DNA of 63,852 nucleotides, the filler included, from Kipferlia bialata (lineage: Eukaryota): the NCBI GenBank assembly GCA_003568945.1. It is 6 parts of 6 records of this genome, joined end to end, with 100 filler letters (N's around TTAATTAATTAA, not from the genome) between each part and the next. Parts side by side here need not be neighbours in the genome. Positions count along the whole stretch, not along the records: positions 33,219 to 47,161 come from BDIP01000879.1; 5 more parts are not named here. One strand, written 5' to 3'. The first letter of the stretch is position 1, and every line of letters starts with the position of its first letter. The position numbers and the translations under genes were made by a program. Under the pieces are notes generated by a model that saw only the letters and a list, made by a program, of their open reading frames with translations, did no database searches and was not told the DNA's origin. Shown in pieces: positions 1 through 63,852 of this stretch.

Positions 1-13949: not shown

Positions 13950-13961
13950 GGGGGCCCCCCC

Positions 13962-14061
13962 NNNNNNNNNNNNNNNNNNNNNNNNNNNNNNNNNNNNNNN
14001 NNNNNTTAATTAATTAANNNNNNNNNNNNNNNNNNNNNNNNNNNNNNNNNNNNNNNNNNNN
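13962..14061. other. Artificial contig linker N44-TTAATTAATTAA-N44; also at 19074-19173, 33119-33218, 47162-47261 and 61202-61301
   Basis: The same 100-bp spacer occurs five times, and its core has stops in all six frames. Confidence 0.97.
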
Positions 14062-14124
14062 GTGTCGGTGTGTCCATATTCTGATTGATACCCCCTCCCC
14101 CCCCCCCCCCCCTTACCACCCCAG

Positions 14125-15929
14125 GCCTCCGCTGACTATACCGCTGTGTCTGTCACCAACGTGCCCATGGCAGTGACCGAGGAAGGTATCTGCATCAGTA
14201 TCAGTATCAATCACACAGGAGGGAAGGGCACCCACACATACACCCACTCCTGCCTCCCCTCTCTCTCTACCCCCAGCCCTGACCTCTCTGTGTGAGGGCT
14301 ATGGGCCTGTACAGAGTGTGGCCCTCAGACCGGTCCAGGGCACTAAGCCCAGGGCTCCAAAGGTGGGAGGATGTAGATGTACAGGTGTTGAGATAGCTGG
14401 TTGTGTGATTTCAAGCATTGTAGGGTGTATGACATTGGAGCGTATGTATACTCGTCTGAGACCCCAGCCCTGGCGTCTAGGCTATCATGTATATCATGTA
14501 TATCATGTATATCATTTATATCCTGTAGTGTCTACCCATATGGTGTGTCCCTCTGGCCTTGACCCCAGGGGGCATCCCGAGGCAGGGTGGAGAGGGAGAG
14601 AGAGAGGGCACCTGTCCAGGTACAGCCATGTGTATGTGTATGCATATGTGATAGATACACACTCTCTCGTGTAGACCTTGTACCTATCAGCCCACTGATT
14701 ATATACCCCCCCCTCTCTCTCTTGTCTCATATGCAGACCAGGGTGTACAAGCCCACCTCCCAGGTGGCCGTAGTCACATTCGAGACACACAAGGTACGGG
14801 GCATCATCAGTGTGTATATTCATTGGTGTATATATATCTATATGTTTATGTGTAGTACTGATACCTGTACCTGTACCTGTGTCTGACCCCATGCCGCCCT
14901 GGCCTGTATCGAGTCCCTGCCCAGTGCCAAGACAGGCCACAAGACACCCATGAGGTAGGGGGATGCACATTCGTATGTGTACATAATCACCACCAAGACA
15001 TGGCTTGTTTGAGTGATATCTTTGGTCTCTGGATAGTGATGGACATTGGACGTGTAGTGTTAGTGCAATGCACGTATAGGTGTATCATGTCTCCCCCCCC
15101 CCCCCCCACCCCAGGTGTGCCCAGCACCTCACCCCCTACCAGCTCAACACCGCCAAGAGGGAGAGGAAGCAGAGCAAGAGCAGCACATACGTGGGTGGCA
15201 GTGTGAATATCAATATATATATACATCGCCATACCCATCCTCCCAGTATACTGCACCTGTGTGCCACAGTGTGTTCACCACTGTGTATTATTATGTAGTT
15301 TTCCCTGCAATGGGCATTGGTGCATACACACACACACACACATACATACACACCTCTGAGTCTCCCACCCCCCCTCACCCATAGGGCCGCAACGTCCGTG
15401 TCTCATACATCAAGAAGACCCCGACCCAGGCCCAGCTGAACTCTCTCTTCGGTGTCTATGGCACCCTAGAGAGTGTGAGGATCACTCCCACCGAGGGCAC
15501 ACACCCCACAGGTCGGTGGTTGTGTATATGTAACCCCCCCCCCCCTCTCTCTCTCTCTCCCCCCAGGGTCTGCGCTGCTGTGCTATGCTGACAGGGCACA
15601 GGCACAGGCAGCCATCCAGGTATCAGTATCAGTATCAGTATATATGCTAGTATGTATATATGTATATATATATGGCTGACTCCATGCACAGGCAGCCATC
15701 CAGGTATGGATTCACTACACATATGCTAGATATATGTATATGTCTATATATATATATGTATATGGCTGACCCCTGCACATCCGGGTCATACCTCCATCAG
15801 TAGCAGTATATATGTATATGGGTATATACATGGTGTCCTTGGTGTGTCTCACCCCATGCCATGCACAACCAGGTCGTGCCCTCCCTCAACCCCGCCCTCT
15901 CTCTAGTAGTAGAGCTCAACCAGTCCTAG
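14125..15929 (+). CDS. RNA-binding protein with two RRM domains; 5' partial
   Basis: First RRM: VSVTNVPMAVTEEALTSLCEGYGPVQSV...VAVVTFETHKAALACIESL. Second RRM: RNVRVSYIKKTPTQAQLNSLFGVYGTLESVRI...SALLCYADRAQAQAAI. Stop TAG at 15927-15929. Confidence 0.8.
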
Positions 15930-16533
15930 ACCCTTAGCCACACAGCCACACAGCCATAGATGCCATCCCACGTGACACCCAGTGGTGTGTGGGTGTGTAT
16001 GAGAGTGTCTCCCCTCGGGTACCCATATTCCCCCCTTGGGTCTAAGTTCCGCGCCCCATGTCTATCCGCTCAATGCATATGCATGCATCACCCAAGTGCA
16101 ACATCAATCCATCGGTGTCCGATCCATTCTCAGTCCATGACATGTTCTATACCCTGTTGTGTTCTCTTCTTTTCTATCGATATATTTGTTTCCTTTGGAA
16201 GTCATGGAACGGAGTAAATGGCGTTTGCTTGGAGTTACTGTGGAAGATTGCGTTAAGTGACTAATCGTATGCCAGTATTTCCTGCAATTGATGATGGTGG
16301 TATCATGACATTATACAGACCACACACATACCTCGTGCATGGGTAGGATAACGGGCTGCTCTGCGGAATTCATTCATACGGCTGACTTACGGCTATTATT
16401 TCACCATTATAACACCCCTATGTCACATAGGCTGCGTGGCATACTCAGTGAGCATGAATCATGTGGCTCGAATGATATGATACGAGATGATATGAAGGTT
16501 ACATACCGACATTGGTCGTAGAACATCTCAGTT

Positions 16534-18309
16534 TTACTTCTTCTTCTTCTTCCCTTTCTTCCCCTTTTTGCCCTTTTTGCCCTTCTTTCCCTTTTTCTTC
16601 GTGGTTGCCTAGCGATTAGGTGTATCAACCCCATGTGTATGTATATCCACCAGGATGTGTGAACATGTGCATATAGACATAGACACACTGTGTGACCCCC
16701 CACCTTCTTCGCCTTGGGCACCCTCAGCCTGATTGCCCCTAGCGCAGACAGCAGCTGGGGGTCACACACTCCCCCGGGGTCTGGGGTAGGAGGAAAGGGG
16801 AGGGGAGGGGAGGGGAGGGGTCAGCAGAATAGGGGCATCACATCAGAGTGACATGGACATGGTATCTAGATATATGACACTCCAGACCCAACCCACCGAC
16901 CCATACCCCACCAAGTGTACATCTACCTATATATCTCTCGATCTATATATATATACATACATCCATATATATCTATGCATACATATCACACCTAGCACCC
17001 CCATCAGCGTGTGCTCACAGATGTCAAGGGTCCGCTGACAGTTGAGGGTGCAGCTGTGTCTGGGGCCCAGATTAGTAGAGAGCACAGACAGCACCCTGGG
17101 GGTGGGGAGGGGGTGTTATAGATGTGGGAACATAGGGATCGACACAATTGATGCATATATATATATACCACCCATTCAGATATACAGATATAGAAAGAGA
17201 ACGAGAGAGAGAGATATGCATCTCCACCTCTCGATATCAACCAAGCATGCATGGAAGCACGCACACCCTGTACCCCCATATCACACATCAGGTAACACGT
17301 ACACATACTTATCCATATACCCGACCCCACCTCTTGATGGCGACCAGTATCAGTACCATACATACACATACACATATACCTCTTGATGTCTACCAGTAGG
17401 CCATCTAGGTCATCCAGCTGGAACCCGTTGTAGGCATCGGTGTCTGGGATGACGTCCCTGGGGTGGGCACCACACACATGCATGGGCAATGCTCTATATT
17501 CATATATGTATATATATATGTACTGGGTATGCATCATCCAACAGTATTATACAAAATATATACTATATACTGATGATGATACCTGATTGCCTGGTCGACA
17601 TGCATCAGTATCAGTATCATTCATATATATACTACTATAAATATACATATTCCTTTGTTCTATACACTATATGCCACACCTGAACGCCTGGTCGACATGC
17701 ATGTCGTCCAAGGGGTTGGCCTAGGATGAGGGGGGGACATCATAGAATCTGTGACATACATACAGAGACTGACACCGACACATAGAGGTGAGACTCACTC
17801 ACTGCAGTCACACCCATGTTGCACATGATATCCCTCCCCATATATATACATATACACCTGTTACATATATATATATATATATACATGCATAGACATACCT
17901 CGTCGTATGGGTTGCTGGTCTTGGCCATCCTCTCGAGGACACCCCCGGCAGCACTGGACTCTAGACCCCCTGCGGCCAGGCGTTGCTGTTCCCGCATGAG
18001 CCTAGGTTGAGAGATAAGAGGTATCATATATATCAGAAAACACAATACATACAGGACACTTATGGGTACATACATACACCTCGAACCACATGGTATATAC
18101 ACACACACACATATATATATACATGTATACACATATATCCACACCTCGAGTCCACCCGGTGCATGGCGTGTGGGGTGTGTGTAGACCCCTTCCCCTGGGT
18201 GTCTCTGGCCGGGAAGGGATGGGGGGCCGTGACCGCAGTGAAGGCGCCATACAACTGCTGGTGCTGCAGCTGGCCCTGGGGGGTTAGGGAGGTGGAGTAT
18301 ATACACACA

Positions 18310-18350
<41 letters not shown>

Positions 18351-18700
18351 GGCATTACACCCGAGGCACAGTGCAGTATCAGTATCAGTGCAGTGGTGCA
18401 CATGCATATCACATCACCCCTTGCCCCAACCATCGATACATGCATGACCCATGCCTCGAGTATCTGCATGCATATATATACATATATTATTATATATCTA
18501 TATCTATATGCATGACCCCTGCCTCGAGTATCCCACATGCACACAGGTTGTGTGTGGCTATGACACTGAGGGTGGAGTCAGGGCCCTCGGCAGCTAGGGC
18601 ACGCTCCTCGGCCCTAGTATCAGTATCAGTAGGGGTATCAGTAGGGGTATCAGCAGGGGTGTCAGCAGGGGTGATGGGGAAGGGCCCATCCCATATCCCA
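16534..18700 (-). CDS. Hypothetical protein, C-terminal part, ending in a lysine-rich tail
   Basis: Chain of spliceable exons (...LMREQQRLAAGG...YNGFQLDDLDGLLVDIKR...LLSALGAIRLRVPKAKK|ATTKKKGKKGKKGKKGKGKKKKK*). 5' boundary is approximate. Confidence 0.6.
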
Positions 18701-18807
18701 TCCACCGATGCATATAGTATACATATAGGCCATGGGCCACAGAGACATCTACCAATACCACTACCACGTAGCACACTACGTACAGTCCGTCTCATATACA
18801 CACATAT

Positions 18808-18885
18808 ACACTGATATACACTCATATATACACTGATATACACTCATATATACACTCATATACACTCATATACACTGATATATAC
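18808..18885. repeat. 12-bp minisatellite (cactgatataca / cactcatatata)
   Basis: About six direct copies, visible in the sequence. Confidence 0.8.
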
Positions 18886-19179
18886 TATACCAAACACAGT
18901 GTAACTCGCCCTGGCATGCCTGTGATACGTATACATAAATATTATCTATACATGACCTCTGAAAGTGGTAAGCAGCCTCCGACAGCCTGTTCCGATAGTA
19001 CAGAAGGACACCTGGGGCATAAGGGGCCCTTATTAAGGGGGGGGGGGGGGGGGGGCCGCCACGAAATCAACCANNNNNNNNNNNNNNNNNNNNNNNNNNN
19101 NNNNNNNNNNNNNNNNNTTAATTAATTAANNNNNNNNNNNNNNNNNNNNNNNNNNNNNNNNNNNNNNNNNNNNTATAGT

Positions 19180-19215
<36 letters not shown>

Positions 19216-19243
19216 ATCTTAGTATACAATGATTCCACCAGAC

Positions 19244-19278
<35 letters not shown>

Positions 19279-19299
19279 TACAGGTATAGTAGTACACTA

Positions 19300-19728
19300 A
19301 GCCCAAGAAGAGAGATTTCTGATTCTGAGAGATACACTCTAGGGAGAATGGATTTGACGCATGGAGACTAAGCCTAAGAACAGAGAGGCAAAGAATAGAA
19401 CCCATACATACACTCCTTCAGTATGTTACAGTATATATAGTAGTAGAGGGATACATAGTCAGAACTCTGGGCCGCAAAGTAGCACATCCAATTGTCACAC
19501 AATACACACTTATATATATATGTGAACGACAGTAGACACCATACTTACTCAATATGTAGTATATAACCTACCGGGGAAATCCTCCTGAGAGGCAGAGCCC
19601 CTCAGGCACTCCAGAACAGTCAAATCAGCCGGGTAGAGCGTGTTGGCGGCAAAAGAGCACGCATCCCCGGCTAAAACAGCCGGAATCAAAACACACGCCA
19701 CTATAAGCGCTAGTATGGGCCGAAGCAT
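19300..19728 (-). CDS. Secreted or membrane hypothetical protein, N-terminal part, cut by a contig end
   Basis: ATG at 19728 starts MLRPILALIVACVLIPAVLAG (signal peptide), then a Cys-containing segment and a GT donor. Downstream exons are uncertain. Confidence 0.55.
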
Positions 19729-20221
19729 AGTATGTTGCGTATCGGGCGGCATGTTAGCGGCCTCGATACAGTGAAGCAAGCCTACTTTACCGTTTTGAGT
19801 TCAGCACCGATATTTTTTGAAAGGGGTGTAGAGTTGAACCGTCCCGGTCGAGAATCCATACAGTACACCTGTTTCTACACTGACAGAGACAGTCTACTGC
19901 TATGAACAAACTAACTGGTTCAACCAGGCTGGTTGGAGTGTAAGTATCATCTGTACCATAAATGTTCCAGGTTTGAATTCATGTTGTGGCACTGCCTTCT
20001 GTCGCGTTACTGAGTATTTTACTCACTCTCAAGTTGAGAGCCTCAACTCGTGAGTGACTCACGAGTCTTGCTGATAGTTCAAGTGATACACGATTCAGTG
20101 AATCCTTCACCCTTAACGGACAGCCTGAGTCAGTCACAAGGGAAAGCTACATTCTAGCCTAGAATCTAGTAGTTGTATGTAATTCTTCACCTCCAGAGAT
20201 ACATATGACAACTTCCGATGA

Positions 20222-21031
20222 TCAGTGTTCATTGAATTTCAGGGCTTCTTTCATAGCTCTGAGAGCTAAGGTTTCATACTTCATACCTAGAGTGTAGGTC
20301 CTACACCATGGAATCTATTTACTATCGTACATATCTCAACAAACAACTAATCCGAAATACACTACATCTCTCCCGCTCTCTCGTTCTGGTTCTCATTCTC
20401 CCTCTTTCCCAGAAAGCATATCTCTACCTCTCTTTCAAACCTCTCCCCGTGGGGCGTTTGAACCGGTATTGTCCCTTCTACCAGGGTAGAATACAGTACA
20501 CACACAGACACTCTCCATGACCACGGCACAGGATGAAACGATCCTAAAGTAATTACATATACTAAATATATATACTAACTATATACACTGAATAGATAGA
20601 GATATATATACAGGTATACATATACCCAAACCTGTAAAAATCCCAGTCCCACTCTGTCTCAAATACTGTAAACTAATGAAATCCTGCTAAATTGAATTTA
20701 ACATGTCCCAAACCTGTAAAAATCCCAGTCCCACTCTGTCTCGAATGCCCCGTACTCTTCGACATAGAGCATCCAGAGCATACTAAAGAGTTAGATAATT
20801 GATTGATTGATTGATTGATTGATTCACAAACTATCCAATTGATTCTACAGATATACTATATATGCCCCGTACTCTTCGACATCGAGCATAGAGAGCATAC
20901 TAAGGAGTTAGAGAATCAATTGATTGATTGATTGAATGATGCCTATAAGTATAATGTATACATTACTTATACGTTGTTACCTCAGTGCATACAGTGTGTA
21001 CACGACGGGCAGGACATCAATCTAGACACAA

Positions 21032-21071
<40 letters not shown>

Positions 21072-21437
21072 CCCTTGCGCATACAGAGTACATATAGTAG
21101 AATATTATATATATATATGCAAGTGTATATATACATATATACCTCAGTGCATAGAGGATGTACACCACGGGCAAGACGTCAATCTAGACACATATATGTA
21201 TATATACACTAGTCTGAATTAACATAAATGTATATAATACAATACTATATACTATATATATATACCTTAGTGCATACAGTGTGTACACGACGGGCAGGAC
21301 ATCAATCTTCTTGATGTGGCTGGGTGTGAGACATATACATATATATCTATGCTATATATGTATATGCATATACATAGAGAGAGAGAGAGAGAGGGACATC
21401 AATCTTCTTCATGTGGCTGGGTGTGAGACAGACGGTA

Positions 21438-21471
<34 letters not shown>

Positions 21472-23799
21472 GAATAGAGAGAGAAAGAGAATGAATATTA
21501 TAACGTGACACCTCTTCTTTTGCTGTCTAGGCCCCTGGTTGGCTGTCAGCTTTGCCATGCCACGCATGACCTGAAATAAGGGTGTAGAGGGAGAGAGTGT
21601 GAGAGAGAGATTGGCCTATGAACGAGTGGAGAGGGGGAGAGATTAGAATGCAGGCGGAAACACTGAGGGTGAGAGGGAGAACAGAGGACCTCGACAACAA
21701 CCCAACTGTTAAGCAAGTAATAGAAAGACAATACAAAATATTGGACTATTAAATGAAGATACACTAATGAACTGAATGAACTGGCAGACAACAGACTAGA
21801 GGCTATTGAACACATATTATAGTTAGTATATATACAACTATATATATATAAGAAGAGAGAGAGAAAGAGATAGAGAGAAAGAGTACCCTGTGACGTATCA
21901 TTGCTAATCCAATGACGATCACTATCATCTGGCATATGGCTAGGAGGATAATGAGTCCATAGCGCACGTTAATGACATCCATATGGTCCTCCCACAGGTA
22001 CACGTATCTGGCAATAAGGGACTAGCGAGAGAGAGTGTGTGAGATACAGAGAGACAATGGTGACGTCCATATTATCCTCCCATAGGTACACATAGCTGAT
22101 ATAAGGGTCTAGCCAGAGAGAGAGAGAGAGACATTGATGACATCCATATGGTCCTCCCATAGGTACTATCTGATATAAGGGTCTGAAGAGAGAGAGGGAG
22201 ACTATCCTTATTCTAACAAATTTGTACTCACCCGTCATAGTAGAAGGTCTCCCTCCCCAGCGCATACATCTCCATGTTGTACTTGTACTCATTGCCATAG
22301 TTCAACAGACCCAGTATTACTGGAGTGTTAAAGTAACGTTTATACAATAGATAAGGCAGATACACAAGATATTGACTATGATATCCTCAAGTTGCACTGA
22401 ACAATAATGTAAGTAAATCAATACCAATTAGAGAGGGGGAGAGAATAAAACACACCTATGACAATGCTGCACACAACGCCGACTGAAAACACGGCGGAAT
22501 AGGTGCGTGGCTTTATCACACCCCTAAAGACCTGGGAATCAAACAGGTGATGAGGGAGAGAATACTGAGAGGGAAATATCCTCGGCACCCCAAAAGACCC
22601 TAGATTAGAGTAAAGAAAGCATATGTATGATATACAATGTACACTATACTATTTACATACCTGCCCAGACACCAATGGACATGAAGATAGATCCATGATG
22701 ATGATGAATTATCCAAATATGAATATACATATATACATCCATATATAGAAAACGATATATATGTAGGGAGAAGAATAGGTTCGGGGCTTAATCACACCCC
22801 TAAAGACCTGATGTTACAGAGTATCCGGACTAGAAATAGTATTCCACACACAATCTCCTACGACCTGCGCTTATAAGGGATATAGGAAGAGATTGGTTGG
22901 TACATACCTGCATATACACCATGGACATGATGACGATAGATCCATATATATAATATATCCAAATATATATATACACATATATGGAGAGAGAGAGAGAGAG
23001 ATACCTGTGAAGTAAGTGAAGTATATATACTATGTATATATATAGTGTGAATACCTGTACATACACCATGGACATGATGACGGGGACATAGGCAGTGAAA
23101 CCACCTGGTAATTAGGGTGTAGAGCAGTAGAGAGAGACAGGGATATATATATATATATATGGGCAGTGAAACTACCTGGGAGTATGGGTGTAGGGAGTGG
23201 AGAGAGAGACAGGGAGATAGAGAGAGAGAGAAAGTGGGATATAGTGGTGACAGGGACATAGGCAGTGAAGCCACCTGGGGATTAGGGTGTAGAGAGGGGG
23301 AGAGAGAGATATGGGCAGTGAAACCACCTGGGAGTAAGGGTAGATCAGTAGAGAGAGAGAGAGAGAGAGAGATGCACTGGGACATAGGCGAAACCACCTA
23401 GTAATAAGGGTGTAGAGGGAAGAGAGAGAGAGAGAGACAGGGAGAGAGAGAGAGAAAGTGGGATAAGAATAGCTGGGAACCTGGGAATAGGGTTTTGAAA
23501 ACCATACTTAGGACATCCTATATATACACTATTTATACTATATATATACACATATACATGTACCTGTGGGCCAGGCCAGTGTGGCATTGGTTTCTCTCAC
23601 ACAGTGTAGTATATATAGTATATAGAATATATATTATCCACATGTAATATGGGTTATGTATATACACTTCATACTGTATAATATGTATATATACCTGTGA
23701 GCCAGGCCAGTGTGGCATTGGTTTCCAGCACAGTGTAGGGGTCACTCCAGTCATAGCTGGAAATAAGAGTCTAGAGGGAGAGAGTAAGAGAGAGAGAGA

Positions 23800-23836
<37 letters not shown>

Positions 23837-24403
23837 GTACATGTAAAGTAGAGAGTACTTTACCTATCCGTCATGTATGTATACACCAGTGTAACAGCCT
23901 CTCTCTCCCTCTCTCTCTCTCTATGTATACTCATATATACATATATGCATAATACATATACAATTATATAACTTACACACCTATCTGTCATGTAGTCATA
24001 CACTAGGGTCACAGCCATCACAATATGCGGCAATTGTATCTATTATCTATTTATACTATATACCTTATACTATATACACACATCTATCTATATATATATA
24101 TATATATATAACTTACACACCTATCTGTCATGTAGTCATACACCAGAGTCACAGCCATCGTGATGCACATGGCTGGGAATGAGGGTGTAGAGGGGGAGAG
24201 AGAGAGAGAGAGAGAGAGAGTGATGCACATGACTGGGGGTATGTATATATATACTATACTCATGACTGAGAATAAGGGTGTGGCATTAGAGAGATAGAAG
24301 AGAACGGAAAGGTCGTGATGTACATGGATGGGAATCAGGGGGTAGAGAGAGAGAGAGGTATTCATGGGACATCGTGATGCACATGGCTGGAAATAAGGGT
24401 GTA

Positions 24404-24439
<36 letters not shown>

Positions 24440-26141
24440 CAGCCATCGTGATGCACAAGGCTGGGGGTATATATATACATACTCATGACTGGGAATAAGT
24501 GTGTGGGATAAGAGAGATAGGAGAGAGAGGAAAGGTCGTGATGCACATGGCTGGGAAATAAGGGGGTAGAGGGGGAGAGATAGATGAATATACTTACGGC
24601 TAGGGATAAGTCTGTGGATTGGGAGAGTGGATAAATTGTAAATGTATGAATTAATGTAAACTACTAGACTAAAACATGTAATAATTAAAGTAGTATAATA
24701 TATATATACATATACACATATATATATACATACCCATCACACAAGTCATTGCTGCTATTGAGAACTTGGACCAGTGTGTGTGTCTGATCCTCTTCATCAT
24801 GGTGAGGTACAGAATCTAGCAAGTTAGACAAGGTGTATAGGGCGAAATAGACTGAAAGCCTCTTCATCATAGTAAGGTACAGAATCTAGCGAGTTAGACA
24901 GGGAGTATAACGCGAAATAGGATTATAGACTTCAACATTACTAATGGTGAGGGGTATATTACTGGGTGTGTCTGATCCTCTTCATCATAGTAAGGTACAG
25001 GATCTAGCGAGTTAGGCAAGGGGTATATCGCGAAATACAATGGTGGTTCTACTAAGAGTAGAAATTGAAGAAAGATGAGACATAGATACACATACTTAGT
25101 GCTCATTAGTTCAATGGGATGATAAATGTATATATAGTATAGTAAGGTGTAGTATAGTAGAGTATAGTACATCGTATACCACACGTGTCAGGTACAGAAC
25201 CTAGCGAGTTAGATGGGGTGTGTAACGCGAGATAGGACAGTAGCCTCTTCTTCAGCATGGTGGGTAGAGGATCGATATATAAATAATTATTAGAAATGTG
25301 ATAAGCTTATTATTAAATTACCACCAGTTTACCACCAGTGCGTTACGCTACTTAGAGTACTAGAGCATTGCGCGACATAGAGTAACCACAAGTGCTACTA
25401 CACGAAAGAGAGTTTTAGAGTCTAATGACTTACCAGTTCAATGGCAGGCCCTGTCATGATTGTGACAACGTGTGTTACGCGAAATAGAGTAAAGACAAGC
25501 GTGTTACGCGAATTAGAACAGTTACTTACCAGTTCAATAGCGGGTCCTGTCATGATGGTGACCAGATATATCTGAAGGTTAGATAGACGTGTACTGTGTG
25601 TGTGTGTGAGAGAGAGAGACAGAGAGAGAGAGAGATGGTGACACGGAATATCTGATGGTTAGATATATGTGTGAAGGAGAGAGGTTCTTATATGCTGCTA
25701 GTATTTGTTATCTTTAGCTACGGGAAGGGCGGGTGCAGGGGGGGGGGAGAGTGTTTGAGTGAGAATAGAAAGGAGATAACAGACTTGATGTTACCATATG
25801 AGTAAAGAGGATAAACTATATATCATTTTAAACACGAAAGAAGTAGAAAGAAAAGTAGTGACTGGGAGAGAAACAAAGGAGAAGAGAATGGCAGTTGTCA
25901 TATATGATAGAGAGAGAGGGGAAAATCGCTGTTCATACAGACAAGAGGAGGGGGGAGAGAGAATGACATTACAAGTACATGTGTTAGATAGGAAGGGGGG
26001 GGGGGGAGAGATAATTACTGTTCATATGTGTAAGACACAGGGAGAGAGAAATAACCAGGTCAAATACATAAGTTAGATAGAGAGAGAGATAGAGAGAGAG
26101 AGTACCTGGTCATATATCCCAAAGTCACTGAAGCTCGGCAT
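20222..26141 (-). CDS. Seven-transmembrane GPCR-like protein, about 305 aa, about 14 exons
   Basis: Phase-consistent splicing gives MPSFSDFGIYDQIYLVTIMTGPAIELILYLTMMKRIRHTHWSKFSIAAMTCVMAMCITMAVTLVYDY...NATLAWLTGGFTAYVPVIMSMVYVQVFRGVIKPRTYSAVFSVGVVCSIVIVILGLLNY...RYGLIILLAICQMIVIVIGLAMIRHRVMRGMAKL...KKSHIKKIDVLPVVYTLYALSMLWMLYV...YRIVSSCAVVMESVCVCTVFYPGMKYETLALRAMKEALKFNEH*. It has seven hydrophobic segments, with basic loops after TM1, TM3 and TM5. Confidence 0.72.
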
Positions 26142-27160
26142 CTCTCTCTTCCTCTCAGAGAGTGTTCCTCTAAAGTAGCTCCCTCTCTCTCTCTTCCTAA
26201 TGTATCTCTCTCTCTCTCCCTCTCTCTCTGGTTACGTCTCCCTACCCGAGTATCTATCTGATGATACAAGTGGTAGAGACGAGTCGTGTGGTAGTATATT
26301 GTCTTGAGAGAGAGTGGGTAGAGAGACTGTATGTGACTGGGAATATATATATTTGACACCGATATGGTTGTGACTGTCAAAAACACAAAAGGGTGTAGAA
26401 TATTCTAATAATAGGCCTAGTTCCTTGAATAGTATTCAATTATATATATATTCATGTCTATTCCGGTACATATCCAGGTCGTACAACGCTACGTGACACC
26501 TTCAGTGATTCTATCTATTGAGTTTATCTAATTATCTAATAATTTGGGGTCCAATGCCTGAATGCCAGCTGTTCATCCACACATATACTCTCTAATCTCT
26601 TTCGCTCTCTCTCTCTCTCCCCCCTCTCTCGCTACCAAGTGAATGAGAGTAGAATTGCGGCACCCCCGACTCATAGTAGTAGTAGTAGTCGTTAGGTCTT
26701 CAAAAACAATGTTTATGGCAAACCAAAAATATCCGAATTCTCCGACTACAGGATGTCCGGACATTCTCTCTCTTTCAGTCATCATATCGTGCGGGAACAA
26801 GATACCATGATGAATGATACAGAGGTGGGTGTAGCTTACACTGATAGATCCACTGTAAGGGGTGGTGGGGCTGCGACTCCTAGTCTCTATCTCTCTCTCT
26901 CTCTCTCTCCCTGTAGGTCTCTCTCTCTCTCTATCACTCCCGTCCAATACACTCACAATTATATGAACCGAGCAGGCTGGTGAGGGTGCGACTCAATGAG
27001 CCACTCATACTCTCTTTCTCTCTCTGTCTCACCCCCCCCCCCTCTGCCCCACTCACTCTATCTCTCTATCTCTCTCTCTCTCTCTGTCTCTTGCTCTCTG
27101 TGTCAGCCCCCCCCCCCCCTCCCCTCCCCCTAACGCCAAATCTGAGATCAGGTTCAAGTA

Positions 27161-28314
27161 ATGAATAACCCTTACACATCAGCTCATTGTAATATACCTC
27201 AACCTCTCACGAGTATGGAACTAGTTGTTCTAAAGACTCATATCACCCCCCCCCCTCCCTCCGCTCTTACCCCTAGACTGGTAACCACTATACACAGTGG
27301 CAGCATGGTCAATGGGCGGTGGGAGCAGCAGGAGGTGACCATGCCCTCCAGGCACTGGGCATTTATGGCAACTATCACCCAGGTGCATAGTGTATAGACC
27401 GTATGCTGCATACCATACAATACGGGTGCTGTGTGAATGACTATATACTAAAACTATATAGTGAGTATATACTACTAGTTTAATACTGTATATTTATGTA
27501 TATATGGAGGCAGGCTATTTTGTCTCCTTTCTCCTCACACCAGGTCAACAAGAAGCCTCAACCCTCGGTACATGTCACAACACGGTTTGGTGAGCAGACC
27601 AAGATCACATTCCACCCTGCCACCACTGAGGATCGGGAGTACGTTCAACAGTCCTCTCTTCCACACAATTTACGGTGACAATTCACAGCGGTTATTAACA
27701 GAGACCTGTCAATCTATTGTATTGTGGGATTTGTATAATGCTGTGATGTAGAATGCAGTGTTAGGTCTTGGCTTGGTCTTACAGTACAGGGACATGCAGA
27801 AGCTACAGAAGGCCATTCGCAACGCAATTGGGCACACAATCCTGGTCTTCTATGCAGAGAAGATAACATTCCCTCGTGGCCTTGAGGTGAGCTACATATG
27901 GCTATTAACTATGTTCCTTCTTGGATACGCATAAGGCTAGCATCCTAGTAATGGTTGTTGTCTGGATATACATACTCTACGAATCACTCGCCGTTGTCTC
28001 GTCTTCCCCTCTAGTACTGTGTCAATATGCAAGCTCAATACTCCTACATGGGATGAGACCCATTCGATCTCTATGTTATGATGTGTCATGTTAACCACCA
28101 GGTCGTTCGTGTCGAGCACCCCTGCGACTGCCAGGTCTTCCCCCAGCCCCTCAACCACCTGATAGAGGGCGCAGAGCACTACATGACCATGCCTGGGGAG
28201 CCCCTCGACGAGGGTGCCGACCAGCTCATGAGGGTGGCTGGGCTCAGCAGGTTGGGGCCTCCCAGGGTCACTGGGAGGATGTACCCAGGGGGGCTGCCCC
28301 CGTTTAAGTGGTAG
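27161..28314 (+). CDS. Hypothetical protein, multi-exon
   Basis: ATG at 27161, then exons RLVTTIHSGSMVNGRWEQQ..., VNKKPQPSVHVTTRFG..., DMQKLQKAIRNAIGHTILVFY... and VVRVEHPCDC...PPFKW*, with typical splice signals. No family recognised. Confidence 0.55.
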
Positions 28315-28584
28315 GCAGACTTCTACTCGTAGAGGAACATACACGGTGGGTTTGATGAGTGGGTGGATAGCAATAGAAACCAATAGGATTTGTGTCTCAG
28401 TATGACTATGATTGGTGAATATGGCAAGCAGAGTTGACACTGAACATGGAATATGTCACACACAGCAGTCTATTAGAGACCTCAATATGAGGATATACAC
28501 ACAATAATGCCAAGCCCAAAACTGCAACAGAGCTGACACATCACAATCCTCCACCCACTTACTCAGCATCAAAAGAGCCCCGTA

Positions 28585-30224
28585 CTAGAACCTAGCGTTG
28601 TGGGAAAACCCTGACAAGTCTTCACTCCCATTGGCGCCTGACGTTAGAATGTAGAAGTAGTATATGAGTATACCTGAAACACCCGTACCCTTAGCAGCCG
28701 CCATAATCTCCTCGACAGCCTCAGCACTCGCTATGTCCACTACCCCTGTGTTGTACCCCGGGACTGCCCCCTGCTCTATCAGCAGGGCTGACTCGTCCTT
28801 GGGTGTCTTCAGGGGAACAGCAGTGTAGCCCTCCCCACGCCTCTTTGGACGGCAGCAGCACCTGACGCAACACAGTGTTGCCCCCAGAGCCACTATGCAT
28901 ATCACAAGCACTAGGACAAGAGTCCAGAGGGGGTCACGTGCAGGGGTGGGAAGGACAGATGTGTAGTCACAGGAGAAGCCTGTTCCCCCGCATGGGCTGG
29001 AGTCTGTCTTGAACTCGAGGTACCAGCAGTTGATCGCAGAGCTGCTGCCAGACGTGTCAAGAGATAACCCGTATGTCTCTGAGATGGTGTTAGTGAGAGT
29101 ATCAATCAGGTATGGATGCGTCACTGTATGGGCAAAGTCACAGTGTGCACCATAGACGAGGAGAGTGTCAGTACGAGCACTGAGAGAGCCAGTGATAGAC
29201 ACGCTCACTGACTCCACGGAGTCAATGGGATGGACCACATACGTATCATCCTCACTGAAGGTGTAGCGGGTGTCAGTAATGGTCCCTGGGGGTTAAACTC
29301 TCTCGGTGGGGTACTAGTATGTCAAAGATCAGTGTATCCTCTCTAGACCTACCTAAATCATCAGTGATCACAGTGCTCTGCTCATATGGCTGCAAGACAT
29401 AGTCGCACTGGAACCCACTGAAGTCGTTGTTGGAGGGGCTTGGATCAAACTCCAGCACCAAACACTGACTGTCCCCATACACATTGATGGGGTCGAATGT
29501 GATGAAGTCCTGAATGTCCAGAGCCCCACTGTCGATGGAGACCTGAGACTTACTGAGGACAGTATCACCATCACAAGTGGCAGAGAACACGCGTAGGTAG
29601 TCAGCATTGGATTCAGTCTGACCGGAGCAAGTGACACTAGCTGCCAGTCTGTCCGGACACCTGGGGGTTGACACGCCACGTGCCCTTCTGGTTGGACACA
29701 TAGCGCTGGTTGGAGACGTTACCAGCTGTATCTGACAGGGTATACACCTCGGTGTCAAATGCAGTTGACGTGTAGGTACAAGAGAACCCACTTGCACCAA
29801 GATAGTCGGCGTCGGCACTAAACGCCAGACTCAAACAATTCCCATCATCGCCAAGGGTAGAGAACGCCACATCGTGGCTCATGGAGACCCTACCGTCCCC
29901 AGTGTCAATTAATGTGGTGCCTGTTACGGACTGGCCATCACAAGAGGCAGTGTAGAGGGATAGGGAGTCACCAGGCGCCGTCACACCGGCGCACTCGATC
30001 TGGATATCTGCCACATTCGCTGGTGCTATCACCCACTGTGTATCCTGGGCATTGTAGTAGTAGGGGTTGTCGATAGTCCCTGAGGGGTCGGCCAGGTACA
30101 CAGTACCCTCAGTGGTGGTGGGTAGGTGGGAGGTGTAGTCGCAGGAGAAGCCTGTCCCCGTACACTCACTGTCGAGGGTGTCAAACTGCAGATACCAGCA
30201 TCCTGTTGTGCTTGCACTGGTCAC
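28585..30224 (-). pseudogene. Tandem CUB-like domain, single-pass membrane protein; 5'-truncated, one frameshift near 29645
   Basis: Three full ~125-aa repeats plus part of a fourth (GTI.N..Y..N....W.I.P ... D.L.+Y.A.CD ... C..L.F..D.....GFSCDY). Then a TM segment (LWTLVLVLVICIVALGATL) and a Cys-rich juxtamembrane segment. ORFs 29637-30224 and 29273-29818 join only through a frame change. No signal peptide or start exon is present. Confidence 0.7.
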
Positions 30225-30446
30225 AGTATCCGGCTAAAATCCAATTGCCCGGTCTCATCAGAAGACCCCTCCGGGTATACATGAAGGATACATCACATGA
30301 GTAAGAGTGAGAAGATGATGAAGCACAGTAGTCTATCGACTCCCAAGTGAATACTGAGAATGGAGGCCAGTTGGGGTTGAGTGTGAGTCTATAGTGCTCG
30401 ACAAACCCTCCAACAACACCTATGACAACATTCATCATATGGCCGG

Positions 30447-31460
30447 TCACTCCCTGCTATTCCCTCCACTAGATATAGCCTCTACCCCCATATCCACACA
30501 CACTGCATCCATGGATGGCTCTGCCCCCTTAAGATCAGGACAAGGGCCGGCATAGGAGGCGACCTCCTGGGGGTTAGAGTCATAACAACTATATAACACA
30601 GGAAAACATAGTACAGGCAAGTCTCCCACACATACAATCACTATTCATTTGTGTATTTCCTCACCTTGAGTGACCCCCTTGAACTTGGGTCCCTAGCAGC
30701 AGAGGCATAGTCCCTGTGGGGTGAGAGTGCAACGACATATACAGTACTTAGAAGGGGCACACATCATACCACCTCGTATATATGATACCTTGTTATGGGA
30801 TGCGTGGGTCCATTGGTATACACACTGTGCTGGTAACAAAGCTGCAGGTATCCTATCACCAAGTCAGGCCTATGAATCGCAGCCGCAGCCTGAGGTCACT
30901 GCCTGATCCGAATAGTGTCATCCAAGATACACACATGCATAGGTAATATAGCTTGTGTACCATATATACATACATCGCTAGGCCGCCGCACTCTACCTGG
31001 AATAGATGAGTGTATGCGCCATACAATAGGTTCGAATTGCCCCGAAACTCCTTCTGGGGTCAGGTTACTGTCTTGGATCACTCACACACAACAATGACCC
31101 ACGTAGCATCTTCATCTCACTGGTGGGGTACGCAGTTCCATTGTGTCACCGATCCCAACCTGTCCCGTGATCCCTACAGAGTATATACACACATATATGT
31201 ATGCCTCACCTCTACAATGTCTAGGAACCGCAGTCCATACTCATAGCACTTCTGGTACTGCCCTGTGCATATGCAGGGCTCAAACTCAGCCTGACACAGC
31301 TGGGGTTGACAGGGTTAAAGACCATGTGCGGGTATCATATATGACCGGAACAATACGGTTCTCTCTAACACTCAACTCAGTCTGACAGGTTGGCATTGCA
31401 CACAGGCGCTAACAATAACAGCGGATAAAGTATCTCGTTCTGTCTCACCATGAACCCAGT
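30447..31460 (-). pseudogene. Strongly decayed paralog of the CUB-TM gene
   Basis: Remnants with stops: TGFMVRQNEILYPLLLLAPVCNAN..*..SGHI*YPHMVFNPVNPSCVRLSL, GITGQVGIGDTMELRTP, and the juxtamembrane-like GLCLCC*GPKFKG. These resemble the repeats of the neighbouring CUB gene. Confidence 0.45.
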
Positions 31461-31570
31461 CTTGATACCTGCATCTCTACCCGAATTTAGAGTGTATATG
31501 CGAGGCAATAATTCTAGTATAAACACCACAGTGATTATTGGTCCTTCTAGTCTCTGACTTCTCTACATAC

Positions 31571-32942
31571 CTGCATCTCTGCCCGTATAGCGTCACTCTG
31601 GGCCAGAGCCTAGCGTGAGCGCCAAGGTACACTTAGATGATATGTTACTGATGATATCATGACAAGAGTTGCGTACCACTGCACTACTATTGTCCACCCA
31701 CCTCTGGCTCCAGTGAGCATCAATCAATTACATGACAGGATAGCAGAGGTAATATATATAGTAATCTTAAGCCAAAGTAGTCAGCCCACCCACCTCTGGC
31801 TCCAGTGAGCATGTCTCACAGCCACAGTCAAACTTCCACCCTTGCTTGAGCCAGCCCTGCCGCTGTGCACTGGGGCCTGGGTCAGGATAATCAGTGTCAG
31901 TGTCAGTATATGTATCACTATCAGACATACTGGTTCCCTGAACTCTGTGCACCATACTGACGGTACCTGTGTAGTCTTTCAAGTAGGATATGCACAGCTC
32001 CTCTCCCTCTGATATGTCTCTGACAGCTCGACTGGTCTGGGGGTGGGAGGGTGACACTTGCCGCACTCTCAACAAGAACACAACGAAAGAGAGCCTGTCG
32101 GTACTATTCAGAATACACACAAATATATATATATACATACCATGTCCCCATTCTCTTGGTGTCTCTGGGTGACATTGGGGCAGCAGGAGTGGTTGAATCT
32201 GATAGTGAATACATGAGATTGTGGAAGTATAATAGAATCTATCGGCGAGGGCAACCAATATATATCGCACACATGTATGCAATTGAATAGTACCCATAAT
32301 CCAATTCATGTACAGTAATACATGTGCTTCTCAGTGAGTCTAAAGCCCACTGATACATCGCATATGTAACATTTATATCATTGGGCAAAGAATAATCATG
32401 CCCAGGTATATACAAATGTCAGTGAGGCAAACCACACTGAGTTATAGCCTATGTAGTGTATAGACCAGTGAGTGATGCGCTGAATAGTACTAACACCCTC
32501 ACCTAGAGGTCATGCTCAGGTACACCTCTGTCATGAACGTGCCACCAATGTCTCGGCCAAAGGACTGGGGGTATCAGTATCTATACACATGTATATAAGA
32601 GACTGATACTGATGCTGATACTGTGACATCAATGTCTCGGCCAAAGGACTGGGGGGGAGGGGGGAGGGGGAACAGGAGAGAGGGGAATAGGAGAGAGAGG
32701 GTTGGTGACTCACATTTGTACCCACTATACCCTCTGCTGTCTTTGGTCCATCCCCACAGCCACAGTCAGATAGAGACCAGAACAGGGACCTGAGGGTGAT
32801 ATATGTATAAGAGCAGAAGAAACATATGCTCGTGTACCTGTCCTCAGGTGAGAGTGCCTCCAGCTGCTCTGTCACATCAGCCCCCTTGGGATACACTAGC
32901 CTAGGGGTCTCACTCACTAGGAGGGTGCCACGGGGGATGGCC
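31571..32942 (-). CDS. SET-domain lysine methyltransferase (SMYD/Set5-like); 5' cut by a contig end, 3' end not found
   Basis: AIPRGTLLVSETP, SRFNHSCCPNV, RAVRDISEGEELCISY and the post-SET motif WKFDCGCETC. Confidence 0.88.
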
Positions 32943-33218
32943 TGGGGGGGGAGAGGGTGGAGAGAGAAAGGAAGAGAAGGAAGAGAGAGAGTGAGGGGGG
33001 GGGGGGCAGAGAGAGAATGAGAAATTATGAAGGTGAGGAGCCAGCTAGCAGTCAGAGGGAGAGGGAAAGGCAGATGGTGGGGGGGGGGGGGGGGGGGGGG
33101 GGGAAAGAGAGGGGGAGANNNNNNNNNNNNNNNNNNNNNNNNNNNNNNNNNNNNNNNNNNNNTTAATTAATTAANNNNNNNNNNNNNNNNNNNNNNNNNN
33201 NNNNNNNNNNNNNNNNNN

Positions 33219-33272
<54 letters not shown>

Positions 33273-33274
33273 TA

Positions 33275-34709
33275 CATATCCTCCAGGGTGGACAGCAGGG
33301 TGGAGACCTCGGCCTAACAGTTAGTAGTATACTAGTAAGCACCACACGTGTTAATAAGTGTTATATGCAATGTACGAAGTGTTTCATCAAGGGTGGAGAC
33401 CTCGGCCTGGTATAAGTATTATGATAAAGATTTGTATAGACTATACACATATACACATATACACATAACAGGAGCTTGGAGACCTCGGCCAGGAGCGTTA
33501 GCCTGTTAGATATACACATATATGCACTGTATACCAAGTCGTATGATGTTCTTATGGTCTGGATATGCATGATTATATACACTGTTATATACCTTAAGAG
33601 ACTGTATCTCTGCCTGCACTGCCTGTCTGGGTGCAGACATGGGATATATAGCATAGTATATATACTAAATACACTACTATATATAGTATATACACTTACT
33701 ATATAATGCACCTTCAGACTCTGTATCTCTGCCTGCACTGCCTGTCTGGGTGCAGACATAGGTGAGGACACACAGGGGTCAGAGGGAGAGACACCCTGAG
33801 AATAAGGGTGCAGAGAGAGAGAGAGAGATGTGAGGACACACAAGTGTCAGAGGGAGATACACCCTAGGGTAAGTGGTATTATTCACAGTACATATACACT
33901 ATACCCCTTACCTCCAGTCTTTTCTGCAGGGCAGCCAGGTGCTGTTGCTCGGCAAAGAGCTAAGGGGTTAGATATAAAAGAATACACACACATACACTGA
34001 CTGAGGGAGTGGGTGAGAGAGAGATAAAGAGACACAGGTGCTGCTCGGCAAAGAGCTGGGAGTAAGATGTATACAAATATGTAGAGAGACATATATATCT
34101 ATAGAGAAAGAGAAATAGAGAGAGATACCTTGCCTCTCAGTGACTGTCCCATTATGCCTTTCTATTTCTCTCTCAATATACATAAACAATTTCACATGTG
34201 TATATACAGTGTCTATACCTTCTCTCTCTATATATACATCCATACCTTCTCTCTCAGTGCCTGCCCCATCTTCTTCTCTCTCTGCAGGGACTCATCAAGA
34301 CGCAGGGCACCCCTGAAGATAAGAAATTCGATTACGGATAGGGACTAGATCCAAACTAGACAGCGTCTAGGCATGCACAACGTATCACCCCCACATATAT
34401 GTTCATATCTATCTATATATATAGATACTGTACCTGGTGAACATGTTGACCAGCCGTCTCTCTCTCTCTCTCTCTCTTGCTCCTTATAGATTTAAAACAA
34501 TACATGCCTTGTAAACATGTATATGAGTAAACACATATATATTGCTATTATATATGTAATAATACTATTCTATCCCACTCTAATGACCTCGTGAACATGT
34601 TGACCAGCCATCCACCTCTCTCTCTCTCCCCCCCCCCAATATATACACAACAATATACACCCTACCCTCTCTCTATACCGTGTTAACATGTTGACCAGCC
34701 ATCTGTCGT

Positions 34710-34757
<48 letters not shown>

Positions 34758-35918
34758 GTACTCATATATATATCTCTCTATACCTCGTGAACATGTTGAC
34801 CAGCCATCTGTCATCCTTGTTGAGTGCAGACAGCAGNNNNNNNNNNNNNNNNNNNNNNNNNNNNNNNNNNNNNNNNNNNNNNNNNNNNNNNNNNNNNNNN
34901 NNNNNNNNNNNNNNNNNNNNNNNNNNNNNNNNNNNNNNNNNNNNNNNNNNNNNNNNNNNNNNNNNNNNNNNNNNNNNNNNNNNNNNNNNNNNNNNNNNNN
35001 NNNNNNNNNNNNNNNNNNNNNNNNNNNNNNNNNNNNNNNNNNNNNNNNNNNNNNNNNNNNNNNNNNNNNNNNNNNNNNNNNNNNNNNNNNNNNNNNNNNN
35101 NNNNNNNNNNNNNNNNNNNNNNNNNNNNNNNNNNNNNNNNNNNNNNNNNNNNNNNNNNNNNNNNNNNNNNNNNNNNNNNNNNNNNNNNNNNNNNNNNNNN
35201 NNNNNNNNNNNNNNNNNNNNNNNNNNNNNNNNNNNNNNNNNNNNNNNNNNNNNNNNNNNNNNNNNNNNNNNNNNNNNNNNNNNNNNNNNNNNNNNNNNNN
35301 NNNNNNNNNNNNNNNNNNNNNNNNNNNNNNNNNNNNNNNNNNNNNNNNNNNNNNNNNNNNNNNNNNNNNNNNNNNNNNNNNNNNNNNNNNNNNNNNNNNN
35401 NNNNNNNNNNNNNNNNNNNNNNNNNNNNNNNNNNNNNNNNNNNNNNNNNNNNNNNNNNNNNNNNNNNNNNNNNNNNNNNNNNNNNNNNNNNNNNNNNNNN
35501 NNNNNNNNNNNNNNNNNNNNNNNNNNNNNNNNNNNNNNNNNNNNNNNNNNNNNNNNNNNNNNNNNNNNNNNNNNNNNNNNNNNNNNNNNNNNNNNNNNNN
35601 NNNNNNNNNNNNNNNNNNNNNNNNNNNNNNNNNNNNNNNNNNNNNNNNNNNNNNNNNNNNNNNNNNNNNNNNNNNNNNNNNNNNNNNNNNNNNNNNNNNN
35701 NNNNNNNNNNNNNNNNNNNNNNNNNNNNNNNNNNNNNNNNNNNNNNNNNNNNNNNNNNNNNNNNNNNNNNNNNNNNNNNNNNNNNNNNNNNNNNNNNNNN
35801 NNNNNNNNNNNNNNTGTAATACCTTCCTCGCCCTCCCTGTCCCCCTCAAAGAGCTCCTTCATGTCCTGCATGGCAGAGACCTCACTGGAGAGGGTAAGGT
35901 TAGAGGCTAGTGTTAGAT

Positions 35919-35954
<36 letters not shown>

Positions 35955-36402
35955 CCTTCATGTCTTGCATGGCAGACACCTCAGAGGATAGGGTAAGGTT
36001 AGATGCTGATATCAGTATCAGTATATAGTATATATATACTATATATATATATATATATAAATATATGTATATATACTTCATGTCCTGCATGGCAGACACC
36101 TCGGAGGACAAGGCGGAGTTAGACGCTGGTATTAGTATATATATATATATATGTATATACATTATATATATATATATATATATATTAGTATTCATATTAG
36201 TATAATATGTGTATTCATGTCTTGCATGGCAGACACCTCACTGGAGAGGGTAAGGTTAGAGGCTGGGGTTAGTATATACATATATATATACATTATATAT
36301 ATTAATATTCATACATATATATAACATGTATGTATATGTATATACTTCATGTCCTGCATGGCAGAGACCTCGGAGGATAGAGTGGCATTAGAGGCTGATA
36401 TT

Positions 36403-36454
<52 letters not shown>

Positions 36455-36575
36455 CCTGCATGGCAGACACCTCAGAGGATAGGTACAGGTTAGAGGCTGG
36501 TATTAGAATAGATAGATAGAAAGAGAGACAGAGAGAGAATATACATTCACCCTCCTCTTTCTACTTCAGACACTG

Positions 36576-36619
<44 letters not shown>

Positions 36620-36624
36620 CCTCC

Positions 36625-36662
<38 letters not shown>

Positions 36663-36731
36663 ATATATATATATCTATATACATATAACTATACACTCAC
36701 CCTCTGCCTCCTGCATCTTGTTCAGCAGAGC

Positions 36732-36783
<52 letters not shown>

Positions 36784-38004
36784 CAATATACATATATCTA
36801 TACACTCACCCTCTGCCTCCTGCATCTTGTTCAGAAGGGCCTCTCTCTCTGCCTCCTCCCTCAGTCTCTCTCTCTCCATCTCCTCAGTCAGGGCATCCTG
36901 GTGTGAGAACAACGATACTAGAGTATATAGATAATCATACATACTATATGTAGATACTAGAGTATATAGATAATCATACATCCTATATATGTATAATAAT
37001 TGCATACATACCCTCTCCTCAGTCAGGGCATCCTAGGTGTGAGAAGTATTTGTATACTACATATGCAGTAGACTCATAAACACTATATACAATAAGGATA
37101 AGTATATACATCCTTATACATATGAATATGCCCTCTCCTCAGTCAGAGCATCCTGGTGTGAGATGTACACATATATAGAGTATATACACTTAGTATAAGT
37201 ATATAACTCATATACATACCCTCTCAGTGTGGTGCTGCATATGTATATGTAGTAGATTCATATATTCATATAAGTATATAAGTATATACAATATATATAC
37301 ACATATATATACACATATATACATACCCTCTCAGTGTGGTGCTCAGTCTTGAGGGTCTTGACCTCGGCCTGGGAGTTAGTTATATATGTATATATACATA
37401 CACATATATACATATACATATGTATATATATATAGAGAGAGAGAGAGAGAGGTGCTCTGTCTTGAGGGTCTTGACCTCGGCCTGGGGTTAGACACACACA
37501 CATTTGTACATAACTACAAATAGAGAGAGAGAGAGAGAGGTCTTGACCTCGGCCTGGGAGTTATTTATATGTACATACATATATATACACACACATACAC
37601 ATATATATATTCTATATACATACTATACATACCTTGTGCTCCGTCCTGATGGTCTCAACCTCTATATATAGATATATATATATAGATATATATATACCTA
37701 TGTATATGTAACTATCCATACATGTATATGTGTCTATCTCTCTATACCTTGTGCTCCGTCCTGATGGTCTCAACCTCAGCCTGGTGCACAGTCTGATATT
37801 AAGGGTGTAGAGGGGGAGAGAGAGAATTCATATGAATATATATGGATGTATAGTAGAGAGAGAGGGAGAGAGAGAAGCTGATGGTCTCAACCTCAGCCTG
37901 GTGCACAGTCTAGGGGTGAGACAGAAGACATATGTGTATATATGTATATGCAATAGCACACAGATGTACATCTATCTCCTCTCACTCTGTCTCCATGTGC
38001 TGTA

Positions 38005-38040
<36 letters not shown>

Positions 38041-39255
38041 CATATATACATATATACATATATATATCATACTATTGCTATTTATCTAAGTACCTCTATC
38101 TCCTCAATCTCCTTCCTGTGCTCTGTCTCAATGTGCTGTATCTCTCTCTCTCTATATGCATATGTATCTATATATCTATATATCTAAGTACCTCAATCTC
38201 CTCTATCTCCTTCCTGTGCTCTGTCTCAATGTGCTGTATCTCTCTCTCTATATATATCAATATATATATACTATAGTATATATCTAAGTACCTCCATGTG
38301 CTGTATCTCCTCCTTGTGAACCTTCTTAAGGGTCACAACCTCGGCCTGAAGTGTCAGATACGTATGATACTGACACTAAATATAAACTATATATACTATA
38401 ACTATACAACTATATATCTATAAGTAAGTATCTCCTCCTTGTGCACCTGCTTCAGAGTCACAACCTCGGCCTGGGGTCAGATATGTATGATACTATTACC
38501 ACAAATATACTATACTATATACGCTATATCAACACATTAGTAAATATACTCCTTGTGGACCTTCTTAAGGGTCACAACCTCGGCCTAGGGGGTTAGCCAT
38601 GTATGATATTTACACTTCATATATATATTATACAAAATATCAACATACATGTATATATATATACACTCACTAATTGTGCACCTTCTTCAGAGTCACAACC
38701 TCGGCCTAGAGGGTAAGAATATATATATACATATATACATACATTATCAACTATATCCATACACATATATATACTCCTTGTGCACCTTCTTCAGAGTCAC
38801 AACCTCGGCCTAGATAGTTAGCTATGTATCATATTATTACTTCATATACAATATACTATATCAACAAATACATCTATATATATATACATAAATATATATA
38901 CTCCTTGTGCACCTTCTTCAGAGTCACAACCTCGGCCTAGGGGGTAAGAAGGTATATACAATATGAATACCATATATACTCAAAGAGACGTATACACTGC
39001 ACTCTTACATATTGTACTCTCACATATACATATATACACAACCCCTTTCCATTTCCTTTCTATACAAACATGCATGAACACACCTTCACAGCCGCAATGG
39101 TGCTATCTCTCTCCATCAGATCATGTATACATACATACACACACACACACTCTCTATCTATCTAATAGCAGTATACCTTCACACTTGCTATGGTACTGTC
39201 CCTCTCCATCACATCACTCTCCATCTTCATCAGATCATATATATATACATACTAT

Positions 39256-39286
<31 letters not shown>

Positions 39287-39572
39287 AAGGTATATACTGC
39301 ATGTACCTTCACACTTGCTATCTGTGAGTCTCTCTCCATGACGTCACTCTCCGTCAGATCATGTATACATACATATACACACATACTCTATATCTATCTA
39401 ATAGCAGTATACCTTGACTGCTGCTATAGTACTGTCCCTCTCCATGACATCACTCTCCATCTCCATCAGACCATCTGTGAGTCTCTCTCCATGACGTCAC
39501 TCTCCATCTCCATAAGGTCAGCCTCCAGACTGGCGACCTCGTCCTGGTGCTCAGCCTGATAATAAGGGTGTA

Positions 39573-39608
<36 letters not shown>

Positions 39609-39731
39609 CTTGGTTAGATATCAGGTATATATGTATATATGTGTAATACTATATATATATATATATATATCAGGTATACATATACACTAACTAACCTGCA
39701 CTTGTGCCATCTCGACCTCTGCCTTCTTCTG

Positions 39732-39766
<35 letters not shown>

Positions 39767-41277
39767 AGTGTATATACTAGTATATAGTATACCATAGTGT
39801 CTATACCTGCACTTGAGCCATCTCCACCTCGGCCTTCTTCTGCACTGCCGCTATCTGGTGGGTGTGCTCAACCTAGGATTAGTACATATAGACACCATAT
39901 ATATATACAATACATGTAGATAGCTATCTATATATGGAATATGATAGGTCAATGCATATAGTGGAATCTTATGCATATTAGGTAAAATAATATATTGACA
40001 CAGAAATTCCATACATATACCCACCTTGAGCGTGTCAATCTCGATGGAGTGGTCACTCCGCAGGGTGTTGAGCTTGTCAAGGTTGAGGGTCTAGGGTTAG
40101 AGATACATAGAACACACATATACACACAATACAATATAAAAGTATTTAATACAATATACACACTATAGTAGTATTCGCATGGTGTTGAGCTTGTCCAGAT
40201 TGAGGGTCTAGGGTTAGTTAATCGATACATCAATAATATAAGTAATAATTATATGTATTATCATACACATGAAGAGAGTGTCGAATTTGTCAAGGTTCAG
40301 GGTCTGAAGGGAGGTATATAATGTCACAAACAAATACAGCGATATCGTTGTACTCTCTCAGTACCTCTATGACCCTGACTGTCTCCACGTGCTGTGTCTG
40401 CAGGGCAGCATATACATACATATATATATGTAATAATACACTATAGTACAGCCTATATTTCATATATATTTTCATACATCTATATATACATCTATATAAC
40501 ACATTATATACATACCTCTATGACCCTGACTGTCTCCACGTGCTGTGTCTGTAGGGCAGCTAGGGCCGCAAAGTGCTCGGTCTCCTATGTATTAGAGGGA
40601 GAGAGGGAGAAAGAGAGAGAGAGTCAGTATATACACAAATACAATCATTAACAATATACATGTACATACCGACTCCCTCTCTATGTCCTCGTGGTGCTTC
40701 TCTCTCTCTCTCTCTCTCTCTACATATATACATGACAGTCTATATATACCACTGTACATACCGACTCCCTCTCTATGTCCTCGTGCTGCTTCCCTCTCTC
40801 TCTCTCTCTCTCTCTCCATATATATCTGTCTATATATACCACTGTACATACCGACTCCCTCTCTATGTCCTCGTGGTGCTTCTCTCTCTCTCTCCCTCTC
40901 TCCATATATACATAACAGTCTATAAGCAGGGTACATACCGACTCCCTCTCTATGTCCTCGTGGTGCTTCTCAAGAGCAGTCAGGGTCTCGTCCTTCTTGA
41001 CCTGCGGTTAAAGGGTGTAGAGAGAGAGAGAGAGAGAGAGTCATGATCATTCTTGACCTAGAAGGTAAGGGAGGGCATACACATATATACGCCTATAATA
41101 CTACATGGATATATAGAGAGAGAGACTGGGCGTAATAGGGCAGTCAGGGTCTCGTCCTTCTTGACCTAAGGTTAAAGGGTGTAGAGACAGAGACAGAGAG
41201 AGAGAGAGATGGTAAGAGAGAGAGATGGTAGTCGAGGTCTCGTCCTTCTTGACCTATGATTAAAGGGTGTAGAGAGA

Positions 41278-41308
<31 letters not shown>

Positions 41309-43791
41309 TCAGGGTCTCGTCCTTCTTGACCTAAGGTGAGTATATACACACATATATATACTCATACATATACTTGCACAATGTAGCATTCGTAGGTATA
41401 TATAGAGTGGATGATATTTGGGCAGTCAGGGTCTCGTCCTTCTTGACCTAAGGTTAAAGGGTGTAGAGAGAGAGAGAGAGAGAGAGAGAGGAGTGTCACA
41501 ATCCAGGGCTGTTGGCAGTATTCTATAGCACTATCGGTCATAGACTCATCAATGTCCAAGTATATGAAGTACAATTACACCCATACCTCAAGCTCCGTGA
41601 TGGTCTCTCTTCTTCTCTCTCTCTCTCTCTCTCTCCCTCCCCCTCTCAAACATATACTATGCAACGTGTATATATGTGTATATAGTATATCCGTATACTA
41701 TATACTATATTCCATACCTCCAGCTCCGTGATTGTCTGTGTCAGCTTGACCTCCAGCACATCCATCTGGGGTTAGATATGTATACATACACATACATACA
41801 TAAATAAGCAAAGATAGATGTGTATATATGAAGAGAGAGAGAGAGAGAGAGAGAGAGATAGTGTCTGTGTCAGCTTGACCTCCAGCACATCCATCTGGGG
41901 GTGAGATACATACTACAAATATATACATAAATAAGCATACATATACATATGGACATGAGAGAGAGAGCGAGAGAGCAAGAGAGAGAGTGAGAAAGTGTCT
42001 GTGTCAGCTTGACATCAAACACGTCCATCTGGGGGTTAGATATACGCTTAGATAGGGGGTATCTATTGGATGAATATTAACATATAACGGTACTATAGTA
42101 TAGTATAGACTGATATGATTTGATTGTCTATATCTATACATGTATGTTGATTGTCTATATATGTACACACACACACTATAATAGTCTATACCTCCTCTTC
42201 GTGTGTCTCCTCCAGCACCTCAACTTGGTGCTTGTGCTCAGCCTCAAGGGTCACAAGGGTCTCTGCATGTAAACACATGGCATGTGTAAATACACACACA
42301 TACATATAGTGAGCCATTAGTTAGATTCTCTTACCCTTGAACTCTCTCTCCTTCTCCTCGCTGACCTCCACCATCTCAGACACAATGGCCTGGAATAAGG
42401 GTGTAGAGAGAGAGAGAAAATAAGGGTGTAGAGAGGGAGAGACAGACCAGTACGTTCCACATACATATGTATATGTATACTACAACATGTAATACATACC
42501 TAGTGCTCCTGCACCAGTGTATCTCTCTCCCCTCTCCTTATATATACTATATATATACTATATATATGCTCTATATACCTCATGCTCCTGTACTAATGTC
42601 TGCACTTCCTCCTTGTGCTGTGTCTCAAGGGTCTCTCTCTCACTCCCTCAACTTATATGATGGCAGTCTCGTGCTCGATCTCCCTACTGTTAGAGAGAGA
42701 CATAGAGTATAGAGTGTATACTTGGAGAGAGAGATAGATGTGTGTCTCGATGGCAATCTCATCCTCAATCTCCCTAGTACTAGTGGATATACACAAAACT
42801 AGAATACATACATATACATAGTATATACTGAATACAAATAGACGAAAATCCTATTGATATACCTCTCCTCCATCTGCTGTGTGAACTCCTCCTTGACCTG
42901 GGTCAGAGTCTGGATGTGCTCCTCCTGGAATAAGGGTGTAGAGGGAGAGAATAAAGGGTGTAGAGGGAGAGGAAATAGGGTGAAGAAAGTATGAATCTAG
43001 GTCTGGGGGGGGGGGGGGAGATTGAGAGCACCCGCCGCACATAAGGGTGCGGGACTACTCATCCCTACAGCCCCTACCTCTTCTCATGATACTCCTCTCT
43101 CTCTCCCTCTCTCTCAATACATAGTAGTACATACCATCCATATTCTATATATATAGAGATATATACTATACCTTCAGCTCCTCCACCCTCTCCTCATGCT
43201 CCTCCTCTCTCTCTCTCTCAATACATAGTAGAACATACCATCAATAATATACATATACATATATACTCTACCTTTAGCTCTTCCACCCTCTTCTCATGCT
43301 CCTCCTCTCTCTTCTCAAGTGTCTCCTCATACTCGGCCTCTCTACGCTCAGTCTCAAGCTGAAGAATCAATCGGAGAATCAATCGGAGAATCAATCGGAG
43401 AATCAAAATGAATATATATATATATATATATATATACCTCGTGTGCCTCGTTAGTGAGTGTGGTGCAGAGGGTGTTATGACATATACTTATACAAAGGTA
43501 CCTATTCAATTTACAATCGACTCTCCATCTCTATATGTTTCACAATATATGTAAATGTACATATATATACATATACCCATACCTCGTGTGCCTCGTTGAG
43601 TGTGGTGCGCAGGGTGTCGATGGAGGACTCGTGCTGGGCCTAGGGGTGAGCAAGTACATAGTATTACTATACTAATACTGTATATATATTAGCAATAACA
43701 TATTTCTATATATAAATGTATATGAAGAATAATAGATATAAGACAGTAAGGGTGTCGATGGAGGACTCGTGCTGGGCCTAGGGTGAATAGT

Positions 43792-43832
<41 letters not shown>

Positions 43833-43876
43833 GTACCTTCAGCTCCAGCGCATGCTCCTGGTGTGTCCCCTCCATC

Positions 43877-43912
<36 letters not shown>

Positions 43913-43985
43913 ACATACATATCACTATATACATACATATATACTATACCTTTAACTCCAGCACGTGCTCCTGGTGTGTCCCCTC

Positions 43986-44016
<31 letters not shown>

Positions 44017-46349
44017 CCCCTATATATATATGAATTAATCAATCCCTATATATATAACTATATACATATACATATACTATACCTTTAACTCCAGCACATG
44101 CTCCTGGTGTGTCCCCTCCATCCTCTCTCTCTCTCTCTCCCCCTATATATATATATATATATATATATATTACTATATACATACATATATACTATACCTT
44201 TAGCTCCAGCACATGCTCCTGGTGTGTCCCCTCCATCCTCTCCAGCACACGCTGGTGCTTCTTCTAGGGGTAAGATTGATCGTAGAATTGATCGGAGAAT
44301 TGATCGGAAATATCTAATATACTGTATCTAATATACTTGTAGCTATCCTCTCCAGCACACGCTGGTGCTTCTTCTAGGGTGTTAGAGGACAGTACTATAC
44401 ATCATATAATATAGTACACATACTGTATACGCTGGTGCTTCTTCTAATGGATGAGGAGATTGATCAGAAAATTGATCAGAAAATTGATCGGAAATATCTA
44501 ATACTGTGGCTATACTATCCTCTCAAGCACACGCTGGTGCTTCTTCTAACGGGTCAGAGGTTTGATCGGAGCATTGATCGGATAAACAAATCATACTTTA
44601 TCCTCAATGTCAAAGGCAAATGGATACATATATATATATATATATATATATGCTTATCTATCTATACCCATACCTTCTGAGTCTTGAGTGCCTTCTTGTT
44701 CTCCTTGGCCATGGTCTGGGTCTCCTGATATAAGACATACGTATAGTATATATACAGTATATTATATATATATATGTATATATATATTATTACTGTGTCT
44801 ACAAGTATAATCTCTCTTGTTCTATTTGGCCATGGTCTGGGTCTCCTGGCATAAGAACACATATATACTAACACTATTATACTGTAACAATCTATATGTA
44901 CAAATCACTAGAGAGAGAGAAAGATACTTGTTCTCCTTGGCCATAACCTGGGTCTCCTGCGTGTGGAAGGGATATGTCACCAAATACAATTTATCATATA
45001 CACTATATATGCTATACACACACACACTCTCTCTCTTTAACTATATCTCTAATATGAATATAGATAACTACATATATCTCATACCTCCACCAGCGTGTCT
45101 ATGGTTGTCTGATGGGCCACGGTCATGGACTGGATGGTGTCTGGGATTAGATGTACAGTTATATATATATATACATATATAGTATATATATAATCTACAC
45201 TATATATGATTGTGGTCCACGGTCATGGACTGGATGGTGTCTGGGATAGGAGATGTAACCATATACATATATATTAAGCCATATTTAAACAGTACTCATG
45301 GACTGGATGGTGTCTGTTTCAATATACACTCAGCGTCTCTCTCTACTATCATACTTCTCTCCCTCCAGCCCCTTAATACGTACCGTCTCTCTCTGCTATC
45401 ATGCCCTGCTTCTCAAAGATGTCAGTCTCTAGGGCCTTGACCTCCTCCTGATGCACAGACTGACATTAAGGGTGTAGAGGGAGAGAGAGAGAGAGAGAGA
45501 GAGAGATTCTCCTGATGCACAGACTGACAATAAGGGTGTAGAGGGAGAGAGAGAGAGAGAGACATTAAGGGTGTAGACCGAGAGAGAGAGACTGACACTA
45601 AAGGTGAAGAGAGAGAGAGAGAGAGAGATCCTCCTGATGCACAGACTGACATTAAGTGTGTAGAGGGGGAGAGAGAGATTGACATTAAGGGTGTAGACCG
45701 AGAGAGAGAGACTGACACTAAAGGTGTAGAGAGAGAGAGAGAGGGAGACACTACATCAAAACGGAGAGCTTACAACAGGACAATACATGATATGATTCTT
45801 TAGAAATGTGTGGAACGGGTATATTTACCTCTATCTCCTCTATCTCCTCCTTGTGCTCCTGCTTCAGAGTCACCACAGTGGCCTATAGGGTTAGAGACAT
45901 GCAAATACACACTCAAATGAGGCCTTGAAATCCGTATATCAGCAGAATCATATGTAAGTCGATCTCCGCCTTGGCCCCATGTCTATTCTTTACATATGTA
46001 AATGTAATATGCATTGTTTGTACCTGTATCTCCTGTATCTCCTCCTTGTGCTCTGTCTGCAGGGTCTCAACCTCGGCCTGGTGTGAGATATATACATGCG
46101 AATATACATATTTATCCATGGTGCTGTGTCCGTCCAACAATCTCTCTCCCTCTCCCCCTCCCTCTCTATATTTAGTATAGAGGAGTATAGTAGAGTATAT
46201 AGTATGCTACATAGTCTATACCTTGTGCTCTGTCTGCATGGTCTCCACCTCAGCAGTGTGCACAGACTGGTATTAAGGGTGTAGAGGGAGAGAGAGAGAG
46301 AGAGAGTAAGTGAGAGCGAACCCGATTGGCTATAGAAAGGGTGTATAGG

Positions 46350-46382
<33 letters not shown>

Positions 46383-47030
46383 TATCCGTACCACCAGGTC
46401 CTCGCTCTTCCCAGAGTGGTGCTCTCTCTCTCTCTCCCTCTCTGCCTCCATCTCAGAGCGGAGCGTGACAAGAGCAGCCTAAGGGTTAGAGTATATGTAT
46501 TTGTATATGCATATGTATACTATATAGAGATAGAGTAAACACAGTATATATGGTATGTCTCTGCCTCCATCTCAGAACGGAGTGCTTGGAGAGATGCCTG
46601 ACTATTAGTACTCCAATGATCTAATGACACCCTGTATATAGTATATATAGTATATCCATTAGTAATGTAGACAATGTCTCTGCCTCCATCTGTGTCTGGA
46701 GGGCTTGGAGAGATGCCTACAGTGAGTACATTAACTATAAGATGACATCTGGTATAGTACAGCAATATAGACACAATCTAGGAGTATACTACAAATTGAA
46801 TATTGTATACAGTATTATATACATATATGCATACATATATATATATATACCTCACTGTCTGCATTGAGTGCAGCCATGGCAGACTGGTATGGCAGAGTAT
46901 ATGTATACCCCATCCAATGAGTATATATATAAATATGTATATATATGTATAATAGTATATATGTATTTATACCTCATTGTCTGCCTTGAGTGCAGCCATG
47001 GCAGACTGGTGCTCAGAGGAAAGGGCCTAG
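33275..47030 (-). CDS. Very long coiled-coil protein built from His-containing ~11-aa repeats; dozens of micro-exons, partial at both ends
   Basis: Exons such as AEVETLQTEHKEEIQEIQ, AEVVTLKKVHKEEIQHME, LETERREAEYEETLEKREEEHEKRVEELK and DALTEEMERERLREEAEREALLNKMQEAE. All lie on the minus strand with typical splice sites. A 978-bp N gap is internal. Confidence 0.7.
35822..36500 (-). repeat. Array of five acceptor-plus-half-exon echoes upstream of the live ASNLTLSSEVSAMQDMKELFE exon
   Basis: Copies at about 35950, 36077, 36216, 36346 and 36453, separated by (TA)n/(GA)n tracts. Confidence 0.9.
38292..38945 (-). repeat. Array of five acceptor-plus-half-exon echoes of AEVVTLKKVHKE
   Basis: Copies at about 38430, 38549, 38674, 38774 and 38901; the complete exon is at 38292-38345. 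Confidence 0.9.
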
Positions 47031-47105
47031 AGGGTGAGAAGAGAGAGAGAGAGAGAATGCACGATAATAACTTAAGGGCCTGGAGGGTGAGAAACCATGT
47101 ACACA

Positions 47106-47161
<56 letters not shown>

Positions 47162-47349
47162 NNNNNNNNNNNNNNNNNNNNNNNNNNNNNNNNNNNNNNN
47201 NNNNNTTAATTAATTAANNNNNNNNNNNNNNNNNNNNNNNNNNNNNNNNNNNNNNNNNNNNGTAGAATGAACTGAACATATGAACAATGAACAGGCACTT
47301 TTTCTCCGAACTGGAGTCCCTTGACTTACATAGTATTGCTTTCGATATG

Positions 47350-48867
47350 ATACATCAGTCAATAATGCCAGCGACCTAGCAACCCTGAGTAAAGTGGACT
47401 GGGACCCCTTTATCAAGAACGAGTTCAACGACAACGGGACTCAGGAGGAAGACACAGAGTCGGTATGTGACCCATATTAGCATTGTAATACATATGTGCC
47501 CACTACTGTATGGGCATCTTCTGACTGCAGGCCATGTGGGACGCTGAACGTGTCATCTACTCCACTGTGGGACCCATGCCTACCATCCAGTCCACAGCGG
47601 CGCCAACGGATCCATCAGGTAACAATGGTTACTTGACGTCTAACAACGTGGTAGCTCTAACTGTCGATAAGTGTAACTCGACTGACCTCTCATCATCAGT
47701 GTTCTGCCTGAGTCGCACTGTGAACGAAGACGAAGACCTGGCAAGTTACTTCTATGGTGGACTGTGTGAAGCGATGATCGAAGGTATATAGCTACTTCAT
47801 AAGTACTCTTACCTAGAGGTAATGTCTATTGTTGGGTCAACAGTATCGCCTACTTAAAGTAGGCTACTTTGATACATAATCTCACCCCAGGTGACGATCT
47901 GCCTGCCAGTGAGTATACGTCTCAGCAGCCAGACACTCAGCTCTGCGGTACCCAGGAGTTCAATGTCGACAGCCAGATGCTCACACTCAGAGGTAAGTAC
48001 TACGCGATCACATTGAATTTACTGAATGTGTATTTTCTACGCGATAAGTGTTATATACTATGTGTTAACTACGCGATAAGCATAATATATCTAACTCTAG
48101 GTTGGTGCCAGAAATCGTGGCACGACCTCAGCAGTCAGGACGATGAGTACTGTGCCAGCCAGAGAGTGCACTACGCATCACTCATATCAACCATAGACAG
48201 GTGAGGGTTTAAGCATATACTGGAGTATTCTTCTCCTTCTACTAACCTTAGCATCCCCTCCGTCTGCTCCTATTCGAATGCATATATACATGTACTACAC
48301 ATATGTTTGGCAATGAATTCACACTGGAGGGGAGTAACCATCAAAGCTACTCCTTACGCTCTAACCTTAGCATCCCCTCTGTCTGCTCCTCCTCGAATGC
48401 CCCAGGTGGCACCCCTCTCTCAGTCTCCATCCACCACACCATCAGTGAGCAGGCAAGTGCTCCATTGTGGCAACAATACAACTATAAGCTAAAATTGTGT
48501 CTCGTCGTATATGTTCACTGTGAGATGTTGGCGCCTAACTCCAGGTCACCCGGGTCACTTTTGGCAACCATGACCGCATTGACCTGTTCCTCGCAGTCAT
48601 CTCTGTCGCTTCATCAGTCTTCTGTGTCAAGCTGGTGTCAGTGCTAGTCAGCAGGTACCACACTATCACTTATCTATAAATTCGATATATTCTTCTATAT
48701 ATGGTTGATATTGAATCAATACCAAGTACACTCTCACCCCTAGGTTCTTCGACCAGAAGGCAACGACATCGCCTTCCGCAGCCCAGATCCAGCAGCGTAA
48801 GAGATTCAACCAGACATGGAGTGCAAAGACCACCAAGAAGACGGTGTCTGTGGAGGGTAGTCCATAA
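47350..48867 (+). CDS. Hypothetical Cys-containing protein with a C-terminal TM helix; 5' partial
   Basis: In-phase exons ...VDKCNSTDLSSSVFCLSR...QLCGTQEF...GWCQKSW...IDLFLAVISVASSVFCVKLVSVLV...VEGSP*. Includes a GC-AG intron at 48453-48544. Confidence 0.65.
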
Positions 48868-49263
48868 TGAAGAGTACCTTGTTGAGTGACGCTGAGTGTC
48901 TCTGAGGACTCTGTGATACGTAGAATTGAGGACAAATTTGCAATATATATATTCTTGATGAGTCTCACTATACCTTAGAGCCAAGAGGTACTCTGTCACT
49001 CTATGTACATACACAACTTTACGCGTAAAGCTCACTCCATATCTTCCTCCTGATAGTCATCCACTATGGCAACAACAGCATTGTCCTGTGGCTTAGAAGT
49101 ACACTGGAGAAAGCACTACCACCAATCATGATACAATTATCATATCGTCAGGACGTAACTCCACTCTGTTAGCATCTATAAAGTGCTAGATTTCAATATC
49201 TCTTTCTCAACCTTAGGCCGCACGCGACACCGCTACAAACATAAGCCTCCTAGCTTTCGTCTG

Positions 49264-51903
49264 TTACTGCCAACAATCCGTTATACGAACGAATGCCTGG
49301 TAATCCCCCACTAATTTAGAGTCTCTATGAAGTAGGAGAGTAGGATCGGACTGCCATTCTTCAAGAGGAATACCCTCCCCCAAGAGTGTGATGTCACTGG
49401 AACTCATATCGCGTCTGATCAAACCTGATGGTGTGGAAGGAGTAGCCATCCACTTCACCTGAGGTAAACAAATCAATTAAATGAGGAGAATACTGGATGC
49501 CCCGCATACAAGAAGCAATATAAGTATTAACAACAAAGAAAACCCACACCATCTGCATGATCCTTAATGAATTGAAGGAATAAGATCATCACAATATACA
49601 TATACACCCAGGTGTGATAGATACAATAAGTCCATATAAATGCACCTTCTGGAAAGCCCCACACTGTACATACACCGTAAGTATGTGGAAACTGATGAGA
49701 TATATATACATATATATACATATATATACTAGTGCACCTTCTGGGAACCCCCACACCATGTGCACCCCTCCGTATGACGGCATAGTGCAGGGGGAGCACT
49801 GGAAGGCCGGCACAACAGACCCGTGAGTGACACTGCCTGTCGCAAGATACCAATATATACACATACTGATGCCTTACATCATATGTCTCTTATCAATATC
49901 AGACACTCCCTATCTGTGTATACATATACTATAATGCACAGACCTGTATGTGACACTGCCTGAAGAATGAGACATATACGAATTTCACACGTATTGCCAT
50001 ACCCATACCTGATACTGTATCGTATACCACAGTGGGAGTGGAAAATGGGGCACTGACCTCCTCCCCACGCTCCAGCTGCTCATACTCCCTCCTCTTCTCT
50101 CTGTCGCTCTTGAAATACACCATCACCAGTGTCCTACCAACAGCCACTATAGAGTATTGTTCTGGATCCACCTCGTGTCCCTCCCAGTCCACCTCTCTCC
50201 CCTGCCACCCATCAGCAGTCCTGTAGGTGTAGAGGTTACGCCCAACCATGAAGTACGCAGTGTCGTCAATGACAACAGGCAACCAGCCGTACAGAGTAGT
50301 AGGGAAGTGCGTATCAGTCCATGTCTGAGTCTCCTGTGAGTATCTGTGACACATGCCTACTCTCTCACGGTGTCTGGAGTTGTACTCAATTTGAAACAGA
50401 TCCCCCTCAAGAATGAAGAGACGCACTCTCTCACAGTCACCATCGAGTACTCTAGGGTACGGATAGGGACATTCAGGGAGCCGGCCCCACTCTAGAGTGG
50501 CCAGACAGAGAGTAAAGATACGAGGGATGGTCACTCCTCTCTCTCCCGCCGGCGCAGGCTTGCCCAACACGTGATAGCGCTCCTTCATTACGACATAAGC
50601 CATCCCTCCGTGAGCAACCACTGCCTGTCCCTCATAGGGCGTCCACCCATCAGGTACGGGCACTGTCTCTGTCTCAGCGTGTGACCACGTATCCCTCTGG
50701 TTACTCTGCACAGGGTACGTGACTATGGATACTGTGTGGGGCTGGCAGTGGTAGAACATGAGTCTGCCAGGGCCGACAACACCAACATAGACCACGGTCT
50801 TCCCAAATCTACCATACTCGTCGTCAATGTAACTGGTGTTGATATGATATATATATATGTGTACATTCAATACATAGATATGTATTTATGCTAATGCTAG
50901 GCATAATGACTGACCAATTAGCTACTATAATGAATTATGTATATATATGTAGTATACTATCATAGACCGGCCATCGGCATGCTTGACTTGGGAGTGTTCT
51001 TTCTCTATACTCTCACATATATATATGAAAATGGAATACAGTACACAATAGTAAAGCTAGAATAGTAAAGAAGTGATACCGATCCATATATGTTATGCAT
51101 ACCTTATGGTGGCATGTTCATCTGGAAATGCTGCATATAATACATAATGGTATAGATATGTATGTGTGTGTATTTGTATATATGTGTGTATAATACATAC
51201 CTGCCATTGGCTAAGTAGTCTGGCACTGGGACGGGGTATACCCGGCCTACCACTCCTGCATAGTCTGGAGGTTAGAGTATCATACATGTACATGTAAAAT
51301 GTATTAATACATTAATACATATATGTATATAAATACATATTATTATAACACCCTGCATAGTCTGGAGGTTAGAGCATCATACATGTACAATATAAAATTA
51401 CATCTGTACATATATGTAGATGAATATATATTATATATATGAATATATATTATAACACCCCTGCACAGTCTGGATGTTAAGGGCAGTATAGAGCAGTAGA
51501 GTGCATATAAATGTATGTGTTCTATGTATGTATGTATGTGTTTATATATGTTGGTATTGTATGTGTACACATGTATATACATGTATATACCTGTGCGAGA
51601 TGGGCAGTCCTCAGTATAGCAGTAGAGTGCATATATATATATGTGTGTTTTATATAATATATATATGTATATACCTGTGCGAGATGGGCAGTCCTCTCTG
51701 TGTATATAGTCGATGTGCTTGACATGGTCTTTAGGCTTGGACATGAAGGCACCAAGGACTACACCCTATTATTAGATCAGTTAGTAGATACAGGATAGTT
51801 AGAACACATATTAGATATACAAGATAGTGTATCTCTACGCTTGGACATGAAGGCACCCAGGAGTACGCCCTAATAGTCAGATCAGATCTATATATACAAC
51901 ACA

Positions 51904-51947
<44 letters not shown>

Positions 51948-53540
51948 ACATAGTATGGTCTTTACGCTTGGACATGAAGGCACCAAGGACAACACCCTAA
52001 TAATCAGATACGGACGGTTGGGGGGGTGTAGAGAGGGGGGAGAGAAGGGGGGGAGGGGTACCTTCTTGCTCTGTGTGTACTTGACATTGACACAGTGGCA
52101 CATGCAGGAGACAACCTTGTACCTCCCAATGACTGAGGTGTTAGGACTATTAAGTATATACAATATCAACAATATGTACGATATGTATATGGAATCCATT
52201 GCTTGGGCGGTGAGGCTTATGTGCAAAATCCCATATATACTATAATTTCATATAAGTGGACCCAGTGGGAGGTTAGGAGGCAGCAGTGTATGGACGATGT
52301 ATTGTGCTGCCAAAGAAGACATAGCACCCACAGAGAGAGAGAGTACATATACACAAGGAAAAACACATTATAATCATGAATATACATACGTTTCTGTTCC
52401 CATATCATGCCCGTCTCCTGCTCTATTCTCTGCAGTAGAGCTGTCACTGACGAATAAGTCTCCTCCCATAGAAGAGAGGGAAGGCCGTACTGGCGGAGGG
52501 CTTCAGCGGAGACACCACTAACCTAAGGGTCAATGTGTAGTTTTAGAGAGAGAGGGGGGGATTAGAGAAACAGAGAAAGAGTGAGAGAGGTCAGTAGCAA
52601 CATCAATCATGGGTCAAATATATATACATATGTCCAAGTACATACTAATAATGACGCGTAGAGAGAGGGAGTGACGATGTTGAGACTGTCAATGATAGAG
52701 ATGGAGGGGGAGAGAGGGAGAGATGTATACTAACCTTGGACTCCCTCCCCCCATCTCCATCTAGGAGTGTGTCACCCTGGGTCGGTGCACACATCATAGC
52801 CTTGTTAGCGGCACTCATGAGCGCCTTGTGCTCTGCCCTGCTGATCTTGCCATGGGGCTTGACCCGAATCACTAGGGACTTGCCGCGCAACAGACAGTCA
52901 TACATGTAGAGGAAGTATGCTGGGCTGAAGGGGTACCCGTCTTGATTCACAACAATGCACTCGTCACCGAGGGGCTGTCCCTGGGATCAGGAGGGAGTTA
53001 CACACATATATATACCAGATGCAAGTGATAGATACACATACCTTATTGAACTGCCTGACTGCCACCTCCTTGACCAGAGATATACCTTACTCTAAGGCTA
53101 ATAGATGCATCACACTGTGCAAATTGACACGGTGTGTCATATATACATATATACCTTCTTGAATATATACATATATACCTTGTTGAACTGCCTGACTGCC
53201 ACCTCCTTGACCAGAGACATATACATATTACACTATTATACATGTACTATTATAGATGTATACCAGGCCTAGTAGATTGATACCTTGTTGAACTGCCTGA
53301 TTGCCACCTCCTTCACTTCCCGCACCAGTTCAGGGATGGACCGCACATCACCCAGCACCCCATCCCACTTATCCCGCGCCTTGGGGTTGTATCTGGAATC
53401 AGACAGTATACTGATACTGATTCTTATACTCACTATTCGCACAGGATTAGGCCCTATGTGTATGCCTTGGGGTTGTACCTGGTGAAGAGGACCCACCGCA
53501 GGGAGTACTTCAGCCCCCGCAAGGAGACACCGCCCTCCAT
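49264..53540 (-). CDS. Protein with an unknown N-terminal region and a C-terminal Kelch-like beta-propeller; could be two genes
   Basis: ATG at 53540 (MEGGVSLRGLKYSLRW...). A single exon of about 825 bp (~50008-50832) carries degenerate Kelch blades (VVAHGGMAYV, FTLCLATLEW, RYSQETQTW, VVIDDTAYF, VVYDTVSG). Exon phases allow the two parts to join. Confidence 0.6.
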
Positions 53541-53995
53541 TGGGTCTTAGAAGAAGTCACACAGGCTGACACAGACCAGACCTTAAAGGAGTTTTGTGCT
53601 TGAAAGTTTCAACACCTCATAACTAGACTCTCTACCCCAGATTGCCCCGACCAGTGACAATCAGGTCAGATGCTTCAAATACAACAGAGATAGTATATGG
53701 TAACCTATATGGGAAGAGATGGGGTGAGAGAGAGAATTAGAGCAAGAGAACTTGGGTAGGGGATGGTTGAAAGTAGATGTCTAAGTACTGGAGTGTAGCA
53801 CGATAAGGTATACACACTATCAGATCATATAGATTTATTGACTACGGAGGCGGTGTCGCAGGAAGTATATATGTATCCAATCTGAGATATGTGATATCTG
53901 GGGAAGCCTATGCGTAGTCTGTGGTTCACTATCCAATATGGGGTCTAGGCTGTATCCCTCTCGTGAGATAAGACTTCTTCTCTCTCTGCATATGG

Positions 53996-56900
53996 ATGGC
54001 ATATCATGGGTGGTTTGAGTCCGTCTATATACTGGTACCAAGTATCACCCGTGAAGACACGGTAGGACACATCATATCCCCCTTCCCCCCCTCTCTCTCT
54101 CTGATGGGAATAGTATCCTATATGTGTGTTCCATCTCCATATACATATATATATTATTGTTTAGTAGTACATTGCTGATGTAGCCTCCCCCCCCCCTCTG
54201 ACCATAACTACTTTCAGGAGGCACAATCGGTGTATATACGGAGTCAGGCCTTCGCACAGAAGACGAGGGTGACCCGTCTTCCAGACCTACCCCGGAACCT
54301 TTCTACTCCTGCCACATTCACCTCTACCGGCCAAGTCCCTGTCATTGGGCAATCCCTGGTATGTCACTCAACCAAGTAGTCGTCGTGGCAGCATCTTACC
54401 ATCAGGCCAGTGTTCTGGAAGAGCACCTAAAGGCAACACCGGGGGATCAGCTGAGCGCACTCACTAAGGTGGGCTTTGTAATGGAGTGCTGAAGTACCAA
54501 ATTGATCATTGTCCCTAATCTCCAGCTCAAGCTAGTGGCCTTTGGGCTGGGAAACTCACAGACAGCAGACCGCAAATGGGTCTACAAGGTAAAGGGTTCG
54601 GTACGCAAATGGGTCTACCATGGCACCATCCCCCTTGTTGGCGTATTGGTGCAGATGCCTTGCCTTCTTGAGGTAAAGTGGCATCATCTAATGGGAGAGC
54701 GGAATGTCAAATGATATGTTTTCCTTGACCCAAGGTGGACTTCAGTAGAAGATATGTTGATGGCAACGTATATTCACTTGGGAGGGCCGAGTCATTGCTC
54801 ACAAAGGCTCTCTACGAGCATCCAACCCTTGCCAAGGTCCAACACGATAGGATCTCCACTCTCTTGTAAGCAGTTGTATACATACAAGAGATTGTCAATC
54901 AGACCCCTCACTTGCAGATCGACTTGCGCGGCCAGTGCTACTGCCCACCTGTGAGGGGAACCAAATTCTTCCAGGCAGTGTCCCAGAGGCGGTGTCCCAC
55001 TGTGGTAGTGACCTTCTATGCTTTTACTACATCCCTCTCCTTGAGGTCCCCCCTATTTAGAGTCAAGTCAGAAAGAATGTACACTCACTCATCTCCAGGT
55101 CATTTGTGGCCGTATCATGCTCGGAAGACCAGAATCTCTCCTCCCAGCATTGAGTGACGTCATGGCCTCATATGAGAGGAATAAGAATGATCCCCTAGGG
55201 AAGAATGGACCGGGGTTCGGGGTTAGTGGTTTTGGCGTCACTATCAATACACTTCAGCGATCACTTGTTAATGTCCTAACCATTAGCTTGAGCTTTGTCC
55301 CTCCCTGAATGGAGATTCGAGTCTGGAAGTCATGCTGAGGGGCATGAGGGACTTCGACATGATCAGAAAGGTTCTTTTGTACAATATGGCCTATACACTC
55401 CAGATATTCCTTATTGCATGAATTATCTCGTGACTTGTAAGTCCACACCCCACACCAGGTGACCTTGTGCACAGAGCCGTTTCGAAGCCGGATCTGGGAC
55501 AGAGAGGTATACATCACCCCAATACTGAGTGTACACATTGATATTATCGTTACTGGTTAATCTCAGGTGGCAATTCGTGTGAATACTGTGAAACATAGTG
55601 ACATAGCTGCCCTGGCCTCCATTCTGCCTGGCCTCTCTGACCTGACCTGGGTACTTGATGTGTATATAGGGCATATGTTTATCTCCCGACTCCTGAAAGA
55701 TGTCGATGCATTCGCTATCTCTGACAGAGACTCTCTATACCTCTCTACTAGAGAGTCTCTAGCGCTTCTTCATGTCTGATCCTCAGCTCGATCTCTCAAA
55801 TCTAGGAATAGGGGACAACGGAGCTGCTCTCCTTGCTAAGGGGCTCCCAAAGTCGCTTCAGAGTGCTCGTTCTTGTTTCGCTCGCAGGGTGGGGTACCTG
55901 TTACTGTTATGTCTAGCCATTGTGTGGTCTCCAGTATTGTCTAATTCGTAGCTTGACCTGTCTCACAACTCCATAGGTGCAGAGGGCACTATTGCTCTGA
56001 TCTCCCGGTTGCCTGACACGATTACCCACGTGAGTTTTTTCCATATCAACACTCCGGATATATAGTGACGATGAGTGGTATCTTACTACTTCTTACATAG
56101 TCTGTATGTTACATACTACTGTATTGGTGCTATGTTAGTATTTGCCAACATCAACTGACTCCTTGGTAGATCATATACCTATGTGGACGATGCAGTCTAT
56201 TCTTCTCTCTATCTCTCTCGCTCTCACCCTCTTAGATAAACCTGGAAGGCAACCCCATTGGCCCAAGAGGTGCTGCAGCTATAGGTTCAACTCTAAAGGA
56301 GCTGCCAAAGCTCAGGGAGGTGGGTGTAAATGGCTATACGCGTCAACTTTCGAGCAGTTTCTACCAGTGTTATTACAATATCCTTGAATCCCCGGTTCTC
56401 ACCTAGCTCAGGATCGGGTCGTGTAAGATCGGGCTTCTGGGCTGCGCCGCACTTGCTGAGTGTCTCGCCAGGCGCTCAGACGCAGACTGCTCCAAGGTGG
56501 GTGTGGCGTCAAACGCAGGCCGCATAGCTATGCATAGTTTGACCATACCTCACCGTAGATCACACATATGATCCCAGGTAATAGTCTACGCTGCTAAGAA
56601 CGGATTTGACGCGAGGCTCCTGAAACTGAGTCGCATCAGCAAAGCAACGACCCATTTGGAGAAGAGACAGGCGTGCGACAATATCATGGCCAGCATGCCA
56701 GAGACAGTGAGGGCTCAGGTACTAAATACAGTAGTGATTGCTGTGATTCTTATTTCTCTTATGCCTTCAGAGTGTAAGGCTCCTGCTACCTGCTTGTTGT
56801 TGGAACATGTACTATATACTTGTGTCTCCCACCCAAGCTCAAGACTCCCAACTGGTGGATGTCGCCAGAGATGCGGGCCGAGGCAGAGAGAGGGAGGGAG

Positions 56901-57023
56901 AGAGAGAGGGAGGGAGACATTAACACTCCTGGTGCTGCTATGGACCATCCACCCGCCAAGCGAGACAGAGAGGGAGAGAGAGAGAGAGAGGCAGAGGGTG
57001 GCCCAGCAGCTAAGTGCATATAG
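53996..57023 (+). CDS. RNI-like leucine-rich repeat protein; start uncertain
   Basis: Roughly one repeat per exon: LDLSNLGIGDNGAALLAKGLP, LDLSHNSIGAEGTIALISRLP, INLEGNPIGPRGAAAIGSTL and LRIGSCKIGLLGCAALAECL. Last exon ends GGPAAKCI*. Confidence 0.8.
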
Positions 57024-57232
57024 AGGTCAAGCCACTGGCTTGAAGCCAGTACAGTGTACTGAGTACACTGTCTAATCGATGGAGGAGGAATTGTACCATA
57101 CACTGCCTTCTTCCGCTTTCTGACTAAATATCTATTCACACAGAGTTTACTTGCCCCAGTGTGAGTGTCTAGTACACTGTGTTATCTACTCGCACATGCT
57201 TAGGCCTATGTGACGCACTATGTGTATAACGT

Positions 57233-58234
57233 CTACTCGCAGAGTGAGTGGAAGGCCTCGAACCCGTTGTCCACTGTGTCCATGATGGTGTCGATGCCTG
57301 ATTGATGAGAGAGGGAGAGAGAGTCTACTGATACTGTCTGTGTCGAAACCTGCATTATTGAGGGAGACGGCAATCAATCTGAGATATTATGAGACACAAG
57401 AGTCTACCGATACTGATTCTGTTCCTACCTGTATTGATGAAGGGGTCCATTGATATGAGAGAGAGAAACACACACTCTATCTAAATGCGTCGATACCTGT
57501 GCTGAGGAAGATGGCCACGAAGGAGCCAGCCAGCACGCATCCGACCTGGGAGTGAGAAGAACTACGACAAGAACGTAACACAGATTGAAGATTCATTCCT
57601 ACTATGCCCTAGCGTTCAGACATAAGAGGTCGCGAGCTAGAGAAATTCAGAGAGTGATTGAGAGAGAGAGAACCAGATGCACTCACGATGATTGGGATGA
57701 CAGCCTGTGTGTTCATTCTGGTCATGAGTGCCTTGGACACTAGCATGCCAGTCGGGAAGGCAAGGCAGCCGCAGATGAAGAAAGGAAGGGCCTGATGTAA
57801 GAGAGAAAGATAGAGAGGATCTGAGTAGCATAGTCAGTGGGGCGATAACAGATATGAAATATGAGTGTCTGTGACAATATTTAATACAGAGTCGAACAGA
57901 CACACTGCAACAGATGAATGTGAGGAGACAGAGACTCACCATTGAGAATGGGATCCTGCCCAGGAGTGCATACTGCACAAAGGAAGAACTAGCAGTGAAG
58001 AGAATCATGGTCTGGCTGGTGGCCCTGAGATAAGGATGAAGAAAGAGACAGGCAGAGAGAGAGGGGGGGGAGGGGGGAGAGGGGGAGAGATGAGAGGCTG
58101 GGAGGTACTAATCTATATGTGACAAGCATACCTTGTGACAAGCCCACCCACCCCCACTTCGAGTAGGATAGGTGTCTTGAGGATGCCACCCCCAAGGCCA
58201 AACATGGCAGCAACGGCACCTGGGAAATAAGGGT

Positions 58235-58278
<44 letters not shown>

Positions 58279-61026
58279 ATACCTGCTGCGACACCGAATA
58301 AGAAGAACTTTGACACCTCCCAGGGAGTCTGGAGGGAGAGACTGGCCACTCCACCTGGGTAAGGTGGAGAGAGAGAGAAGAGGAGAGAGAAAACGGGAGA
58401 GAGATAGATTCACGAATGTATATATATATTCACGTGTGTAAGTGAGTGTAAGTGTGGGTACCTAGGTTGACTGGCACCCCCTTGAGCCAGTCATACCATA
58501 GATATCTAGTATCAACATAATTAGTCAATATACATATAATGACTGCAACCCCAAATATTCTTAATACTCTTCTTTATAGCCGTGTTCATATAGGTGTACC
58601 TAGGTTGACTGGCACCCCCTTGAGCCAGTCTCTTCTGACCCAGAGGGAGAGACAGACAGCAGTGACACATCCAAGGGCTGAGGGTTAGTGATACACTATA
58701 CGAGGACAAATACATATGTGAACACTAAAGAAACATACTTGGACCCAGAGTGATGTCAGTTGAGAAATGAGATGTATACATAGTCGTATATGACTGATAC
58801 CCACCTATCTTGAGCCAGAAGACAGCAGTGAAGAGATAGCGTACACATGAAGACGGACGAAATGGTACGGGTTATTGACTGTCAATATAAGAGTGATACC
58901 TATCTTGACCCAAAAGAGTGTCCAGTAGAGTGGTGAGCACTGATCGACAATGGCACTGTCACCCTGCACCCTACTGATAGCCATGACAGACAGCCACAGG
59001 GTGAGGAAGACAGCTAGCCTGAAGGTCAGCATCAAGGGAATGCACAAAATTATGTACGTGTATTATTATGTCTCAGTATCTATATAATCACCTTGGCTTC
59101 GACACCCTTGTCCACACACTGACATCTGGGTTGGGGGCAGTGTCCAGCTTGTTGTTAGGGGCCTTAGCCTTAGGTGCCTCTCCCTCTCCCTCACTCTCAC
59201 TCTTGGGCACTGGAGATGTCTCGGGTGCACTCAGCTCAACACTCTCGGATGTAGCTACTACGGGTGCATCTCTCTCTCCCGCTATGTCTTCCTCACCCTC
59301 TCTCTCCATCTCTAGGGGAACAGCCGAGAGGGGCGTTGCCTTAACAGGACTACCCACTCTCTCTCCCGCTGTACCCTCTCCCTTCCCCGCAGCCTGGGTC
59401 TTGTCCTTGGGCTGCTCGGCCTTCATCTGCTGTAGAGTTAGATACGGATATATATAGCCTACATATGAATATATAGTGAACTCTGCTGGACAGTTAGATA
59501 TGGATATAGACAGGTATAAAGGTATATAGTTGATAGGAGAGAGGTATCAGAGAGTGACTGAGGTACACATACAATCTTGCCCTTCTTGATCATCTTGGGA
59601 CTTGTATTACATAGACGTCTGCATATGTATCTATATATAGTATATGTATATAAAGGATAGAGAGTAGAACGTACCATCTTGCCCTTCTTGATCATCTTGC
59701 GACTGAAGTAGACCAGCAGGATGGACACGCCTTAAAGGTTAGATGTAGTATATAATAATGGTACACATGCATATAGTAAGATCAAGTAGGAACATGAAAA
59801 CGATTGGAGAATTACTTACATGTATTTATATACTCTATAGTGACACACCACACCTATCAGCAGCAGGTACTCTGGGAATATGGTGTTGAGCACCACCCCA
59901 ATGGTGACACCAACAACACTGCCTTGGGGTTAGGGATTGAATGTATATATATATATACAAACAAAATAAATATAAAATAAACATATTCACACACTCTAGA
60001 TTAGTGTTCACATGTATTAATATACCTGGCTCCATGAGCATGACTATGTCACATCCTCTCTCTCTCTCTATATATATATTAATAATAGTATACATATATA
60101 CCCTACCTGGCTCCATGAGCATCACAATGTCCCATGCAATGAGTGGCTCTGCCTCTGTCTTGGGTCTCCTCAGCCTCATAATCAGCATCAGTAGTATATA
60201 TAGTATAGATACTGATACTGATACTGAATCTGATACATCTGTCTTGGGTCTGCTCAGCCTCAATGAATATATATATATACAAATATTTATACAAATATAG
60301 ATACCTGTATACCCTACCTCATGTTGTGGAGGAACACTGCAACAGAACCGCCAAAGATGATAGTCTAAGGTTAGGGGGATAAAGAGAGAGAGAGAGATAC
60401 AGACCCACCAATAAGGATAGTCTAACATGAGTATATACATTCACATATATATACCGAGAGAGAGGGTTGCGGGAGACAGAGACGAATAGAGAGCATGACA
60501 CACACTGCCATATGACACACTGTATGATACACACACACATATATATATGTGCATATTCACCTTGCTGTAGGGCACACTGCCATTCACTTCTGGGCCCAGG
60601 AACATACATAATCAAGGCCTAGCATATAAAGTACCAATACACTAATGTGTACCCCAGTATATGTACACCAAGAGAGAGACATACCTTACTATATGGCACA
60701 CTGCCATGCACGTCTAGACACAGGAACATACTAATCACACATGCATGTTCATATTGTTATATATATATATATACAAACTTATGCATACTCACCTTGCTAT
60801 AGTGTACACTGCCATGGACATCCAGCGCTAGGACATACAGAATCAAGTATATATATATATATAGACACATATATATAGTCTGTTGGTACCTTACTATAGG
60901 GTACACTGCCATGCACATCCAGACCCAGGAACATGAAGACAGACAGCATCATAGGGCCACCACCTACGCCACCTGAGGGTAAGTACATATGAATATATAT
61001 TTACATATATCTATATATGTATATAC

Positions 61027-61072
<46 letters not shown>

Positions 61073-61157
61073 CAGACAGCATCATGGGGCCACCCCCTAC
61101 ACCTCCTAAGAGTAAGTATTATTATTAAATATACACACACACACCAATATATATATG

Positions 61158-61201
<44 letters not shown>

Positions 61202-61435
61202 NNNNNNNNNNNNNNNNNNNNNNNNNNNNNNNNNNNNNNNNNNNNTTAATTAATTAANNNNNNNNNNNNNNNNNNNNNNNNNNNNNNNNNNNNNNNNNNN
61301 NACCCACTATGGAGACCACAAAGAGGACAAGGACTGGGGGTGGAGGGGGGGGGTGGAGGGGAGAAAAAGAGAGAGACAGAGAGAGAGAGGGAGGGTGAGT
61401 AGGAAGACTGCAAGAAAGAGAAACAGAAGGTGATG

Positions 61436-61469
<34 letters not shown>

Positions 61470-61554
61470 ACCTGAGATGATGACGACCTTGGCCAGCCCG
61501 CCCTCCCTCTTAGAGAGAGGGGGCACAGCTGCTGGGTTGCCATCGCCCTCCAAC
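57233..61554 (-). CDS. Sulfite exporter TauE/SafE (TSUP/DUF81) family transporter; 5' end may extend to ATG 61813
   Basis: GGVGGGPMML, SKTIIFGGS, PLIAWDIVMLMEPGSVVGVTIGVVLN.IFP, AGAVAAMFGLGGGILKTPILLE and ATSQTMILFTASSSFVQY, ending FHSLCE*. This is the two-repeat TauE pattern with a charged central loop. Confidence 0.9.
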
Positions 61555-62263
61555 CTGAGGTGAGACAGTAACTAGGGAGAATATGGAGGGGGAGAAGGGG
61601 AGGGGGGGGGGGGGGCTAGGCAGCTACTCCCCCCACTATATAGCACTGGATGACATGAGGAGAGAGCCACAAGTGAGAGAGGAGTAAGGCGTCACTCTCA
61701 GTCCAACGGCATATACGACACTGACCAATACCCCACACCCATCCTTACTGAGTGGGCCTAGTTACTCTACACTAGCAATGGGTACCACACTACCTGTTAT
61801 AGGTTGCGGACATGGGATAGCGCCGATTGTTTTGAAATCAGTCCGGAGGTTAGAGAAGAGACTGGTCGTCCCGGACGACGTCCGTGAAGATGACCCTTCT
61901 TCCACACCCAACCTTCCAATTATGTTCGGGAGTTGTGCCCCAGAGATGCTCTACCGTATCAACCGTATCGATAAGAGCCAGACTTCAGATTATAGAGACT
62001 AAACAACGTAAGAACACAACACCTCAGGCACAAAGAAGTGACGTCAATCTATTCATACAAGTCATAGATAAATATGACAACAGCCCTTGATGATATCTAA
62101 GGGACACCAACCATATCCTTCTTCACCCAGGCTGGTAATGTGCTGTCGTCTGACGGGCAGGAAGGGCTCAGGAAGGGCTCAGGAAGGGTCTGCAGAAGGG
62201 TGTCCTCTCGATTCCCTTTCTGGAAGTGTTCAATGACTGAGCACTGTATCCCATGCCCCATGC

Positions 62264-62785
62264 TTACAGGTTCTGGACGAGGGTAGCCTCGATGGCCTTG
62301 GGGTTGGCACCACGGACATCGGCAATCTGGGAGTGAGGGGTGGGGGATGGTGTATAAATAAATATGTATAAATGATGTATACGAGTCAATGCATCTGTCC
62401 CACCTTCTTCTTGTTCTTGATAAAAACAAAGGTTGGCATCGCACGTACACCAAAGGCCTGGGCAAGCTGGCCGTGCTGGTCAACGTCCACCTTGATGAAG
62501 TTGGCCTGGGGTGAGGGAAGAATGTACAGCCACACGGATACAATGTGTGAGAGAGAGAACACACGGTACCTTGGCCCCGTGGGTCTCAGACAGCTGTGCG
62601 AAGAAGGGGGTGATTGCCTTACAGGGTGGGCACCACTGAAGGTGAGGAGGTGAGGAGAGATATTAGAAAGCGAGAGACGTTCACACTATACGTACTGTGG
62701 CAAAGAAGTCGATGACCAGGAGCTTGTCCTCGGACTGCTCGAGGTAGGTGTTGAAGTCGGCGCCGCTAGTGATCTCGTGAACCAT
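62264..62785 (-). CDS. TRX: Thioredoxin, 4 exons, WCPPC active site
   Basis: MVHEITSGADFNTYLEQSEDKLLVIDFFAT|WCPPCKAITPFFAQLSETHGAK|ANFIKVDVDQHGQLAQAFGVRAMPTFVFIKNKKK|IADVRGANPKAIEATLVQNL*. Confidence 0.95.
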
Positions 62786-63490
62786 GTGTTGTTCTATAAG
62801 TGTGTTGGAGAGACACGAATGGCAAGGTCACCATAAACGAGCAGAATCATCAGGCTCTGATTCTCCGATCATTGTTGGCCACCAGATTCGGATGAACGTT
62901 TCAGATGGCCCAAGTTGAATCACTACGCCAGTCACTCTCACCCGCGTGATGCAACCTGATTCCCTGTTATGCTATTACTTGATGAATGCTCCTCTACGCC
63001 TAATGTGTTGTATATCAGTATATTATTTAGGTATATGGAGTGAACATAGTTCATATTCCTTTGAGTTGGCACTCTTCAGATCTCCATAACATACAGATAC
63101 ACCAGCCACTCTATTGCTCAGCGTACCGTATACCATGTAATGGATGGTAGTATGTCAAGTGTGGATGTAGATACCCACTTGGGAGAGCGATATCATGCTT
63201 GACAATGATACATGTACTCATAATCAAAACATAATATGTGATCACTGATCAAACGTGTCACATCATACCAGTTGAGGGTGACCATAACCGCAGACACTCA
63301 GTTCCTCGCATGGATATGAGTCTCTGTCGCTATTGGCAAAGTGTGCAGCAAAATAGGCGCGACTGGAATCCCAAGGCCTAGTGCACACGTGGTTGACCCC
63401 TGAGGGTATCAGCACTGAGCATACTGCCCACCCTAGTCCACTAGCAATACACTCCTCGTACACTCAAATACTCAGATATGCTACACCGAC

Positions 63491-63794
63491 TCAGGGGCTC
63501 CAGTCATCAGGGGTGTGTACTCCCCTCTCTCCACCTCCCCCTCAGCCTCTCTCTCCTGTCTCTGCATCTTGGCCAGTCTCTTGGCCCTCTTTCTCTCCTG
63601 CCGCTCCTCCCTCTTCCTCTCCTTGGCCTCTCTTCTCTCTCTCTTCTCCTCCTGCTTCAAGGCATCCTGCTGTCTCTCCCACTCCTCCTTTCTCTCGTGC
63701 TCCGCGGCCTTTCTGGCTCTCTTCTCTTCCCTCTTCTTACGCGATACAGTGCTCTTGAAGGCATCGACCAGCTGCGTGTAGCTACGGAGACAGG
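63491..63794 (-). CDS. Terminal exon of a hypothetical protein with a charged (E/R/K) helix
   Basis: Acceptor ctcacctcag, then CLRSYTQLVDAFKSTVSRKKREEKRARKAAEHERKEEW...DDWSP*. Confidence 0.65.
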
Positions 63795-63852
63795 CTGAGG
63801 TGAGAGAGAGAGAGAGGGGGGGGGGGGGGTATGGAGGGAATTTTTTTTAATA

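Follow-up and report, generated by a model that had tools for sequence, protein, structure and literature searches.

Truncated copies of exon boundaries that lie in introns are an architecture already known from amphioxus, where they are called mirages. In the parts of the two papers drawn on here, mirages are tandem units that span either exon boundary, and many of them keep the AG or GT (PMC3087553, PMC3902484). Unequal crossing-over is proposed there for their origin, the host is highly heterozygous and a handful of loci are reported; at one of these, BflGb6, the units are 81-100% identical over intron and exon. The main text of PMC3087553 gives no codon-position analysis, with 0 occurrences of 'synonymous' or 'silent'. 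A related process is tandem genomic duplication (the Rogers model; Gao and Lynch; PMC3443670), in which, according to the sections considered, small intragenic duplications are tolerated with one copy spliced out, and duplication of an exon-internal AGGT creates a new intron.

Here we describe copies of this kind, called echoes in the following, from Kipferlia bialata, a free-living fornicate protist with many introns, and not from amphioxus. The window, which is the whole stretch of DNA that was analysed, has 63,852 nt from assembly GCA_003568945.1; the N44-TTAATTAATTAA-N44 spacers near positions 14010, 19123, 33168, 47211 and 61251 indicate that it consists of separate scaffolds (six pieces) joined together. 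Within these 64 kb, 83 exons were annotated by hand on the basis of splice signals, open frames and phase continuity. The RNA-hinted published model P0002 has the same three exons as the hand annotation, in frame, and skips all echoes. The published model P0001 (KIPB_004203) has seven of the hand-annotated exons in the same frame, stops one exon earlier and reads through one echo: at 23341-23104 (-) it runs through the echo and its spacer and doubles GGFTAYVPV, which is probably an annotation artefact. Annotation has been misled in amphioxus too, in the JGI PGBD5 model, as the sections of the mirage literature used here report. A GC donor and two GAG acceptors are probable at 48453 (+), 8532 (+) and 60174 (-).

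The array studied most closely belongs to a gene with many short exons (Table 1), the translation of which reads as putatively coiled-coil-like. None of 501 candidates proved to be the host protein and the representative library gave 0 matches; Pfam searches with curated cut-offs found nothing for six host-gene exons, P0001 and P0002. The live exon has an open frame with the acceptor ctaacactag and the donor gtatta, and its phase matches the upstream exon. Before it stand five truncated copies of its acceptor and its first 44-57 nt, with AT- or CT-rich spacers between them. All five have a branch-point-like motif and YAG, and their acceptor sequences vary. The nearest copy continues into (CT)n and has an open frame with the live exon.

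Table 1. Features around the focal echo array, with positions counted along the window.
Feature	Position	Strand	Description
Scaffold with host gene	33219..47161	-	27 live exons annotated, 54 anchored echoes
Assembly gap, 978 N	34837..35814		Behind live exon 35906-35823
Live exon	35823..35906	-	84 nt, phase 1 to phase 1, SNLTLSSEVSAMQDMKELFEGDREGEE; host gene many-exon, putatively coiled-coil-like
Echo 1	35949..36015 (exon part 36005-35949)	-	Acceptor + 57 nt; 5 silent, 0 replacement codons
Echo 2	36076..36135 (exon part 36125-36076)	-	Acceptor + 50 nt; 4 silent, 2 replacement codons
Echo 3	36214..36272 (exon part 36262-36214)	-	Acceptor + 49 nt; 2 silent, 0 replacement codons
Echo 4	36345..36404 (exon part 36394-36345)	-	Acceptor + 50 nt; 4 silent, 1 replacement codon
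Echo 5	36453..36506 (exon part 36496-36453)	-	Acceptor + 44 nt; 4 silent, 1 replacement codon
Upstream live exon	36810..36897	-	Ends in phase 1; has its own 5' and 3' echoes

The preliminary description of this array, made from the sequence alone, had stated that all changed codons of the nearest echo are silent. The alignment agrees: 5 of 19 codons differ, all of them silently, including a Ser AGT/TCT switch. Its readings of other copies as ASNSALSSEV, ASNATLSSEV and ASNLYLSSEV hold as well, and a further copy with two silent changes, absent from its list, reads ASNLTLSSEV. All replacements in the array fall within two adjacent codons, the aligned parts contain 0 indels and 0 stops, and an in-phase donor is absent from every focal echo, as had been described. 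Two features had been missed there: four of the five echoes contain an out-of-phase donor-like GAG/GTGTCT, and read-through joins the two nearest to the live exon in a single open frame. Ser AGT is common to echo 3 and the live exon. The start of the live exon (35905-35885, -) itself looks like a branch point plus acceptor, with its AG coming from this Ser AGT, which only echo 3 has in common with it. Of the 18 single-base variants of the focal array that could be classified, 9 are silent, more than under neutrality (P=0.017) but compatible with a pN/pS of 0.5 (P=0.37). By itself the array is modest evidence, and the strong signal is that of the whole window.

Elsewhere in the host gene, between 35823 and 47026, the exon-derived bases in echoes (1540) are about equal to the live-exon bases (1500). 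Several further contigs of run X1 match the 3' part of live exon 35906-35823, and their matches are probably 3' echoes located inside the gap behind it. At 42683-42581 (-) an intact live exon is missing: about 23 nt with an in-frame stop lie between a 5' half and a 3' half. The live copy could have been lost between two echoes, or this could be a broken haplotype or an assembly error. The exon at 39555-39413 (-) has a 43-nt internal repeat, out of frame, followed by three 3' echoes with strong silent divergence, and this exon and its echoes were excluded from the counts. At 37032-37012 (-) an echo runs into a duplicate of the donor from the preceding exon. The result is a candidate micro-exon of 21 nt, in frame (DALTEER) and bounded by strong sites, that looks like a product of whole-intron duplication.

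Scanning up to 1300 nt from the exons of the window gave 170 matches, 146 of them within the intron next to the exon. Removal of 25 matches not anchored at AG/GT and of two that were too short once trimmed left 119 anchored echoes on 56 of the 83 exons, 64 at acceptors and 55 at donors; anchoring at AG/GT was a selection criterion. Duplication of both 5' and 3' boundaries and splice-site-anchored copies are features of the amphioxus mirages as well, which are reported from far fewer loci in the sections cited above. The polarity is strict among the strong matches, with 5' parts upstream in 58 of 58 cases and 3' parts downstream in 59 of 59. Full tandem exon copies, each with an acceptor and an in-phase donor, are absent: the 128 strong matches include 11 internal ones and not a single full-length copy. 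The preliminary description had weighed full in-frame exons of a repeat protein as a counter-explanation, which does not agree with these counts or with the same bias in other genes. Two genes, at 3030-5980 (+) and 62280-62790 (-), which we take from their motifs to resemble dihydrouridine synthase and thioredoxin, have few or zero echoes by eye, and this may hint that echo density differs between genes.

The claim that echoes differ from their exons mainly at synonymous sites is borne out across the window. Tabulated by codon position, as had been proposed with that claim, the differences in the 64 kb are uneven and dominated by the third position (36, 22 and 128 at positions 1, 2 and 3), and when the spacing of variants is counted frame-free the classes hold 232, 106 and 107. 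The 186 unique variants comprise 112 silent, 66 replacement, 2 stop and 6 unclassified ones; the share of 112 in 180 compares with 25% expected under neutrality and 40% at a ratio of 0.5 (P=2e-9). Pooling gives pS=0.196 and pN=0.030 and hence pN/pS=0.152, with 0.11-0.20 from bootstrapping over exons. This ratio becomes 0.158 for the nearest echoes only, 0.163 for one echo per exon and 0.241 for all 146 raw matches. At 0-fold sites 67 of 2243 positions differ and at 4-fold sites 107 of 502 (ratio 0.14, and 0.14-0.22 across the same three subsets). The bias is present in all four genes with at least five echoes (0.10-0.18 each), and it reverses in shifted frames. Codon structure inside intron DNA, to which the preliminary description had drawn attention, is thus real and needs explaining.

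Since a dead copy can change at any site and its live partner only at silent ones, a neutral dead duplicate is expected at a ratio of about 0.5 or more against the live exon, and the observed value is far lower. Dead duplicates simulated and recovered with the same detector gave 0.47-0.48, with a minimum of 0.29 over 450 runs. Therefore most of the divergence arose while both sequences were constrained. A simulated allele model, with parameters chosen to fit, gave 0.16 with the same detector, which is a matter of sufficiency within the model and not proof.

The splice signals of the echoes vary in sequence with their consensus kept, in agreement with divergence under constraint. Compared with the live acceptors, 43% of the non-AG positions differ in an ungapped comparison, in which shifts inflate the figure (58% for unrelated acceptors), and the score is 8.3 bits against 9.3, a loss of 0.95 bit where random changes would cost 7.1. 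For donors, 36% of positions differ, with 6.3 against 6.5 bits and a loss of 0.14 against 2.5. Further out, the intron flanks have an identity of 0.66-0.70 compared with 0.60 for unrelated flanks, a weak residual homology near the splice site. Flank identity reaches at least 0.9 in seven of 119 echo-live pairs and three of 67 echo-echo pairs, and in only one of the 15 echoes that are identical over at least 24 nt. Flanks that are barely alike even beside identical exon parts are unlike a fresh duplicate on the same chromosome. The minisatellite-like similarity over the whole unit, seen at BflGb6, is thus lacking, as the similarity of the intron parts hardly exceeds that of unrelated ones; together with the far greater density, this makes the Kipferlia echoes a variant of mirages and not plain members.

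Echoes of the same exon also form mosaics. Eight of 19 site pairs (six of 15 for the focal array) fail the four-gamete test, and the variants do not form a nested series with distance. A shared free end, the truncation point, is found in 29 of 67 same-exon echo pairs compared with 10.7 expected, and these pairs differ by up to 11 nt. Many junctions continue into microsatellites, judged by eye.

The low ratio would be explained if the echoes were used now, that is, if transcripts took the splice site and codons of an echo, which would be joined to the live exon by a non-standard step and be under direct selection. This agrees with splice signals nearly as strong as the live ones, with spacings that are a multiple of three in 49 of 119 echoes, slightly above chance (P=0.045), and with a K. 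bialata spliceosome that is reduced, its snRNA candidates not found according to the part of PMC6679479 considered. Two focal echoes, among 14 of 119 overall, are also open by read-through. However, read-through in frame is blocked in the other 105, which are out of frame or contain a stop, so read-through that keeps the frame does not explain the echoes in general. A strong donor follows only six of 64 5' echoes and a strong acceptor precedes only four of 55 3' echoes. Conservation in the 54 replaced codons does not exceed that of random changes (BLOSUM -0.19 vs -0.38, P=0.22), and two of them are stops, close to the 5.2% that random change would give. Model P0002 omits every echo, and amphioxus mirages are reported, in the text of PMC3087553 considered, not to disturb splicing. 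Judged on their sequences, the echoes are likely not functioning at present, and current use is unlikely. With non-conservative replacements and stops, the best reading of the pN of about 0.03 is a ceiling on the decay since the copies died, and that of the silent excess (about 0.17) is inheritance. Strong sites that would complete a pseudo-exon are not depleted compared with shuffles (donors 7 vs 6.7, acceptors 5 vs 6.5), which would leave exon definition to polarity alone. Run X2, taken only tentatively to be RNA, contains a fraction of 0.10 of the words sampled from 35815-45800, which lies between the predictions of 0.085 for live exons alone and 0.107 for live exons plus echoes. We also doubt that the reduced spliceosome or another RNA-joining step links the half-exon of an echo to the corresponding position in the live exon, with interchangeable halves under protein-level selection.

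The remaining explanations concern the source of the copies. If they were serial snapshots of one lineage, the echoes would be nearly frozen and the silent sites of the live exon would evolve several times faster; pS does climb with distance rank from the live exon (0.17, 0.215, 0.26) while pN stays at about 0.03. Yet apart from the lack of nesting, the changes that violate the order, where the nearer echo differs and the live exon and the farther echo agree, are equally silent-biased (28 of 46), and third-position transitions lie mostly outside CpG (16 of 65 in CpG context). Since the intron flanks are more diverged than silent sites, the introns are not frozen, and we consider serial snapshots improbable. 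Paralogues or homeologues in the same genome, from an old hybrid or duplicate, are an equally doubtful source. They predict the same ratio because both copies are constrained, the genome paper suggests diploidy in the part considered, and one X1 contig with three differences could be a second exon version; on the other side are single protein matches, few duplicated BUSCOs and the six different versions in one array, which require more than two sources. Ordinary dead tandem duplicates, with a bias that reflects only selection on the live copy, would invoke a known process (PMC3443670, in the sections considered), and the focal array alone is compatible with them (P=0.37). They are very improbable, being rejected window-wide (P 3e-6 to 1e-16 by subset) and by the simulation, and even echoes with an identical exon part have different flanks. 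The Kipferlia copies also depart from tandem genomic duplication in that existing junctions are duplicated into existing introns, with a ratio of 0.15 and not about 0.5. Just as improbable is an assembly artefact in which alleles of a mixed or heterozygous culture were concatenated. The assembly is a short-read paired-end one, the culture is not described as clonal in the part of the genome paper considered, two host-gene exons look broken and the gap adjoins the array. Against this, every 55-mer of 35815-47161 is unique within the window, and repeats in the focal array are at most 36 nt long. The default settings of SPAdes go up to k=55. Every echo passes into its spacer at a junction of its own, the polarity is strict, and separate X1 contigs carry truncated copies with their own junctions at a similar depth of about 300-350, a weak guide only since X1 may be the same sample as the assembly.

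With a ratio far below about 0.5 in echoes that look dead now, the copies most likely diverged while both worked. Two copies under constraint at once are either both in use or located on different chromosomes, and we favour alleles. We therefore think it probable, on balance, that the echoes are truncated copies of an exon and its splice site, dead now, which had been working alleles on a diverged homologue and were stacked in the introns by unequal recombination. Between population alleles about 15-20% of silent sites would be different, and the introns, rich in microsatellites, would barely align, so that homologous pairing would be confined to exons of 40-120 nt. A break in or near an exon would be repaired from the diverged homologue and closed by microhomology joining, leaving the old half-exon and its splice site beside the new exon. 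Later misaligned exchanges between live exon and echo would reuse the junction and add units, each the half-exon of another allele. With splicing that joins up whichever acceptor and donor lie closest to each other across an exon, only 5' halves upstream and 3' halves downstream would be tolerated. The echoes would then decay neutrally up to about 3%, and deletion between repeats would remove them before further erosion.

Dmc1 tolerates mismatches. Metamonads lack NHEJ, and fornicates lack Rad51A and keep two Dmc1 and meiotic genes, according to the sections of PMC8516963 considered, which also give sex in metamonads as unobserved. In the hypervariable Schizophyllum commune, crossovers between diverged genotypes concentrate in conserved exons, as this model for Kipferlia requires; these are equal crossovers measured directly in crosses, and intronic half-exon copies are not described in the part of PMC4209137 considered. 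The BflGb6 alignment in supplement 4 of PMC3087553, compared by eye in the portion used, has two live alleles that differ at five silent sites, and the mirages carry the live base of the other haplotype at four of five and three of five silent allelic sites. By analogy, this would be as the allele model predicts.

Alleles were not seen in the assembly, where two exon queries each match a single protein on a single contig (KIPB_004203, KIPB_004208). BUSCO for the species' assembly counts 69 single and 6 duplicated genes of 303. Two separately assembled haplotypes with 20% divergence are not evident in the sequenced culture, so the allele model must assume inbreeding or loss of heterozygosity; the suggestion of diploidy in the genome paper comes from k-mer peaks, in the part considered. 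For other K. bialata strains, an exact-pattern scan of metagenome contigs found nothing, and a protein scan gave 70 candidates, 0 of them confirmed.

The preliminary description had offered earlier or allelic exon versions as one explanation. The allelic part is the best fit, and the earlier versions of the same lineage fail on the simulated ratio and on the nesting. It had also offered non-standard splicing, made unlikely by the stops, the non-conservative replacements and the 105 blocked read-throughs, and silent gene-conversion cassettes. In antigenic variation, such cassettes are non-expressed partial copies near an expressed locus that yield mosaic variants and diversify the protein; the echoes differ from these in that they have splice sites, are spread over many unrelated genes and vary mainly at silent positions. 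Conversion confined to one lineage is rejected on theoretical grounds: both copies would gain silent differences but only one would gain replacements, and with similar rates of clearance for the two kinds of difference the ratio would be about 0.5 or more. Exchange into the live exon is nevertheless probably part of the turnover.

In the literature searched, neither a near-universal echo density nor a ratio below 0.5 is described; the original mirage paper (Canestro 2002), outside this coverage, may discuss codon bias. Echoes of this kind in Kipferlia are likewise not described there, and the main text of the genome paper, as far as considered, contains 0 occurrences of 'duplicat'.

Echoes corrupt gene models and fragment assemblies in K. 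bialata. That 1.4 near-perfect decoy splice sites per exon are tolerated points to exon-defined splicing in a reduced spliceosome. If the allele reading is true, the introns of one genome would store many alleles per exon and form a record of hidden genetic exchange, and an echo-versus-exon pN/pS below 0.5 would be a single-genome test for hidden outcrossing. It would also give a testable origin for the amphioxus mirages and a concrete route for intron growth and turnover in this lineage.
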